DNA of 64,000 bases, taken from an uncultured Bacilli bacterium. GTDB taxonomy: Bacteria > Bacillota_I > Bacilli_A > RF39 > UBA660. Positions 1 through 64,000 of this stretch are shown piece after piece. The notes beneath the pieces are model-generated. The model ran no database searches and was not told where the DNA came from. It worked only from the letters and a program-made list of their open reading frames with translations. The translations under genes and the position numbers were made by a program. Within the stretch, counting starts at the first letter, position 1; every line of letters starts with the position of its first letter. Location: NCBI GenBank assembly GCA_947626275.1, contig CANQRL010000005.1, positions 18,992-82,991 of the forward strand. The letters run 5' to 3'.

Positions 1-1535
1 CAGGAACAACGATTCCAGCAAGTTTCATTAACTATATGACGAAGAATTTGATTATTGAAAAAGTAGTTAATGGAGAAGAACCAATTCATTCAACAGATTA
101 TTCTTTCCACATTACATTTAAACATTTAGATAATGAAGCTTATGAGCATAGTTACAACTACAAGAAGTATCATACAAATAATGGAACCGAAGTCTTAGAA
201 TCTGGCATTCTAACAGAGGATTCTACTTTCACTTTAAAAGATGGAGAATATCTTGTAGTAGAAAATTTACCAGATGAAGTAACTTATAACGTTAAAGAAG
301 AAACCTCTGCTAGTAGAACTACTTACTATAAAGATAGCATGGAAGAAGAAGTTACTGGAAACGAAGTATCAGGAGATATTGTTTCTGATAGCTATGTTCG
401 CTTCACGAATTACTATGCAGGTATTTCTATTAGCAAGGAAGTTATTGGTAAAACGGGAGATAGAAAACGTAACTTTGAATTTACGATGGTTCTATCTGAT
501 AAGACAGTCAATGGAACTTATGGAGATTTAACTTTCACGAATGGTGTTTCTACTTTTGCTTTAAAGCATGGAGAAACGAAAAAAGCTTTAGGACTTCCAG
601 ACGGTGTAGAATATGAAGTTACCGAAAGTGGTGTAGAAGGCTACTATGCAGAAGCCAATAACCAAATCGGTAAAGTCATCGCTGGAGCAACCGAAGAAGT
701 AACATTTACCAATTATGTCATTCGAAATCTTCGTGTTGAGAAGAGAGTTCATGGCGTTGAGCCAGAACCAAATAAAGACTATCGCTTCACGATTTTGTTC
801 TCTAACATAGAGAATCCTATCTATCCTATTGTTTACACTTATCAAAAATATAATGAAGCTGGTGAAGCAATTGGTGAGATGGATGCCATCGAAAGTGGTG
901 AAAGTTTCACTTTAAAGGATGGAGAATATATCATTATCTATGATATTCCAGATGATATAAATTATCGCATTATCGAGGAAATACCAGAAAAATCTGGTAA
1001 GATAACTGTAAAGAAAACAACGAGTGGAATACTTACTGATCATGAAATCTTTGGAGAAGTTGCTTATGATAATACAGTATTATTTATCAATTCTTATGCA
1101 AGCATTACAGTAGAGAATCAAGTTACTGGAGATGCATCTGATCCAAATAAAGAATTTACTTTTACCGTTACTTTAGACGATGATACGATTAATGGTCAAT
1201 ATGGAGATATGTTCTTTACCGATGGTGTATCAAGCTTTACTCTAAAAGATGGAGAAAGTAAGACAGCAACAGGACTTCCAGATGGAGTAGGATATACGGT
1301 AGAAGAAACGGATAATGAAGGATATACGGTATCTAAAGAAAATGACAAATCCACAACGCAGGCAGGAGAAAATTCTCTTACGAAGTTCAGTAATAATCGT
1401 GGAAGGCGACCAAATCCAACGCTTCCAAATACTGGAGATGATTCTCATCCTATTGCTTGGGCAATCATCAGTTTGCTTTCTGTGATTAGTTTATTCTTTG
1501 GAATTCGTTTATATCGAAAAAGTTCCGCAAAATAA
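1..1535 (+). CDS. Sortase-anchored surface protein with repeated Ig-like/pilin-type domains (5' partial)
   Basis: Frame is open from the window edge. Repeated units (FTLKDGE..., F.FTV.L.D.T.NG.YGD..FT.GVS.F.LK.GE). C-terminal LPNTG, hydrophobic helix and basic tail. Confidence 0.85.
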   Translation, partial: GTTIPASFINYMTKNLIIEKVVNGEEPIHSTDYSFHITFKHLDNEAYEHSYNYKKYHTNNGTEVLESGILTEDSTFTLKDGEYLVVENLPDEVTYNVKEETSASRTTYYKDSMEEEVTGNEVSGDIVSDSYVRFTNYYAGISISKEVIGKTGDRKRNFEFTMVLSDKTVNGTYGDLTFTNGVSTFALKHGETKKALGLPDGVEYEVTESGVEGYYAEANNQIGKVIAGATEEVTFTNYVIRNLRVEKRVHGVEPEPNKDYRFTILFSNIENPIYPIVYTYQKYNEAGEAIGEMDAIESGESFTLKDGEYIIIYDIPDDINYRIIEEIPEKSGKITVKKTTSGILTDHEIFGEVAYDNTVLFINSYASITVENQVTGDASDPNKEFTFTVTLDDDTINGQYGDMFFTDGVSSFTLKDGESKTATGLPDGVGYTVEETDNEGYTVSKENDKSTTQAGENSLTKFSNNRGRRPNPTLPNTGDDSHPIAWAIISLLSVISLFFGIRLYRKSSAK

Positions 1536-1557
1536 AACCCTCTAAAAAGAGGGTTTT
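1534..1557. terminator. Bidirectional intrinsic terminator
   Basis: AAAACCCTCT-aaaa-AGAGGGTTTT between convergent genes. Confidence 0.8.
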
Positions 1558-1588
1558 CCTTTGCAAAAAAAGAAGTACAAAGGTACTT

Positions 1589-2749
1589 CTATAAATCATC
1601 AAGCATTTTATTAATTTTTCGATCTTTTATTTTCCCAACGATAAAAAGGATGAGAAGAAGAAGGAGAAATCCACCAACCCCAATACCAATATAAAGGGGA
1701 ATAGAAGATTTCTTTTTTTCTTTGGGAACTTCTTTTTCTTCTTCTGGTACTGGGTTTATACTACTATTACTTTCTGCTTCTTTTCGTTTCGTTAGAATAA
1801 CATAGGTATTTTTTGTCCCCATTGGGGAAGTAACGATAATTTTTACTTGAAAATTATTGGCTTTTAAATCATCCGCTCCGATGATTTCATAAGTCGCTTT
1901 AGTATCTTCAGGAGTAGCTTTTATTTCGATACTATTTACCTCGTCGTCTAGATAAATGGTATATCTTTTCGTCTCTTTTTGAAAGTTAATCTCATAACCA
2001 TCTATTTGTAGTTCTTTTAAATAGGCATTGCTTGAGACTGTAGTTTGATTCGAATTAGAATTAGACGTTTTATTAGAATTTTGGTTAGAATTAGAATTTG
2101 ACTGTGAATTGGAATTTGACTGGGTATTGCTATTGGAATTGGTATTCGTATTGGAATTGGTATTACTAGAAGGATTAGGGGTAGTTTCTTTTGGCTTGAT
2201 TGTTATCGAATAACTTTTGTTAACGGCAAATTCTATTTCATCTCCTACTTTTTCTAAAGTAGAGAAAAGTTCTTCGATTGGTTGATCTAGTGATATCTTT
2301 CCTTTGATATCAGCATTATTTACCGCTAAAGCAGCCGCTTCTTCTACTTTTAAGGTAGTAGATGTCTTCGTAGTATCATTAATCGTAAATTCGGCATCTA
2401 AATAGTAATCCTTACAAGCTGCTCCTTCTAGCTTGTCTAAATCTAGCGAAAAAACTAAATTAGAACCATCCACTGCAAATTCATAAGTACTAAAAGAAGA
2501 ATAATTTGATTTAGGATTTTTAAGTTTTAAAACATTTTTATCATAGTCTAGTGAAAAACCGATTAGAAAAATATCTGCTTTATTCGTCGCAGTACAATCT
2601 AAATCAATAGAAAACCGAAGCGAAATCGTATCGCCAACTTTCCCTTCTTTAGCTCCTTCTATGGACATGCTTTTAATCCCTATCGCATGTGCATTAAAAG
2701 GAAAAAAGAATAATATCCCTAGCAATATAGGAATCCAAACCTTCTTCAT
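1589..2749 (-). CDS. Membrane-anchored surface protein with cohesin-like and cadherin-like beta-sandwich domains
   Basis: Signal peptide, LDYDKNVL cohesin-like segment, Asn/Ser-rich linker, SNAYLKEL..DGYEINF cadherin-like start, C-terminal TM helix. Confidence 0.65.
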   Translation of the reverse strand: MKKVWIPILLGILFFFPFNAHAIGIKSMSIEGAKEGKVGDTISLRFSIDLDCTATNKADIFLIGFSLDYDKNVLKLKNPKSNYSSFSTYEFAVDGSNLVFSLDLDKLEGAACKDYYLDAEFTINDTTKTSTTLKVEEAAALAVNNADIKGKISLDQPIEELFSTLEKVGDEIEFAVNKSYSITIKPKETTPNPSSNTNSNTNTNSNSNTQSNSNSQSNSNSNQNSNKTSNSNSNQTTVSSNAYLKELQIDGYEINFQKETKRYTIYLDDEVNSIEIKATPEDTKATYEIIGADDLKANNFQVKIIVTSPMGTKNTYVILTKRKEAESNSSINPVPEEEKEVPKEKKKSSIPLYIGIGVGGFLLLLLILFIVGKIKDRKINKMLDDL

Positions 2750-2843
2750 ATTTCACAACCTTCTACTATTTAAACTATATCATATTTATTCTATAAAAGA
2801 AATAAAAAGTAGAAAGATATGCTATAATAAATAAGGCGATGTT

Positions 2844-3884
2844 ATGAAAGAAATAGTAGAACCACTTCTCAGGTGGTATCAAGAAAATAAACGGATTCTT
2901 CCTTGGCGGTTGGATAAGGATCCTTATCATGTGTGGATTTCTGAAATTATGCTTCAACAGACAAGAATTGAGGCTGTAAAAGAGTACTATAAGCGCTTTA
3001 TGGAAAGAATCCCAACGATTCAGGATTTGAGTGAGATAGAGGAGGAAGAACTATTGAAACTTTGGGAAGGATTGGGATATTATAGTCGAGCTAGAAACCT
3101 AAAAAAGGCAGCTGTTCGCATCGTTCAAGAATATCATGGAATCTTCCCATCGAAATATGAAGATATTTTAACGCTTCCTGGTATTGGCGAATATACGGCA
3201 GGAGCGATTAGTTCCATCTGTTTTCAAAAAAAAGAAGTAGCGGTCGATGGAAATGTCATGCGCGTATATACTAGAGTGACCAATCAAGATATCGATGTTA
3301 CCGATAATAAGAAGAAAAAAGAAGTAGGGGATGCTATCCGTAAAATATTGCCAGATACCCCCGGAGACTTCAATGAAGGTATCATGGAATTAGGGGAAAC
3401 GATTTGTTTACCTAATGCAACTCCAAAATGTGATATTTGTCCACTTTCTTCTCTTTGCAAAGCCTATCTTCATCATCGAGAAAAAGAAATCCCAAGAAAA
3501 ATAGTAAAGAAAGAAAAGAAGACGGAAGACTTAACGGTTTTTCTAATCGTGTGTCAACATAAAATTGCTTTAAATAAGCGCTCTACAGGCCTTTTAAAGA
3601 ATTTATGGGAATTTCCTAATGCACCACATCTTTTGTCCTCTAAAGAGGCTTTAAATTGGTTAGGAGAGGGGATTTCTGTTATTCGTATCCAAAAAGGAAT
3701 TTCTAATACCCATATCTTTACTCATAAAAAGTGGAATATGCAAAGTTATCTTGTAGAAATTGATTTTCCATTAGAAAATTATGTTTGGGTATCCTTAGAA
3801 GATATACAAAAAAATTACGCTCTTCCAACTGCTTTTAAGCCATTTCTTGAATCTCTAATCGAAGAATTTAAAAAAAGCAATTAA
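2844..3884 (+). CDS. mutY: A/G-specific adenine glycosylase
   Basis: WISEIMLQQT, WEGLGYYSRARN, HhH LPGIGEYTA, VDGNVMRV, [4Fe-4S] C-x6-C-x2-C-x5-C. Confidence 0.95.
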   Translation: MKEIVEPLLRWYQENKRILPWRLDKDPYHVWISEIMLQQTRIEAVKEYYKRFMERIPTIQDLSEIEEEELLKLWEGLGYYSRARNLKKAAVRIVQEYHGIFPSKYEDILTLPGIGEYTAGAISSICFQKKEVAVDGNVMRVYTRVTNQDIDVTDNKKKKEVGDAIRKILPDTPGDFNEGIMELGETICLPNATPKCDICPLSSLCKAYLHHREKEIPRKIVKKEKKTEDLTVFLIVCQHKIALNKRSTGLLKNLWEFPNAPHLLSSKEALNWLGEGISVIRIQKGISNTHIFTHKKWNMQSYLVEIDFPLENYVWVSLEDIQKNYALPTAFKPFLESLIEEFKKSN

Positions 3885-3886
3885 AA

Positions 3887-4789
3887 CTATTTTAATTGCT
3901 TTTCTTTTTTCAACATTTTTTCCCGAACATATTTGATAGAAGTAACAGGGCCTGTAGTTAAAAGTCCCAGTAATGGTTGTGTAAAACTTTCTATCTTATT
4001 TTTTTCTTCAATAGAATGTAACAAAGTGGATTCAGAACTCCTTTTTATTTCTTGTCGTAGATGAGAAGGTAACATGTCTTTTAAACTTTGACATACTCTA
4101 TCATAAAAAATACAAATACTGCCATCTTCTTTTGTTTGAAAATAGCTTGTATTTCTTCCATAAATCTTTTCAAACAGTGGAAATTCGGCCTCTACAATAT
4201 TAGAAATTTTATTGGGATTTTCAACAAACAACATTCGAATATCTCCTCGATAGGATAGAGAACAAAGATGGCTATATAACCCCTTTAATGTTTGCTTTTC
4301 GGGTGGAAGAGTATAAAGGGCTACTAGGAGCGCTAATTTCCGATTCCAAAAAATCGCCTCATTGATTTCATTGGTAGTTCGAAAAGGTCGAATTGGTTTT
4401 TGAAATCTGCCTGGTAGAAAAAAGCTAGACCATGTCTTCATTTGATTTAGAAAAGTGGCTTCACTTGTTACCCCATATTTGAAAAGATATCCTTCAAAAG
4501 GAATATGGGTTAAATAAGATACCCCATTTAAGAAAGAAATTCTCTCAATATTAATATTCCCCAATAGAAGTTTTGCGTTGAGAGAATAGTCTTGGGGATT
4601 TTTCTTTTTATTTTCTTGGTGCCACTTCTGAGAGGATTGAACGACGAAGATAAGATCAATCATTGACTTCTTCTGAAGAGAATACCCTTTTTGATGAAAG
4701 ATGCCAGAACCATATCCAAAAGCCCCAATAATAGGGATACTATTTTCACGACTAGCAATGAAATCTTCTACTATTTTTGCTTTCATCAT
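3887..4789 (-). CDS. Tam41/Mmp37-type phosphatidate cytidylyltransferase (CDP-DAG synthase)
   Basis: FGYGSG, MIDLIFVV, WH..N...NP.DYS, KYGV, GRFQKP, LSYRGDIRM, ENPNKISNIV match Tam41 family motifs. Confidence 0.85.
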   Translation of the reverse strand: MMKAKIVEDFIASRENSIPIIGAFGYGSGIFHQKGYSLQKKSMIDLIFVVQSSQKWHQENKKKNPQDYSLNAKLLLGNINIERISFLNGVSYLTHIPFEGYLFKYGVTSEATFLNQMKTWSSFFLPGRFQKPIRPFRTTNEINEAIFWNRKLALLVALYTLPPEKQTLKGLYSHLCSLSYRGDIRMLFVENPNKISNIVEAEFPLFEKIYGRNTSYFQTKEDGSICIFYDRVCQSLKDMLPSHLRQEIKRSSESTLLHSIEEKNKIESFTQPLLGLLTTGPVTSIKYVREKMLKKEKQLK

Positions 4790-4882
4790 TTAATCCTCCT
4801 GACAAAAAGTATATTATAATCGAACTTTTTAAAATATACAAGGTTCTTTCTATGGAAAAAGTGTGATACAATGGTATTAGAT

Positions 4883-4959
4883 GTTCACGTAGCTCAGTTG
4901 GATAGAGTGTTGCCCTCCGAAGGCAAAGGTCGCGAGTTCGACTCTCGCCGTGGACACCA
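4883..4959 (+). tRNA. tRNA-Arg(CCG)
   Basis: Acceptor GTTCACG/CGTGGAC, anticodon arm TTGCC-CTCCGAA-GGCAA, TTCGA T-loop, A20, encoded CCA. Confidence 0.95.
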
Positions 4960-5070
4960 GTTGAAAGAAACACACGAAAGTGTGAGAATATAAATTTAGA
5001 AAGAGTCAAAATAAAGGAAGTATTCTTAGAATACTTTTTTTGTGGTATAATAGACCATCTAGGAGGAACT

Positions 5071-5910
5071 ATGATTAAAGAACACCCTGTCGAACACTAT
5101 ATACATTCTGTAAAGATTAACGAATCGTTTTTTCAAAAATATTATTTTCATGCTGTACTCGATTTAAATTTAATCAAAGTCGATTCCATTTTAAAAAATG
5201 GTATTTTAACGAAAAACGAAATAGAACAACAAAAATTACCATCTATTTATACCCACGATGCGAGAGACTTTGATTCTAAAAATGGAACTCAGTTTGTTTC
5301 TTTAACACGGTATCCTGATGAAATTGCCTTTTCTGCTCTTTTTGAATCCTTTACCCTTCATACGCTTTCTAGTCTCTCTTTTATGGTCGATAAAGAGATT
5401 CCTATCAGTAAAGTAGGGGAAAGAGAGACATTCTTTGATGATGAGGTTTTTCATAAAGGGGGGATTGCCTCAACAGAACTGAGAGGCATTCTATTACCGG
5501 AACATTTAACTTGTAAACCTATTCGTCAAGTTCCATTTCTAGCAAACGATTTATCCTGCTATACTAAGACTTATCTATTAAATCTTATAGATTGTTTAGA
5601 AAGATATTTTGGTAAGAAAATCGCAAAAGAAACACTTTTAGAAAGTTATCGACAATTATGGGATATCCTAGAAGAATATGAAAATCCTGATAGATGGATA
5701 AGTTCTATTTTAGAAAGTCAACAAAAGAAATATGGAAAGGATATACGAGATATTCTATCCCTTCTTTTAGAAGATTTATGGGCCAATCATATTGGAAAAG
5801 CTAATCCTACCTATTTTGATGTTTTAGAAAGTCTTCATCCTAATATCCCTGTTTATGAATTACAAAAAGAGGGAATACAACCAATTCTTGTTAAAAGAAA
5901 CCATGAATGA
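5071..5910 (+). CDS. Hypothetical protein, probable ADP-ribosyltransferase-like (DarT/Tpt1-like) fold
   Basis: YFH...SILKNGILT, FVSLT, DEVF....I pattern. Own promoter and AGGAGG RBS. Confidence 0.45.
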   Translation: MIKEHPVEHYIHSVKINESFFQKYYFHAVLDLNLIKVDSILKNGILTKNEIEQQKLPSIYTHDARDFDSKNGTQFVSLTRYPDEIAFSALFESFTLHTLSSLSFMVDKEIPISKVGERETFFDDEVFHKGGIASTELRGILLPEHLTCKPIRQVPFLANDLSCYTKTYLLNLIDCLERYFGKKIAKETLLESYRQLWDILEEYENPDRWISSILESQQKKYGKDIRDILSLLLEDLWANHIGKANPTYFDVLESLHPNIPVYELQKEGIQPILVKRNHE

Positions 5911-5943
5911 AATAAGAAAAGCCCCTAGAAAAAATCTAGGGGT

Positions 5944-6600
5944 TTACCAGCTTTTGCCAGAATAATATTCGTAGTTATTGAGATTTTCCCAAGTCTGAAT
6001 ATTTTCGTTTCTCGCTTGATTATTTTGAATAATTTCTTCTTTTAATTGTTCTTCAATACTTTTCTCATTAGGAACCTCTGGATCCTCTTCTTCCGGTTTT
6101 CCATTTGGATCTGGATTTTCTGGGTTTTCTGTTCCAACTTGAGACTCTAATTCTTTAATTTCTTGTTCCAATTTTTCTGCTTCTTTAGAAGAACCATTCT
6201 CATCTTCTTCATGGGCACAATCGTCCTGATAAAGAATCTCTCTTGCTTTTTTTAGATAACTCATATCCTCTTTGACATCCGCTAATTGAAGCGTTGCTAA
6301 AGAAAGATTGATACGAATATCACAGACTCTTTTTTTAGGGGGATTTTTAGTAAGCGCTATTTCATATCGATTTATTGCCTTTTCATATTCCTCTTTTTGA
6401 TAATAGATATTTCCGTGGTTGTAATAGTCGATGTAAGATTGTTGAAAATTTAGAACATATAGAAGGTCAATATAGAAGGAAGAGTCATTTCCTTTTTCGT
6501 ATTCTGCAATCATTTTTTCATTTAGGAAATAAACACTAAAAAATCGTAAAAAGAGAAGGGAAAAAAGAATTATGAGTCCAATACATACTTTTTTTCTCAT
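5944..6600 (-). CDS. TPR-containing membrane protein (BatC-like)
   Basis: YYNHGNIYYQKEEYEKAINRYEIAL TPR; last gene of the MoxR operon; ends in KSW. Confidence 0.75.
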   Translation of the reverse strand: MRKKVCIGLIILFSLLFLRFFSVYFLNEKMIAEYEKGNDSSFYIDLLYVLNFQQSYIDYYNHGNIYYQKEEYEKAINRYEIALTKNPPKKRVCDIRINLSLATLQLADVKEDMSYLKKAREILYQDDCAHEEDENGSSKEAEKLEQEIKELESQVGTENPENPDPNGKPEEEDPEVPNEKSIEEQLKEEIIQNNQARNENIQTWENLNNYEYYSGKSW

Positions 6601-7532
6601 ACACTTTTCCTCATTTCTAGTAATAATAAGATGAATAGAGGAAGAACAAATAGATAGTAAAGGTCCTCATATCCTTCCTCGCTATCTCCTTCTTCTATTT
6701 TCGTTAAACGCTTAATTTGTTCTACTTTCTTTTTGAGATCCTTTGTATCGGTAAGATGGAAATACTCTATTTTCATTTCCTCAGAAATTGCTTTTAAATT
6801 CTTTTCTTCGTATTTGGAAATAGCGATATAGTCATCATATCCTTCCCCATAGTAAGGAAGATATTCTTCACCCTCACCGGAATATTTAGCTACTTTCATT
6901 TTCGCTCCCTTTTCTGTTCCATATCCAAAAACAGCTCCGTTATCGATATAAGACGCTAAAGAAGAGAAGGATTCCCTCTTTTCTTCATTAGTGATTTCTC
7001 CATCACTAAAGTAAAATAAAACTTGGATTCGATCTTTTTCTTTATTTGCGGATTCTAAAGATTTCTGAATGGCTTCTAGAGAAACACTGATATTAGATCC
7101 TCTTGCATAAGATCGATCGAGTACTTTTAAACTTTGCGTAGTATCAAAAATCATTTGAGCATCGCGAACATAGGGAATGAGAATCCGTGATTTATTATCA
7201 AACGTAACTAATGAAAATCTTGCTCCGTTTAGTTCATCGATGATATATTCTACATCTTCTTTGACGGAATCTAATCTTGTTTTAGCATCTCTTCCATCCA
7301 ATGCATTCATACTAATGGTTGTGTCAATCGCAAGAAGAACATCTAGGTTATTGGAAGTGGTAGGAATATCATCCGTTCGAATCTGGAATCGCAAGTTTAT
7401 GAGAAATAAGAAAAGGATAAGAAGAGTTTCTATTATTGGCTTTTTTCTTCCTTTTTTCAACCATAAATAAAGAAGAATGAAAAGAGAAAAAGGAATGATT
7501 AACCAAAGAGAAATCATCGGATTTATTCTCAT
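6597..7532 (-). CDS. vWA domain membrane protein (BatB-like)
   Basis: MIDAS-like DTTISM, SDGE, terminal TM helices. Confidence 0.85.
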   Translation of the reverse strand: MRINPMISLWLIIPFSLFILLYLWLKKGRKKPIIETLLILFLFLINLRFQIRTDDIPTTSNNLDVLLAIDTTISMNALDGRDAKTRLDSVKEDVEYIIDELNGARFSLVTFDNKSRILIPYVRDAQMIFDTTQSLKVLDRSYARGSNISVSLEAIQKSLESANKEKDRIQVLFYFSDGEITNEEKRESFSSLASYIDNGAVFGYGTEKGAKMKVAKYSGEGEEYLPYYGEGYDDYIAISKYEEKNLKAISEEMKIEYFHLTDTKDLKKKVEQIKRLTKIEEGDSEEGYEDLYYLFVLPLFILLLLEMRKSV

Positions 7533-8545
7533 GCCATCACCTTCTTTCTTATAAGAATAAGAAGAAAAAGAGAGATGCTCAATATAAGAAAGGGAATGAT
7601 AGGAATATCCTTTTTCACAATTTGTGGTTTTGTTTTTATCAAGGATTTACTCGTTTTCTCAATTTCTGAAACAATCTTTTCCGTTGAATCTTTTTCAGAA
7701 CTATAGAGTTTTCCACCTGTTATGTTCATAGCAGATGCGAATCCTTCATGATCTTTCGAATTAATGTTCTTCGTTTCAATGCCATATACGATGACTTGAT
7801 TTTTTTTGGCTAAAAGAGCAGCTTCCTCTAATGTTAAAAGGGGAGTACCAGCAAGGGAATTATCAGTTGAAAATAAAATGATTTTGGTACGGTCTTCTTC
7901 TAAGTTCGGGAAATGATACATGCAAGATGCAAGACCTTCACCGATAAGAGAACTTCCTCTCGACATATCTCCTTCTACTGTTCCACCTATTAAAAGGGCA
8001 TTGTAGTCATAATAATTGCCATAGTCGTCTTGATAATCATAGTCTCTTTTATTCGTCAAATCTAAGGCTATCTTTAACCGGTCTAGCATTGTTAAAACGT
8101 ATTCGTAATCGTCTGTTAGAGGTACTAAGGTACTAGTAGAAGAGTTAAAAGCAGCTATTCCAAATCGCTCTCCTTTTAGAGAAGAAACAGTATTCTTAAT
8201 AGTATCTACAATCTTATAATTTAATTCATTTACAGAGGCAGAAACATCCATACAGAGAATGATATCACGGTTGTATTGTTCTGGATTATTTTCAGTAATT
8301 TTCGTTGGCCTTGTTAGAAGGAAAAGCGCACTTCCTAGAGAAATAAGCGTGAAAAGTTTGATTAATCTTATCATCCATTGGTATTTTTTCCATTGCTTTT
8401 GAAAATAAGTAGTCTCTTTGATAAACTCAGTATTCGCAATTTTAATTCCTTGTTCATACTTTTCTTTTTTTCTTTTTGGAAGGAAGAAAGCTCCTAGAAT
8501 GAGAAAGATACCGATGATGAGAATAATTGGATATTTTAATTCCAT
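7529..8545 (-). CDS. vWA domain membrane protein (BatA-like)
   Basis: DVSAS MIDAS, PLTDD, STDN, TM helices. Confidence 0.85.
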   Translation of the reverse strand: MELKYPIILIIGIFLILGAFFLPKRKKEKYEQGIKIANTEFIKETTYFQKQWKKYQWMIRLIKLFTLISLGSALFLLTRPTKITENNPEQYNRDIILCMDVSASVNELNYKIVDTIKNTVSSLKGERFGIAAFNSSTSTLVPLTDDYEYVLTMLDRLKIALDLTNKRDYDYQDDYGNYYDYNALLIGGTVEGDMSRGSSLIGEGLASCMYHFPNLEEDRTKIILFSTDNSLAGTPLLTLEEAALLAKKNQVIVYGIETKNINSKDHEGFASAMNITGGKLYSSEKDSTEKIVSEIEKTSKSLIKTKPQIVKKDIPIIPFLILSISLFLLILIRKKVMA

Positions 8546-8988
8546 TTTTGGATTACCTCACTCGCTTTTTTGATTTCCTCTATGATATTTCCTTCCGACT
8601 TTTGCGCAAATTCTGGCCGATAATATCCTTTTACTAATTCATAGAGAATTGGCATATTTAATTGTTTGATTTCCTCTAGTGAATAGTTTTGCACTTTGAT
8701 ATCCGTTAATTCAAAGATGAAATGGCGAATACAAAGACTTAGTTCTTGATATCCTTTACGACTAGAGATTTGTTTGTTTTGTAAAAGAATGGTTAGCTGC
8801 TCTAACTTTCGTAAATATTTTTGTTTAATAGCATTTTGATCTTTGATTATAGGAGAAGAAATCTTTTTATTTTTTTTGGAAAGAGAAATAACTAAAAAGA
8901 CAAGAATGACAATAAGAAGAACGAAAAAGATGACTATCGGATAGATAGAATAGGAAAACATATCTCTTAATTTAACGGTTATTTGCAT
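8536..8988 (-). CDS. Membrane protein of the MoxR operon
   Basis: N-terminal TM; overlaps both neighbours. Confidence 0.7.
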   Translation of the reverse strand: MQITVKLRDMFSYSIYPIVIFFVLLIVILVFLVISLSKKNKKISSPIIKDQNAIKQKYLRKLEQLTILLQNKQISSRKGYQELSLCIRHFIFELTDIKVQNYSLEEIKQLNMPILYELVKGYYRPEFAQKSEGNIIEEIKKASEVIQKWN

Positions 8989-9847
8989 ACTGCTGCCTTT
9001 CTAGTAATTCTATCATCTTGAAGGGAATTTCTTTGACACTATCCATCAAGATAACATTTCCTCCATACTTTTGAATTCTTTTTTGATGCTTCTCAAATAG
9101 GTTTTTTTTCATCACTTTTTCCATTTCCTCTAACTTCTTATCATTCGAAAAGAAATTAGGAATATAAGTATTTTCCCCAACGTCATAGGCGTTTTTCTCT
9201 TTGATAGAAGCATCTGAAATGGTAACGACTAATAAGTCATGAAGCGTACTAATCTCTTGAATCATTCTATCTTCTAATTTATCTAGTCCTTTTAAATCAG
9301 TAATGATAAAAACAATCATTCTTTTTTTGATATTTCGACATAGATAGTGAATCGCTTTCTCTAATCCCGTCTGATTGGTCATTCCTGCTTCTTTTTCATA
9401 TTCTGTTAAATATTGCTCTAAATGGTAGTAATCATATTGAAATGGTTTATAGTGTATTTGTTCTTGACAGTTGTAAATCATTCCAACGTAATCCCCGTTT
9501 TTCATAGCGAGATAGCCAATGGTACCCGCACTAAAAAGAGCAACCTCTTTCTTAGGCACTTTTTCCTTAGTATCCGCTTCCATTTTACTACCAGTATCCA
9601 TCACTAATAGGATATTGTGCTTTTTTTCCGCAATAAATTGTTTTACTAGTAAACTCCCACTTCGTGAAGAAGCTTTCCAGTCAATATCTTTAACATCATC
9701 ATTGATGGTATATTCCCTTAGATTTTCAAAATTCATACTTTTTCCCTTATAGACGGATTTATAAGTTCCATCTAGGAGGTTATTTGTTTTTTTGTTAGAG
9801 GAAATGGTCAGATTAGCTTTAATCTGATTGACATATTTTAACTTCAT
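8972..9847 (-). CDS. DUF58 domain protein
   Basis: FENLREY...DDVKDIDWKASSR motif next to moxR. Confidence 0.9.
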   Translation of the reverse strand: MKLKYVNQIKANLTISSNKKTNNLLDGTYKSVYKGKSMNFENLREYTINDDVKDIDWKASSRSGSLLVKQFIAEKKHNILLVMDTGSKMEADTKEKVPKKEVALFSAGTIGYLAMKNGDYVGMIYNCQEQIHYKPFQYDYYHLEQYLTEYEKEAGMTNQTGLEKAIHYLCRNIKKRMIVFIITDLKGLDKLEDRMIQEISTLHDLLVVTISDASIKEKNAYDVGENTYIPNFFSNDKKLEEMEKVMKKNLFEKHQKRIQKYGGNVILMDSVKEIPFKMIELLERQQYANNR

Positions 9848-10839
9848 GGAGTGGGAATTGCTCCTACAATGGCATCGATAATTTGCTCGACAGAAACATT
9901 ATCTGCTAGGGCAGAAAAATGAAGGGAAATACGGTGACGTAAAATGTTGTATCTTAGATATTTGATATCATCTGGCGTTACATGTGTTCGTCCGTTTATG
10001 AGAGCCATCGCTTTAGAACATTCCATAAAAGCAATCGTCGCTCTCGTACTAGCTCCTAAACTGATATAACTTGCTAACTCTTTTCCAATAAATTGTTCTG
10101 GATATCTTGTCGCATAAACGATATTAGCAATATACTTTTTAATAGAATCATCAATGTATACTTTTTTCGTCAATTCTTGTAAGAAAGTGATATCTTCTAC
10201 TTGGAGAATAGAATCTGTTTTCGAAAAAATATCATTCTCGATTCTCTTTAGAATTTCCATCTCTTCTTCTACGGTTGGATAATCCACTTTTTCTTTCATT
10301 AAAAAGCGGTCTAACTGAGCTTCTGCTAAAACGTAAGTTCCTTCTTGTTCGATGGGGTTTTGAGTGGCAATGACGATGAAAACTTCAGGAAGTTTGAAAT
10401 TTTCTCCTCCGATAGTAATCTGTCTTTCTTGCATAGCCTCTAACATGGCACTTTGTGTTTTCGCACTAGAACGGTTAATCTCATCTAACAATAAAAAGTT
10501 AGCGTATACAGGCCCAATTTTCGTTTCAAAGGTATTATTACTATAGTTAAATATTTGGGTACCAATAATATCACTAGGTAATAAATCTGGCGTACACTGA
10601 ATTCTTGAAAAAGTTCCTGCTAAAGCATCGGTCATGACTTTTGCTGCGGTTGTCTTGGCTAGGCCGGGAACGGATTCTAGTAAAATATGTCCATTAGCCA
10701 TGAGACAAGTAAGAAGAGAAATTCCAAGTCTTTGTTGACCAACGATTCTTTCTCCATAATAGTTCCGTAAACGATTGACAATGTCTACTGCCCGTTGAAG
10801 TTCCTTTGGTTGAATATTTTGCTTTTCTTCTTGATTCAT
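9844..10839 (-). CDS. moxR: MoxR family AAA+ ATPase
   Basis: VPGLAKT, RIQCTPDLLPSD, DEINR, ATQNPIEQEGTY, LDRF. Confidence 0.95.
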   Translation of the reverse strand: MNQEEKQNIQPKELQRAVDIVNRLRNYYGERIVGQQRLGISLLTCLMANGHILLESVPGLAKTTAAKVMTDALAGTFSRIQCTPDLLPSDIIGTQIFNYSNNTFETKIGPVYANFLLLDEINRSSAKTQSAMLEAMQERQITIGGENFKLPEVFIVIATQNPIEQEGTYVLAEAQLDRFLMKEKVDYPTVEEEMEILKRIENDIFSKTDSILQVEDITFLQELTKKVYIDDSIKKYIANIVYATRYPEQFIGKELASYISLGASTRATIAFMECSKAMALINGRTHVTPDDIKYLRYNILRHRISLHFSALADNVSVEQIIDAIVGAIPTP

Positions 10840-10934
10840 ACATACCTCTCTATTCTTATCATCTTTATTATATCGAAATTTTATTAAAAGAACAATGAAT
10901 GTGGTATAATAAAGTTACTTTGATAGGAGGAAAT

Positions 10935-11453
10935 ATGAAATTATTAATTGCATCCGATATTCATGGTTCTGGCTACTATATGGAAAAGTTAGAACAAGCC
11001 ATTCTAAGAGAAAATCCTGATAAAATTGTTCTGCTAGGAGATTTTCTCTATCAAGGTCCACGAAATCCTTTTTCAGAACAGTATAATCCCATGAAAGTGG
11101 TAGAAATTTTAAAAAAATATCGAGATAAAATTATAGCTGTAAGGGGAAATTGTGATTCAGAAGTAGATGAAAAAGTATTAGAATTTCCTATTATGGAGGA
11201 TTATCAAGTATTGGAAGTGGATGGTCATAAATTCTATTTCACACATGGGCATGTCCTAGAAAAAGTTCCTTATCAGGATGGAATCTTGATTCATGGGCAT
11301 ACGCATGTTTATCATTTGGGAAAAGATTATATCAATCCTGGGTCTATTTCTCTTCCTAAAGTCCATGAAGAACATACTTATCTTATCTATCAAAACCATG
11401 TTTTTACCCTTTATGATGACGATGGAAATAAATTAGAAGAAATAAGTCTATAA
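10935..11453 (+). CDS. YfcE-family metallophosphoesterase
   Basis: SDIHG, GD, VRGNCD, THGH, HGHTH, NPGS. Start moved to the ATG after AGGAGG. Confidence 0.9.
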   Translation: MKLLIASDIHGSGYYMEKLEQAILRENPDKIVLLGDFLYQGPRNPFSEQYNPMKVVEILKKYRDKIIAVRGNCDSEVDEKVLEFPIMEDYQVLEVDGHKFYFTHGHVLEKVPYQDGILIHGHTHVYHLGKDYINPGSISLPKVHEEHTYLIYQNHVFTLYDDDGNKLEEISL

Positions 11454-11528
11454 AAATTTTCCCCTTTATTTGACTTTTTTCGTATTTTATGGCATCATAG
11501 ATACCACGAAAAAAGGGGGAGTTTTTTT

Positions 11529-12425
11529 ATGCAGTACAAAATTCATTTAAATATGCGTAAAATCTCAAAACTGGAAAATCCATTTAAAATGCATCGAGAA
11601 AATGTTTTAACCTATGTGGATATGGATCCTGAGCTACTGAAAGAAAAAGATTCTTGGTATTATATTGATGGACGGGTAATGTTTTTTAAGCCAAGAGACG
11701 ATGTAAGAGTTGCGGGAGAATGTATTTCTCAGGCCTATGCGGAAGCTTTAGGAGAAAAGGCAGCGAAATATTCGGTTGTGAAATTAAACGAAAGATTAGG
11801 CCTTATTAGCGAAAATTTTCAAGATTGTGGTCGATATCAATACTATGATTTTTGCCAGCTTTACCAGTTGTTTTCATCTTTCCCTAGACGTTATAACTGC
11901 TTTACCTTGAAAGAATTATTAAAAACGGTAGAGTATTATGAACCAGAGGGGGGACTCGATTTACAGCAGGCATTGATTAATCGCTTTATTTTTGATTGGT
12001 TTACGCATCAATTAGATAGTAATCCAAGAAATACCAATTTAAGAAGACATAAAAAGACTAGAAAACTAGAGCTAGATCATGTGTTTGACAAGGAACAATC
12101 GTTTGGCGTGAATTCCGCTGGAATGTTTGATGAGGAAATGTTAGAGATGTGGATTCCGTCTATTCCTTATGATGAAATTGATTTTAAAGAACATCCTTAT
12201 CAAGTGGATGGGTTAGATGCGAATGTCTTCGCACTTCTCATTGATTATCCTGATATGACAGCTAAAGCCTTAGAACATGTCTTTTCTATCTCGTACAAAG
12301 AAATTTTAGATTCTTTTGTAAGCGGAGAAAATTCTTTCAGTTTACCAGAAGGAACTCTAGCCTATCTAAAAGGAATTGGCGAGAAAAAGGAGCACGAAAA
12401 AGAAAAATTATATCAACTAGTATAG
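11529..12425 (+). CDS. HipA/CtkA-like kinase domain protein (paralog 1)
   Basis: FFK, GE-x-I-S (alphaC Glu), GLISENF, DWFTHQLDSNPRN, VFDKEQSF. Confidence 0.7.
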   Translation: MQYKIHLNMRKISKLENPFKMHRENVLTYVDMDPELLKEKDSWYYIDGRVMFFKPRDDVRVAGECISQAYAEALGEKAAKYSVVKLNERLGLISENFQDCGRYQYYDFCQLYQLFSSFPRRYNCFTLKELLKTVEYYEPEGGLDLQQALINRFIFDWFTHQLDSNPRNTNLRRHKKTRKLELDHVFDKEQSFGVNSAGMFDEEMLEMWIPSIPYDEIDFKEHPYQVDGLDANVFALLIDYPDMTAKALEHVFSISYKEILDSFVSGENSFSLPEGTLAYLKGIGEKKEHEKEKLYQLV

Positions 12426-12438
12426 AAGAGGTGAAAGA

Positions 12439-13344
12439 ATGACATTTAAATTACAGGTCATGAAAGATAACATTCAAATCGTCGAAAGGGCGAAGAAAAT
12501 GGACAAGCGAGATGTTTTAAGAAATGTCCAAATTGAACCGGAACATTTAAAAGAAAAAAATAACTGGTATCGTATTTTAAATACCGTTCAATATTTTAAA
12601 AAAAGAGATGATTGCCGAGTAATCGGGGAACTTTTATCCTGCGCTATTGCCAATCAATTCTCATTAGAAACAGCTAGTTATGAGATTGCTTTTCTAAAAG
12701 GAAGATTAACGCTTCCTGCGTTAGGATTATTATCTCCCAATGTTCAAAGTAAAGAGTTTACTTATTACGATGTAACGACACTGCATCGATTATTTCCAGA
12801 ACTTCCTAGAAAATATAGTGAATATAGCTTAAAAGAACTTTTAGATTCTTTTCGCTATAATCAAGTTCCTGGATGTGAACAACTTATTAAAGATATTATT
12901 ACCGTCTATGTCCTAGATTGGTTTACTCATCAGTTAGATAGAAATCCCAAAAACTTGCTTTTTAAAAGGGATCAACAGCAGGTAATCAGCCTTTCTCCAT
13001 TAATCGATAGTGAAAGTTCTTTTGCTGTCAATCATGAAGGAAATTTTGATGAAGAATATAACCCAATATGGGTTCCAGCCATCCCTTATGACGATTTAGA
13101 CTTTCGAGATAATCCGTATCAAATAGAGGATTTGGATGCCAATATTGTGTCTCTTATTATGGACTATCCAGAAATTGTTATTCCTGTCTTGAAGCAGTTA
13201 TCTGATACCAATTTTGATGCTTTAATTACGGAATATCAAAAGACGATGAATAGTAAAGTTTATATTGAAAAGGAAGGAATCGATTTCTTAAAACAATTTG
13301 TTTACCGAAAACAAGAGACGAGCCAACGGATGTTGCAATTTTAA
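12439..13344 (+). CDS. HipA/CtkA-like kinase domain protein (paralog 2)
   Basis: YFK, GELLS, GLLSPNV, DWFTHQLDRNPKN, LIDSESSF. Collinear with the upstream paralog. Confidence 0.7.
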   Translation: MTFKLQVMKDNIQIVERAKKMDKRDVLRNVQIEPEHLKEKNNWYRILNTVQYFKKRDDCRVIGELLSCAIANQFSLETASYEIAFLKGRLTLPALGLLSPNVQSKEFTYYDVTTLHRLFPELPRKYSEYSLKELLDSFRYNQVPGCEQLIKDIITVYVLDWFTHQLDRNPKNLLFKRDQQQVISLSPLIDSESSFAVNHEGNFDEEYNPIWVPAIPYDDLDFRDNPYQIEDLDANIVSLIMDYPEIVIPVLKQLSDTNFDALITEYQKTMNSKVYIEKEGIDFLKQFVYRKQETSQRMLQF

Positions 13345-13389
13345 AAATCTTAATGTTATTAAGATTTTTTTATTGGAAAGTATGCTATA

Positions 13390-14067
13390 ATGAAGATACT
13401 TAAGAGAATAGTTAGTAAGGAAGTTTTTATGGTTTTAGTAATTATTGGTCTTGTAGTTTTGTTTGTTTTAGCTATTTTAATTTGGACAGGGAGTGTTTCC
13501 TTTACCCAATTTTTATTAGTTGCTTTTTTGTTCTTATTAGTGGGAGCAATCATACAGATTGTACAGGACTGTCGACAATTTGGTATTCGCAAAGTTTTCC
13601 GACTTTCTCCTAAAGAAGCGAAGGAAGCTAATAGAATAGATATTTTGAAAAAAAGTTTAGAATCCCAAAAGGATAGTGTTGTTTTAGAAACAACCAAGTT
13701 TCCCAATACCTTGTTTGTTTTGAATGAAACGGGTATCTATTTCCTCTATTTATATCCTGTTGAGGGAGTGGTTAGAGTTTGCCCTAACAACTGGTATTTA
13801 AAACAAAAGAATGGTGAAATTCAAACGATTAATGGTTTTCAAGAGATAAAACAAATAGAAGAAATTGTAAAACAAAAAATTACTATTCCTGTGCAAGGAC
13901 TTCTAGTTTCTAATTTTCACACAGTATTTGATAAAATCAGTGGGGAGTATCCCGTTTTAAATGATGCGAGTATTCCTTTCTATATTCGCAGAACGGATTT
14001 AGATAAAATGTTGGGACCTGAAGAAATTACTTCTTTTGCCCAAATAATAAAAGAGAATTGGTGTTAA
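13390..14067 (+). CDS. Membrane protein, possible degenerate NERD-like domain
   Basis: Two N-terminal TM helices followed by an LFVLNETGIYFL beta strand pattern. Confidence 0.45.
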   Translation: MKILKRIVSKEVFMVLVIIGLVVLFVLAILIWTGSVSFTQFLLVAFLFLLVGAIIQIVQDCRQFGIRKVFRLSPKEAKEANRIDILKKSLESQKDSVVLETTKFPNTLFVLNETGIYFLYLYPVEGVVRVCPNNWYLKQKNGEIQTINGFQEIKQIEEIVKQKITIPVQGLLVSNFHTVFDKISGEYPVLNDASIPFYIRRTDLDKMLGPEEITSFAQIIKENWC

Positions 14068-14100
14068 TGTTCTATTTTTCAACAAGAACCAAAAAGAGAA

Positions 14101-14568
14101 CTATTCAACAGTTCTCTTTTTTAAGCGATTTTCTAATTTTCGAAGACTTCTTCTTTGTCCAGATAAGATGATTTCTTTCGCCTCTTCTAATGGAACCCAT
14201 CGATAGGAATCCATTTCTGGAAATTCTTGAAAATTGCCACTTCCTTTTGGAAATTCCTTTTGAAAAGTATTACTAAAACAATTTTCAGGATTAATTTCTG
14301 TCTCCGCACAAAAGAAGGTGACTAGCTTTCTACTTTTTTGTTTTTCTGTGTGGAGATATTCAAGGTTTTGAAAAGTAACCTTTTGTCCACATTCTTCTTC
14401 AAATTCTCTAATAGCGGCATTTTCCGCTTTTTCGCCTTTTTTTAACTCTCCCTTTAGAATGGACCACTTATTGGTTCCTTGCCAATAAGGACCACCCATA
14501 TGAGCTAAAAAGATAAAGATTTCGTTTTTTTCTATTTTATACGCAACAATACCCGCACTTCTTTTCAT
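14101..14568 (-). CDS. NUDIX hydrolase
   Basis: KG.....E....AAIREFEEECG Nudix box; HMGGPYW, FPEMD. Confidence 0.9.
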   Translation of the reverse strand: MKRSAGIVAYKIEKNEIFIFLAHMGGPYWQGTNKWSILKGELKKGEKAENAAIREFEEECGQKVTFQNLEYLHTEKQKSRKLVTFFCAETEINPENCFSNTFQKEFPKGSGNFQEFPEMDSYRWVPLEEAKEIILSGQRRSLRKLENRLKKRTVE

Positions 14569-14720
14569 AACTCACGTCCTTATTATCAATATAATGAGAA
14601 AATGAAAAAAAGTAAAGAGATTTTTTTCTTTTGATAGAGAATACAGTTATTGAAAAGTTTTAGATGACTTGGTAGAGGAGAATTTGCTATAATAAGAATA
14701 TATGGAAAGAAGGTAATAGT

Positions 14721-15248
14721 ATTCGAATTCACGGGTATAAAGCATTTTATGAGGACATGACAAATCGTGCGGGAATGTATTTTGAAGCGGGAAAAACCTA
14801 TTTTTGTCCAGGTAAGATCTCTTTTGGACCGAATGGTAATGGTTATCATTTTGCAGCACGGTTAGAAGATACCTTACGATACTATCCCACTATTTCTCTT
14901 CAAGAAGCTTTACCATCTATTAAAATAGCGGAAGTGATAGGATTTGGAGAAATAGTAGAGGGAAGCGATGAATATAATGGATATTATGATCTATATGCTT
15001 CCTCTTATCTATCGGTTCTCCATGTTTTATCGAGAGAAGAAATTCTTGCTTACGCGGCTTCTTTAAGAGATATCCGACTTGTACGGTTTCTTTCTACTTT
15101 TCAATTAGAGAAGGAAGAAATTCCTATTTTTCAGGGAAAATCCTTGGAAGCAGATTTGGCAATCGATTATTATCAGCGAGGAGAAGAGGACACCTATGAG
15201 AAGTTTTATCAAGGCAAAAAAGTATATCAGATTGGTCGTAAGGGTTAG
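14721..15248 (+). CDS. DUF7666-like (phage-type) protein; start probably upstream of the ATG at 14757
   Basis: In-frame upstream GYKAF followed by F.AGKTY, GYHFA..LEDTLRYY, IAEV.G.G. Confidence 0.55.
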   Translation: MRIHGYKAFYEDMTNRAGMYFEAGKTYFCPGKISFGPNGNGYHFAARLEDTLRYYPTISLQEALPSIKIAEVIGFGEIVEGSDEYNGYYDLYASSYLSVLHVLSREEILAYAASLRDIRLVRFLSTFQLEKEEIPIFQGKSLEADLAIDYYQRGEEDTYEKFYQGKKVYQIGRKG

Positions 15249-15282
15249 AAAATAGTTATTATAAAGAATACTAGGAGGAATT

Positions 15283-16317
15283 ATGTATAGGAATACATAT
15301 GTTAAAATTAAAGAGAAAAATATTGAGCAAAATGCTCGTCTATTAATAGAGAAAAATCCGGGCTATCAGTACTATTTTGGGGTAGTTAAAGCAGATTGTT
15401 ATGGACATGGAATGGCTGCTGTTTCGGCTTTACTTCGAGCAGGTATCAATTATCTAGCCGTAGCGACGCTATCAGAGGCTTTAGAAATTCGGGATAAACA
15501 CCCTAATATACCAGTTTTGATATTAGGATATGTCCCTACTGAATATTTAACTTTGTGTGCGGATAAAAACATAACGATTACTGTTCCTTCTTTGGAATAT
15601 GCGAGAAAAATAGAGGAGAAAAATTTGAAATGTCATATCAAAATCAATACGGGAATGAATCGTTTAGGAATCTCTTCCAAAGAGGAGTATGAAGAAATCT
15701 ATCAACTACTAGATAAGCAAGTAGAGGGCGTTTATACTCATATTTATAAAGCCAGTGATGAAGCGCTAACGAATCGGCAACTAGATCTTTTTGAACAAAT
15801 CGTAACCAATCCAAAAGAAATTCCTATTATTCATGTACGGGCTAGCGAAGCGACTATCCGTTACCCTAAAAGAGATTTTGAAAATGGTTGCCGTTTTGGA
15901 ATTATTCTTTACAATCTGATAGAAAATTCCTATCCCCTAAAAGATACGTTTTCGCTAGTAAGTGAAATTATTCAAATTCAGGAATTAGAAGAGGGAGAAA
16001 CAATAGGATATGATGGAGTCTATCAAGCTCATGGTAAGGAAAGAATCGCTATTATTCCGATTGGTTATGCCGATGGAATTATTCGCAAAAATGAGGGAAG
16101 AAATGTCTATATTCATCAGAAACCTTATCCAATCGTTGGACGTATTTGTATGGATATGCTATTTGTGAAAATTGATGAGGAAGTTTCTCTCCATGACGAA
16201 GTAGAAGTCATTAGAGATAGTCGTCATATTTGTGAGATTGCAAAACATTTAGAAACCATTTCTTATGAAGTGATTTGTAGTGTTGGAAAACGAGTCCCTC
16301 GTATCGTAGAAGAGTGA
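15283..16317 (+). CDS. alr: Alanine racemase
   Basis: VVKADCYGHG PLP lysine, TGMNRLG, GYADG, GRICMD. Confidence 0.95.
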   Translation: MYRNTYVKIKEKNIEQNARLLIEKNPGYQYYFGVVKADCYGHGMAAVSALLRAGINYLAVATLSEALEIRDKHPNIPVLILGYVPTEYLTLCADKNITITVPSLEYARKIEEKNLKCHIKINTGMNRLGISSKEEYEEIYQLLDKQVEGVYTHIYKASDEALTNRQLDLFEQIVTNPKEIPIIHVRASEATIRYPKRDFENGCRFGIILYNLIENSYPLKDTFSLVSEIIQIQELEEGETIGYDGVYQAHGKERIAIIPIGYADGIIRKNEGRNVYIHQKPYPIVGRICMDMLFVKIDEEVSLHDEVEVIRDSRHICEIAKHLETISYEVICSVGKRVPRIVEE

Positions 16318-16338
16318 TATAATAGAAGTGGTGATGAT

Positions 16339-17454
16339 ATGAATGAAGTATTTGAAAATATGAATCGACATGATCTTTATTTAGGAACTTATGCTACCCA
16401 CAATAAAGATGCTATCCGTTTAGTTGATGAAACACCAGATATGCGACCTAGTTTCTTTCGCGATATTGATCGGATTATCTATTGTTTATCTTATACTCGA
16501 TATATCGATAAGACTCAGGTTTTTAGCAATAGTGAAAATGATAATATTAGTAAACGAATGACCCATGTTCAAATGGTCAGCAAAATAGCGCGGACTTTAG
16601 CACGTGCCCTTAACTTAAATGAAGATTTAACAGAAGCGATTGCGTTAGGTCATGATTTAGGTCATGTTCCTTTTGGACACCCAGGAGAAGCAATTTTAAA
16701 TCGTATTAGTTTAGAAAAGACCGGAAGAATGTTTAATCACAATGTTCATAGTGTCCGGGTTTTAAAAGATATTGAGGAGCATGGCAAAGGAAGTAACATT
16801 ACCATTCAAGTACTAGATGGTATATTGTGTCATAATGGTGAATTCGTAAGTGATGCGTATTATCCTGAGCCAAAGACAACGGAACAGTTTTTACAGTTAT
16901 ATGAAAGCTGCTACACCGATGCCTCTGTTTTAAAAACATTACATCCGATGACGTTAGAGGGATGTCTCGTTAGAATTAGTGACATCATCGCTTACATTGG
17001 AAGAGATATTGAAGATGCGATTCGCCTAGGAGCGCTTTCTATCTCTGAAGTTCCTAAAAATATTATTGAAGTACTAGGTTCTACCAATCGGGAAATTATC
17101 AATACGGTCATTCTCGATATTATTGGTAATAGTTTAAATCAACCTTATATTAAAATGAGTGATAAGGTTTATCATGCTATCAAAGATTTAAAGGCTTTTA
17201 ATTATGAACACATCTATACGAAAGCAAATACGGAAGAAACATTAGGGCAATATGAAAAAATGTTCCGTTTCCTTTTTGATATCTATTTAGAGGATATTCA
17301 TGAGAAACGAAACGAAGAGGATATCTATCAAGTTTTTTTAGGAAATATGAGCGACCGCTACTTAATTAATACCAGTGATGAGCAAAAGGTTATCGATTTT
17401 ATCGCTGGTATGACCGATGATTATTTTCAAGCTCAATACGATAAGAGAAAATAA
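16339..17454 (+). CDS. dGTP triphosphohydrolase-like HD protein
   Basis: KTQVF, RMTH, HDLGHVPFGH, HN, D.IAY...DIED, DFIAGMTD. Confidence 0.9.
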   Translation: MNEVFENMNRHDLYLGTYATHNKDAIRLVDETPDMRPSFFRDIDRIIYCLSYTRYIDKTQVFSNSENDNISKRMTHVQMVSKIARTLARALNLNEDLTEAIALGHDLGHVPFGHPGEAILNRISLEKTGRMFNHNVHSVRVLKDIEEHGKGSNITIQVLDGILCHNGEFVSDAYYPEPKTTEQFLQLYESCYTDASVLKTLHPMTLEGCLVRISDIIAYIGRDIEDAIRLGALSISEVPKNIIEVLGSTNREIINTVILDIIGNSLNQPYIKMSDKVYHAIKDLKAFNYEHIYTKANTEETLGQYEKMFRFLFDIYLEDIHEKRNEEDIYQVFLGNMSDRYLINTSDEQKVIDFIAGMTDDYFQAQYDKRK

Positions 17455-17480
17455 AAAGTTATCATTGATGACTTTTTTTG

Positions 17481-17990
17481 TTAGAAGACACCTTTTAAAT
17501 GAAAAAAGCTGAAACCACAGTCTACTATAAAAATAAGAATGATAAGAATGGTTATGAAGGAAGGAATATTCTGAATAAAGGGATCAATCCAAGGTTTCAC
17601 AATATAGATTAAAAAAATGGATAAAAATCCCCATAGAAAAGAGATTTCTAGTGAAATATAGTGTCCTATGTGAAAAGGAAGCTGACTATAGTCCCAAAAG
17701 ACAATGCCAAAAATCTTTTCAATGAGTACTCCTCCTAACCATTCTAATAGAGTTAAAACCGCTACTAAAATAAAAAAGACAATGACCGTTTCTCGCCATC
17801 TTGGTAAATGTAAATTCATAAAAAAGTAGTGTGAGATGGTAATGATGAGAATCACCCCAATCCCATAAACAGGGGTAATCGGTCCATATAAAATGCCACT
17901 ATTAAATTTTTGATGAGTGATTACTGCTAGTAGCGTTTCAAAGAGAAAACCGATACAAGAATAGATAAAAAAGCAGTTGATATAATACAT
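17481..17990 (-). CDS. Putative ABC transporter permease (DUF1113-like)
   Basis: GILYGP..PVYG, WDYS, hydrophobic helices. Confidence 0.75.
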   Translation of the reverse strand: MYYINCFFIYSCIGFLFETLLAVITHQKFNSGILYGPITPVYGIGVILIITISHYFFMNLHLPRWRETVIVFFILVAVLTLLEWLGGVLIEKIFGIVFWDYSQLPFHIGHYISLEISFLWGFLSIFLIYIVKPWIDPFIQNIPSFITILIILIFIVDCGFSFFHLKGVF

Positions 17991-18322
17991 AGTATCACCA
18001 GTTTTAATATGGAGATAATTCGTCTATTTATGCAAACATCGTGTAACGAATGGTATTTTCCCTTGAAAAATAACATTTTTTTGTGTATAATGACTTTAGA
18101 GTAGAGGTGATGTATTTTAGAGGGTGTATATCTAAGATTGACAAAAAGAGCAATAAACTTGTTCTAGGACATTATTGCTATAATGTAATAGACCAATATT
18201 ATTGCCATGAAAGCTAATAAAAGGCATGGAGTGAAAAACAAATCGCCATGATTAGATATTAACCTAAAAGAAAGAATGTTAAAAATAGGGGTAATCATAT
18301 TTTAAATTAAGGAGGATGTATT

Positions 18323-18784
18323 ATGGTAGATGTTGTTATTGAAGTACCATTAAATTCAAAATTATCTTATGATGTAGTAAATAATGTACCTTATGTAAAA
18401 GAAGTGAGATATTTTCCTCTTCCTTATCCGATAGAAAGAGGATACATTAGTAATACTATTTCAGAAGATGGAAGTCGATTAAGAGCACTTTTATTAAATT
18501 CTGAGGAGACCATTGCTGGAGGCGTTGTACCAGCACGTGTAATTGGATATCTAGAAATGACGATTGATGGTATACCTGAAAATATGGTATTTACGGTATC
18601 TGATATTAATCCAAAGTATAAAGGTATTGAGAATTTATCTGATGTTTCTCATTTTACTTTAAAAGAAATTACAGATTATTATTCAAACTATGGACGGATA
18701 CATGATAAAAAGGTAGAAATTTTTAGATATCACTCTAAAGACGAAGCTTTAGAATTGATTAAGCAATGGGAAGATAACATGTAA
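18323..18784 (+). CDS. Family I inorganic pyrophosphatase-like protein with degenerate active site
   Basis: Collinear with ppa (VPARVIGYLEM, LSD.S.FTL.EI), but DGDPLD is replaced by DGSRLR. Confidence 0.75.
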   Translation: MVDVVIEVPLNSKLSYDVVNNVPYVKEVRYFPLPYPIERGYISNTISEDGSRLRALLLNSEETIAGGVVPARVIGYLEMTIDGIPENMVFTVSDINPKYKGIENLSDVSHFTLKEITDYYSNYGRIHDKKVEIFRYHSKDEALELIKQWEDNM

Positions 18785-18798
18785 AAAAAGAAGTTCAT

Positions 18799-19185
18799 CT
18801 AGGACTTCTTTTTTAGTTCCAATAATAATAATTGATATTCTCCTTGTAACCGTTGATAACGGTTTAATAACTCATTAGATATTCCAATCGTGCGCATATC
18901 TTTTTCCATTAGTAAAAGTTGAACGAGAGTAGATAAAATGGTATGTCCATTCGATGCATGAATCAATTTATCATAGTCAGCAAACAATTCTTTTTCTTGA
19001 TATTTTTTATCTTGCATGTATTCCCATAAAGCACTGGTATATCCATCCGCTTCCATAAAAGCATCTAGGGGCGTTAAAGTAGTTGCTAAAAAAGCAAAAT
19101 ATTCTAACCGTGAAAGAGGAAGAAGATGGGTATTTTCTTCTTTTTTGGTTTCACTAATAGGAATCAATTCAATTTCAAAATTCAT
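18799..19185 (-). CDS. Hypothetical protein
   Basis: 128-aa ORF with a GGTGA RBS. Confidence 0.6.
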   Translation of the reverse strand: MNFEIELIPISETKKEENTHLLPLSRLEYFAFLATTLTPLDAFMEADGYTSALWEYMQDKKYQEKELFADYDKLIHASNGHTILSTLVQLLLMEKDMRTIGISNELLNRYQRLQGEYQLLLLELKKKS

Positions 19186-19271
19186 ACTATCACCAATTTA
19201 ATGATAACACAAAATAGATGGAAAAACCATGCATTTTAGTGTATAATGAAAGTAATATTAGGAGGTAAAAC

Positions 19272-19757
19272 ATGGTAGATGCAATTATTGAGATACCAGT
19301 AGGTACTAGAAATAAATATGAGGTAGATAAAAAAAGAGGAGTGGTTAGACTAGATAGGGTATTATACTCAGCGATGACCTATCCAGCCGAATATGGGTAT
19401 ATTGGAGACACTTTAGCAGGAGATGGGGATCCTTTAGATATCCTAGTTATCAGTACTGAACCATCTTTTCCTGGTTGTGTAGTGCCAGCTAGGGTTATTG
19501 GCTATTTAGAGATGTATGATAACGGTAAGGAAGACTATAAAATTATTTCTGTAGTCGATGTTGATCCTCGATATAAGGAAGTAGAATCGTTAAGTGATTT
19601 ATCCAATTTTACACTACAAGAAATTCAAAACTTTTTTGAAAATTATAAAGTATTACAAGGAATTGATGTTACCGTAAAAGGATATCACGGAAAAGAAGAT
19701 GCTCTCGCAGTCATTGAGGAGAGTAAAAGAAACTACCAAGAAAAAAGCCAACACTAA
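19272..19757 (+). CDS. ppa: Inorganic pyrophosphatase (family I)
   Basis: NKYE, LDR, YG, DGDPLD, D-x4-DYK, FFENYK are all intact. Confidence 0.95.
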   Translation: MVDAIIEIPVGTRNKYEVDKKRGVVRLDRVLYSAMTYPAEYGYIGDTLAGDGDPLDILVISTEPSFPGCVVPARVIGYLEMYDNGKEDYKIISVVDVDPRYKEVESLSDLSNFTLQEIQNFFENYKVLQGIDVTVKGYHGKEDALAVIEESKRNYQEKSQH

Positions 19758-19765
19758 GTTGGTTT

Positions 19766-20776
19766 TTATTTGTATAAAAATTGGATACTGCCACCATTTT
19801 CCTGAAAAGAAAGAATTCCATATCCTCCGTTAATAATTGTCATTCTAGGAGGAATATGACCAAAATCCATATCATAGATGACAGGTACTCCTAAGTCCTT
19901 TAGACTATCTTCTAACGTTTCGTGAAAACTAATGTCATAGAAACTAGAATCCGTCGCACTTCTTCCTAACAGAATGGCTTTGGTATGACGGAACCATCCA
20001 CAAACCTTAAACTTCCAAAAAACACGGACTAAATCTTCGTTTGTTAGATCACAGTTATCAAAGAACCAAATAATCCCTTCGTCTTTGTATTTTTCAATAA
20101 AGTTAGCGGTATAGTCAAAAGGTGTACCAGCAAGTTCTGCTAGAAGGTCAATACATCCTCCGATAAATCTTCCTTCTATTGTTGCCTTTTTAGTACCTAA
20201 GCTTTTCCATTCTACTGGGGTATCTAAGTGATAACCCTCTAGTCCAGTAACCGTTTCTAATTCTTCTTTTTCATATTGCGAAAAGGAATTTTGAACAATT
20301 TCTTTTCCCTTTAAAATATCAATATTATCTTGAATAGAAGAATGCCATGGTTCCATTCCAAAGGCAGCTACGTTATGACTATAAATGGTCGCGATATCTA
20401 ATTTCGTCGTTATGACAAATAGGATTCCAGTAGGATCAGAATACCCTTGAATCCATTTCGGATGTTTTGCTATTTTCGAAAAATCGATGTAGGGAAGCGT
20501 TTCCAAAAGAAAATCTCCTCCAGCGGCGATGATGATGGCATCTATCTTTTCATCTTCTACTAGCTGATGAAATTCTTCGGCTCTTCTTTTCGCATGACTA
20601 CTTCTTCCTTTTTGACCCGTACGAACATTTTCTGTCTCTACTAAAGAAAATCCCACTTCTTCTAATTTTTTATGAGCATTATCTAATCTGTTTTGTTTAT
20701 AGGAATCGATAATTCCATCGGATAGAGCAGTTGTTCCAATGGTATTGGTTTCTTTTAAAAATTTTGGATATTTCAC
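19766..20776 (-). CDS. LD-carboxypeptidase, S66/MccF family
   Basis: GG, GYSDPT, GGC, DFGH..P. Confidence 0.9.
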   Translation of the reverse strand: MKYPKFLKETNTIGTTALSDGIIDSYKQNRLDNAHKKLEEVGFSLVETENVRTGQKGRSSHAKRRAEEFHQLVEDEKIDAIIIAAGGDFLLETLPYIDFSKIAKHPKWIQGYSDPTGILFVITTKLDIATIYSHNVAAFGMEPWHSSIQDNIDILKGKEIVQNSFSQYEKEELETVTGLEGYHLDTPVEWKSLGTKKATIEGRFIGGCIDLLAELAGTPFDYTANFIEKYKDEGIIWFFDNCDLTNEDLVRVFWKFKVCGWFRHTKAILLGRSATDSSFYDISFHETLEDSLKDLGVPVIYDMDFGHIPPRMTIINGGYGILSFQENGGSIQFLYK

Positions 20777-20803
20777 ATTCTCACCATGCTCATTATATCA
20801 CAC

Positions 20804-20928
20804 AAAAAGAAAAGGACAAAGTCCTTTTCAAGAGTAGTTAAGTGTTGTAGAATAAGTAAGGTTTATTTATCATTTATCTTTTCATAAATGATATAAGTGA
20901 TAAAGAGGAGTATACTTAATCACTTACA
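20804..20928 (-). ncRNA. Candidate small regulatory RNA with anti-SD loop
   Basis: TATAAT at 20934-20939, hairpin with TATACTCCT loop, second hairpin, terminator GAAAAGGAC-TTT-GTCCTTTTC-TTTTT. Confidence 0.6.
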
Positions 20929-20961
20929 CCTTCATTATATAGGTTAAATATAAAATATTTT

Positions 20962-20987
20962 TGTAAAAATTATTAAAAATTATTAAA
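20962..20987 (-). promoter_or_regulatory. Direct-repeat response-regulator box, copy 1
   Basis: TTTAATAATTTTTAATAATTTTTACA ending 22 nt upstream of TATAAT. Confidence 0.6.
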
Positions 20988-21230
20988 TTAGGCAACAGAA
21001 ATTTCATTGGCTAATCTTGAAATTTCTCTTACAGTTAAAACTTTTCCTTCACTTACTAATTGGTCGTTAATTAAAAGGCCAGGAATATTCTTAATTTGGT
21101 AAGCATCAATATCTTTTTTATCATCTAATACTTTTATATCAATATCAGCGAAATCGTCGGCAAACCGCGCTACCATCTTTTTAAGTTTTATACCATTGCT
21201 ACAATTAGAACCAATTATTTTTATAACCAT
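20988..21230 (-). CDS. Small thioredoxin-fold protein (MTH895-like) with CxxG motif
   Basis: IKIIGSNCSNG, IPGLLIND..V.EGKV; AGGTGA RBS before the ATG at 21230. Confidence 0.8.
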   Translation of the reverse strand: MVIKIIGSNCSNGIKLKKMVARFADDFADIDIKVLDDKKDIDAYQIKNIPGLLINDQLVSEGKVLTVREISRLANEISVA

Positions 21231-21283
21231 CCCATCACCTCTCTTTCTAGTTTCCATTATAGGGAACAAATATTAAAAGATGA

Positions 21284-21309
21284 TGTAAAAAATATTAAAA
21301 ATAATTAAA
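21284..21309 (-). promoter_or_regulatory. Direct-repeat response-regulator box, copy 2
   Basis: TTTAATTATTTTTAATATTTTTTACA ending 22 nt upstream of TATAAT (21256-21261). Confidence 0.6.
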
Positions 21310-21312
21310 AGT

Positions 21313-22578
21313 CTATTTGCGAATGGTAAAGATAACATCTAATCCTTTCTCTTTGTTGTTTCTAGCGTAGATATATCCTCCATGCGTTTCAACGATTTCC
21401 TTGCAAATGGAAAGTCCTAAACCCGATATTTTGCGTGATGGATCAGATGTGAATAATGGCTCAAAAATTTTATTTAAATCTTTTTCTGGTACCCCTTTTC
21501 CATTATCACTAATCGTAAATTCAAAATATTTGTCGATTTGTTTAACATGAATCACAATTTTTCCCTTTTTATCGAGAAAACGAACACTATTAGAGATAAT
21601 ATTACTAAACACTCTTTTTAGTTTTAAAATGTCTACTTCCATGATTTCGTCTTTGACTTCATTTTCAAAAACGAGCTTAATATTCTTTTCTCCTAATTCT
21701 TCTTTGTAGTCCTTACTTATTTGATTTAAAAATTCCCCAATTTCGATTTTTTCTCGTTTTAACGTGTCTTTGAGATTACAACTTAAGTAGTCATCAAATT
21801 CTTCTGTCAATTCTTTTAAGACGAGTGACTTATTATTAATCTTTTCGATGTAATCTTGCTTTTTCTCCTCGCTAATATTGGCTTTCAACAGTCTATCGGA
21901 ATATCCCATAATCGCCGTAAGAGGAGTTTTAATGTTATGAGAAATAGAAGCAATAATTCGATTCTGTTTTTCCTTTTCTTCTTCTAGGGCATCTACTAAG
22001 TCCACAAAGTTATTTTGAATGACATCGATTTCTGTCTTCCCATTTGTCCTACTCGGTTTAATTCCAAATTTGTAGTTTTTAATAGAACGTTGAACTTTTT
22101 CAATCGGAGAAATAATCCGTTGATTGGTCGATTCAAAAACAATTAAGATAATGATTAGGATAACAATAATCTCAAAGAGAATAAAGTTATTTAAAGCCGG
22201 AATATCGGCGGTATCGGTGTCTCGAAAAATCTTGACGAGATAGATCTGATTATCCCGTTGTAAGAAGGTCGTGACATAATAAATAGACTTATATTTCCAA
22301 ATATCAGGATTATTGTTAAAGATAACCTCCCCATTTGTATTTTCTAAGTAGATGGATAGATTTCTTTCTTTGGCAAATTGTTCAGAAGTTTGATACAAGT
22401 CTTTTTGACGATAGTTTTGAATTAACTCATCCATGTCCTTATTGAGTCTTTCATTATTATTTTCAATAGCGCTAGAAAGTTGTGGGATCAAGAAATAACG
22501 AAAGTATCCACCAATTAAGATAAAATTTAAAAAGAATACAAAAATGACGAGTAGGAGAGTGGCGTTTTTCATTTTCAT
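21313..22578 (-). CDS. HAMP-domain sensor histidine kinase
   Basis: Two TM helices, SHNIKTPLT H-box, NIISN, DNGKG, GLGLSI. Confidence 0.95.
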   Translation of the reverse strand: MKMKNATLLLVIFVFFLNFILIGGYFRYFLIPQLSSAIENNNERLNKDMDELIQNYRQKDLYQTSEQFAKERNLSIYLENTNGEVIFNNNPDIWKYKSIYYVTTFLQRDNQIYLVKIFRDTDTADIPALNNFILFEIIVILIIILIVFESTNQRIISPIEKVQRSIKNYKFGIKPSRTNGKTEIDVIQNNFVDLVDALEEEKEKQNRIIASISHNIKTPLTAIMGYSDRLLKANISEEKKQDYIEKINNKSLVLKELTEEFDDYLSCNLKDTLKREKIEIGEFLNQISKDYKEELGEKNIKLVFENEVKDEIMEVDILKLKRVFSNIISNSVRFLDKKGKIVIHVKQIDKYFEFTISDNGKGVPEKDLNKIFEPLFTSDPSRKISGLGLSICKEIVETHGGYIYARNNKEKGLDVIFTIRK

Positions 22579-22579
22579 G

Positions 22580-23257
22580 TTATTCGACCACCTTGATAAA
22601 TTTATAGCCTAATCCCCAAATCGTTTTAATATATTTTTCTTCAGGGTCTATTTTTTTTCGAATGCTTTTAATGTGAACAGCAACAGTTCCTATTTCTCCA
22701 TAATTACTTCCCCAAACGGCATCAAAAATTTGATCTTTGGATAAAGCAATACCCGCGTTGCTCATGAGGTAGGAGAGAAGTTCAAATTCTCTAGTTGAAA
22801 GTTCAACTCTCGTATCATTTTTAAAAACCTCAAAACTTTCTTTATTAATTTTAATTTCGCCAATACAAATGATATTTTTGTCGTTAGTACCAATTCTATT
22901 TTCTCTTCGAATGTGGGCTTTTACTCGCGCTACCAATTCTTCAATCGTAAATGGTTTCGTAATATAGTCGTCCGCCCCAATTTCAAATCCTAATAATTTA
23001 TCAAGCAACTGATTTTTCGCTGTGACAAAGATGATGGGACAAGAAACTTTATCGCGAATTTGATTGCATACTTCTGTTCCATTCATCTCTGGCATCATGA
23101 TATCTAAAATGATGAGATCAAAGGAATCTCGCAAAGCAATTTCGACAGCTTCTTTGCCATTACTCTTGATAACGGTTTCCATTCCTTCATCCGTTAAGAC
23201 ATCTGAGATGAGTTCGGCAATATCTTTTTCATCATCAACAATTAATATTTTTGGCAT
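22580..23257 (-). CDS. OmpR/PhoB-family response regulator
   Basis: IVDDE, LDIMMP, GADDYITKPF, winged helix with TIWGLGY. Confidence 0.95.
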   Translation of the reverse strand: MPKILIVDDEKDIAELISDVLTDEGMETVIKSNGKEAVEIALRDSFDLIILDIMMPEMNGTEVCNQIRDKVSCPIIFVTAKNQLLDKLLGFEIGADDYITKPFTIEELVARVKAHIRRENRIGTNDKNIICIGEIKINKESFEVFKNDTRVELSTREFELLSYLMSNAGIALSKDQIFDAVWGSNYGEIGTVAVHIKSIRKKIDPEEKYIKTIWGLGYKFIKVVE

Positions 23258-23355
23258 AGTATCCCTTCCTTAATTCTATTTTACCAAATCTGAATACGAG
23301 ACTCAATCAACACTTTCTTATGCCTTTATTATTTCACAGTTTTTTTAAAGATGTA

Positions 23356-23381
23356 TATAAAAAATATTAAAAATTATTAAA
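23356..23381 (-). promoter_or_regulatory. Direct-repeat response-regulator box, copy 3 (autoregulation)
   Basis: TTTAATAATTTTTAATATTTTTTATA ending 22 nt upstream of TG-n-AATAAT (23328-23333). Confidence 0.55.
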
Positions 23382-23464
23382 AAAGAAAGAAACCAGTTTT
23401 TCCTTCTTTAATAATCTATTTAAGTAATAAATTTAAAAAATAATCAATAGAATGTCAAGCCTTT

Positions 23465-24262
23465 TTAAGCAATAAAACGGAGGTAACTTCGGTCGTCAAA
23501 AGAGAGTAGCCCTTCTTGTAGACCCTTCATGGTTTTAAATGTTTTGTAGCAAAGGGGGTCTTCCTTTAAAACTTGTTTTAGGGCTGCTTCTGATTCTTCT
23601 AGAGTTTCCTTTAAAAAAGGGTAGCCATCTGATGCAAGGACGACTTCGTCTCCTTCTTGGATGGGAATTTCTTTGATTCTAGAAAAGTCTATATTACCGC
23701 CATTTAATAGGATATATCCGTAAGGAGATGTGTAATTATTATCTAAGACGTTTTGCCATCTCAAAAGGATATTAATATACTCTCTAGAATAGTCTTTTTT
23801 TAAGAGATCTTCTTCTGTAAACCCTTTTTCTTTCAATAGTTCAATAAAAAGAGCACGGGTTTCAGAGACGACTTGATCGACTTTTTTGGAATTGTCGTAG
23901 TAGATGCCATTCACCATACAAGCACAATCCCCACAGACCCACAGTTGATGATAGTGATTACTATAAAGGAGAATAGAAGCTCCTGGAATATCTTCTTTTT
24001 TACTACCTTCCTCTATCTGTTCTCGAATTGCTTTGTTTAATATGGTAAAGCATTCTTCTTTCGTCATTGTAGGCTTTAAAGTCGGTAGTGCCTCTAATAG
24101 GATATCTCTTGCGACTCTTCCCGTTTTTCTTCCATTATAAAGCTTAGTCCCTTTAGCGGTTACCCCATCTATGACAGCGATGAAATGGTCATTATAAAAA
24201 ATGGCATCTTCATTGGTTTCTTCGCTCTGTTTTCCCTGACAAAATTCTTCTATGATTTTCAT
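23465..24262 (-). CDS. PP2C/PPM-like phosphatase-fold protein
   Basis: NEDA, VIDG, GD, ASDG, DD motifs. Confidence 0.65.
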   Translation of the reverse strand: MKIIEEFCQGKQSEETNEDAIFYNDHFIAVIDGVTAKGTKLYNGRKTGRVARDILLEALPTLKPTMTKEECFTILNKAIREQIEEGSKKEDIPGASILLYSNHYHQLWVCGDCACMVNGIYYDNSKKVDQVVSETRALFIELLKEKGFTEEDLLKKDYSREYINILLRWQNVLDNNYTSPYGYILLNGGNIDFSRIKEIPIQEGDEVVLASDGYPFLKETLEESEAALKQVLKEDPLCYKTFKTMKGLQEGLLSFDDRSYLRFIA

Positions 24263-24303
24263 AACTTCACCGTATCTATTATACCAAAGAAAAAAAGCTA
24301 CTG

Positions 24304-25068
24304 CTAGCTTTTTTGTTTTCGTTTTGGAATGAAATATTTGACACTGGAGTCTTTTCCCAAGGAATAGAAGTATCCAAACAAGGAGAAAAAGAATGCCCCA
24401 ATAAAGTTGACGAATAAGTCTTCCATGGTATCATTAAGACCAATATCAATATATCCACCATATAGCTTTTTCCAGTCTTGCCCATTTACCGTTAAGGATT
24501 CAATTGGCACGGAGACAACCTCATTTTTTCCCTTCTCGTTTAAAGTTACGCTATGGATTTCTTGAATGATGGTATCTTTCTGCATATCTTTTCCAAGAAG
24601 CCTGTCGGCGCCGTATTCAAAGAATTCCCAAAATACGCCAATGGTCATAGAAAAGCATAGAGAAACAATCGCGATGTAAAGAGGAGAAAGGGACACTTTA
24701 GTACTGTTTCGATTTAAAATTTCAACGAGGGAAAATCCAATCCCTGCCATAATAAACCCATTAGTGGTATGAAGAATGAGATCCCAATCTTTAAAGTGGA
24801 TATAGAATTCGTTAATCTCTCCTAAAATTTCGGCTGCAAAAACGAAGAGAAGAATCACAATTTCTAAAGGATCGGGTAATTCAATATTTAATTTATCTTC
24901 AATGAAAGCTGGAATCGTAAATAAAATTAAGGTGAGTACGCAGAGGATGGCATTCGATAGATTGCCTTGCTCTACTTGTCGCATCATACAAAGAATAACG
25001 AGAATTCGTAGGATAATGTAAACCCAAGCCTTAAAACTAACTTTTCTTTTTAAATTTTTCCATTTCAT
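24304..25068 (-). CDS. Membrane protein (DUF2238-like)
   Basis: WDLILH, WEFFEY..D, DTMEDL; multiple TM helices. Confidence 0.7.
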   Translation of the reverse strand: MKWKNLKRKVSFKAWVYIILRILVILCMMRQVEQGNLSNAILCVLTLILFTIPAFIEDKLNIELPDPLEIVILLFVFAAEILGEINEFYIHFKDWDLILHTTNGFIMAGIGFSLVEILNRNSTKVSLSPLYIAIVSLCFSMTIGVFWEFFEYGADRLLGKDMQKDTIIQEIHSVTLNEKGKNEVVSVPIESLTVNGQDWKKLYGGYIDIGLNDTMEDLFVNFIGAFFFSLFGYFYSLGKDSSVKYFIPKRKQKS

Positions 25069-25185
25069 ATATTTACTCCTATCGACATTATATCACAGAA
25101 GAAGTGTAAACTCCTAGTTTTTTCTGGCGTAGATTGAAGTGAATGGAAAAAAAGCATGGTATAATGATGCTAGAAAGGGGTATTC

Positions 25186-26604
25186 ATGAATACGGAAAAA
25201 TTAGAGGAACTAGCGATGGCCAAAACGTATAATCCAGAAACACCTGATGAATTAGTAGAAGAAAAAAAAGAAGAGAATCCTACAATCAATCCTTTAGAAG
25301 GGGTTTCGGAAATTTTATCTCGTCATAAAAGAGATAAAAAATGGGAAAATATCTGTGAAAACGATTTCTCTTATTTGAAGGTAAAAGATGATTCTTGGTC
25401 ATGGCATCTCATTAAATTATTTAATGGTGCCTATGGAATGGTACTAGATTCAGAGTACATTTTAGAATATTCTTCCTCATTAGAAAATACAATCTTGTCT
25501 GGACAAGTTTCATTCCGCAAGGAAAAAGATTTTTTGCTAGAATATCGTTTCGCATCTTTCGAAGAATTTCAAAATCAAATGCGTGATTTAGATGTTGTCT
25601 TTCATTTGGTAGAGCAATTCGAAACAGAACGGGGACAGTTATTTTATGAATATGAGGAAGATGCTATTTACTGCTATCAAGAAGGATATATCTTTCGGCT
25701 TAGTGGCTACTCCCGAAATATCATAACGGAATATTTTCAAATGTATAGTCTCTTAATGAGTTTTACCAAACTTGTTCATTTCGAATATCAAGACAATAGT
25801 GTACTGAAATATGTTTATCTTCTTCAAAAACATGGGTTAGAATATCTCTATAAAGGCATTGACTTACGAAAAGAAGCTATTTTGTCATTGACGGAGAAGT
25901 ACAAAGATTTTTTAGATGTCGTTATCTTTTCTCTCGATAGTGGTCGTTATTTTGAAATATTGGATGCGGATTATTATATTGCTAAACGTAAAAAGACTTA
26001 TCAAAAAGAAGAATATTCACCGCTTTCTATTGAACATTCATCCAACTGGTGTTTTAAAGGAATGTTTCATTTAGGGTTACTGGGAATATATCAAGAAGGG
26101 GAACTAGAACAATATAATGAAATCTTTGAAAGTGAAGAATTAAGTGAGGTGGAAAAAAGAGAACTCTTGTTAAAAATAGTGGAGGAAAAAGAGCAAGAAT
26201 GCTTAGAAAAGAAAGACTATTTGACGAATCAATTTCTCATTTTTTACTTTCAAGAAACACTTTTAAATCCTATGGAAAGTTTTTATCGTGATCGGTGGAT
26301 GGATTTCTTAAAAGTAGAGAAATTACCTTTACAAGAGTTATCGATGGCATCTTTAGAACATTGGATACAAGAAAAAGCTTCCCAACTCACTCTCATTCCG
26401 AAAGAAAATTGGTTAGATAGTGAGGAATGGCACGAATTTTTTGAATATATTGATGTTCTTGCTTTACAGAGTAAAATCCATTCGGAATATCTGACGATTA
26501 CTCCTTCTTTCCTTCTGTTAGAGCTTTGCTTCTTTGAAAAGGAAAAGACATATATCATTACGGAAGACTATAGTATGATGGAGTGGATTTCCGTAAATTT
26601 TTAG
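25186..26604 (+). CDS. Hypothetical acidic protein
   Basis: 472-aa ORF with promoter and RBS; no recognised motif. Confidence 0.65.
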   Translation: MNTEKLEELAMAKTYNPETPDELVEEKKEENPTINPLEGVSEILSRHKRDKKWENICENDFSYLKVKDDSWSWHLIKLFNGAYGMVLDSEYILEYSSSLENTILSGQVSFRKEKDFLLEYRFASFEEFQNQMRDLDVVFHLVEQFETERGQLFYEYEEDAIYCYQEGYIFRLSGYSRNIITEYFQMYSLLMSFTKLVHFEYQDNSVLKYVYLLQKHGLEYLYKGIDLRKEAILSLTEKYKDFLDVVIFSLDSGRYFEILDADYYIAKRKKTYQKEEYSPLSIEHSSNWCFKGMFHLGLLGIYQEGELEQYNEIFESEELSEVEKRELLLKIVEEKEQECLEKKDYLTNQFLIFYFQETLLNPMESFYRDRWMDFLKVEKLPLQELSMASLEHWIQEKASQLTLIPKENWLDSEEWHEFFEYIDVLALQSKIHSEYLTITPSFLLLELCFFEKEKTYIITEDYSMMEWISVNF

Positions 26605-28138
26605 ACTAAAGTCCGTTTTTTGACGGATTTTTTTCTTTGCTAGATTTAATGCCGTTTTTAGAAGATAAAACGGAAATAAGGTTGATAAAAGTAAGAGAAA
26701 AGATAAGCAAATTGTTAAATTTTTCCACGGCGAAAATAACAGACCAATGTCCGTTTTTTAAACTTATTGCCGTTTTTTTGTTTCTATGCGGAATTTTATT
26801 TTTTTAGTAACAAATAAAGATGAACTTTATTTGTTTAACTATTATAAAATAGTATTATGTTGTCAATGATTAAAATGAACTCACTTACGTTCGTCATTGA
26901 CAACATCAAATATTTTGAAGAATAAATCTTCACCATAAACAGTCTTAAAAGCTTCTTTAGGAGTAAAACCATCTAAAGATTTAATTGGTGTATTAAGTAA
27001 AGTTATATTTTTATTTAAAACATCTTGTTTGGACAAATAATCAACTGATTTCCCTTTTGGAAAAAATTTTCTTATTTGTTTATTGATATTTTCCACATTT
27101 GGTTTTTGATTAGATACATAAGGATCACAAAAGAATAATTTACATCTTTCTTCTCCTGTAATTTTAGAAAAACAAATGCCCTCAATATCAGTAAAACAAG
27201 GATCTCTATCTATTAATATAATCGGTATTAATTCCATAAAATTTTCAGTTCCAATTTTTTTCTCTAATTCATCAAAAAACTCAGCAACTTTATGAGAATT
27301 AGGGTTTGTTATTATATCTAATAGGGTGAAGTGGACTTCTGGTAAGATAAATGATAAAATATTTTTACTATCTGTTTTGATGGCTCCTAGGAAATCTAGT
27401 TGCCACACGTTTACATTGGGATTTTTATGAACGTATGACAGATAGTCTAGATAGGTATGACCAGTTCTATCAATTTCATTGTTAGAATAGTCATACTTTT
27501 TATTATGTTTTCTCTTCTTGTATTTAACTGCATAAGGTAAATCAATTCTTTTAGTAGTAAGATATCCCTTATTGATATATCTATAAAGAGTAGTAATAGA
27601 TTTATCAATTTTATCGTTATTTTCAATTTTTATTTGATAGATAGATTTTTTATAATCCATTCCCTTTTTAATAATAGAATCTAGTTGATTAAACTCTTCA
27701 GAATCAATATCAATTCCTTTTCTAGAATTAATCAAATTAGCATCAGCTTTATTTTGCGCTTGTTGGGCATCATATTTAAACTTAATATAATGGCAATTAT
27801 TAGAATATCGTAATTTACATTTGGTACAAACTAAGGGCCATCTATCAAGTTTAGGACACTCAGGTTTAGTATCTAAAGAATAATCAACTGGTATTCTATT
27901 TCTCCTAACTTCTCTTGATATACTTCTAGGATCAAGAGAAAGTCTTTCACTAATTTCAATTAATTTGTCATTATGAGCAATACCTGATGAAATAACTTTC
28001 CTTTGCTCTAAATTTATATGTTTCCATGTTTTCATTTAAAATCCCTCCTACACCTGCATAGAAACATAATATATTATACTATAATCAGACTTAATGCCGT
28101 TATTTTATTAAAAACGGACTTCCAAATGAAAATTAGCA
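26592..28138 (-). mobile_element. IS30-family insertion sequence (approximate ends)
   Basis: Imperfect ~27-bp terminal inverted repeats sharing AATTTT and AAGTCCGTTTTT; AT-richer than flanks; no target duplication seen. Confidence 0.6.
26881..28035 (-). CDS. IS30-family DDE transposase
   Basis: N-terminal HTH (SISREVRRN), TLYRYI, WQLD, ILID, QKPNVEN.N..IR.FFPKG. Confidence 0.9.
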   Translation of the reverse strand: MKTWKHINLEQRKVISSGIAHNDKLIEISERLSLDPRSISREVRRNRIPVDYSLDTKPECPKLDRWPLVCTKCKLRYSNNCHYIKFKYDAQQAQNKADANLINSRKGIDIDSEEFNQLDSIIKKGMDYKKSIYQIKIENNDKIDKSITTLYRYINKGYLTTKRIDLPYAVKYKKRKHNKKYDYSNNEIDRTGHTYLDYLSYVHKNPNVNVWQLDFLGAIKTDSKNILSFILPEVHFTLLDIITNPNSHKVAEFFDELEKKIGTENFMELIPIILIDRDPCFTDIEGICFSKITGEERCKLFFCDPYVSNQKPNVENINKQIRKFFPKGKSVDYLSKQDVLNKNITLLNTPIKSLDGFTPKEAFKTVYGEDLFFKIFDVVNDERK

Positions 28139-28201
28139 GATAATCACAGATTTCCTAAACGATTATTGTCAATTTTAGTCGTATATGATATAATGAATGT
28201 G

Positions 28202-28216
28202 TAGTAGTAACTACTA
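28202..28216. promoter_or_regulatory. Perfect 7-1-7 palindrome, putative Fur/PerR-family operator of rbr
   Basis: TAGTAGT-A-ACTACTA between TATAAT and the RBS. Confidence 0.5.
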
Positions 28217-28241
28217 TTTTTGATAGAATGGGAGGACAATT

Positions 28242-28781
28242 ATGGAATTAAAAGGATCAAAAACAGAACAAAATTTAATGACTGCTTTTGCAGGGGAAAG
28301 TCAAGCTAGAAATAAATATACTTACTATGCTTCTAAGGCCAAAAAAGAAGGATATGAGCAAATAGCAGCTATTTTTGAAGAGACCGCTAATAATGAAAAA
28401 GAACATGCTAAAATGTGGTTTAAACTATTACATGATGGAGATGTTCCTACTACGGCTGAAAATTTAGAGGATGCGGCTAATGGGGAAAACTATGAGTGGA
28501 CAGATATGTATGCTGAATTTGCCAAAGTAGCTCGTGAAGAAGGATTCGAAAGAATTGCGTTCTTATTTGAAGGAGTAGCTGCCATTGAAAAACAACATGA
28601 AGAAAGATATCGCAAGCTCCTTAATAATGTAGAACAAAAAATTGTATTCTCAAGTGATGGGGATGCTATTTGGGTATGTCGCAACTGTGGACATGTACAT
28701 GTTGGAAAAGAAGCTCCAAAGGTATGTCCAATTTGTGGTCATCCACAATCTTATTTTGAAAGAAAAAGTGAAAACTATTAA
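28242..28781 (+). CDS. rbr: Rubrerythrin
   Basis: [21 protein letters not shown] and CPICGH rubredoxin-like domain. Confidence 0.95.
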
Positions 28782-28787
28782 GAGTTT

Positions 28788-29600
28788 TCACTTTTTTTGA
28801 GGAAAAGGAGTCATGTTTTTGGCTTCTTTTTCTTTTACTTTAGCGGTTACTTTATGAACTGTTGCTTCATAGTTGATTCCTTGATCTTCGATGGATACTT
28901 TTTTAACAGATTGTTCTTCAATCTCTAATTCTTCTCGGAAGAAGACCAATTCTTGCTGAAAGTTTTTATTTCTTCTTGCTATTTTAAAAGTTGTCTTAGG
29001 AATGTGATTTAATAAGCATTCTAGAGGACTTTGATCCTTATCATAAGTCATTAAAAGGGAATAGGGAGTAACCAGTACACTTGCTCCTTTTTCTACCTGA
29101 ATTTCATAGATATGGGAGTATTTATTCCAAAAGAGGAAAAATTCCGTATCTTCAATTTGTAGACCAGTTGATAGATACTTTCCAAAAGCAATATCAGAAA
29201 GTTCGTCTTGTTCAACGCTTATCCCTCGATATACCGTTAACGTATCAGGAAGTGTAATTTTCCCACGCGCTTGATCTAATAAGATGGATATTTTTTTGAG
29301 ACTACGGAGACAAGTATAGATGTCGGTAAAGTCAATAGAGGAAAAAACACTGTAATAGATACTGTAATTTTTAGGCATTTTGACGATTCTTTTTAAGTTT
29401 TGAAACTCTTTTAGAAGTTTTTCTTTGGGAAGGCGTTCTAGAAGCTCTTCTTCGCTCATTTCTAAGTAGTTTGGAATCCTGGTCATGGGATTTAAAAATA
29501 GATACAACTGCGATTTATAGATAAGAATTGCATTTTTCTCTTCTAATGAGAGTTTTTCATATTGAAGAAGTAAATCTGCATAAATTTCTTCGGATGTCAT
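28788..29600 (-). CDS. R-S-E class ADP-ribosyltransferase (VIP2/C3-like)
   Basis: Y...LN, TVYRG, YLSTG, IQVEKGA, QQELVF. Confidence 0.7.
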   Translation of the reverse strand: MTSEEIYADLLLQYEKLSLEEKNAILIYKSQLYLFLNPMTRIPNYLEMSEEELLERLPKEKLLKEFQNLKRIVKMPKNYSIYYSVFSSIDFTDIYTCLRSLKKISILLDQARGKITLPDTLTVYRGISVEQDELSDIAFGKYLSTGLQIEDTEFFLFWNKYSHIYEIQVEKGASVLVTPYSLLMTYDKDQSPLECLLNHIPKTTFKIARRNKNFQQELVFFREELEIEEQSVKKVSIEDQGINYEATVHKVTAKVKEKEAKNMTPFPQKK

Positions 29601-29644
29601 AATATCACCATCCTCATTATATCAAAAAAAGAGGCATTTGCCTC

Positions 29645-30037
29645 TTATTTAATGTCAATAATTTTTTTGTGTTCTTTTTCTGGAAGTTTTGGTATACATA
29701 GTTTTAAAATTCCATCGGTAAATTCAGCTTCGACATTGTCGTCATCTAAGTTTCCGATATAAAATTTACGTTGTAATGTCTTAGAAGTTCTTTCCCTTCT
29801 AAGATAATTTACATCGTTATTTTCCTCCTCTTGATTTTTGCTAGCAGTAATGGTTAGGTATCCGTCTTCCACTTCTACTGAAATTTCATTTTTTGAAAAG
29901 CCTGGGATATCAGCCTCTACATAACAGTTACCATCTTTTTCATAGATGTCACATTGCATACCACTATTTACTCCTTCTCCAAAGAAATCTTCTAAATCAC
30001 TTCCAAAAGGAAATCTTCTTGGCATCAAACTCATCAT
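29645..30037 (-). CDS. Hsp20/alpha-crystallin small heat-shock protein
   Basis: DIYE, DIPGF.K.EI, YLRRER, A.F.DGIL.L.IPK. Confidence 0.95.
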   Translation of the reverse strand: MMSLMPRRFPFGSDLEDFFGEGVNSGMQCDIYEKDGNCYVEADIPGFSKNEISVEVEDGYLTITASKNQEEENNDVNYLRRERTSKTLQRKFYIGNLDDDNVEAEFTDGILKLCIPKLPEKEHKKIIDIK

Positions 30038-30076
30038 ATTACATTCCTCCTAACATTATCCATATTACCACTATTT

Positions 30077-30103
30077 TTGGCACTTGTCAATAATGAGTGC
30101 TAA
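30077..30103. promoter_or_regulatory. CIRCE element (HrcA operator)
   Basis: TTGGCACTT-N9-GAGTGCTAA upstream of hsp20, overlapping TTGACA on the minus strand. Confidence 0.9.
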
Positions 30104-30148
30104 AAAATGACAAAAAAAGAAAAAAGAAGACAAATTTCTTCTTTTCTA

Positions 30149-30454
30149 TTACTTCATCATATCAGATAGCTCTTCTTTAGAGCATAAACCAACTTTTTTA
30201 TGGAGCTCTTTTCCCTCTCGAAAGACGATAATAGTAGGAATACTCATGATTCCAAACTTTGCCGCTAGGCTAGGCGAATCATCTACATTCACTTTTAAAA
30301 TTTTTCCTTCTCCTCGATCATTATCTAGTTCTTCTAAAATAGGAGCCATTGCTCGACAAGGACCACACCAATCTGCATAAAAATCGACTAAAACCGTCTC
30401 ACTACTTTGTACTTCTTTTTGAAATGTTTCATCATTTACATGAATAATTGCCAT
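30149..30454 (-). CDS. trxA: Thioredoxin
   Basis: WCGPC, SIPT. Confidence 0.95.
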   Translation of the reverse strand: MAIIHVNDETFQKEVQSSETVLVDFYADWCGPCRAMAPILEELDNDRGEGKILKVNVDDSPSLAAKFGIMSIPTIIVFREGKELHKKVGLCSKEELSDMMK

Positions 30455-30553
30455 ATGATTCCTCCTAGGTTCATTATATAGGGAATAGGGAAAAAATGCA
30501 ATGGATAGGGGAGTAAGACCTCATTTTTTTCATATACTATAAGTGGTGATAAA

Positions 30554-31087
30554 ATGGATATGGATTCTTTCTCTTTAAAATATGATTATCCAACAACAGG
30601 AAACAAAAAGATGGATCAAGAAATCAAAATGGAAATCGATGACGATATCGAGGCCTTCTTGCAGGAGATGCTTTTTCAAGAGGGAAATATCTATCGATTA
30701 GAAATATCTTATGACAAGAAAGAGTGGAAGCAAAATCTTAGTTATATTCTTTTTAAAACGTTGGATTTGGGAGGTGCTCATCCTAGTACAACTATCGAAA
30801 CAATAAACTTTCAAGGGGAAAGACGTGTCTACATTGAAGATTTCCTTTCTTTGGAAAAGCTAAAAGAAGTCTCTCAATATGTACGAGGTATCCTATTAAA
30901 AAGAAAGGGAGCAATACCAGAAATGATTGAAGCGGGAACAACCGCTGAATATACCAACTTCCGCAATTTTTATTGGACGAAAGAGGGGATTGTTTTTCTA
31001 TTTGAGGCTTATCAGGTAGCTCCTTATAGTGCGGGGATAGTAGAAGTAACTGTTCCTTATTCATTATTAGGACTTACTGAGTCATAA
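30554..31087 (+). CDS. DUF3298/RsiV-family protein
   Basis: [14 protein letters not shown]. Confidence 0.8.
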
Positions 31088-32210
31088 GCTCTTTTATTTT
31101 GTCAACTTTATCTAACTTTTCCCAAGGTAAGTCTTTTCCAAAATGACCATAACAGGTTGTCTTTTGAAAAATAGGTTGACATAACGATAGTTCATCCATC
31201 ATATTTTGGGGAGAAAAATCAAATAGTTGATGGATGATTTTTAAAATTTTTTCTTCCGGAATGGTATTGGTTTGATGGGTATCGATAAAGATAGAAAGTG
31301 GTTTTTCATAGCCGATAGCATAGGATACTTGAATTTCTATCTGTTTGGCTAGATGGGCTGCGACAATATTTTTAGCGACATATCTTGCATAATATGCGCC
31401 GCTTCTATCAACTTTGGTCGCATCTTTTCCAGAAAAGGCTCCACCACCATGTCTACTATAACTTCCATAAGTATCTACCATGATTTTCCTTCCCGTCAAT
31501 CCCGTATCAGAACTAGGTCCACCAAGAATAAATCGACCTGTCTGATTGATATAGTAATGAGTCTTCTCATCGAGTAGATGGGAAGGAATAATTGGCTTGA
31601 TTACTTTCTCTTTAATATCTTTTTGAAGCGTGGCAAGGTCAATCTCTGGTTCGTGTTGCGCCGCAATCACGATAGAATCGATTCGTTTTGGAAGGTGATT
31701 TTCATATTCTACGGTGACCTGGGTCTTTCCGTCTGGTCTTAAGTAAGAGAGAACTTTTGTTTTCCGTACGGTTTCTAGTTGTCTTGCTAATTTGTGAGCA
31801 TAGTCAATAGCAGTAGGCATATAACTTTCTGTTTCGTCTGTTGCATACCCAAAAACCATTCCTTGATCTCCTGCCCCTAGAACCTTTCTATTGACTCCTA
31901 AAGCAATATCTTCCGATTGCTTTTGAAGATCGATTCTAATGGGAATAGTATTTCCATTAAATTGTAATTCCTCTCGGTCATAACCAATATCGATAATCGT
32001 TTTTCTAGCAATTTTCTCAATATCTACGGTAGCCTTGCTAGTAATTTCACCCATAATTACTACTTCCTTTTGATTGGCGCATACTTCACAAGCTACGCGG
32101 GCATCCTTATCTTTTGCAAGATAAGCATCTAATATGGCATCACTAATTTGATCACATATTTTGTCTGGGTGACCTGAGGTCACTGATTCTGATGTAAATA
32201 AAATTTTCAT
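31074..32210 (-). CDS. metK: S-adenosylmethionine synthetase
   Basis: [23 protein letters not shown]. Confidence 0.97.
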
Positions 32211-32271
32211 ATTATTCCTCCTTACCCCTTAGAAGAAAAAAAGTAGAGAATACTCTCTACTTAAGACTATT

Positions 32272-32363
32272 CCTCATCTTCCGACAACGTCGCAGGATTT
32301 AGCACCTAACTAAATAGGTTGCTGGACTTCATAGGGCCTGTCCCTCCGTCTCTCTTCATAAGG
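32272..32363 (-). promoter_or_regulatory. SAM-I riboswitch
   Basis: CTTATGAAGAG..GAGGGACAGGCCC..GAAG.CCAGCAACC..GGTGCTAA.TCC..GATGAG, followed by a terminator (32236-32262) upstream of metK. P1 has ATG where ATC is usual. Confidence 0.92.
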
Positions 32364-32535
32364 TTTTTTATTTACATGTTCATTGTATCGATTTTTATCT
32401 CATTTGTCAATGAAATTTGACAAATAATAGAAAGCAGCTTATTACGAAGCCTAAAAGTAACAAATTTATAAGATAATATCAAGAGATTGTAAAAGAGAAT
32501 CGTGTGATTCTCTTTATGAACAAGTGTGTGTATAA

Positions 32536-33024
32536 CTATTTTTGGATTTTTTTCATAACTTCAATATAGCGGTCTTTGTAGCCACTGCTGTGGTAAAAGT
32601 CTTTAGCGTGTTCATTGTACCCAAAGACCCCTAAAAGAACTGCTTTACAACCAATACTTTGAAAGTATTCTTCCATATGAGCAAGTAGTTTTTTGCCAAT
32701 TCCTTTACGCCTAGCTTCCCTTGTTACTACCAATTCTGTTACTCGTCCACGTTTAGGAGATTGAAAATCTAGCGTCTTTTCTTCTTCGTTGTTAATTACT
32801 CCAGCGATTAAACCAACAATCTTATTAGAATCCTTTGCTAAAAAAATTTTTCCATGATATTTCTTGACTTCTTGCATGGTCTTGGCAAAGTATTTTTCGC
32901 GGTATTTATCGGTTAGAATGTTGTAGTGATCTTTATCAATAGAAACGATATATTCCTGCAATTCCACTAGCAAATCTTTAACATTCTCTTCATATTTTTT
33001 ATCATAGTTTATAATTTCTATCAT
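32536..33024 (-). CDS. GNAT family N-acetyltransferase
   Basis: RRKGIGKKL acetyl-CoA motif, N..A..FY...GY. Confidence 0.9.
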   Translation of the reverse strand: MIEIINYDKKYEENVKDLLVELQEYIVSIDKDHYNILTDKYREKYFAKTMQEVKKYHGKIFLAKDSNKIVGLIAGVINNEEEKTLDFQSPKRGRVTELVVTREARRKGIGKKLLAHMEEYFQSIGCKAVLLGVFGYNEHAKDFYHSSGYKDRYIEVMKKIQK

Positions 33025-33197
33025 TTTTCCCTCTTCTTTTTCAAGTAGTTTACTTTCCATCATTATAGCATAAGTTTTTCTGGAAAAAAAGAGAGGCGTA
33101 TGAAGAAACGTCAAGTATCCATTTCTTTTTTATTGGTTTCTTGACTTATAGGAGACAAGATGATAACATGTAATAGAGAATAAGTAGGTGGTAATAA

Positions 33198-34121
33198 GTG
33201 ATATTGGATGTAAGTTACGGAGATGGAAGCGCCGAAGGATTGTTGGCATCGATGAGTCTTATAATGGGAATTGCAGGTGTGATTTCCCTCATTTCGATTG
33301 TCGCACAGTGGAAATTATTTAAAAAAGCTGGAAAGTCTGGTTGGCTATCTATTATCCCTATTGTAAATATATTTGTGTTGATGGATATTGCGAAAATTCC
33401 AAAATGGAAGTTTATTCTTTTATTTGTTCCTATCGCCCAAATTTATATTATGTTTAAACTTTATATTGAACTTGCACATCAATTTGGAAAGTCAACGGGC
33501 TTTGGGGTAGGAATGGTTTTCTTACCAATTATTTTCCTTCCAATGTTAGCCTTCGGAAGTGCCACTTATCTTGGATCGGTTGCGGATGCTCCTATGATGA
33601 ACTATACGTATAGTGTATCTTCTACTCCAAACCCTTCCTCTATGGGAGGTATGCAACCAATGAATAATGGAATGGCTCCTATGATGGCTCAACAACCGAT
33701 GAATCAAGGTATGCAGCCAATGAATAATGGAATGGCCCCAATGATGGGACAACAACCGATGAATCAAGGTATGCAGCCAATGAATAACGGAATGGCCCCA
33801 ATGATGGCTCAACAACCGATGAATCAGGGTATGCAGCCAATGAATAATGGAATGGCCCCAATGATGGCTCAACAACCGATGAATCAGGGTATGCAGCCAA
33901 TGAATAATGGAATGGCTCCTATGATGGGACAACAACCGATGAATCAGGGTATGCAGCCAATGGGATATGGCCAAGTGCCACAACAAAATTATGCACCAGT
34001 TGCTCCTCCAGGAAAGAAAATATGTCCTGCTTGTGGAAATCAAGTAGCGCAAGATGCCCCAACGTGCTTCTTATGTGGACATAAATTTTCCTCTTTGGAA
34101 ACCAATAATTCTAGTATTTAA
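33198..34121 (+). CDS. DUF5684-like membrane protein with Met/Gln/Pro repeats and C-terminal zinc ribbon
   Basis: WKLFKKAGK.GW..IIP, FGKSTGFG, CPACG-x9-CFLCG. Confidence 0.8.
   Translation: MILDVSYGDGSAEGLLASMSLIMGIAGVISLISIVAQWKLFKKAGKSGWLSIIPIVNIFVLMDIAKIPKWKFILLFVPIAQIYIMFKLYIELAHQFGKSTGFGVGMVFLPIIFLPMLAFGSATYLGSVADAPMMNYTYSVSSTPNPSSMGGMQPMNNGMAPMMAQQPMNQGMQPMNNGMAPMMGQQPMNQGMQPMNNGMAPMMAQQPMNQGMQPMNNGMAPMMAQQPMNQGMQPMNNGMAPMMGQQPMNQGMQPMGYGQVPQQNYAPVAPPGKKICPACGNQVAQDAPTCFLCGHKFSSLETNNSSI
33648..33962 (+). repeat. 60-bp coding tandem repeat, about 5.2 copies
   Basis: Unit encodes GMQPMNNGMAPMM(A/G)QQPMNQ. Confidence 0.95.
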
Positions 34122-34146
34122 AAAAGTTCATATTGATATGAACTTT

Positions 34147-34662
34147 TTATTTTAGCTTTCTTAAAAAATCTAAACTTTTAATCTTTGGAAAATCCTCTTC
34201 GCGTTCCTCTTCACAAAATAGGATTGATTTTCCTCCGGCTTCTTGCCATTCCATTACATTTTTTAAGCGATCGTCTACTAATACGACATTTCCGTGATAA
34301 AAAGATGGGGGAACAATATCTGATTTTTTCAAGGTAGGGGGAACAGAAATGATAGGAATAAGAATTCCTTTTTTTCTTAGAAAGTGAATTTTAGCAGTTT
34401 CTTCTATTTCATTATTATTTTGGGTTAGCAAATGGATTCTTTTTAAGTGAGTTTGTACTTCTTTTAAAATGTCAATACTACCATTTACTTGCTCAGAAGA
34501 AAAGATATGTTTTTCCCAGTCTATTGTTTGAAGCGCTTTTTTCCAACCAATTTCTGCCGCAATTTTGGCAATTCTTTGTTCCGTATTAATAATAACCCCA
34601 TCTATGTCAATCATAAAAACGGTTTCGTCGTCGATGAGTGCTTGAATATCTAATGCATCCAT
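34147..34662 (-). CDS. HAD superfamily 5'(3')-nucleotidase-like protein
   Basis: DIDGVI, T, K, LVDD...NV..W...GG. Confidence 0.8.
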   Translation of the reverse strand: MDALDIQALIDDETVFMIDIDGVIINTEQRIAKIAAEIGWKKALQTIDWEKHIFSSEQVNGSIDILKEVQTHLKRIHLLTQNNNEIEETAKIHFLRKKGILIPIISVPPTLKKSDIVPPSFYHGNVVLVDDRLKNVMEWQEAGGKSILFCEEEREEDFPKIKSLDFLRKLK

Positions 34663-34665
34663 GTT

Positions 34666-34854
34666 CTATCTCTTATTATCTTTAGAAATGTCAATTGCTT
34701 CATAGCCACAGTGAGGACATTTTTGTAGGTGTGTAAGTAGTTGATCGTTACTTTCTTTTGTACCTAAGGAATAATTAACGCTAAAGACAAGAAGTTGACT
34801 ACTTTCTTTCCCACATTTTGCACATTTTAAGGTTTGTTTTAATACTTTTGTCAT
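34666..34854 (-). CDS. Small zinc-ribbon protein
   Basis: CAKCG and CPHCG; 3-nt gap to the HAD gene. Confidence 0.7.
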   Translation of the reverse strand: MTKVLKQTLKCAKCGKESSQLLVFSVNYSLGTKESNDQLLTHLQKCPHCGYEAIDISKDNKR

Positions 34855-35033
34855 TCTTTTTCCCTTCCTTTTTCGCCCTTATTATATTCAATTCTCTAGG
34901 AAAAGAAAAGAGAACAAATGTATTTAAAACCTTTATAAACTTAGTATTTTCTATTTTTTGGAAGAAAATAAAAAAGACTTTTTAAGGTGGACACAAATCG
35001 TTCACATCAAAGAAGTCTTTTTTTACACTCTAA

Positions 35034-35936
35034 TTATTGAATAGGTACGTATCCCGCTTCCGTTGCTACTTTTTGACCACGACTTGATAACATCGCCTCT
35101 TTCAATTTCATAACATTTTCATTTGTTTCATCCTTACGAGTTACGATATAGTAAGCTGTTAAAATCGGATAGGTTCCATTTTGAATGGTGTCGTATTCTG
35201 GCTTAATACCGTTAATTGCTAGATATTTCAAATGGTCATTTTTATACATAGAGTTCGCATAATAGTAGTAAGAATATCCGATAGAATCAATACCATTATC
35301 ATAATCTGCTACGACATCAATGATTCCAATCATTGTCTCAACTTGTTCGGTTGTTGTAGGAACTTTTACTGGTTTTCCCTTCATGACAAGACTGAGTAAT
35401 CCTGTTTGACTACCGGAATTGGTAGGTCGTTGAAAAGCAATAATATTCGCATCTTTTCCACCTAACTCTTTCCAATTGGTAATCTCTCCGGTATAGATTT
35501 TTTGTGCTTCTTCAAACGTAATACTATCAACGGGATTTTCTTTATTGACAAAGAAGATGAATCCTTCGTTTACTACTTTAGTAACTTCTAATTCTACTCC
35601 CTTTTCTTTTGCGAGGGCTAGTTCTTCTTCGCTTGGTTCTGTTACCACGATTAAGTCAGTTTCATGATTGATTAGTTTTACATAGCCAGGGTGAGTATTC
35701 GTGTATTCTATACCTATTTCTTTCGTTGTTTTGCCAGTAAAATTTTCAATAAAGGCATCGACTAGAGGTTGGGTTGCTAAAGAGGCATCTATTCTTGGTA
35801 GTGTCTCTTTCGTAAATAGGATAGATCCTTCTTTTTGCCCATTTCGAATGAAGATATAAAAACTAATACAACTAGCAATCATCAAAATTACTACTCCTCC
35901 ATAGAGAAGAAATTTTTTTCTATTTTTATTTTTCAT
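35034..35936 (-). CDS. PstS-like periplasmic binding protein
   Basis: NWKELGG, QRP..SGSQ, IGYSY..Y. Confidence 0.85.
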   Translation of the reverse strand: MKNKNRKKFLLYGGVVILMIASCISFYIFIRNGQKEGSILFTKETLPRIDASLATQPLVDAFIENFTGKTTKEIGIEYTNTHPGYVKLINHETDLIVVTEPSEEELALAKEKGVELEVTKVVNEGFIFFVNKENPVDSITFEEAQKIYTGEITNWKELGGKDANIIAFQRPTNSGSQTGLLSLVMKGKPVKVPTTTEQVETMIGIIDVVADYDNGIDSIGYSYYYYANSMYKNDHLKYLAINGIKPEYDTIQNGTYPILTAYYIVTRKDETNENVMKLKEAMLSSRGQKVATEAGYVPIQ

Positions 35937-35945
35937 TTTTTCCTC

Positions 35946-37436
35946 CTAAAAGCTTAAATTTTCTTTGCCAAAATTCTCAAAAGAAACGAATGTTGAATAG
36001 TCACCAGATATGGCCCGTATGCCTGTCTCGTTAAACTCGTATGTTACGTTTTTCATCAGTTCTTTTGCTAATTCAACGTTTCCTTCTGTTTCTCTATAGA
36101 AACTATTTAAAATAACCGTTTCATAATCATATCCTTTTTGAAAGATGTCTTCTACTTGATCGATTCTTCGACCATCTGTGGTTATTAAGATTCCTTTTTC
36201 CTCTTTTTTGGTACAACGGATATTTTTATCCTCGTCGTAATAGGTTAGGAAGTTTAGGCCATCAACGTTATCAAGATTTTGCTGGTAGCGAACTTTTTTT
36301 GCTTCCTTTTCAAAATATTGTTTGTCCATACTACAAATTTGCGTATTCAAGTAACCTAAGTAATATGTAGAAAAATCTGTGTTCTTTGAGACTTCTCCCG
36401 TCACATTAAAGTATTGAAATTGGTTAGTATCTACTTGCTTTAAGAATTCCTTCTGAATGTCTTCAAATTGAAAAAGTTGATTTATTTTTTGTTTCTCTTC
36501 CCATTCCATTTCACTTCCATCTGTTGTAAAAATAGTGTCGACGAAGAGATTATCGTTTTGATATCCTACTTGATAGTATAGAAGAGGATTTGCCTGTGTT
36601 ACATACGAAATATTCTTAAAGCCAATGTCTTCTATATAAAGGGAATCTTTTGAACGATATTTAGTAGGATAGGCAAAATATTCTCCATATTTGTCGATGG
36701 GCAAGTGCACATCATAACTGCCAATCTCTAACAAAATTCCTTTTGTATCGAAGAAGAATGAAATATTTTTTTTATCTAGATTTTGAATAAGTTTCCAAAC
36801 CTCGTCTTCGATATTCACTTTTTCTTTTTCATCACTGTGTTGTTGATTTCCTTCCTCATCATAGTAAATGGAATTCTCTTCTTCTTGAAGGGAAATGGTA
36901 TAGGTAAGAGCCTGTGTTAATAGACTGTTAATTACTGTTTTGTCGGTGAATAAATCTTCAAAGGAAATCTCTTTTCCGTCTTTTAGAGAGATATTAAAAT
37001 AGCGATAATGGTCAAAAATGGGTTCTCCATATTCGTCGTAGCAGGAACCATAGGATTGAATGGATAAAACATCGTTAAAATTTGCTTCTTCCCGTGAGAA
37101 TAGGAAACACTCTTCTGGATTTTTTTGCTTTTCTACGAGTGCTTTAGTTTCTTCATAGAAAGCTTTGAGTTGGGCATTGATATTATTTTCTATTTCCTTA
37201 TTTTTTAACCCTGAAATTTGTAAGTAGTTCATGTTTTCGTTTATTTCTATTTTTTGAATTCTTAAACCGTTTTGATTGTAGGTATCATACATCGTAACTC
37301 CCGTTCCCATTTTCTCTAAAGGGGGGTCTTTTTCCTTTTGAGAGGTCATTGGACGAGTTGCGAAAAAGTATGTGATAGTGAGCGCTAAAACCCAAATAAA
37401 AGCAATGCAAATGCCAATAATAACTCTTTTTTTCAT
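35946..37436 (-). CDS. Membrane-anchored extracellular protein (DUF3298/DUF4163-like)
   Basis: N-terminal TM, I...IN..L, N.SL.DG..I.F.DLF. Confidence 0.55.
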   Translation of the reverse strand: MKKRVIIGICIAFIWVLALTITYFFATRPMTSQKEKDPPLEKMGTGVTMYDTYNQNGLRIQKIEINENMNYLQISGLKNKEIENNINAQLKAFYEETKALVEKQKNPEECFLFSREEANFNDVLSIQSYGSCYDEYGEPIFDHYRYFNISLKDGKEISFEDLFTDKTVINSLLTQALTYTISLQEEENSIYYDEEGNQQHSDEKEKVNIEDEVWKLIQNLDKKNISFFFDTKGILLEIGSYDVHLPIDKYGEYFAYPTKYRSKDSLYIEDIGFKNISYVTQANPLLYYQVGYQNDNLFVDTIFTTDGSEMEWEEKQKINQLFQFEDIQKEFLKQVDTNQFQYFNVTGEVSKNTDFSTYYLGYLNTQICSMDKQYFEKEAKKVRYQQNLDNVDGLNFLTYYDEDKNIRCTKKEEKGILITTDGRRIDQVEDIFQKGYDYETVILNSFYRETEGNVELAKELMKNVTYEFNETGIRAISGDYSTFVSFENFGKENLSF

Positions 37437-37514
37437 TTTCTACCAACTCCTATTTTATATTGTATCACAAAGAACTTTTAAACCACAAAAAAACAATCTT
37501 ATCTAAATTTTTTC

Positions 37515-37799
37515 TCATCCAAGATTGTTTGTAAGCATATTTAAAAAGTCCTTAACAGATACGAGTTCTTTATCTATTTTTTTATATAGATCAACAATTC
37601 TTTTTTTATATTCTTGAATTTCTAGGTTTTGTTGTTCCTTTTTTTTAGGTAAGAGGGGAGCATCTTCTTTTAAAAATTTTAAATGTTCTTCATAGGAATG
37701 AATCATAATGCTATACATCCGAATAAAAAATCGTGCATCTTGGATAGCTTGGGATATTTCTAATACTAAAGATAATGCAGCTTCTCTTTCATCCCTCAT
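37515..37799 (-). CDS. Hypothetical helical protein
   Basis: RBS AGGAAGAGGT before the ATG at 37799. Confidence 0.55.
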   Translation of the reverse strand: MRDEREAALSLVLEISQAIQDARFFIRMYSIMIHSYEEHLKFLKEDAPLLPKKKEQQNLEIQEYKKRIVDLYKKIDKELVSVKDFLNMLTNNLG

Positions 37800-37917
37800 A
37801 GAACCTCTTCCTTTCATCAAAAAAATTATAACATAGAATAGCAAAAAATATAACTTATAATAGCAATTTAACAACCATTCTTTCAATTAATGGGAAAATG
37901 AAATAAAAGGTGGTAGT

Positions 37918-38373
37918 ATGTTAAATTTCTCTAGGTTAAAGGACATAAGGGAAGATAACGATATGACACAGGAAGAAATGGCAAAAGTTTTAAAAGTTAA
38001 TCGCTCTACATATTCTTTATGGGAACTATCAATCAATATTATTCCGCTTCCAAAATTATGTGAATTTGCGGATTATTTTTTAGTATCTATTGACTATGTT
38101 TTAGGATTGACAAATGAACGTCGAAGAAAAGCGGCAAAAGGAAAGTTTAATGTTCAAAAACTAGGAAATCATATGCAAAAGATTCGCAAAGAAAAACAGT
38201 TATCACAAGAAGATGTAGCGCGGATGTTAGGAGTAACACAGGCATGTATTAGTAAGTGTGAGAAGGGTAAATCCTGTATCTCAACTTTAAATCTATACAC
38301 CTTCTGTAAAGAGTTTCAAATATCGATGGATAGTCTTTGCTATGAAGAGAAAGAGATTTATAGTTATTCTTAA
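37918..38373 (+). CDS. Tandem double-HTH XRE family regulator
   Basis: Two HTH_3 units (TQEEMA..L.V.RSTYS.WE; SQEDVA..LGV.QA.IS..E.G). Confidence 0.9.
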   Translation: MLNFSRLKDIREDNDMTQEEMAKVLKVNRSTYSLWELSINIIPLPKLCEFADYFLVSIDYVLGLTNERRRKAAKGKFNVQKLGNHMQKIRKEKQLSQEDVARMLGVTQACISKCEKGKSCISTLNLYTFCKEFQISMDSLCYEEKEIYSYS

Positions 38374-38378
38374 GAACG

Positions 38379-38579
38379 AAAAAGCAACTTCATTTTAAAA
38401 GTTGCTCTTTTCTTTATTTGATACTTACTATTATTCTTTATAGTAATCACCTTACTATTTAGATAATAAAAACATCTGAAAACAACAATTGTTGATTTCA
38501 GATGCAATCCAACAAGGGATAACATCTGATTCACACAATCAAATGTATCCTTTTTTATTTTATGCAAGTTTCCTTGACA
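38379..38579 (-). ncRNA. Candidate structured RNA / orphan attenuator
   Basis: TTGCAG-17-TATGAT promoter, successive hairpins including a terminator-like stem with a U-run, and a final terminator. Confidence 0.45.
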
Positions 38580-38657
38580 CATTCATCATAACATAAAAAC
38601 GACTCTTCTGCAAGTCGTCTTTTGTTATACTCGAAAAGTTCGAGTTAATTATCAATC

Positions 38658-38734
38658 TGGTGGAGGATAAGGGATTCGAACCCTTGACCCCCTGCGTGCA
38701 GGGCAGGTGCTCTAGCCAGCTGAGCTAATCCCCC
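38658..38734 (-). tRNA. tRNA-Ala(TGC)
   Basis: GGGGGAT/ATCCTCC acceptor with G3:U70, TGC anticodon, TTCGAA, CCA. Position 33 is C. Confidence 0.93.
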
Positions 38735-38809
38735 AAAATGGGTCATAAACGTGACTACTGCTTCATTATATCGGAAAAAGGGTTTGTTGTCAATAGATAA
38801 TTGTTAAAA

Positions 38810-39847
38810 TTACACGCTTTTGACCTTCTGATAAGGTTTTAAAGTTTGAAGAAGGTAGTTAACTACCCGATCAATACTTTTTGTACTAACTTTTCTCGTT
38901 CCAATTTGATAACTAGTAATAAATAAATTTGCTTCTCTAGGTTCACAATGCATATAAATATCTAGGCTTGCAATAAAGGAAAGAACGTATCCCATCTCTT
39001 TATCTAGAGACTTTTCTAATAGTTCGTAGAGATATTCCGTATCAAAAAGGGCAGAAAAGTTTTCAAAATGATTGGTCGCTCCTCGTAAATATCCTGATTG
39101 CTGTTTGAGCTGCATTAGGAGTAGGAGGGCGTGATACAGTCTAATTGCTCGAACTAGATAGTGATTTAAAGATAAAACTCTTTGCTTTTCTACCTCTTCT
39201 ATGGAATCGTAATTGCGGAATATATCAAAGCCATAATGCTCTCTTGTCATTGGTGTTAATTCGGCGTAATAGATAGATGGGTTAAACCCGTACTTGAGAT
39301 AATTTTCTACATGACTAGCTTCGTGTAAAAGAGTAATGGCATCTTGGACAGTATTGATACAATTAATCAAAATATAATACTCATCCCTATGCAAAAAGTA
39401 ATTTTTTCCTAAAAAAATAGATGGATTCGCAAGATAGCGAAATTGGATTCTTTCTCCTTTTCCAGTAATTTTTCGAAAATAGTTATAATCGTTTGGTTCT
39501 TTTCTTCGCATATAAGTTTTTGCTAAATCTACTGCTGCAGCTTCTCCATAGGAAGAAAGGTTGGGAATAGGAAGTTCGAGCTCTAATTGATGGAGTTGTG
39601 CTCCAAAGTAGAGAATGGCATCAATTTCTTCTTTGCGAGTGGCTGGCTGAAAATGATTAATTGCTTTTTTGAATTGATAGGAGTTAATAGCAGGGGTATC
39701 TTCTTGTAAGATATCACTTACATCAGCTAACATCTCATCATAGACAAAAACGGCAGCTTGACTTTCTGCACTTCGTGAATTGATACAAAAGTTTCTTTTT
39801 TCTTCTATGTCTTCTAATTGCCAACCGTACCGCATAACTTCCTCCAA
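38810..39847 (-). CDS. Zincin-like metallopeptidase-domain protein
   Basis: TLLHEASH with a downstream Glu (YAELTP); TTG start. Confidence 0.55.
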   Translation of the reverse strand: MEEVMRYGWQLEDIEEKRNFCINSRSAESQAAVFVYDEMLADVSDILQEDTPAINSYQFKKAINHFQPATRKEEIDAILYFGAQLHQLELELPIPNLSSYGEAAAVDLAKTYMRRKEPNDYNYFRKITGKGERIQFRYLANPSIFLGKNYFLHRDEYYILINCINTVQDAITLLHEASHVENYLKYGFNPSIYYAELTPMTREHYGFDIFRNYDSIEEVEKQRVLSLNHYLVRAIRLYHALLLLMQLKQQSGYLRGATNHFENFSALFDTEYLYELLEKSLDKEMGYVLSFIASLDIYMHCEPREANLFITSYQIGTRKVSTKSIDRVVNYLLQTLKPYQKVKSV

Positions 39848-39882
39848 GTGCTTATTTTATCATCAACAATAGGGAAAGTCAA

Positions 39883-40305
39883 TTAATGAATAGTATTACA
39901 AATTCCTTCAATAGGCTCGTAAAAACAATGGCTTTTGTACTGCCCTGCTAGAGGTTGATCATACCATTTTGGTAAGCAAGCATTCGTTCCTGGAGCATAA
40001 AACCATAAAGCATTGGTAGCAGGGTGGTAATATTCGCCTTTTATGACTCTATCTGCAAGGTTTCTTTCTTTCGTCGTAGGGGACCCATAAAAGAGAGTAC
40101 TAGAAGTACTACTGTATCCTCCTGGATTTTGGTTGATGACTTGCGTAAGCGTTGTTAGGTTCTTAAAGGTATAACAGTCGGCAAGAACTCTATTGACGGT
40201 AACATTTCCAACCATAAGCATTCCAAGGGCACCCTCCCCAAGCGCTTCTGCTCTCATGAGTCTAGCTAAAAGATCTCTTTCTGCATTTGTATATTTAATA
40301 ACCAT
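39883..40305 (-). CDS. cwlJ: Spore cortex cell wall hydrolase (CwlJ family)
   Basis: LLARLMRAEA.GEG..GMLMVGNV..NRV, ALWF, W......G.YK.HCFY.P. Confidence 0.85.
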   Translation of the reverse strand: MVIKYTNAERDLLARLMRAEALGEGALGMLMVGNVTVNRVLADCYTFKNLTTLTQVINQNPGGYSSTSSTLFYGSPTTKERNLADRVIKGEYYHPATNALWFYAPGTNACLPKWYDQPLAGQYKSHCFYEPIEGICNTIH

Positions 40306-40392
40306 CTTATCACCAGTATATTATATGTTTTTATGCTTGAATAATTTAGGTGATTATGCTATAATGGACATTGTCAACCGGGAAAAATTCTT

Positions 40393-40466
40393 AGGGGTGT
40401 AGTTAAATGGTATAATAACGGTCTCCAAAACCGCTGTTGGGAGTTCGATTCTCTCCACCCCTGCCA
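40393..40466 (+). tRNA. tRNA-Trp(CCA)
   Basis: AGGGGTG/CACCCCT acceptor, CTCCAAA loop, G73, CCA. A27-C43 mismatch. Confidence 0.95.
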
Positions 40467-40790
40467 TTTAAGAAGAATAAGTAGTAGTAATGCTACTTTT
40501 TTTATTTAATTTATTACTATAAAATTGTTTCAGGGTATTCTTATCAACGTTTTTATTTTTTTATTGCTATTCTCCAAGACCCTTCAAAATGTGTCAAAGT
40601 TTCTAAATAATAACCTGTTTTATCATCCTATTCATCTAATACTTTTTAATTTTATGAGTACTTAATTTGCTAGAACATCTATAAAAAATCGAACAAAAAA
40701 GCGAGAATATTTCTCGCTTTTAACATTTCTGTTCGAAATTAATGATACAAAAATATGTCTCATGTATTTCTTCCCTAAGTAATGTAGTAA

Positions 40791-42596
40791 TTACAATGAT
40801 TCGTAATAGTTCTTTATATAAGCAGCCATTAATTTACGTCTCTGCTTCAAAAATTTATTATAATTTGTATATGTATAATTCAATATACTTTCTGGAATAC
40901 AATTAGAAGATAGATTTTCATCAAATTCTTTTTTGTTTTTAACCAAACCCAACTTATTATCTTTAGTGCATTTATTTAATACATCATTAAAATAAACTTT
41001 TGGGGCTGTATCCGATATACCGATGTTGTCTGTTGTATCTATCCATGCATAATTACATACTTGATTATATTTTTCTTTATCGGTAATTCCATTTTCAATT
41101 AGATAATTTTTTGGAAAAATATGGTGAATATTACCTGTAATCTTTATTAATGCTTCAATTTCTTTGGATGATGCAAATAAAGAGTGTGCTTTATTCTTAA
41201 TTTGAGCAGCACAATATATTAAATATGCTGGTGATAAACTATTGCTTGTTTCTAAATCATGAATTAATATAGAATTCCAAAAATCATTATTCAATTGTGT
41301 TGATTCAATTTCATTAAAATAATTAACAAAGCCTTTTTCTTTTATTCTTTTTAAATCTTGATCAATTATTGTTTCACTCGAACCAGAATATCTTCTTAAT
41401 AATAATGACATAATATACCATCTTTGAATATAATTACTAATTTGAGTTTTGGGCATTATGTTTTCTTGTTTTAATAATAAATACATTGTATAGGCGCTAT
41501 TAATGGTAGATTGAGAATTAACGAGTTTTTTATACTTTATACCAGTTCCCTCGATGTAAACATTAAACTCTTTGAAGTTATAAGCATTAACAAAATTAAG
41601 GATACCTTGTTTTAATGTCTTAAAAGTTTCATCTGCAACTTCTGGATCAAAAGATTTCGTTTTAAAATTTCTTCCTGATAATAATTCAGATAATCTTTTT
41701 AATAAGCCATCGTTAAATATATGTGCATAACTAACTCTTAAAACATCATTATATGTGGGAGCATAAATAATCTTGTCCGTAACTTTTCCTAACCATTTAA
41801 TTGCTTCATAGTACTCTGTTTTGGCAAACTCTGGATCTTTTGATGGAATATCTAAAATATGTCTATTATCTTGTATTCCTCTACAAAAATAATCAATCGT
41901 CTTCCATAAATATTGACCTTCATGTGTTTCGTCTGTATTTATTTTGGCCATTATGTAATCCTCTTGTCCAAGTTTTGTCCCTTTACTGTTCATCAAATTA
42001 AAAATGTTTGATGCTTCACTCATAGTTAATGTTGAGTGAAGATTTATTCTGCCTATTTCTCTCGAAACTATATTTTCAACTTTCTGTATTCTGGCTAATA
42101 AATCGTTTTTTGTCATGTCCGGATTCTTTTCAACATACTCATCAATAAAATTAATTAATTCAATTCTTGGATCTTTAAAGAAAATTGATATATCTTTAAT
42201 CCATTTTGAATTTTTATCATGAGTTGGATTATAAGTTTCAAATTTTTCGGTAAATGGATTATACGAAACGATAAACCTTCTATAACTATAATCTTTATAA
42301 ATAACTTCTTCTCCAAGAAGGGCTGTTCTTAATGCCGTTATTCTTTGCTGCCCATCTATTATTATTTTTCTCCCAGCACTAGGTCTGCCATCTTTTATTC
42401 TTGCATTATCATTTGTCCAAATAACAATAAAACCTGTTGGCAAACCATTATATAAGGAGTCAATTAAATCAGTTATTTTTTTGGGTTCCCATACAAACGG
42501 TCTTTGCAATTCAGGAATAGCAACATCTCCACTAGAAATGTATCCTAGAATGTTTTTGACTGTATCAGATGTAACATTATACTTTTCAAAATTCAT
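40791..42596 (-). CDS. GmrSD-like restriction endonuclease (DUF262 plus HNH-like C-terminus)
   Basis: IPELQRPFVW, IIDGQQR, F..MNSKG..L, IHHIFP..., N......N. Confidence 0.85.
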   Translation of the reverse strand: MNFEKYNVTSDTVKNILGYISSGDVAIPELQRPFVWEPKKITDLIDSLYNGLPTGFIVIWTNDNARIKDGRPSAGRKIIIDGQQRITALRTALLGEEVIYKDYSYRRFIVSYNPFTEKFETYNPTHDKNSKWIKDISIFFKDPRIELINFIDEYVEKNPDMTKNDLLARIQKVENIVSREIGRINLHSTLTMSEASNIFNLMNSKGTKLGQEDYIMAKINTDETHEGQYLWKTIDYFCRGIQDNRHILDIPSKDPEFAKTEYYEAIKWLGKVTDKIIYAPTYNDVLRVSYAHIFNDGLLKRLSELLSGRNFKTKSFDPEVADETFKTLKQGILNFVNAYNFKEFNVYIEGTGIKYKKLVNSQSTINSAYTMYLLLKQENIMPKTQISNYIQRWYIMSLLLRRYSGSSETIIDQDLKRIKEKGFVNYFNEIESTQLNNDFWNSILIHDLETSNSLSPAYLIYCAAQIKNKAHSLFASSKEIEALIKITGNIHHIFPKNYLIENGITDKEKYNQVCNYAWIDTTDNIGISDTAPKVYFNDVLNKCTKDNKLGLVKNKKEFDENLSSNCIPESILNYTYTNYNKFLKQRRKLMAAYIKNYYESL

Positions 42597-42757
42597 TATT
42601 GAGCCTCCTTATTATTAGAAATCCAATCATATGAATTAATTGCCATGTCGATGAAGGGCATTAATGACATAATAATATTTTCAAATAGCGGCTTATCATA
42701 GCTTTCTAGCAAATTTTGATCTGAAGATCCTGCAATTGCATGTTTAATTTTCAACAT
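42596..42757 (-). CDS. Unannotated 53-aa ORF coupled to the GmrSD-like gene
   Basis: TGnTATAAT promoter, GGGGAGGT RBS, TAATG stop/start overlap. Confidence 0.65.
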   Translation of the reverse strand: MLKIKHAIAGSSDQNLLESYDKPLFENIIMSLMPFIDMAINSYDWISNNKEAQ

Positions 42758-42840
42758 CTTACTACCTCCCCTAGTAACTATATTATAGCATAATATAAGA
42801 TTAATAATTTAACTATTTTATGATGTATAATTTCGGCCTA

Positions 42841-43125
42841 GATGCCATGTATTTATCTACTAATTGGTGTAAATATTTCACATAATTCATTTGTGTAGGA
42901 TTTGATAGAGGAAAGGACTCTGTTAATGTAGGTAGACGTGCTGATATAAAAAGTATTGAAATGACTGCACCTGATGCCAGAAAAGGTTATAAGTTTGTAG
43001 GATAGAAACCTATTGAACCTACGGTTTATAGCTATGGTGATGATATAAAAATTACGGTTCCAGCATTTGAAACTTTATATGAATCAAATATAGATTCAAA
43101 AATAGAAAAAAGAAACACAAAATAG
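42841..43125 (+). pseudogene. Remnant of an InlB B-repeat-type surface protein
   Basis: APDARKGYKFVG*K, with TAG where Trp is expected; further in-frame stop at 42883. Confidence 0.45.
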
Positions 43126-43201
43126 TGTTTTTTTTAAAATCTACTTTTAAGGGGTGTCAATATGCTAGTAAAAGGTTTAATATATAAGAAGAGGTGGTAA
43201 T

Positions 43202-43624
43202 ATGGATAATTTAGATAGATTCATAACGGCTCAAAGACTGGATTATGATAAAGCTTTTAATGAAATTAAAAATGGTAAAAAGTTGACTCATTGGTCATGG
43301 TATATATTTCCACAATTGAAAGGGTTAGGCTCCAGTGCAATGGCCGAATATTATGGAATTGAAGATTTAAAAGAAGCTAAATTATATTTGACTAATGAAT
43401 ATTTAAAAAATAATTTAATTCAGATATCCCAAGCACTGTTACATTTAAGGACGAATAATCCAACAGAAGTGTTGGGATATCCTGATGATTTAAAAGTGAA
43501 ATCCTGTATGACGCTATTTTATTGTGCTGATTCTAGTATTACCGTCTTTAAAAAAGTGATAGATAAATTTTATGGTGGAGAATTGGACAATAAAACTATT
43601 TTATTGTTAGATCAACGAAAATAA
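43202..43624 (+). CDS. DUF1810 family protein
   Basis: LDRFI.AQ, HW.WYIFPQL.GLG.S, PDDLK..SCMTLF. Confidence 0.9.
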   Translation: MDNLDRFITAQRLDYDKAFNEIKNGKKLTHWSWYIFPQLKGLGSSAMAEYYGIEDLKEAKLYLTNEYLKNNLIQISQALLHLRTNNPTEVLGYPDDLKVKSCMTLFYCADSSITVFKKVIDKFYGGELDNKTILLLDQRK

Positions 43625-43638
43625 CGAGGTGAGGGGAT

Positions 43639-44679
43639 ATGATGTATAAAGAATTAAATGAGGGAGCAAAAAAATACCTTGGTAAAGAACTAAAAATAAA
43701 GTTTTTTAAAAAATTTGACTCTGAAGAATTATTTAAAAGATGTGAAAAAGAAATGGACATCCTTTGTGAGAGAGATTTACTTTTTGTTATTGAACATTTA
43801 TATCGATTTAAAAAAGAAAATAAAAATGTTAAGTATCATTTTAGAGGTACTATCAATAATTTGTTACTTTTATATATACTAGATATAAGTTATGTTAATC
43901 CCTTAGAATATAACTTACCCTATGAGTTATTTAGTGATAAAACGATTAATGTTGATATAATTAATGAGCCTAGTATTCTTTTTATCAATTATTTAAATAG
44001 ACAAGCAGAGAATTTTAAAATAGTTCATGGTTTTTTTGTAAAAGAAGATATAAGAGAAGTTAATAAACTTTTAGAAAACCATTATTTATTATTGCCATGT
44101 GGTTACCTAGATAATCATATGTTATTAAGATTTAATGATTTAGATACATTAGAAACGATTAATGACTATAGAGATTATAAAGATCAATATGTAACTATCA
44201 GAATCGATGAAAAAGATGTTATAAGAAATGACAAGATATGTCTTGATAATATATTTACGAATGATTTCGAAAGAGAAATAGCTAAAATTTTAAAACCTAA
44301 AACTGTAAATGATTATATAAAAATTAAAAGTATTGCTCATGGTACGGATGTATGGTTAAATAATCAAAATCAATTAGTGAAAGAAAAAAAGATAAATTTA
44401 AAGAATTTAATCGCAACACGAGAAGATATATTTGAATACCTATTAGACCATAAATTAGAATGGGATATGGCTTTAGAAATTACAAATTTTATTCGAAAAG
44501 GTAGAGCCTTAAGGTCACCTAATAAATGGGATGAATATGTTAAAGCAATGAAAGAATACCATTGTGAAGATATGGTTATAGATATATTTTCAAAGATATT
44601 ATTTATTTTTGGAAGAGGCCAAGCAGTAAGTGAATGCTTATATGCTTTAGATAAAAATAATTATGTAGATATGGATTAG
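43639..44679 (+). CDS. Truncated, degenerate PolC-derived protein
   Basis: RGT....LLY.L.IS.VNPL, AHGTDVWLNN, IATREDI..YL, A..I...IRKG resemble PolC palm and fingers segments. Confidence 0.7.
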   Translation: MMYKELNEGAKKYLGKELKIKFFKKFDSEELFKRCEKEMDILCERDLLFVIEHLYRFKKENKNVKYHFRGTINNLLLLYILDISYVNPLEYNLPYELFSDKTINVDIINEPSILFINYLNRQAENFKIVHGFFVKEDIREVNKLLENHYLLLPCGYLDNHMLLRFNDLDTLETINDYRDYKDQYVTIRIDEKDVIRNDKICLDNIFTNDFEREIAKILKPKTVNDYIKIKSIAHGTDVWLNNQNQLVKEKKINLKNLIATREDIFEYLLDHKLEWDMALEITNFIRKGRALRSPNKWDEYVKAMKEYHCEDMVIDIFSKILFIFGRGQAVSECLYALDKNNYVDMD

Positions 44680-44827
44680 GGAAATTAAAATGTTTTTATG
44701 TTCCAAATAAACTGCAACAATTATTTTGTTGAGCTGACCATTATAGAAGCCTTCGATTTATTATACGCGATGTAAAAATATGATATAATGAGGGGGATAT
44801 AATGTTTAGTAATTTTTAGGCATAAGG

Positions 44828-45796
44828 GTGAAAGAAATGAAAATAAATACTAGTGAACAATTAAAGAAATTAAAGGATAACTATTTTTATGGGGAACTTC
44901 CTACCATGAAAGATTCCACAATAGAATTCAATGGCAAGAACAATATATTCGTTTGTGAAGAAGGCGTTGTTCTTGAAAATTCTAGAATAGCTTTTAATAG
45001 TGATAACTCCATTATTTATCTATCTAAAAATAATCATACTTATAAGTTAAACGTGACAACATTTTATAATAGTGTTCTTTTTATAGGCCGTAACAATTAC
45101 ATAAACAATACTGTGACGATGGTTTTGTCAGAAGAAAAAAATATCATTATCGGCAATGATGGTATGATGTCTTTAAATGTTTGGTTTAGAACTTCGGATG
45201 TGCATTTGCTTTATAACATAGATGATGAGAAAAGAATCAATAAGAGTAAAAGTATATATGTAGGGGACCATGTTTGGCTTGGACAAAATTGTTTTTTACT
45301 AAAAGGAACAATGATTGGTTCTGGTTCTATGATAGGTGCTAATGCACTATTATCCAATAAGAAAATTCCATCTAATGTTGTCGCAACTCAACAAGGAGTA
45401 TTAAAAACGGATACCTTTTGGGATCCTAGTTCATCCCATAATTGGAATAAGAAAAAGACAAAAGAATGGGAGCACTATCCAAAAAATGCTAAAAATTATA
45501 TTTTTGAATCGGATAAAAAGAATATTTCTTTTGAAACAATTGAAGATAATTTACAAAATATCGATAATGTTCAAGAGAAATACCAATACCTATTAGATAC
45601 TTTAGTTCCTGCTAATAAAAACCGGTTTTATATAGAGAATACACAACAACAAATGACAGATGCTTCTGTACCTAATAGACTTTATACAGTGAAGAAAAAG
45701 AATAAATTTACCAAAATGTGGCAAAAGATCAAGTTAAAAATTACTAAAATATTGCAAAAAATAAAAAGAAAAATGAAAAGAATATTATTAAAATGA
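44828..45796 (+). CDS. Hexapeptide-repeat O-acetyltransferase-like protein
   Basis: TSD.H, IYVGDHVWLG, LKG..IG.GS.IGA. Confidence 0.8.
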   Translation: MKEMKINTSEQLKKLKDNYFYGELPTMKDSTIEFNGKNNIFVCEEGVVLENSRIAFNSDNSIIYLSKNNHTYKLNVTTFYNSVLFIGRNNYINNTVTMVLSEEKNIIIGNDGMMSLNVWFRTSDVHLLYNIDDEKRINKSKSIYVGDHVWLGQNCFLLKGTMIGSGSMIGANALLSNKKIPSNVVATQQGVLKTDTFWDPSSSHNWNKKKTKEWEHYPKNAKNYIFESDKKNISFETIEDNLQNIDNVQEKYQYLLDTLVPANKNRFYIENTQQQMTDASVPNRLYTVKKKNKFTKMWQKIKLKITKILQKIKRKMKRILLK

Positions 45797-45883
45797 AGTC
45801 CCTTTTTCTATAAAATCCCATATCTTTAAGAGTAATCTTGTTCAAATGGTTAATGGGTTGATTTCTAAAGGAGAGGATTGCTA

Positions 45884-46813
45884 ATGATAATTAATACAGG
45901 AATGAGAACCGATATTCCAGCTTTTTATTCTGAATGGTTATTGAATAGAATAAAAGAGGGATATGTGTATGTTAGAAATCCTTATTATCGGCATCAAGTG
46001 ACGAAATATCGTTTAAATCCTAGTGTTGTTGATTGTTTAGCGTTCTGTACGAAAAATCCTCATCCATTAATCGATTATTTAAATGAATTAGACCAGTATA
46101 AGCAATTTTGGTTTGTAACGATTACTCCTTATGGTAGAGATATAGAGCCAAATGTTCCCGATAAAAAGCAAGTGATAAGTGACTTTAAAAAACTATCGGA
46201 ACATTTAGGGAAAAAAGCGGTTGCTCTTCGCTATGATCCTATATTTATTAGTGATAAGTTTGATGTTGATATGCATATTAAGTGTTTTGCTAAATTATTG
46301 AGTGAACTAAAAGGATATACAGGGGATTGTACCATTAGTTTTATAGATATGTATGAGAAGGTAAAAAGAAATGCACCTGATTTAAGACCACCAACGGAGA
46401 AGGAACAAATAGAAATTGCTAAAGCGTTTTCTAAAATAGGAAAGCAAAATAATATCACTGTCCATGCTTGTTGTGAAAAAGAATTTTTGAAAGATTATGG
46501 ATTGGATATAACAGGATGCATGAGTCAAGAAATCGTGGAAAAGGCAATCGGTAATAAATTGAATGCTCCTAAAAATAACAGTAAGAGAATGCAATGTCAT
46601 TGCTTAATGGGAAATGATATCGGAGCCTATAATACCTGTATGCACTTATGTAAGTACTGCTATGCGAATGCCAATCCAGAACTGGTAAGAGAAAATAGAA
46701 AAAAACATAATCCTAATTCGCCTTTTTTAATCGGTGAATTAGAAAAAGAAGATAAAGTAACGGAAGCGAAACAACAAAGTTGGGTTAGCAAGCAAATCAG
46801 CTTTTTCTTTTAA
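45884..46813 (+). CDS. DUF1848 family protein
   Basis: RTDIPAFYSEW, TKNP, RYDPI, DIGAYNTC.H.C.YCYA. Confidence 0.9.
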   Translation: MIINTGMRTDIPAFYSEWLLNRIKEGYVYVRNPYYRHQVTKYRLNPSVVDCLAFCTKNPHPLIDYLNELDQYKQFWFVTITPYGRDIEPNVPDKKQVISDFKKLSEHLGKKAVALRYDPIFISDKFDVDMHIKCFAKLLSELKGYTGDCTISFIDMYEKVKRNAPDLRPPTEKEQIEIAKAFSKIGKQNNITVHACCEKEFLKDYGLDITGCMSQEIVEKAIGNKLNAPKNNSKRMQCHCLMGNDIGAYNTCMHLCKYCYANANPELVRENRKKHNPNSPFLIGELEKEDKVTEAKQQSWVSKQISFFF

Positions 46814-46914
46814 AATGCATTTGTCTTTCTAAGAGCCTATTGCATTTCTCTAAAATTGAGGTGTCATTATGCCTCAAATACTGCTATAATAAAGCTATTG
46901 ATGGAGTTGATTGT

Positions 46915-47694
46915 ATGTCTTTAGATTTTGAGAAACAAGTTCAATTATTCATGATTTTTGATGTTTTAGGGGATACCGAAAGAACAGGACCACTCCTTTG
47001 GTGTATTTCAAGAAAACGATTAGAGGATGTCAAAAACCATATTTTAGATTTAATTCTTATCGCTAGAATTCTAAGAAATCACTTACCTTCTTATATTGAT
47101 TTTGATAAATTGACGGATTATATTATCTGCCATGATTTACCAGAGGCGATTACTGGGGATATTACCAAATTTGAGGGAGTGAGTGAGGAAGAAATCAATC
47201 GAGTGACACAGATAGCCGTTCAATTTTTGCAGAATCATTTTGGGCATATTATGGATTTTGAAAAAAATATCAGAGCTTTTGAGACTGGGGAAGATATTGA
47301 AGCTAAGATTGCTAAAATGATTGATAAGATTCATTCTTCTACTACTTTTATCAAGTATCAAAGCGAAGCGAATGTCGATATGAATAATCCTAATGTTTTA
47401 CCAAAATTGCGAAATCATCCTTTTGTCGTTCAAAAAATGGCGGAAGGAAAGGATTTAGCAGACACCTTTTTTGAATTTCATATTCGTTCCGTTCAAATAA
47501 CTGATGAGGAATGCGAAAAATATGGAATTTCTAAAATAGAGGGAGAACATATTGTGGAAGTTTTAAAGTCTTTTGCAGAGGAGTTTTATAAACAGAAATG
47601 TGAGAAAACACTATTTGATATTTATCAATCTTTTCCTAAAGAAGCTATGAAATATAACCGAAATCAAAAGAAAGAAAATGACCCAAAAGAATAG
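46915..47694 (+). CDS. HD domain protein (HDDC2/YfbR-like)
   Basis: RTG, E.V..H, HDLPEAITGDI, DK. Confidence 0.8.
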   Translation: MSLDFEKQVQLFMIFDVLGDTERTGPLLWCISRKRLEDVKNHILDLILIARILRNHLPSYIDFDKLTDYIICHDLPEAITGDITKFEGVSEEEINRVTQIAVQFLQNHFGHIMDFEKNIRAFETGEDIEAKIAKMIDKIHSSTTFIKYQSEANVDMNNPNVLPKLRNHPFVVQKMAEGKDLADTFFEFHIRSVQITDEECEKYGISKIEGEHIVEVLKSFAEEFYKQKCEKTLFDIYQSFPKEAMKYNRNQKKENDPKE

Positions 47695-47799
47695 TTAAAA
47701 GCACAAATAAAATAAGATAGAAAAGGAAAAATCTTGTTGTTAAATTCGACAATGGGATTTTTTTATTCTTTTTTATGATATAATGGATATGGTGATGAT

Positions 47800-48663
47800 A
47801 TGTATAAGATTTTGAAGAATGAACCGATTGGAGAAAAAATCTTCTTATTAGAAGTAGAAGCTCCTTTGGTTGTTAAAAATTGTCTTCCTGGTCAATTTGT
47901 CATTGTCATGGCAAAAGAAGACAGTGAAAGAATTCCCTTAACTATTTATGATTATGATAGAGAAACCTCTATTCTTAGTATGATTTATCAGGTCGTTGGA
48001 GCCTCTACTTTAGAACTAAGTAAGACGGAAAATGAACTATTTAGTGTGGCTGGTCCATTAGGAAAACCTAGTGAAGTGGTTACTGATATAGAAAAGTATC
48101 GGGGTAAGAGAATTGTTATGATTGGGGGAGGAGTAGGAATTGCTCCTGTTTATCCTCAAGCAAAATATTTTACAGCTCATGGCTTAGAGGTAGATATTAT
48201 TTATGGAGCGAAAAATAAGGAGCTATTAATCATTTTAGATAAACTTAAGAGTGTATGTCAAAATTTAACCGTTGTAACCGATGATGGTTCTTCTGGAAAA
48301 CAGGGTTTAGTAACAGATGCCTTAAAAGAAAAACATGACTATGACTTATGTATTGTCATGGGATCTACGGTGATGATGAAGTTTGTATGTGCTTTAACGA
48401 AGGAATTAAACATCAAGACCATTGCTAGTATGAACCCTATTATGGTAGATGGTACTGGTATGTGTGGTGCCTGTCGACTTCTTGTTAATAACGAAGTAAA
48501 ATTTGCTTGTGTCGATGGACCAGAATTTGACGGTCATTTAGTAGATTTTGATGCTGCTATGAAACGAATGAATTTATATAAGGATGAAGAGGGTAGAAGA
48601 TACTTAAAAGCATTAGAAGGGGATACTCACTCTGGTCATTGTGGGAATTGTGGTGATGAATAA
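47800..48663 (+). CDS. NfnA/SudB-like FAD and [2Fe-2S] subunit
   Basis: PGQFV, ERIPLTI, GGGVG, DGTGMCGACR, CVDGPEF. Confidence 0.9.
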   Translation: MYKILKNEPIGEKIFLLEVEAPLVVKNCLPGQFVIVMAKEDSERIPLTIYDYDRETSILSMIYQVVGASTLELSKTENELFSVAGPLGKPSEVVTDIEKYRGKRIVMIGGGVGIAPVYPQAKYFTAHGLEVDIIYGAKNKELLIILDKLKSVCQNLTVVTDDGSSGKQGLVTDALKEKHDYDLCIVMGSTVMMKFVCALTKELNIKTIASMNPIMVDGTGMCGACRLLVNNEVKFACVDGPEFDGHLVDFDAAMKRMNLYKDEEGRRYLKALEGDTHSGHCGNCGDE

Positions 48664-50024
48664 TGGATGAGAAAATAGAAATGCGTAATTTGGATCCGGA
48701 AAGACGGTCCCATACTTTTGAAGAGGTAGCATTAGGATATAATGAAGAAGAAGCTTTAAAAGAGGCCAATAGGTGTCTACAATGTCAAAATCCTCGTTGT
48801 GTGAAAGGATGCCCTGTCAACATTGAAATTCCTAGGTTCATTAAAGCAATTCGTGAACATAACCTAGAGGAAGCTTATCAAATCATTCTCGAATCTTCTA
48901 GTTTACCTGCGATTTGTGGACGGGTTTGTCCGCAAGAAAAACAATGTGAAAAGATGTGTATTAAAGGATTTAAAGGCGATGCCATTGCGATTGGTTCTCT
49001 AGAGAGATATGTAGCAGACTATGCTTTTGATCATGAATTAAATGCCGCTCAGCAAAAACCAAAAACGGGAAAGAGAGTTGCGATTGTTGGATCTGGTCCA
49101 AGTGGGCTTACTTGTGCGGGAGAATTATTGAAAGAGGGCGTAGATGTTACCATCTATGAATCTCTACATAAAGCAGGAGGAGTATTAACCTATGGTATTC
49201 CTGAATTCCGATTACCAAAGAAGATTGTGGAAAGCGAAGTAAATCACCTAAAAAAAATGGGTGCGAATATTCTTCTAAATGCCGTTATTGGAAAAACGAT
49301 AACGTTAGAGGAGTTAGAAAATACCTATGATGCGGTTTACTTAGCGACGGGTGCTGGTTTACCAAAATTTTTGGGAATTCCAAATGAAAATGCGAACGGG
49401 GTCTTTTCTGCGAATGAAGTACTTACCCGAATCAATTTAATGGGGTCTTATGAAGAAGATGCCAAAACACCAATTAAAAAAGGCAAGAAAGCACTAGTAG
49501 TTGGTGGAGGAAATGTAGCAATGGATGCTGCTCGTAGTTTAAAGAGAATCGGTTATGATGTATCAATTGTCTATCGTCGTACGATGGAAGAATTACCAGC
49601 TAGAAAAATGGAAATTGAACATGCGAAAGAGGAAGGAATCATCTTTGATTTACTAAAGAATCCAAAAGAGGTAATCATTGATGACAATTATAATGTTAAG
49701 GGATTAAAAGTTGCCTTAATGGAATTAACGGATGTGGATGAAAGCGGTAGAAGAGGGGTTAAAGAAATCCCTGGTCAAACGGAAGACATTGATTGTGATA
49801 CCATCGTTGTAGCGTTAGGTACTATGCCAAATCCAATTGCAACAGAAAATAGTGACATCGTAACAGATGAGAAAGGATTAATTACGGCTCCAGAAAGTGT
49901 AACGAATAACCCTCATGTCTATGCCGGAGGAGATGCTGTAACGGGTGCTGCCACCGTCATTTTAGCGATGGAAGCTGGAAAGAAAGCTGCTAGTCACATT
50001 TTAAGTGATTTAGGATTGAGTTAA
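48663..50024 (+). CDS. NfnB/SudA-like (GltD-like) oxidoreductase subunit
   Basis: RCLQC....C..GCP, CGRVCPQE.QCE..C, GSGPSG, GGGNVAMD. The pair is typical of NfnAB transhydrogenase. Confidence 0.9.
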   Translation: MDEKIEMRNLDPERRSHTFEEVALGYNEEEALKEANRCLQCQNPRCVKGCPVNIEIPRFIKAIREHNLEEAYQIILESSSLPAICGRVCPQEKQCEKMCIKGFKGDAIAIGSLERYVADYAFDHELNAAQQKPKTGKRVAIVGSGPSGLTCAGELLKEGVDVTIYESLHKAGGVLTYGIPEFRLPKKIVESEVNHLKKMGANILLNAVIGKTITLEELENTYDAVYLATGAGLPKFLGIPNENANGVFSANEVLTRINLMGSYEEDAKTPIKKGKKALVVGGGNVAMDAARSLKRIGYDVSIVYRRTMEELPARKMEIEHAKEEGIIFDLLKNPKEVIIDDNYNVKGLKVALMELTDVDESGRRGVKEIPGQTEDIDCDTIVVALGTMPNPIATENSDIVTDEKGLITAPESVTNNPHVYAGGDAVTGAATVILAMEAGKKAASHILSDLGLS

Positions 50025-50176
50025 TAAGAAACTACACGAATACCGTGTAGTTTTTCATATCCTTCTTTGAACAAATCCACATTCGTGTGCATAAAATTCT
50101 TATGAAAAAGCTTTACTCCCATTTCTTTTCATGTTACGATATTCTTAAGAACGATTGAAAAAAGGAGGATAACATA

Positions 50177-50440
50177 ATGGAGTTTAAGGAATTTTCGAAT
50201 CCTGAAGGAAAGGACTATGACATTTTAAGTAGTAGGGAAACCAAAGAGGAGAAAGAAGTAGATTATTCTTTAGAATTGGCTAATCTAATTGGTATTCTAG
50301 AAGATGTCTCTGAGGCAGATTTAAAGGCTCAGTATGGAATTACGCTAGAGGAATATTATCATCCAACTCCTGTAGTCATTGCTAAAGTAAAAATGGCGCT
50401 TGAAAATGTAAATGATGTAGAGGATATCAAACAAAAGTAA
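50177..50440 (+). CDS. Hypothetical small acidic protein
   Basis: AGGAGG RBS; followed by a bidirectional terminator. Confidence 0.65.
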   Translation: MEFKEFSNPEGKDYDILSSRETKEEKEVDYSLELANLIGILEDVSEADLKAQYGITLEEYYHPTPVVIAKVKMALENVNDVEDIKQK

Positions 50441-50442
50441 CA

Positions 50443-50477
50443 AATAAAACCCATAGAATACTATGGGTTTTGTTATT
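50443..50477. terminator. Bidirectional intrinsic terminator
   Basis: AAAACCCATAG-aata-CTATGGGTTTT. Confidence 0.8.
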
Positions 50478-50479
50478 TT

Positions 50480-52378
50480 TTAAGCTACTTTTTGGCTTCT
50501 TTCTTGTAGGACTTTTTGAACTAACATCTCTACATATTGTTCTGAAAGAAGAGTGATTTCCTCATCAGAACAGTTTTCTTGAGGTGGAAATTTTAATTCT
50601 TTGCGCATGAGGTCAATTGCTTGCTGTGAGGAAAGAAAGCTAATCACATCTTTTCTAGCATCGTTTCTTCTTGTAAAGCTATTATATTGACCAGATGTTA
50701 GAAATCTTGCTAGGGAAAGCTTGATAAATTCTTCTCCAGAAACACTTGATAATCCTTGCTGAAAGCCTTCTTCTTTGGATAGATAAGTTTCGATAACGGC
50801 TTTTTCTAATGCCTCTTTTTGATAAAATTCCATTTTTCCTTGGTTAATGAGATTGCTGGCATAGTCATTGAAAGAAAGTCCTTTTTGTTCTAATTGAGTA
50901 AGCAGTTGGTTTCGAAAATCGGATTGAACAATTTCTTCGCGCAAGCCGTAATCCCTTGTTAAATAATTTGCTTTAGCGGTTTCAATGTAGAGCTTTAAAG
51001 CATTTACTGCAGAGATTAGATTATAGTTTCTTTCCATAATACTAATAATTCGCATTGTCGTTTTCTCTAGAGAAGTATCTTCTTTTTCTTGTAAAACGAG
51101 AGGAGTAGGCTCTTCTTCTACCGTTTCTTTTTCTTCTTCTAAAACGAGAGAAGCAGGTTCTTCTTCTGTTTCTTTTTCCACTTCTTTCACGGTTGGATCA
51201 ATACTTTCTATATATTTTCGAAGAGATACTTTTTCTTCTGCTAGAAGGCGAAGAATGGAATCTCTAAAATTGACACTAGTAAGAAGATCCCGTAACCCAT
51301 TTTCACGGGTAAGGAAGGAAGGGTCATTTCTTCTAATATACTCACGGATATTTTGAACCGCTATTGTTCTTCCATATTTATTAGTCATTGTACGAAGCGC
51401 TTGAAGTAAGAAGGTTCTTACTTGCTTTACTTCCTCTTGAGTTAGTTTTTTGGGACTAGGGTCTCTTAACATAGCAAGGGTAGAAATCTTCTTCTCCTGA
51501 ATGACATCATTTTGACAATCCGCTACGTGTTTTAAATAATCTTCATAAGTAAATTCTTCGTCGCTTGCTTGTAAGATTAGTTTGGTAATATTTTGATAAC
51601 CGACAATGGTTTCATTTGTGTTTCTAGGGTATCTTCCATCAATGGCAAAGTCTTGTATTAGTCTATCGGTATCATCAAAATTTTCTAATACTTCTTCATA
51701 ATAAGATTGGATAAATTGATAGAAATCCTCTACACAAATGTCTTCTACGGTATTCGTCTTTTGTTTTTCCGATAGATAAAGTCGAATGTAATTGGAAATT
51801 GTCCTTAAAAAGGATAAGGTTCCGTCATTGACATAAGCAACTCCGTTTCGTTGAAAAGCAAAAGGATTGGCTTCTAACATTCCTTCTTGGATGTGTTCAT
51901 TGTTTTGAATAAATCGATTCAATAAGTCGGCATCTTCTGGATAGAGTAGATGAATGACGATATCATCATTTAGAATTCGAGAAGCCACGTTGGTAATGTG
52001 AGGAATGTGGTATTCTTCTAAGAATTGAAGAATGTCATTGACACTTTCTTCAATATGGTCTAAATCTTGCGGTAGATAGATTTTAATAGAATCCCTAGTG
52101 GTATGAAACTGACTTTCAAAACTAGTAAACTGGCAGAAATACTGATTTCTATCTACTTCACCTAGATGAAAATCTGGAAATTGATTAATCCAGTTAGGAA
52201 AAAAATAGGATATTTTAGCTTCTTTTTCTTCCTCTTTAACCCCTAGATGAGTTAGTTGATGGTAGATGATATCTTCGGTATTAGGATGAGAAAAATCAAT
52301 CTCAGGATTTTCTTCTATAATATCTTGAAAGAATGCTAGGAATTGTGTAATTTTCTCTCTTTTATTCATTTGGTACAT
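50480..52378 (-). CDS. Hypothetical protein with three helical TR-x-x-x-x-R repeats
   Basis: FLTRENGLR, YLTRDYGLR, SFTRRNDAR. Confidence 0.7.
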   Translation of the reverse strand: MYQMNKREKITQFLAFFQDIIEENPEIDFSHPNTEDIIYHQLTHLGVKEEEKEAKISYFFPNWINQFPDFHLGEVDRNQYFCQFTSFESQFHTTRDSIKIYLPQDLDHIEESVNDILQFLEEYHIPHITNVASRILNDDIVIHLLYPEDADLLNRFIQNNEHIQEGMLEANPFAFQRNGVAYVNDGTLSFLRTISNYIRLYLSEKQKTNTVEDICVEDFYQFIQSYYEEVLENFDDTDRLIQDFAIDGRYPRNTNETIVGYQNITKLILQASDEEFTYEDYLKHVADCQNDVIQEKKISTLAMLRDPSPKKLTQEEVKQVRTFLLQALRTMTNKYGRTIAVQNIREYIRRNDPSFLTRENGLRDLLTSVNFRDSILRLLAEEKVSLRKYIESIDPTVKEVEKETEEEPASLVLEEEKETVEEEPTPLVLQEKEDTSLEKTTMRIISIMERNYNLISAVNALKLYIETAKANYLTRDYGLREEIVQSDFRNQLLTQLEQKGLSFNDYASNLINQGKMEFYQKEALEKAVIETYLSKEEGFQQGLSSVSGEEFIKLSLARFLTSGQYNSFTRRNDARKDVISFLSSQQAIDLMRKELKFPPQENCSDEEITLLSEQYVEMLVQKVLQERSQKVA

Positions 52379-52541
52379 TCTCCTTATTTACCTCTTTTTG
52401 ACCCTCTTGAATGCGAAGAACGTCTTCTTGGGTAAATTCAATAGTATCTTCATTGGGATAGGAAAGAACATCTAATTTTTGCTCTCCTACTTCTAATTCC
52501 GTTTCTAATTCGATTCTTTCTCCGTGATATAAAACTTCCAT
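52362..52541 (-). CDS. Unannotated 59-aa acidic protein
   Basis: AGGAGTGA RBS; MEVLYHGERIELETELEVGEQKLD...; overlaps the start of the downstream gene. Confidence 0.65.
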   Translation of the reverse strand: MEVLYHGERIELETELEVGEQKLDVLSYPNEDTIEFTQEDVLRIQEGQKEVNKENVPNE

Positions 52542-52659
52542 ACAATCACTCCTAGTATCTCTAGTTTAAGTATACCATAGTTCGAACGAAATAAGAAGAT
52601 TTTTCTTTTCTTTTCTAGGAAAAGCATTTATGGTATACTAAGAAAAAGGAAGCACGGAA

Positions 52660-53415
52660 ATGAAAAGAGAATTAATGGAAAGAATCTTAAAAGAATTGCA
52701 TGAGGGAAATAAATTAGAGTCTATTTTGAAAGCGTGTTATCAAGAAGAAATTCCTCTTTCCTTTGATTGTTTTCAAGAAAAAGTTATCGAAAAATTAGGA
52801 ATAGATCAAGAAAGTTATGAGACTGGGAAACCTTCTCAAAAGTTAAGAGCTTATACCATCGCTTTGGAAGAAGAATTTTTACGACAACGTTCTAAAGAGG
52901 TAGAAAAGGGAGAAATGATTGATGAGGATCTTCAAAAGCTAGAAAAATACTGCCAGGAACATGAGGTATTTGCGATGGCTGCCGTTCAAATTGGTATCCC
53001 GAAACGAATCATTTATCTCAAGAATACGACCTTAGAAAATGTAGAGGAAGAAGGATATGATGAGCATAGAGTTCTCATCAATCCCGTTATTTTAAAAAGA
53101 GAAGGACTTACGAAGTACTGGGAAGCCTGTGCGAGTTGTCTAGACTATACGGGTTTAGTGGCTAGACCTTACCGAATCGTTGTAGAGTATCAAACGATAT
53201 CAGGAGAAAAGCAAAAAGAAACGTTTGAGGGCTTTGAATCTACGGTTTTATCCCATGAGTATGACCATCTAAATGGTATTCTTCATCCCGATGTTGCTTT
53301 GGAGTTAAAATGGATGGATAAAGAAGAGAGAAAAGCATTCCGGGAAATTCATGGATATGAGATTTTATGGAAAGAGGGAGATTATGAAAAACTTTTAGAA
53401 CAAGTAAAAGCGTAA
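52660..53415 (+). CDS. def: Peptide deformylase with N-terminal extension
   Basis: AAVQIG, INP, EACAS, HEYDHLNG. Confidence 0.85.
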   Translation: MKRELMERILKELHEGNKLESILKACYQEEIPLSFDCFQEKVIEKLGIDQESYETGKPSQKLRAYTIALEEEFLRQRSKEVEKGEMIDEDLQKLEKYCQEHEVFAMAAVQIGIPKRIIYLKNTTLENVEEEGYDEHRVLINPVILKREGLTKYWEACASCLDYTGLVARPYRIVVEYQTISGEKQKETFEGFESTVLSHEYDHLNGILHPDVALELKWMDKEERKAFREIHGYEILWKEGDYEKLLEQVKA

Positions 53416-53471
53416 TCTCTTTCTTCGACGAATTTTCAAGTATCCTATGGTATAATGAAATAGGTGATAAC

Positions 53472-54689
53472 ATGAAAGAAAATTTACGAAAGTATGCGCA
53501 ATTATTATTAATTCGTTGTTTAAACTTGAAGGAAGATGTTCGACCTCTTTTAATTTCTGCTCCTGTTCGAGCCGTTGACTTTATTGAAATTTTAACGCAT
53601 GAGGCATATGAACTAGGAGTAACTGATATTCATTTTGATTTCGAAGATGAAGGCCTAAAGCATGAACAACTTATGTACTTAGGGGATGAAGATTTGTTAG
53701 AAAGCCCTTTTTGGAATAAGCAAATATTTGATGAATATGCGAAAAAGAAAGCGGCCTTTTTGATGCTTTATTCCGATGATATTGAGTTGATGAAAGATGT
53801 AGCTCCAGAGAAAATTTCTCTAACGAGTCATCAATTTCGTGCCTCTCGACCTCTTTATAAAAAATTACAAAGTACGGATGAGGTTCCTTGGTGTATCGCG
53901 ATTGTGGCAACAGAGGGGTATGCGAAAAAGGTATTTCCAAAAGAAGAATATCCTGTTCAAGCGATGTGGGATGCGATTTTCCATTGTACGCTAGTGGATA
54001 GGGAAGATCCTATTGCGGCTTGGGAAAAGAAAACATCTCTCATTCAAAAGAAGGCAACACTTCTCAATTACTACCATTTTCGGACTCTTCATTATGAAAA
54101 TGCTCTAGGAACAGATTTAACGATAGAGCTTCCTAAAAAGCATTTATGGAAGGGAGCTGGGGATGGACCTTATATTGTGAATATGCCAACAGAAGAAGTA
54201 TTTACTTCTCCTCTTAGAACCGGAATAAATGGAATTGTCTATAGTGCCAAACCACTTGTCTATGGAAGTACTTTAATCGAAGATTTTTCTTTGCGTGTCG
54301 AAGATGGCAAAATCGTGGAGATCAAAGCTGCTAAGGGACAAGAAATACTAGAAAAAATGATTCAAAATGATAGTAATGCTTGCTATTTTGGAGAAGTGGC
54401 TCTTGTGGATTATGATTCTCCTATTTCCAATACAGGTCTTATTTTTTATGAAACCTTATACGATGAAAATGCTTCTTGTCATTTAGCGATAGGAGATGGA
54501 TTTCCTACGTGTTATGAAGATGGGGAGCGGATGACTAGAGAAGAACTTTTAGAATGTGGTGTCAACCATTCCGTTGTCCATACCGATTTTATGGTAGGAA
54601 CCAAAGATTTAAAAATCACTGGAATGACTTGGGATAATCAAGAGTATACTATTTTTGAGAACGGAAATTTTGTTTTAAAGGAAAGATAA
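53472..54689 (+). CDS. M29 family aminopeptidase (AmpS/PepS)
   Basis: NMPTEEVFT.P, GEVALV, YDENASCHLAIG, N.S.VH.DFM. Confidence 0.92.
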   Translation: MKENLRKYAQLLLIRCLNLKEDVRPLLISAPVRAVDFIEILTHEAYELGVTDIHFDFEDEGLKHEQLMYLGDEDLLESPFWNKQIFDEYAKKKAAFLMLYSDDIELMKDVAPEKISLTSHQFRASRPLYKKLQSTDEVPWCIAIVATEGYAKKVFPKEEYPVQAMWDAIFHCTLVDREDPIAAWEKKTSLIQKKATLLNYYHFRTLHYENALGTDLTIELPKKHLWKGAGDGPYIVNMPTEEVFTSPLRTGINGIVYSAKPLVYGSTLIEDFSLRVEDGKIVEIKAAKGQEILEKMIQNDSNACYFGEVALVDYDSPISNTGLIFYETLYDENASCHLAIGDGFPTCYEDGERMTREELLECGVNHSVVHTDFMVGTKDLKITGMTWDNQEYTIFENGNFVLKER

Positions 54690-54778
54690 TATCTTTCTTT
54701 TTTTACTTTCTAGAATTGGCAATTTCATCATGTTATGTTATAATAGTTTATGCTAGTAGTTAGTTATGGAGGGATAAA

Positions 54779-55606
54779 ATGACTTTAACGACAGTCGTAG
54801 AGATGGTACGAAAGCTAGTAGATATCTTACTCGTTTGGTTAGTACTATACTACGTATTAAAAAGTTTACGAAAGAATGTTAAAATGATACTCCTTTTCAA
54901 GGGAATTATTTTTATTTTGTTATTGGTATGGATTAGTGATGTTTTCAATCTAACGACGATTGGCTATATTCTAGACTACGTTTTGGAATGGGGATTTTTA
55001 GCGGTTATTGTTATCTTTCAACCGGAAATTCGAAACGTTTTAGAACAGTTAGGACGTAGTCAACTTTTAGGACGTCATAAAGTCTTAACAGTAGATGAAA
55101 GAGAAAGAGTTGTCTATGAAATTGTAACGGCAATGGAAGCTATGAAGAAGACGAGAACTGGTGCTTTAATTGTCATTGAAAGAGATAATAGTTTAAATGA
55201 TTACATTGAAAAATCAAAGAAAATTTATGCGGATATCTCTTCTGAATTATTAGTAACGCTATTTTTCCCTAATAACCCATTACATGATGGTGGTGTTATT
55301 ATTCAAGGAGACAAAATTACCAGTGCGAGAGCGGTTTTTCCAACAAGTGATAACCTAAAGATTAGTAAACGTTTGGGAACGAGACATAGAGCAGCGCTTG
55401 GTATTTCAGAACTTACTGATTGTATTTCTCTAATTGTTTCTGAAGAAACCGGAAGACTTTCTGTTGCTATTGGAGGAGAGCTACACTACAATCTTTCTGC
55501 TGATGAAGTGAAACTCTTATTGTTAGAAGGATTAAGACCAAAACAGAGTGCGACAATAGATGAGGAAGAAGAGGAGGAAGAGGAAAATGTTGAAGAAGAT
55601 AAGTAA
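54779..55606 (+). CDS. cdaA: Diadenylate cyclase
   Basis: Three TM helices, FQPEIR, LHDGG, GTRHRAA, VSEETG. Confidence 0.95.
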   Translation: MTLTTVVEMVRKLVDILLVWLVLYYVLKSLRKNVKMILLFKGIIFILLLVWISDVFNLTTIGYILDYVLEWGFLAVIVIFQPEIRNVLEQLGRSQLLGRHKVLTVDERERVVYEIVTAMEAMKKTRTGALIVIERDNSLNDYIEKSKKIYADISSELLVTLFFPNNPLHDGGVIIQGDKITSARAVFPTSDNLKISKRLGTRHRAALGISELTDCISLIVSEETGRLSVAIGGELHYNLSADEVKLLLLEGLRPKQSATIDEEEEEEEENVEEDK

Positions 55607-56960
55607 TCTTGGTAAGAAAATCGCAAAAACATTTGACCGTCATATCGTTACTCCTATTACTCGTCTTGTTCTTAAAATTACCAGTGGTTTTGATAAATCT
55701 AGCCACAAACTAGAAAGTATTTTATCGAAACAGACGACCCTTTTATTTTTATCACTCGCTTTATCCATTGTCTTATTTATTTTTATCGATCAGAAAATTT
55801 TACATTTGACAACGAATAGTGCGAAAGTATTAAAGGATCAAACAGCCGAAGTTTTATACAATGATGAGCGTTTTGTTATTACGGGTGTTCCTGATACGTT
55901 TGATATTACTTTAATTGGTAGTAAGGCTGATTTATATATCGCGGAACAATCCAAAAATCACAGTTTAAAGTTGGATTTAAGAGATATTACGGAACCAGGA
56001 ACTTATAAGAAAGATGTAGAATACGAAGTAGGAAATACATCGATTGATTATAGTGTCAATCCATCACAGGTAACGGTTGTCGTATATTTGAAGGAATCTC
56101 GGAATCAAACATTATCTTATAATGTCATTAATCGGGATCATTTAGATAGTACCTTAGAAGTAAGTAACGTTGAATTAAATGTTGATCAGGTTGTTATCAG
56201 TGGTGCTGATTTTCAACTAGAGAAGGTAGCGACCGTTGATGCTTTAATCGATGTCGATAAGTTGACAAGTTTAGAGGCAGGAACACAAACCTTAAAAGAT
56301 ATCACGTTACGGGCTTATGATAAAGATGGAAATGTTGTGGATGTCGAGATTAACGTAAAAGAAGATATTGTTGCTAATGTAACTATTACTTCTTCTTCTC
56401 GGGAGGTACCACTTAATTTCGTTCCCGTAAATTCTGTTCCATTTGGAAATGCTATCAGTTCTTATGCCTTTAGCCAAAATACTGTTACGGTTTATGGAAC
56501 AACGGAAGTATTAGATCAGTTAGAACAAAATGGTATTGATATTGAGGTAGATGTCAGTCATTTAACAAGTGATTATACAACTGAAGTGGAAATTCCAAAA
56601 CCGGCGGGAGTAAAACAGTTGTCGGCCAATAAGGTGACCGTTGAAATTAAAGTTACGCGTAGTAGTGAACCAGTCACGAAGACGTTAAAGGTAATTGCTG
56701 TGAATATTCCAACAGGCTTGACAGCGGGGGCTTATTCAGCGGACGATGCCGAAATATTAGTAGATATTATTGGTGCTTCGAATGTCATTGCTAATTTACA
56801 GGATAGTGAAATTCAAGTCTATGTCGATTTGAGTGGCTATACGGCTTCTAGTAAGCCTTATGATGTACCAATTCAAATTCGTGCGAATTCCTCTAATGCT
56901 CGTTTGGCAACCTATGTTCCAAAGAAAGAAACGGTAAAGATTGTCATTACTAAGAAATAA
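55587..56960 (+). CDS. cdaR: CdaR/YbbR-like regulator
   Basis: TM helix plus repeated YbbR-like beta domains directly downstream of cdaA. Confidence 0.85.
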   Translation: MLKKISNLGKKIAKTFDRHIVTPITRLVLKITSGFDKSSHKLESILSKQTTLLFLSLALSIVLFIFIDQKILHLTTNSAKVLKDQTAEVLYNDERFVITGVPDTFDITLIGSKADLYIAEQSKNHSLKLDLRDITEPGTYKKDVEYEVGNTSIDYSVNPSQVTVVVYLKESRNQTLSYNVINRDHLDSTLEVSNVELNVDQVVISGADFQLEKVATVDALIDVDKLTSLEAGTQTLKDITLRAYDKDGNVVDVEINVKEDIVANVTITSSSREVPLNFVPVNSVPFGNAISSYAFSQNTVTVYGTTEVLDQLEQNGIDIEVDVSHLTSDYTTEVEIPKPAGVKQLSANKVTVEIKVTRSSEPVTKTLKVIAVNIPTGLTAGAYSADDAEILVDIIGASNVIANLQDSEIQVYVDLSGYTASSKPYDVPIQIRANSSNARLATYVPKKETVKIVITKK

Positions 56961-57047
56961 GATCTAGAAAAAATCTAGGTCTTTTTTTGAAATGCGTTTC
57001 ATATTCCTCTTTCCAGTTCATATAATTAAATGAAAAGAGAGGTAAAT

Positions 57048-58028
57048 ATGAAGAAAATTATATTTGTAATACTGTGTTTATTGGTTGTAGGATGTGGAAA
57101 ATCAAGTGAGAAAGATGCTTATCAGGATTTAGCAGATCGAATTGGTGGGTTAACCTCTTATGAGGCTAAGGGAGAATTATTAATCTATCGAGGAGAAGAT
57201 TCATATTCCTATGATGTGGAAGTAGCCTACCAAAAAGAAGATAACTATCGTGTTAGTTTAACGAACAAGATCAACAATCATGAGCAGATCATTTTACGTA
57301 ATCAAGAGGGAATCTATGTTTTAACACCATCTCTCAATAAAAGCTTTAAATTTCAAAGCGATTGGCCATATAACAATTCCCAAATCTATTTATTGGGAAG
57401 AATTATGGATGATCTAAAGAATGATGATAAGAGAACGCTTGCCAAAGAAAAAGATGGATATGTATTTACAAGTACCGTAAATTACTCTAATAATGAAGAT
57501 TTAAAAACTCAAAAGGTCTATGTAGATAACAAGTTAGCTATTACCAAAGTAGAAGTATTAAACGATGAAAATACAGTAGAAATGAGTATGACTTTTACAT
57601 CTATTGATGAAAAGAAAAATTTTGATGAAGACTATTTTACATTAGAAAAGAATATGGAAGGAAAGGAAACGGAGACAACGATGAGTGAGTTAGATTCGAT
57701 TGTTTATCCAATGTATATTCCTAATAACACCTATCTTACGAGTCAAGATAAGGTCAAATTAGATGAAGGAGAAAGAATTATTCTTACCTTTGAGGGAGAA
57801 AATCCTTTTATGCTAGTACAAGAAACAGCGACCGTTTCCTCTGATCTTGAAACCGATATGGTTTATGGCGATCCGTATTTGATTTCTGATACGATTGGGG
57901 CCGTTACAGACTATTCTGTTTCATGGATTAGTAATGGGATTGAATATTCTTTAGTCTCTGAGAATTTAAGTACGGAAGAAATGTTAAATGTAGCCAAGTC
58001 TGTAGGCGTAAATGCAATTTCAAAATAA
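57048..58028 (+). CDS. YdcC-like LolA-fold lipoprotein
   Basis: Lipobox VVGC, QIILRN..G.YVLTP.LNKSFKFQSDWP.N.SQ.YL; sigmaE-like TCATATT..CATATAAT upstream. Confidence 0.8.
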   Translation: MKKIIFVILCLLVVGCGKSSEKDAYQDLADRIGGLTSYEAKGELLIYRGEDSYSYDVEVAYQKEDNYRVSLTNKINNHEQIILRNQEGIYVLTPSLNKSFKFQSDWPYNNSQIYLLGRIMDDLKNDDKRTLAKEKDGYVFTSTVNYSNNEDLKTQKVYVDNKLAITKVEVLNDENTVEMSMTFTSIDEKKNFDEDYFTLEKNMEGKETETTMSELDSIVYPMYIPNNTYLTSQDKVKLDEGERIILTFEGENPFMLVQETATVSSDLETDMVYGDPYLISDTIGAVTDYSVSWISNGIEYSLVSENLSTEEMLNVAKSVGVNAISK

Positions 58029-58076
58029 TATTGTCATAAAAAACAAAGTTATGTTATAATAGCTTTGGTGATTCAG

Positions 58077-58604
58077 ATGAAAAAGGCAAAAATAACAAAG
58101 AAAAAAGAAAAAAAGGAACCCATTCCAGAGAGTACTTTGTCTATCAAAACAGTTGCTATTACATTTCTTTCTATCGCGATTGTTTTTGTGGCAACGTACT
58201 TCTTAACGGATTTTTTACTATCAAGGAGATCGAAGTCTACCGATAGCTCTAGTAACAGTGCTACGCAACAGACAAATACCATTGTGTTTTCTAATCTCTT
58301 AAGTCAATCAGCAGAGAAGTATTATGTTCTTGCAATGGTGGATGAGAAGAGTGAAGCCTATGAAAGATACTTATCTTGGATGAGTAAAACCTATTATATC
58401 GTTGATATGTCTAACAAAGTAAATCAAGTATATCTTGGAAAAGAAGAAGTGATTGGAGACTCTATTAAAGATATTCGTATTACCGATTCTACTTTATTTG
58501 TGGTAGAAGATGGTAAGATAACGAATCATGCAACAGGAAAAGAAAACATTTTAAAATACTTAGAAGAAGAATTAAAGGAAGCAGCTGCCGATAGTAACTC
58601 CTAA
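58077..58604 (+). CDS. Membrane-anchored hypothetical protein
   Basis: Single TM helix with a soluble C-terminal domain. Confidence 0.6.
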   Translation: MKKAKITKKKEKKEPIPESTLSIKTVAITFLSIAIVFVATYFLTDFLLSRRSKSTDSSSNSATQQTNTIVFSNLLSQSAEKYYVLAMVDEKSEAYERYLSWMSKTYYIVDMSNKVNQVYLGKEEVIGDSIKDIRITDSTLFVVEDGKITNHATGKENILKYLEEELKEAAADSNS

Positions 58605-58662
58605 AAGTCTATAGTAATATAGGCTTTTTTTGTGTATAATAACAATAGAAAGTAGGGGAGCT

Positions 58663-59187
58663 ATGGAACTTTTCTTATTATGTATTAAAATATTTTTTGT
58701 TCGTATTATGGATGTTTCTTTGGGAACCATTCGAGCAGTAATGACTGTTAAAGAAAAAAATTTAACAGCGACACTAATCGGCTTCTTTGAGGTAACGATT
58801 TGGTTTTTAGTCGTAAAAGATGCTTTAAATAGCGATTCTAACAGTTTATGGATTGTTTTTTCCTATGCAGGTGGCTTTGCTACAGGAACCTATATTGGGG
58901 GAATCATTGCGAAAAAATTTATTCGTGGAAAGTTAGGCATACAAATTATCATTCATGAAGAAGGAGTAGCGTTAATCGATGCCTTACGGGAGAACCAGTA
59001 TGCGGTTTCTGTTCTAAATGCGAAAGGGTCTAGTGGAGATAATAAGCTACTACTCTTTCTAGAGATTGATAGTAATCATTTAGAAGAACTTCAAAAATTA
59101 GTGCGAAGTTATGATGAAAAAGCATTTGTGGTAGTGAATGAGACAAAACTGGTTCAGAATGGATACTTTAGAGGAGTTGCCAAATAA
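58663..59187 (+). CDS. DUF2179/YebE-like membrane protein
   Basis: RIMDVSLGT.R, GFFEV.IW, YAGGFATG. Confidence 0.85.
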   Translation: MELFLLCIKIFFVRIMDVSLGTIRAVMTVKEKNLTATLIGFFEVTIWFLVVKDALNSDSNSLWIVFSYAGGFATGTYIGGIIAKKFIRGKLGIQIIIHEEGVALIDALRENQYAVSVLNAKGSSGDNKLLLFLEIDSNHLEELQKLVRSYDEKAFVVVNETKLVQNGYFRGVAK

Positions 59188-59244
59188 GGCAGCTCTTTTT
59201 CGTTCTAAAAATGAATCTTTGGCATAAGATGAATCAGGTGAACT

Positions 59245-59916
59245 ATGAAACTATTCTTAAAAGGGTGTCTGATTGGAATTGGAAAAGTCTTGCCAGGAAT
59301 TAGTGGAAGTATTTTAGCGATTCGATTGGGGGTTTACGAAAAAGTCGTAGAATCTATTACCCAATTTCGAAAACAAATGAAAGATAACATGACGTATTTA
59401 GGAATTCTCGGAAGCGGTTTTGTTTTAGCGACTGTTTTAGGAAGTAAAGTGTTATTGGAAATTTTCCTTCGCTATGAGATTCTTTTAAAAGCACTCTTCT
59501 TTCTATTTATTCTAACGGGTCTCCCTTCTCTTATCAAAAAGAGCAATTCCTATAAAATTGCTCTCATTACTTTCTTATTGGGCAGTTTATTTTTCTTTTT
59601 ACCTTCTCAAGAAACCACTCATTTTTCTTTTTTTACCTATTTCGTGATGGGAGCAATCGAGGCATTATCTACGATTATTCCCGGTCTTAGTGGAACTGCC
59701 ATCTATTTATCTTTAGGATGGTATGAGGAGGTTTTAAGACTCTTTGGAGATTTGTTAACTTTTCCCATTGGAAAGTTAGTTCCCTTTAGTATTGGTTTGA
59801 TAGCGATGGCTTCTTTGCTTCTTCGTCTCATTCATTATTGCTTAACAAACTATTCCAAAGAGACATATAGTGCGATTACAGGATTTTTCCTTTCTAGTCT
59901 CTTTTTCATCTTTTAA
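59245..59916 (+). CDS. DUF368 family membrane protein
   Basis: Duplicated PG.SG motif. Confidence 0.85.
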   Translation: MKLFLKGCLIGIGKVLPGISGSILAIRLGVYEKVVESITQFRKQMKDNMTYLGILGSGFVLATVLGSKVLLEIFLRYEILLKALFFLFILTGLPSLIKKSNSYKIALITFLLGSLFFFLPSQETTHFSFFTYFVMGAIEALSTIIPGLSGTAIYLSLGWYEEVLRLFGDLLTFPIGKLVPFSIGLIAMASLLLRLIHYCLTNYSKETYSAITGFFLSSLFFIF

Positions 59917-59926
59917 AAAAAGAAGA

Positions 59927-60124
59927 TTACTTTTGATCTTCTTCTTTTTCCTTTTCTTTTTTTCGGTCACCGTTAATCCAAGCTAAAAAGACAATTCCAA
60001 TTAGGATGGTTCCAATTCCGGCAAATACGAAAGCGATATCATGTTGAAATAAAATTCCAATTATGATTGCTATTCCAATGAGTAAGATGCCGAGGAATAG
60101 ACCTTTTTTACATTTATCATTCAT
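59927..60124 (-). CDS. Small two-TM membrane protein
   Basis: AGGAG RBS; two hydrophobic helices. Confidence 0.65.
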   Translation of the reverse strand: MNDKCKKGLFLGILLIGIAIIIGILFQHDIAFVFAGIGTILIGIVFLAWINGDRKKEKEKEEDQK

Positions 60125-60144
60125 GATAAACCACTCCTAACAGA

Positions 60145-61035
60145 CTATTGGTTATTTTTCGTTTCCCCTTTTAGATTGAGATGGGCAGTATGTTTCGGTA
60201 CTCTTTTTTCGATAGGTAGGGTTTCTACCCATCTTTCACCATCCCATTTTTTTAAACAATTTGGACCATACCACTGTTTCAATATTTTTTCTATATTATT
60301 ATAGGAATAATACTTTCTTCCTTCAAATTCATAAAGTTTAAAAGGCAAAATATCCTTTTTTAAAAAGACTGGTTCATGTAGAAATTTCTCCCATGGAACA
60401 GAGATAGGTTGAGACATCAACGGACTATCCTCGTGCTTTCTAGCGTATCGGTTAGAGAACCAGCGAACAAATTTCTTTAGAAAGGTATGAGGAATATGTA
60501 GATTGTCTAGTAAAACTAAAAAAGGTACCGTAAGCTTAATAACGGTTCTAGCAACCTCATCTTTCCATTTTTTCTCCGCAATATTATCATAGATAACTAC
60601 ATCGACAAAAATGCCGTTTCCGGTTTTACACCGGTTTTTTAGTAACCAGTTTACCTCTTCGATGTACGTTCCTCTTTTGCGAATTTTCATTTGTGGACCA
60701 TTGATAACATTAAACCGTTTGTCATTCTCAAAACATTGGAAGTAATATTTCTTATCCAAGTCTTTTTCTAGAGCTTTTAAGAAACGATCCCAATCTTTTT
60801 TTAATACACAGATATCGATGTCATCATCCCAAGGAATAAATCCTTTGTAATTGACACATCCCAAAGCGGAACCAGCGATAAGACCATATTCAATCTTATT
60901 TTTCACACATATTCTATGAATTTCATCCATGATATCTAAAATCTCTAGTTGTAGTTCACGAACGGTAATGGTGCTTCCATCTTGATTGGTTTGAATGATA
61001 TAATTTTCCCTCTCTTGAATACAATCTTTTGCCAT
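60145..61035 (-). CDS. licD: LicD family nucleotidyltransferase-fold protein
   Basis: GSALG....GFIPWDDDIDI, GIFVDV. Confidence 0.85.
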   Translation of the reverse strand: MAKDCIQERENYIIQTNQDGSTITVRELQLEILDIMDEIHRICVKNKIEYGLIAGSALGCVNYKGFIPWDDDIDICVLKKDWDRFLKALEKDLDKKYYFQCFENDKRFNVINGPQMKIRKRGTYIEEVNWLLKNRCKTGNGIFVDVVIYDNIAEKKWKDEVARTVIKLTVPFLVLLDNLHIPHTFLKKFVRWFSNRYARKHEDSPLMSQPISVPWEKFLHEPVFLKKDILPFKLYEFEGRKYYSYNNIEKILKQWYGPNCLKKWDGERWVETLPIEKRVPKHTAHLNLKGETKNNQ

Positions 61036-61208
61036 AGAATTATCCTCTCTAATGTTCATTTTACTAGAAAATCATAAAATAATCAATAGCGATAACGGGT
61101 CAAAAAAGAACTATCGGTAAAATAGTTCATAGATTTTGAAAATTAGGTTTTTTATTCACACTCTTTTGGGGTAGGAGAATATGCTATAGCAGAAGGGGTG
61201 GATTATAT

Positions 61209-61640
61209 ATGTGTAACAATACAGATACAGAATCTTGTAGATGTATCGCTGAAATCTTAGCAATTATCAATGTTCTACAGCAAAATGCAACAACGGCAGA
61301 GACTTGTTTAGATACCTGTGATAGGGGATTTTTAGGTAGTGGAACGAATTCTTTAACTTGCAATACGAGACCCGTTATGTTATATCTATCAAACGGTGTA
61401 CCATTAAGTATGCCTACAACGAAAGATAATACGGTTTGTAGTGATGCAGGAGCTACTTGTTCTAACGTTTTCCGGGTAGAAAAGTTAGATGGCTGCTGCT
61501 GTACTTTACGTGTTTTAGCAGCTAATCCCGATACGACTAGCGAATTCCCATACGTATCAACAAATTCATTCTTTACCATGAACTTAAATTGTGTTTGTTG
61601 TCTAAGATGTCTTTCTGATACTTATGTAGAGTGTTTATAA
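61209..61640 (+). CDS. CotY/CotZ-family spore coat protein
   Basis: Cys-rich; NTRP.MLY, FRVEK..GCC..LRVL, T....T..L.C.C...CL. Confidence 0.8.
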   Translation: MCNNTDTESCRCIAEILAIINVLQQNATTAETCLDTCDRGFLGSGTNSLTCNTRPVMLYLSNGVPLSMPTTKDNTVCSDAGATCSNVFRVEKLDGCCCTLRVLAANPDTTSEFPYVSTNSFFTMNLNCVCCLRCLSDTYVECL

Positions 61641-61907
61641 TAACTCTAATTTGACAATATCAGAAATCGCAATAATCTCATTATCGAACGTAATGAGATT
61701 ATTTTCTGTTCGTCCAATAATTGTCTTTTCTATCGTTTTATCTTTTAACGTTAGTCTCACTTTTGTTCGATAGATTTGATTGGTTTTAAAGGTGTCAAAA
61801 AGAGATATCTCTTCGCCCCTTTCGCCCTTTCCATAAAAGAAAGCCTCATTGTTTTTAAGTGGCTTATTAATTTGAGTTCGAAAAACTTTTGGTAGATCTT
61901 TTTTCAT
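61635..61907 (-). CDS. Conserved hypothetical protein
   Basis: 90-aa ORF with AAGGA RBS. Confidence 0.6.
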   Translation of the reverse strand: MKKDLPKVFRTQINKPLKNNEAFFYGKGERGEEISLFDTFKTNQIYRTKVRLTLKDKTIEKTIIGRTENNLITFDNEIIAISDIVKLELL

Positions 61908-61963
61908 ATATCTTTCCTTTCACCATATTCTATGCGAAAACATATAATAAAATGAGGTGAAAT

Positions 61964-62407
61964 ATGTATAAAGTTTATCAAGTATCTAGTCAGGATACCT
62001 GGAGAGATATTGCTCGCCAATTTCATACTACTGAAGAGATTTTAAAAAATTTAAATGGAACAACTATGTTAATTCCTGGTTCGATGATTGTTGTCCCAAC
62101 CGTAGAGGAAGGGGAATTTTTTACGGTTTATACAGTCAAGAGAGGGGATAGCCTCTATGAAATTGCTAGAAAAAATAATACCACAGTAGACGTATTATTG
62201 AGTACGAATGGTCTTGAGAAGGACGATTATCTTTATCCAGGTCAAGAGCTTTTAATTCCTAAAGAGGGATTTCAAATGGTCATTACAAGGGAGAAAGATA
62301 CGTTAAGAGGGGTAGCGAATCGTTTGAATACTAGTGCACAAAATATATGGGAAACCAATGAAAACATCTATTTATTACCTGACCAATTATTAGTTGTCAA
62401 AAAATAG
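61964..62407 (+). CDS. Multi-LysM domain protein
   Basis: YTVKRGDSLYEIA...N, LYPGQELLIP; three LysM-like units; no signal peptide. Confidence 0.9.
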   Translation: MYKVYQVSSQDTWRDIARQFHTTEEILKNLNGTTMLIPGSMIVVPTVEEGEFFTVYTVKRGDSLYEIARKNNTTVDVLLSTNGLEKDDYLYPGQELLIPKEGFQMVITREKDTLRGVANRLNTSAQNIWETNENIYLLPDQLLVVKK

Positions 62408-62470
62408 GAAATTTTGGAAAAGAACTTTCCTTTTTTTGCGCACTAGGGTATAATCAAGATAGGTGATATC

Positions 62471-63481
62471 ATGGAAAATAATGGACAAATAATGGAAACA
62501 GGGCAGCCGGAAGAACGTACTCTTTACGATTATACGGGCTTGAGCATTTTAAAAATGTATGGAGAAGATCTAACGGCGAAAGAATATATTACCAACCCTG
62601 CTATTAAAAGGGAAGAAGAAATCGGTAAAATGACGATGATTCTTTTGACACCGGAAAAGTCAGCTCTTTTAGTCGGTAAAGCTGGTATTGGTAAAACCTC
62701 TATTGTTGAGGGACTTGCTTACCGCATTATTAATGGAACGGTGCCAGAACGATTAAAAGGTTATCGAGTAATTAAGGTTAATTCAGCTGCGCTAGTAGGA
62801 AAAGTTCAGTATCAAGGAAAAGAAGAGATGGTTATTTCTCTTTTAGTAGAGGAATTAAAACGAATGGATAAAATTATTCTTTTCATTGATGAAATCCATA
62901 CCCTTATTGGAAGCAAAGATGGGGGACCAATGGACCTTGCCAACATTTTAAAGCCTGCTATCGATAGAGGAATGGTAAAGATTATCGGTGCCACAACGGA
63001 TATTGAATACAATACCTATATCGTAAGAGATAGGGCATTTTTAAGACGTTTTGATAGAGTCGATGTCATCGAACAAGATATTCCAACAACGGTAGAAGTT
63101 TTAGTGCAAACGTTACCAAAAATTGAAAAACAAACGGGAATTAAGTTTAAATATAATGAGTATGTTACGCGTCTATTAGTAGAATCTATTGTGGAAGCAA
63201 CTAGTGAATTTAAGCGTGTCTATGGATTGGGAGCGATGTATCCAGATATCTCTTTTTCTGTTTTAACAGCGGCTTTCTCTCAAGCTTTATACCAAGATCG
63301 GCATGAAGTAACGTTAATAGATGTCTATAACGCGATTAAAAATAGTAAGCGAATATATCCTGACTCTCGTGTTAAAGAGTTAGAAGCATTTCGCGAGAAG
63401 TTTAAAGATATGGCAGCTGAAGAACAGGTAGAACTTCCTATTGTTACGGTTCAGGATTTGGATGATCCAGAACAATTCTAG
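62471..63481 (+). CDS. Stand-alone Clp/Hsp100 NBD1-type AAA+ ATPase
   Basis: GKAGIGKT, LFIDEIH, NILKP, GATT..EY, D.AF.RRF; no N-domain or NBD2. Confidence 0.85.
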   Translation: MENNGQIMETGQPEERTLYDYTGLSILKMYGEDLTAKEYITNPAIKREEEIGKMTMILLTPEKSALLVGKAGIGKTSIVEGLAYRIINGTVPERLKGYRVIKVNSAALVGKVQYQGKEEMVISLLVEELKRMDKIILFIDEIHTLIGSKDGGPMDLANILKPAIDRGMVKIIGATTDIEYNTYIVRDRAFLRRFDRVDVIEQDIPTTVEVLVQTLPKIEKQTGIKFKYNEYVTRLLVESIVEATSEFKRVYGLGAMYPDISFSVLTAAFSQALYQDRHEVTLIDVYNAIKNSKRIYPDSRVKELEAFREKFKDMAAEEQVELPIVTVQDLDDPEQF

Positions 63482-63534
63482 GAAACTTTTCAAAAAACAA
63501 GATTTATAGTATAATGATAATATGAGGTGAGAAT

Positions 63535-64000
63535 ATGAGAAAGGTTCCAGCAAAAAATTATGTCTTTTGTATTTTGTTAGTAGGAATAACAGTAGTTCTT
63601 ACCTACTACTTATGTAGTACTTTTAATCATCAACAAAGCAAGGTATATACTTCTACGATGTATCAATTTCTAACGGAAATCAAAGAGGATGATATCGAGG
63701 ATTACCTAGTAGAAAATGCGACGGTTGTCTTATATATTGGTGACAAAACAGATTCCACGTTAGAGGAGAAAGAAGAAGATTTAAAAAATTTCTTATCTTC
63801 TAAAAATCTTCAACAATACTTTGTCTATCTTGATGTTTCCGAGAATAAGGAAACGGGATTAAAAAACTTTCAGGAAAAGCATGAAATTTCCCTAAACTAT
63901 GATCAGTTGCCAATATTCATTGCGGTTATTGACGGTGAAATTAAGGAAATCTATGCAGATGCTGAGAGTACAAGTGACGTTGAGAAATTCTTGATTCGAA
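63535..64000 (+). CDS. Membrane-anchored hypothetical protein (3' partial)
   Basis: GAGGTGA RBS, N-terminal TM helix, open to the window end. Confidence 0.7.
   Translation, partial: MRKVPAKNYVFCILLVGITVVLTYYLCSTFNHQQSKVYTSTMYQFLTEIKEDDIEDYLVENATVVLYIGDKTDSTLEEKEEDLKNFLSSKNLQQYFVYLDVSENKETGLKNFQEKHEISLNYDQLPIFIAVIDGEIKEIYADAESTSDVEKFLIR

Follow-up and report, generated by a model that had tools for sequence, protein, structure and literature searches.

RsaE/RoxS of Staphylococcus and Bacillus, as generally described, is an sRNA under the control of ResDE/SrrAB that carries C-rich motifs and is conserved across the Bacillales. The DapZ/MicL-type sRNAs of enterobacteria lie in the 3′ untranslated region (3′UTR) of a gene and have their own internal promoter. 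The csRNAs of Streptococcus are driven by the CiaRH two-component system and, in the part of the account drawn on here, are intergenic RNAs of 51–202 nt with an intrinsic terminator, encoded by two to six genes (PMC3091779). They typically contain two hairpins and an unpaired stretch that is complementary to the Shine–Dalgarno (anti-SD) or start codon (anti-AUG) region. The same excerpts give the CiaR repeat as NTTAAG-N5-TTTAAG, in two copies and at a distance of 10 nt upstream of the −10 box; its last G is reported to be essential (PMC3091779). LhrC1-5 of Listeria monocytogenes depend on the LisRK two-component system and are described, in the portion used here, as multicopy RNAs with redundant UCCC motifs (PMC4132741).

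The locus described here lies on the minus strand of a window of 64,000 nucleotides, the whole stretch of DNA that was analysed, from an uncultured Bacilli bacterium. The draft genome of this host (G000) has a size of 1.4 Mb and 34% G+C. The locus is a module of four parts: a response regulator, a histidine kinase, a thioredoxin-like gene and an sRNA. The sRNA gene is real, had not been catalogued before and is found in one genus of uncultured gut bacteria. The features are listed below in the direction of transcription.

23328..23381, minus strand: promoter of the two-component operon, TTTAAT-N4-TTTAAT-N4-TTTATA-N22-AATAAT, putatively autoregulated
22580..23257, minus strand: OmpR-family response regulator of 225 aa, Response_reg and Trans_reg_C domains (Pfam, NCBIfam)
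21313..22578, minus strand: sensor histidine kinase of 421 aa, HisKA and HATPase_c domains (Pfam, NCBIfam)
21256..21309, minus strand: promoter of the thioredoxin-like gene, TTTAAT-N4-TTTAAT-N4-TTTACA-N22-TATAAT
20988..21230, minus strand: Thioredoxin_3/MTH895-like gene of 80 aa, lacking a CxxC motif (Pfam, NCBIfam, translation, orthologues)
20962..20987, minus strand: triple direct repeat TTTAAT-AATT-TTTAAT-AATT-TTTACA, putative regulator box of the sRNA promoter
20934..20939, minus strand: −10 box of the sRNA promoter (TATAAT), at 22 nt 3′ of the third repeat
20800..20932, minus strand: predicted sRNA of ~125–130 nt (fold, covariance model)
20890..20930, minus strand: stem-loop 1, a 12-bp stem with an inner 3-bp helix that displays the loop UAUACUCCU
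20869..20892, minus strand: stem-loop 2, ATCATTTAT (20892-20884) with ATAAATGAT (20877-20869)
20830..20861, minus strand: pyrimidine-rich core CCUUACUUAUUCUACAACACUUAACUACUCUU, unpaired in most single-sequence folds
20800..20829, minus strand: intrinsic terminator (9-bp stem, 3-nt loop) and U tract
20792..20819, minus strand: LD-carboxypeptidase promoter, TTGTCC-16-TATAAT with TG, a separate promoter that overlaps the terminator of the sRNA
20776-19766, minus strand: S66 LD-carboxypeptidase gene (Pfam, NCBIfam)

The best NCBIfam matches of the response regulator are generic YycF/VanR-type models, each of which scores under its cut-off. The kinase is VanS/WalK-like; in view of this and of the LD-carboxypeptidase nearby, cell-wall antibiotics and antimicrobial peptides would be the first candidates for its signal. 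The thioredoxin-like gene ends with a stop codon at 20990-20988, and the sRNA sits inside the 3′UTR of this gene.

The preliminary description had placed a TATAAT, two stems, an unpaired C/U/A stretch and a terminator on the minus strand, and each of these elements was found where it had been proposed. The 5′ end of the sRNA is put ~7 nt past the −10 box, which reads TATAAT or TAAAAT across the species alignment, and the 3′ end is put within the U tract. Stem 1 is formed by GGTGTAAGTGAT (20930-20919) and ATCACTTATATC (20901-20890); within it, an inner AAG/CTT helix closes the apical loop TATACTCCT at 20914-20906. Stem-loop 2 varies in sequence and length among species. It is followed by a C/U/A-rich unpaired stretch at about 20868-20830 and by the terminator, GAAAAGGAC-TTT-GTCCTTTTC at 20829-20809 and then TTTTT. 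For the 133-nt RNA the fold has −31.7 kcal/mol (z = −4.9), a stability reached by none of 200 dinucleotide shuffles.

The only ORF read in the sRNA (ATGATAAAT...ACTTAA) has 11 codons plus a stop, and the 13 codons given previously are a miscount. The presence of this ORF in G000 could mean that a very small peptide is encoded here and that the RNA structure is incidental. This is barely credible, as the ORF has no Shine–Dalgarno sequence and the core is invariant at every base, without a third-position pattern. The frame also seems closed or shifted in the other species checked (alignment read by eye), and there is therefore no conserved coding frame.

No known family accounts for the element. 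At the gathering threshold of Rfam 15, the window gives just one SAM riboswitch and three tRNAs, none of them at the sRNA. A search of 20600-21200 up to E = 10 returned only chance-level matches (E ≥ 2.6, ≤ 17 bits). Homologues of the sRNA, full-length or partial, are present in 11 of the 20 species-level genomes of the genus, each as a single copy, and no paralogues were found in the genus genomes. A 23-nt match on contig C10, considered as a paralogue, falls within a coding region. The covariance model recovers one copy per genome in nine of the 20 genomes, and two core-only variants complete the set.

Outside the genus, none of 398 genomes from 213 other sampled genera of the family matched a 27-nt pattern of the core when up to 3 mismatches were allowed. 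A scan of genome and metagenome contig collections with 19 nt of the core matched the ten other known members of the genus and added no new ones; its remaining matches were four genome records of unrelated phyla and six metagenome contigs. These ten extra matches look like chance; only one of them is matched by the covariance model, and weakly (L108, 25.6 bits, E = 0.004).

Single-sequence folds of nine species share a long 5′ hairpin with N-UACUCCU-C, a variable hairpin 2, the unpaired stretch and the terminator. The loop motif UACUCCUCUU (20912-20903) is invariant in 9 of the 11 species. The CUCC of the loop is lost in the remaining two, G016 and G007, which retain the core and a 5′ hairpin. 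When the sequences were aligned by plain MAFFT, RNAalifold recovered the terminator alone, because the indels of stem 1 were misaligned; a covariance-model alignment was used instead. In this alignment of nine species, which was fitted to the structure and is to be read with that in mind, 96.2% of cells are paired, compared with 42–52% when the partners are slid by 1–3 columns. The helix of hairpin 1 has 95% of its cells paired and contains all of the covariation, which amounts to five pairs with 12 cells changed on both sides, a score attained by none of 500 shuffles. The pairs of the terminator are nearly invariant. A lack of conservation or covariation had been named as grounds for dismissing the element; both were found, conservation across 11 species and covariation in hairpin 1.

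The proposed regulator box is also borne out, in the form of a three-fold repeat at 20987-20962 that recurs only at the two other promoters of the locus. The repeat at the sRNA promoter has a 10-bp period and begins directly past the stop codon of the thioredoxin-like gene; the promoter of that gene in turn begins 4 nt 3′ of the kinase stop codon. The boxes share the consensus NTTAAT-N4-TTTAAT-N4-TTTAYA-N22-(−10), and the distance from the third repeat to the −10 hexamer is 22 nt at each of the three promoters. The pattern TTTAAT-N4-TTTAAT-N4-TTTA has three sites in the 1.4-Mb genome, all on the minus, coding strand of the locus: at 23381 (regulator gene), 21309 (thioredoxin-like gene) and 20987 (sRNA). 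Control patterns with N3, N5 or N6 spacing, or reversed, have no matches in the genome. Matches to two repeats occur across the genome at chance frequency. One of these, at a fused ABC-FtsX transporter gene, was considered as an additional member of the regulon and discarded, the two-repeat box not being conserved in five other genomes.

The box 5′ of the regulator gene is conserved in all nine species in which the two-component system is adjacent. Each of the ten species that have the thioredoxin-like gene carries the box 5′ of it at the same spacing, if NTTAAT is accepted as the first half-site. The sRNA's own box stands at an identical offset (−55) in six of the 11 species; four others (G017, G016, G007 and G015) have a degenerate version of it, and G001 has none. 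The regulator gene of G002 is found on a separate contig (79% identity), yet this genome retains the boxes of the thioredoxin-like gene and the sRNA. Orthologues of the regulator (79–93% identity) are present in all 11 sRNA-bearing genomes and in none of the nine sRNA-less ones. This co-occurrence is phylogenetically confounded and could mirror one gain or loss of a single locus, because the genomes are relatives.

Control of the sRNA by the two-component system is strongly suggested by these data, and the protein that binds the triple repeat is taken to be the OmpR-family regulator. The preliminary description had proposed such control. It is favoured by the shared repeat with its N22 spacing and by the co-occurrence, and is qualified by the sRNA's own box, which is clear in 6 of the 11 species only.

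The relation of the sRNA to its neighbours bears on whether it is a gene in its own right. It sits 3′ of the thioredoxin-like gene in 10 of 11 species, and no terminator is predicted between the two. The terminator of the sRNA is the sole one predicted downstream of the regulator, kinase and thioredoxin-like genes, so that these transcripts would also end in the sRNA. The loss of the thioredoxin-like gene in G001 leaves an intact sRNA, preceded there by the kinase gene and a separate terminator. On the other side, 8 of 11 species have the LD-carboxypeptidase gene next, in the same orientation as the sRNA. This gene is lost in G012 and G002, where a pyrophosphatase is next and the sRNA is intact. 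As the sRNA outlasts the loss of either neighbour, it is not merely a leader or the tail of an upstream gene. The claim of a new sRNA holds in this respect as well: a conserved, structured and terminator-ended unit with its own −10 box, without an Rfam match, persists when a neighbouring gene is lost.

The element could still act in cis as the 3′UTR and terminator of the regulator-kinase-thioredoxin transcript, for instance by stabilising it, with neither a trans function nor a promoter. The shared 3′ end and the near-constant position behind the thioredoxin-like gene would fit this, as would the weakness of the sRNA box in 5 of 11 species when set against the thioredoxin-like box, present in 10 of 10. 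The earlier caution that the signal might be only the 3′UTR of the thioredoxin-like gene is thus half true, the part that fails being contradicted by G001, where the sRNA is intact behind a separate terminator. A purely cis-acting element would also be hard to reconcile with a −10 box at a fixed distance to hairpin 1 and a regulator box conserved in six species, and a stabilising 3′ end leaves the 30-nt invariant unpaired stretch unexplained. A function of this kind is unlikely.

It is far less probable that the element is an attenuator or riboswitch leader governing read-through into the LD-carboxypeptidase gene. Leaders usually consist of a structured RNA with a terminator behind it, and the gene does lie downstream on the same strand in most species. 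The synteny of G012 and G002, which retain the sRNA after losing the gene, nevertheless largely refutes it. The carboxypeptidase gene has its own promoter overlapping the terminator, with an extended −10 box conserved across the species alignment. No alternative antiterminator pairing was seen, and no riboswitch family in Rfam matches the element.

The most constrained part of the RNA is the core. The sequence of its first 30 nt, CCUUACUUAUUCUACAACACUUAACUACUC, is identical in 9 of 11 species, and a 19-mer inside it is identical in all 11. By comparison, the thioredoxin-like gene has a mean DNA identity of 78.5%, with 65% at third codon positions, and the FtsQ/DivIB proteins of five RNA-bearing species have 50–57% identity to those of G000. 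Such conservation is indicative of strong purifying selection on a function at the RNA or DNA level. The seeds of sRNAs are typically shorter than this invariant stretch, which is unusual for an sRNA; some partner probably explains it, and the stretch may hint at a partner of a different kind.

The CUCCU of the apical loop is the exact complement of the Shine–Dalgarno sequence AGGAG. This is the commonest Shine–Dalgarno sequence of the host, with 393 occurrences in the upstream windows of 1431 predicted genes (a crude gene set), and the 16S 3′ end of one genus member is canonical (GGATCACCTCCTTTCTA). Candidate targets were sought among these 1431 crudely called translation-initiation regions of one genome, G000. 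Helices of score ≥ 9 with the core number 68 in translation-initiation regions and 21 in coding controls, about three times more in the former. This enrichment fits occlusion of ribosome-binding sites, and any pyrimidine-rich RNA would give it too.

The best duplex energy, −30.6 kcal/mol, was obtained for a pilin gene (G000:C2:57989-58465), the sixth of six tandem pilin genes. The duplex spans the Shine–Dalgarno sequence, the AUG and the first codons, and 1 of 22 shuffled cores gave an equally good one. In relatives the complementarity amounts to −27.6 in G012 and −24.3 in G001 and is weak in G002 (−17.8); a matching leader was not found in G004, G010, G013, G016 and G017. With complementarity confined to the closest relatives and matched by a shuffle, the pilin gene was set aside as a target.

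The longest helix of the core, 15 bp including two G-U pairs, lies at the ribosome-binding site of divIB/ftsQ. It joins UUACUUAUUCUACAA with UUGUAGAAUAGGUGA and spans the stop codon of the upstream ORF as well as the ribosome-binding site. The match falls wholly within the 19 nt that are invariant in 11 of 11 species, and the site is identical in all six genomes checked. This candidate was also rejected, as 113 of 500 shuffled cores score as high and the site is intact in the sRNA-less G005, G019 and G011, where its conservation is due to an overlap with the end of the upstream ORF.

Across 20 genus genomes, sites with wobble complementarity to the core are as numerous as those of the reversed-pattern control. 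One recurring match lies in what reads by eye as the conserved T-box sequence of T-box leaders and was taken as a coincidence. Feedback on the starts of the regulator, kinase, thioredoxin-like and carboxypeptidase genes is unsupported (rank 72nd or worse of 1429), and the regulator leaders of other species, scored as targets, rank from 20th to 1246th. Pairing of the core is at chance with rRNA (464 of 500 shuffles as good) and with tRNAs (281 of 300).

The absence of a target with statistical support among those scanned bears on the possibility that the RNA binds a protein, acts as a scaffold or serves as a sponge. The invariant 30-nt strand, with or without the loop, would then be a platform for a protein or other macromolecule and would contain no mRNA seed. 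Thirty identical nucleotides in nine species with diverged proteomes exceed the usual need of a seed, and the hairpin 2 loops of most species carry GGA or GGGA motifs. The RNA nevertheless has no special complementarity to rRNA or tRNAs, its composition and CUCCU loop suit anti-SD pairing, and long invariant stretches are also possible in sRNAs with many targets. A role of this type is therefore regarded as improbable. The anti-SD base pairing put forward earlier remains a proposal. The CUCCU loop in 9 of the 11 species speaks for it. Its loss in G016 and G007 means that the loop is not the sole working part, and no target beats the shuffles.

A trans-acting, anti-SD base-pairing sRNA under two-component control is the reading held to be moderately probable. 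The phosphorylated OmpR-family regulator would bind the three-fold repeat, centred near −57, −47 and −37, and from there would switch on the three nested promoters of its own operon, the thioredoxin-like gene and the sRNA. Transcripts from all three would stop at the sRNA terminator. The sRNA would have two sources, as it could start at its own promoter or form the 3′ end of the longer transcripts. The CUCCU loop and the long unpaired core would then pair in trans with the purine-rich ribosome-binding regions of mRNAs, and translation initiation would be blocked by this pairing. The sRNA thus probably acts by blocking ribosome-binding sites. Its expression, the protein at the box, the pairing with mRNAs and the identity of these mRNAs are all presumed.

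A bolder reading is that the invariant 30-nt strand is a dedicated platform for a long duplex or a protein, through which the envelope-type two-component system directly throttles a core process of the cell surface or of division. The 15-bp match at divIB/ftsQ would be its best lead. This is decidedly doubtful. Were it to hold, septum assembly would be under the post-transcriptional control of a sensor kinase, exerted via one sRNA, in a gut lineage with a reduced genome that encodes Spo0A.

Essentially no map exists of the regulatory RNAs in gut Bacilli that are uncultured and have small genomes. The locus represents a compact and fully specified circuit that is testable outside the native host. 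Its parts are a sensor kinase, a regulator, a three-repeat operator that is unique in the genome to its three sites, and an sRNA in which two single-stranded elements are under strong constraint.

In several respects the sRNA resembles the csRNAs as they appear in the excerpts of PMC3091779. Between its −10 box and the U tract lies a unit of ~130 nt that ends in an intrinsic terminator, and two stem-loops are combined with an unpaired stretch. The promoter carries direct hexamer repeats that an OmpR-family regulator would bind, their half-site NTTAAT being close to the NTTAAG of CiaR, and the sensor system is of the envelope type. Set against that same partial description, the differences are considerable. 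There are three TTTAAT-N4 copies here, 22 nt from the TATAAT, and a T replaces the essential G of CiaR. The sRNA is present as a single copy per genome instead of two to six genes. The anti-SD CUCCU is situated in the loop of hairpin 1 and not between the hairpins, and the core is pyrimidine-rich (ACUCUU, CCUUAC) and lacks the anti-AUG triplet CAU. In an alignment by eye, the recognition helix TVAVHIKSIRKKI of the regulator has 5 of 13 residues identical to VVEVYVSKVRKKL of CiaR, which is conserved in streptococci. There is no sequence similarity between the RNAs, and the host belongs to an uncultured genus of Bacilli and not to Streptococcus.

Similar to LhrC, in the part of its description considered here, the sRNA is strictly tied to a two-component system of the cell-envelope-stress type, and an element responsive to the regulator, a putative one here, lies upstream of about −53 in the promoter (PMC4132741). 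Unlike LhrC as presented in that source, it is single-copy and has no UCCC anywhere in its 133 nt; CUCCU and the 30-nt invariant stretch are found instead, and the two RNAs have no sequence relation. To the general description of RsaE/RoxS it corresponds as a conserved Firmicute sRNA under putative two-component control that would target Shine–Dalgarno regions via unpaired pyrimidine-rich motifs. It differs in having no CCCC or UCCC motifs and no Rfam match, and in being limited to one genus. With the DapZ/MicL type it shares a terminator in common with an upstream coding gene and two possible origins, its own promoter or a longer mRNA. Here, however, the promoter lies past the stop codon and not within the coding sequence, and one and the same regulator box precedes both the upstream gene and the sRNA.

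The overall design is a familiar one; what is unusual is the length of the invariant single strand, along with a clean operator that the genome has nowhere else. The sRNA would resemble the csRNAs and LhrC in its manner of working and, on this comparison, is a member of neither. As it falls outside both groups and has no match in Rfam, it represents a new family of sRNAs within a functional kind that is already known. The coupling of an envelope-type two-component system to an anti-SD sRNA, as in the csRNAs of Streptococcus and LhrC of Listeria, is in this way extended to an unrelated RNA and regulator family, which suggests that the design has arisen repeatedly.

Among the three promoter boxes of the two-component module, that of the thioredoxin-like gene (window 20988-21230, minus strand) is the best conserved, despite the lack of a CxxC motif in its product. 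This Thioredoxin_3/MTH895-like protein carries GSNCSNG where the motif would stand, and its orthologue in G010, another genome of the genus, has zero cysteines at the equivalent position. A classical disulfide oxidoreductase role is unlikely for this protein.

A two-repeat TTTAATAATTTTTAAT box lies elsewhere in G000, the genome holding the window, together with a terminator and an extended -10 box upstream of a transporter gene.

G000:C3:94222-96877 (contig C3, locus L080): fused ABC_tran-FtsX transporter gene, 851 aa

Conservation of this box was not found in five other species, which argues that it is probably coincidental.

Complementarity to the sRNA core, the unpaired pyrimidine-rich stretch of the predicted small RNA, was seen in three putative T-box leaders identified by eye, in a 12-nt stretch immediately 5′ of the conserved T-box sequence. 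This was judged a coincidence.

G010:C7:5200-5600, G013:C3:233190-233590 and G016:C7:26900-27300 (loci L101-L103): putative T-box leaders

Of the regions weighed as sRNA targets, the start of divIB/ftsQ contains a 24-nt stretch in which every base is the same in six species, while their DivIB proteins are only 50-57% identical. The upstream ORF ends within it, as ..EQEFVE followed by a TAG stop.

G000:C1:7560-7600 and orthologues (loci L083-L087): 24-nt conserved stretch, upstream ORF end and divIB ribosome-binding site

The window and genome also hold the following.

Window 32271-32364, minus strand: SAM riboswitch (RF00162, 74.7 bits)
Window 4883-4956, 38661-38734 and 40393-40463: three tRNAs
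Window 18323-18784 and 19272-19757, plus strand: two inorganic pyrophosphatase paralogues, about 500 nt apart
G000:C9:20900-21664 (locus L077): Spo0A orthologue (Response_reg and Spo0A_C)
G000:C4:3986-7954 (locus L074): pair of neighbouring paralogues with TIR_2 domains, 697 and 620 aa long; one of them also has an SH3_3 domain

One pyrophosphatase scores far more weakly (83 vs 185 bits). The genome that encodes Spo0A is 1.4 Mb in size. The start regions of the two TIR_2 paralogues are almost the same, and both proteins carry the motif M..KCKMCGG at the N-terminus; they may be a defence-type pair.

The sixth pilin gene, also weighed as a target, belongs to a tandem array.

G000:C2:57989-61454 (locus L032, 7990-11454), minus strand: array of six prepilin-type paralogues, whose products bear the N-terminal methylation motif of prepilins (M..KGFTLIE)

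Their products are about 150-158 aa long. Each gene is preceded by a promoter-like leader of its own, that of the sixth being distinct. Similar arrays occur in G012, G001, G002 and G017, and the six-gene array looks like a pilin-variation cassette.
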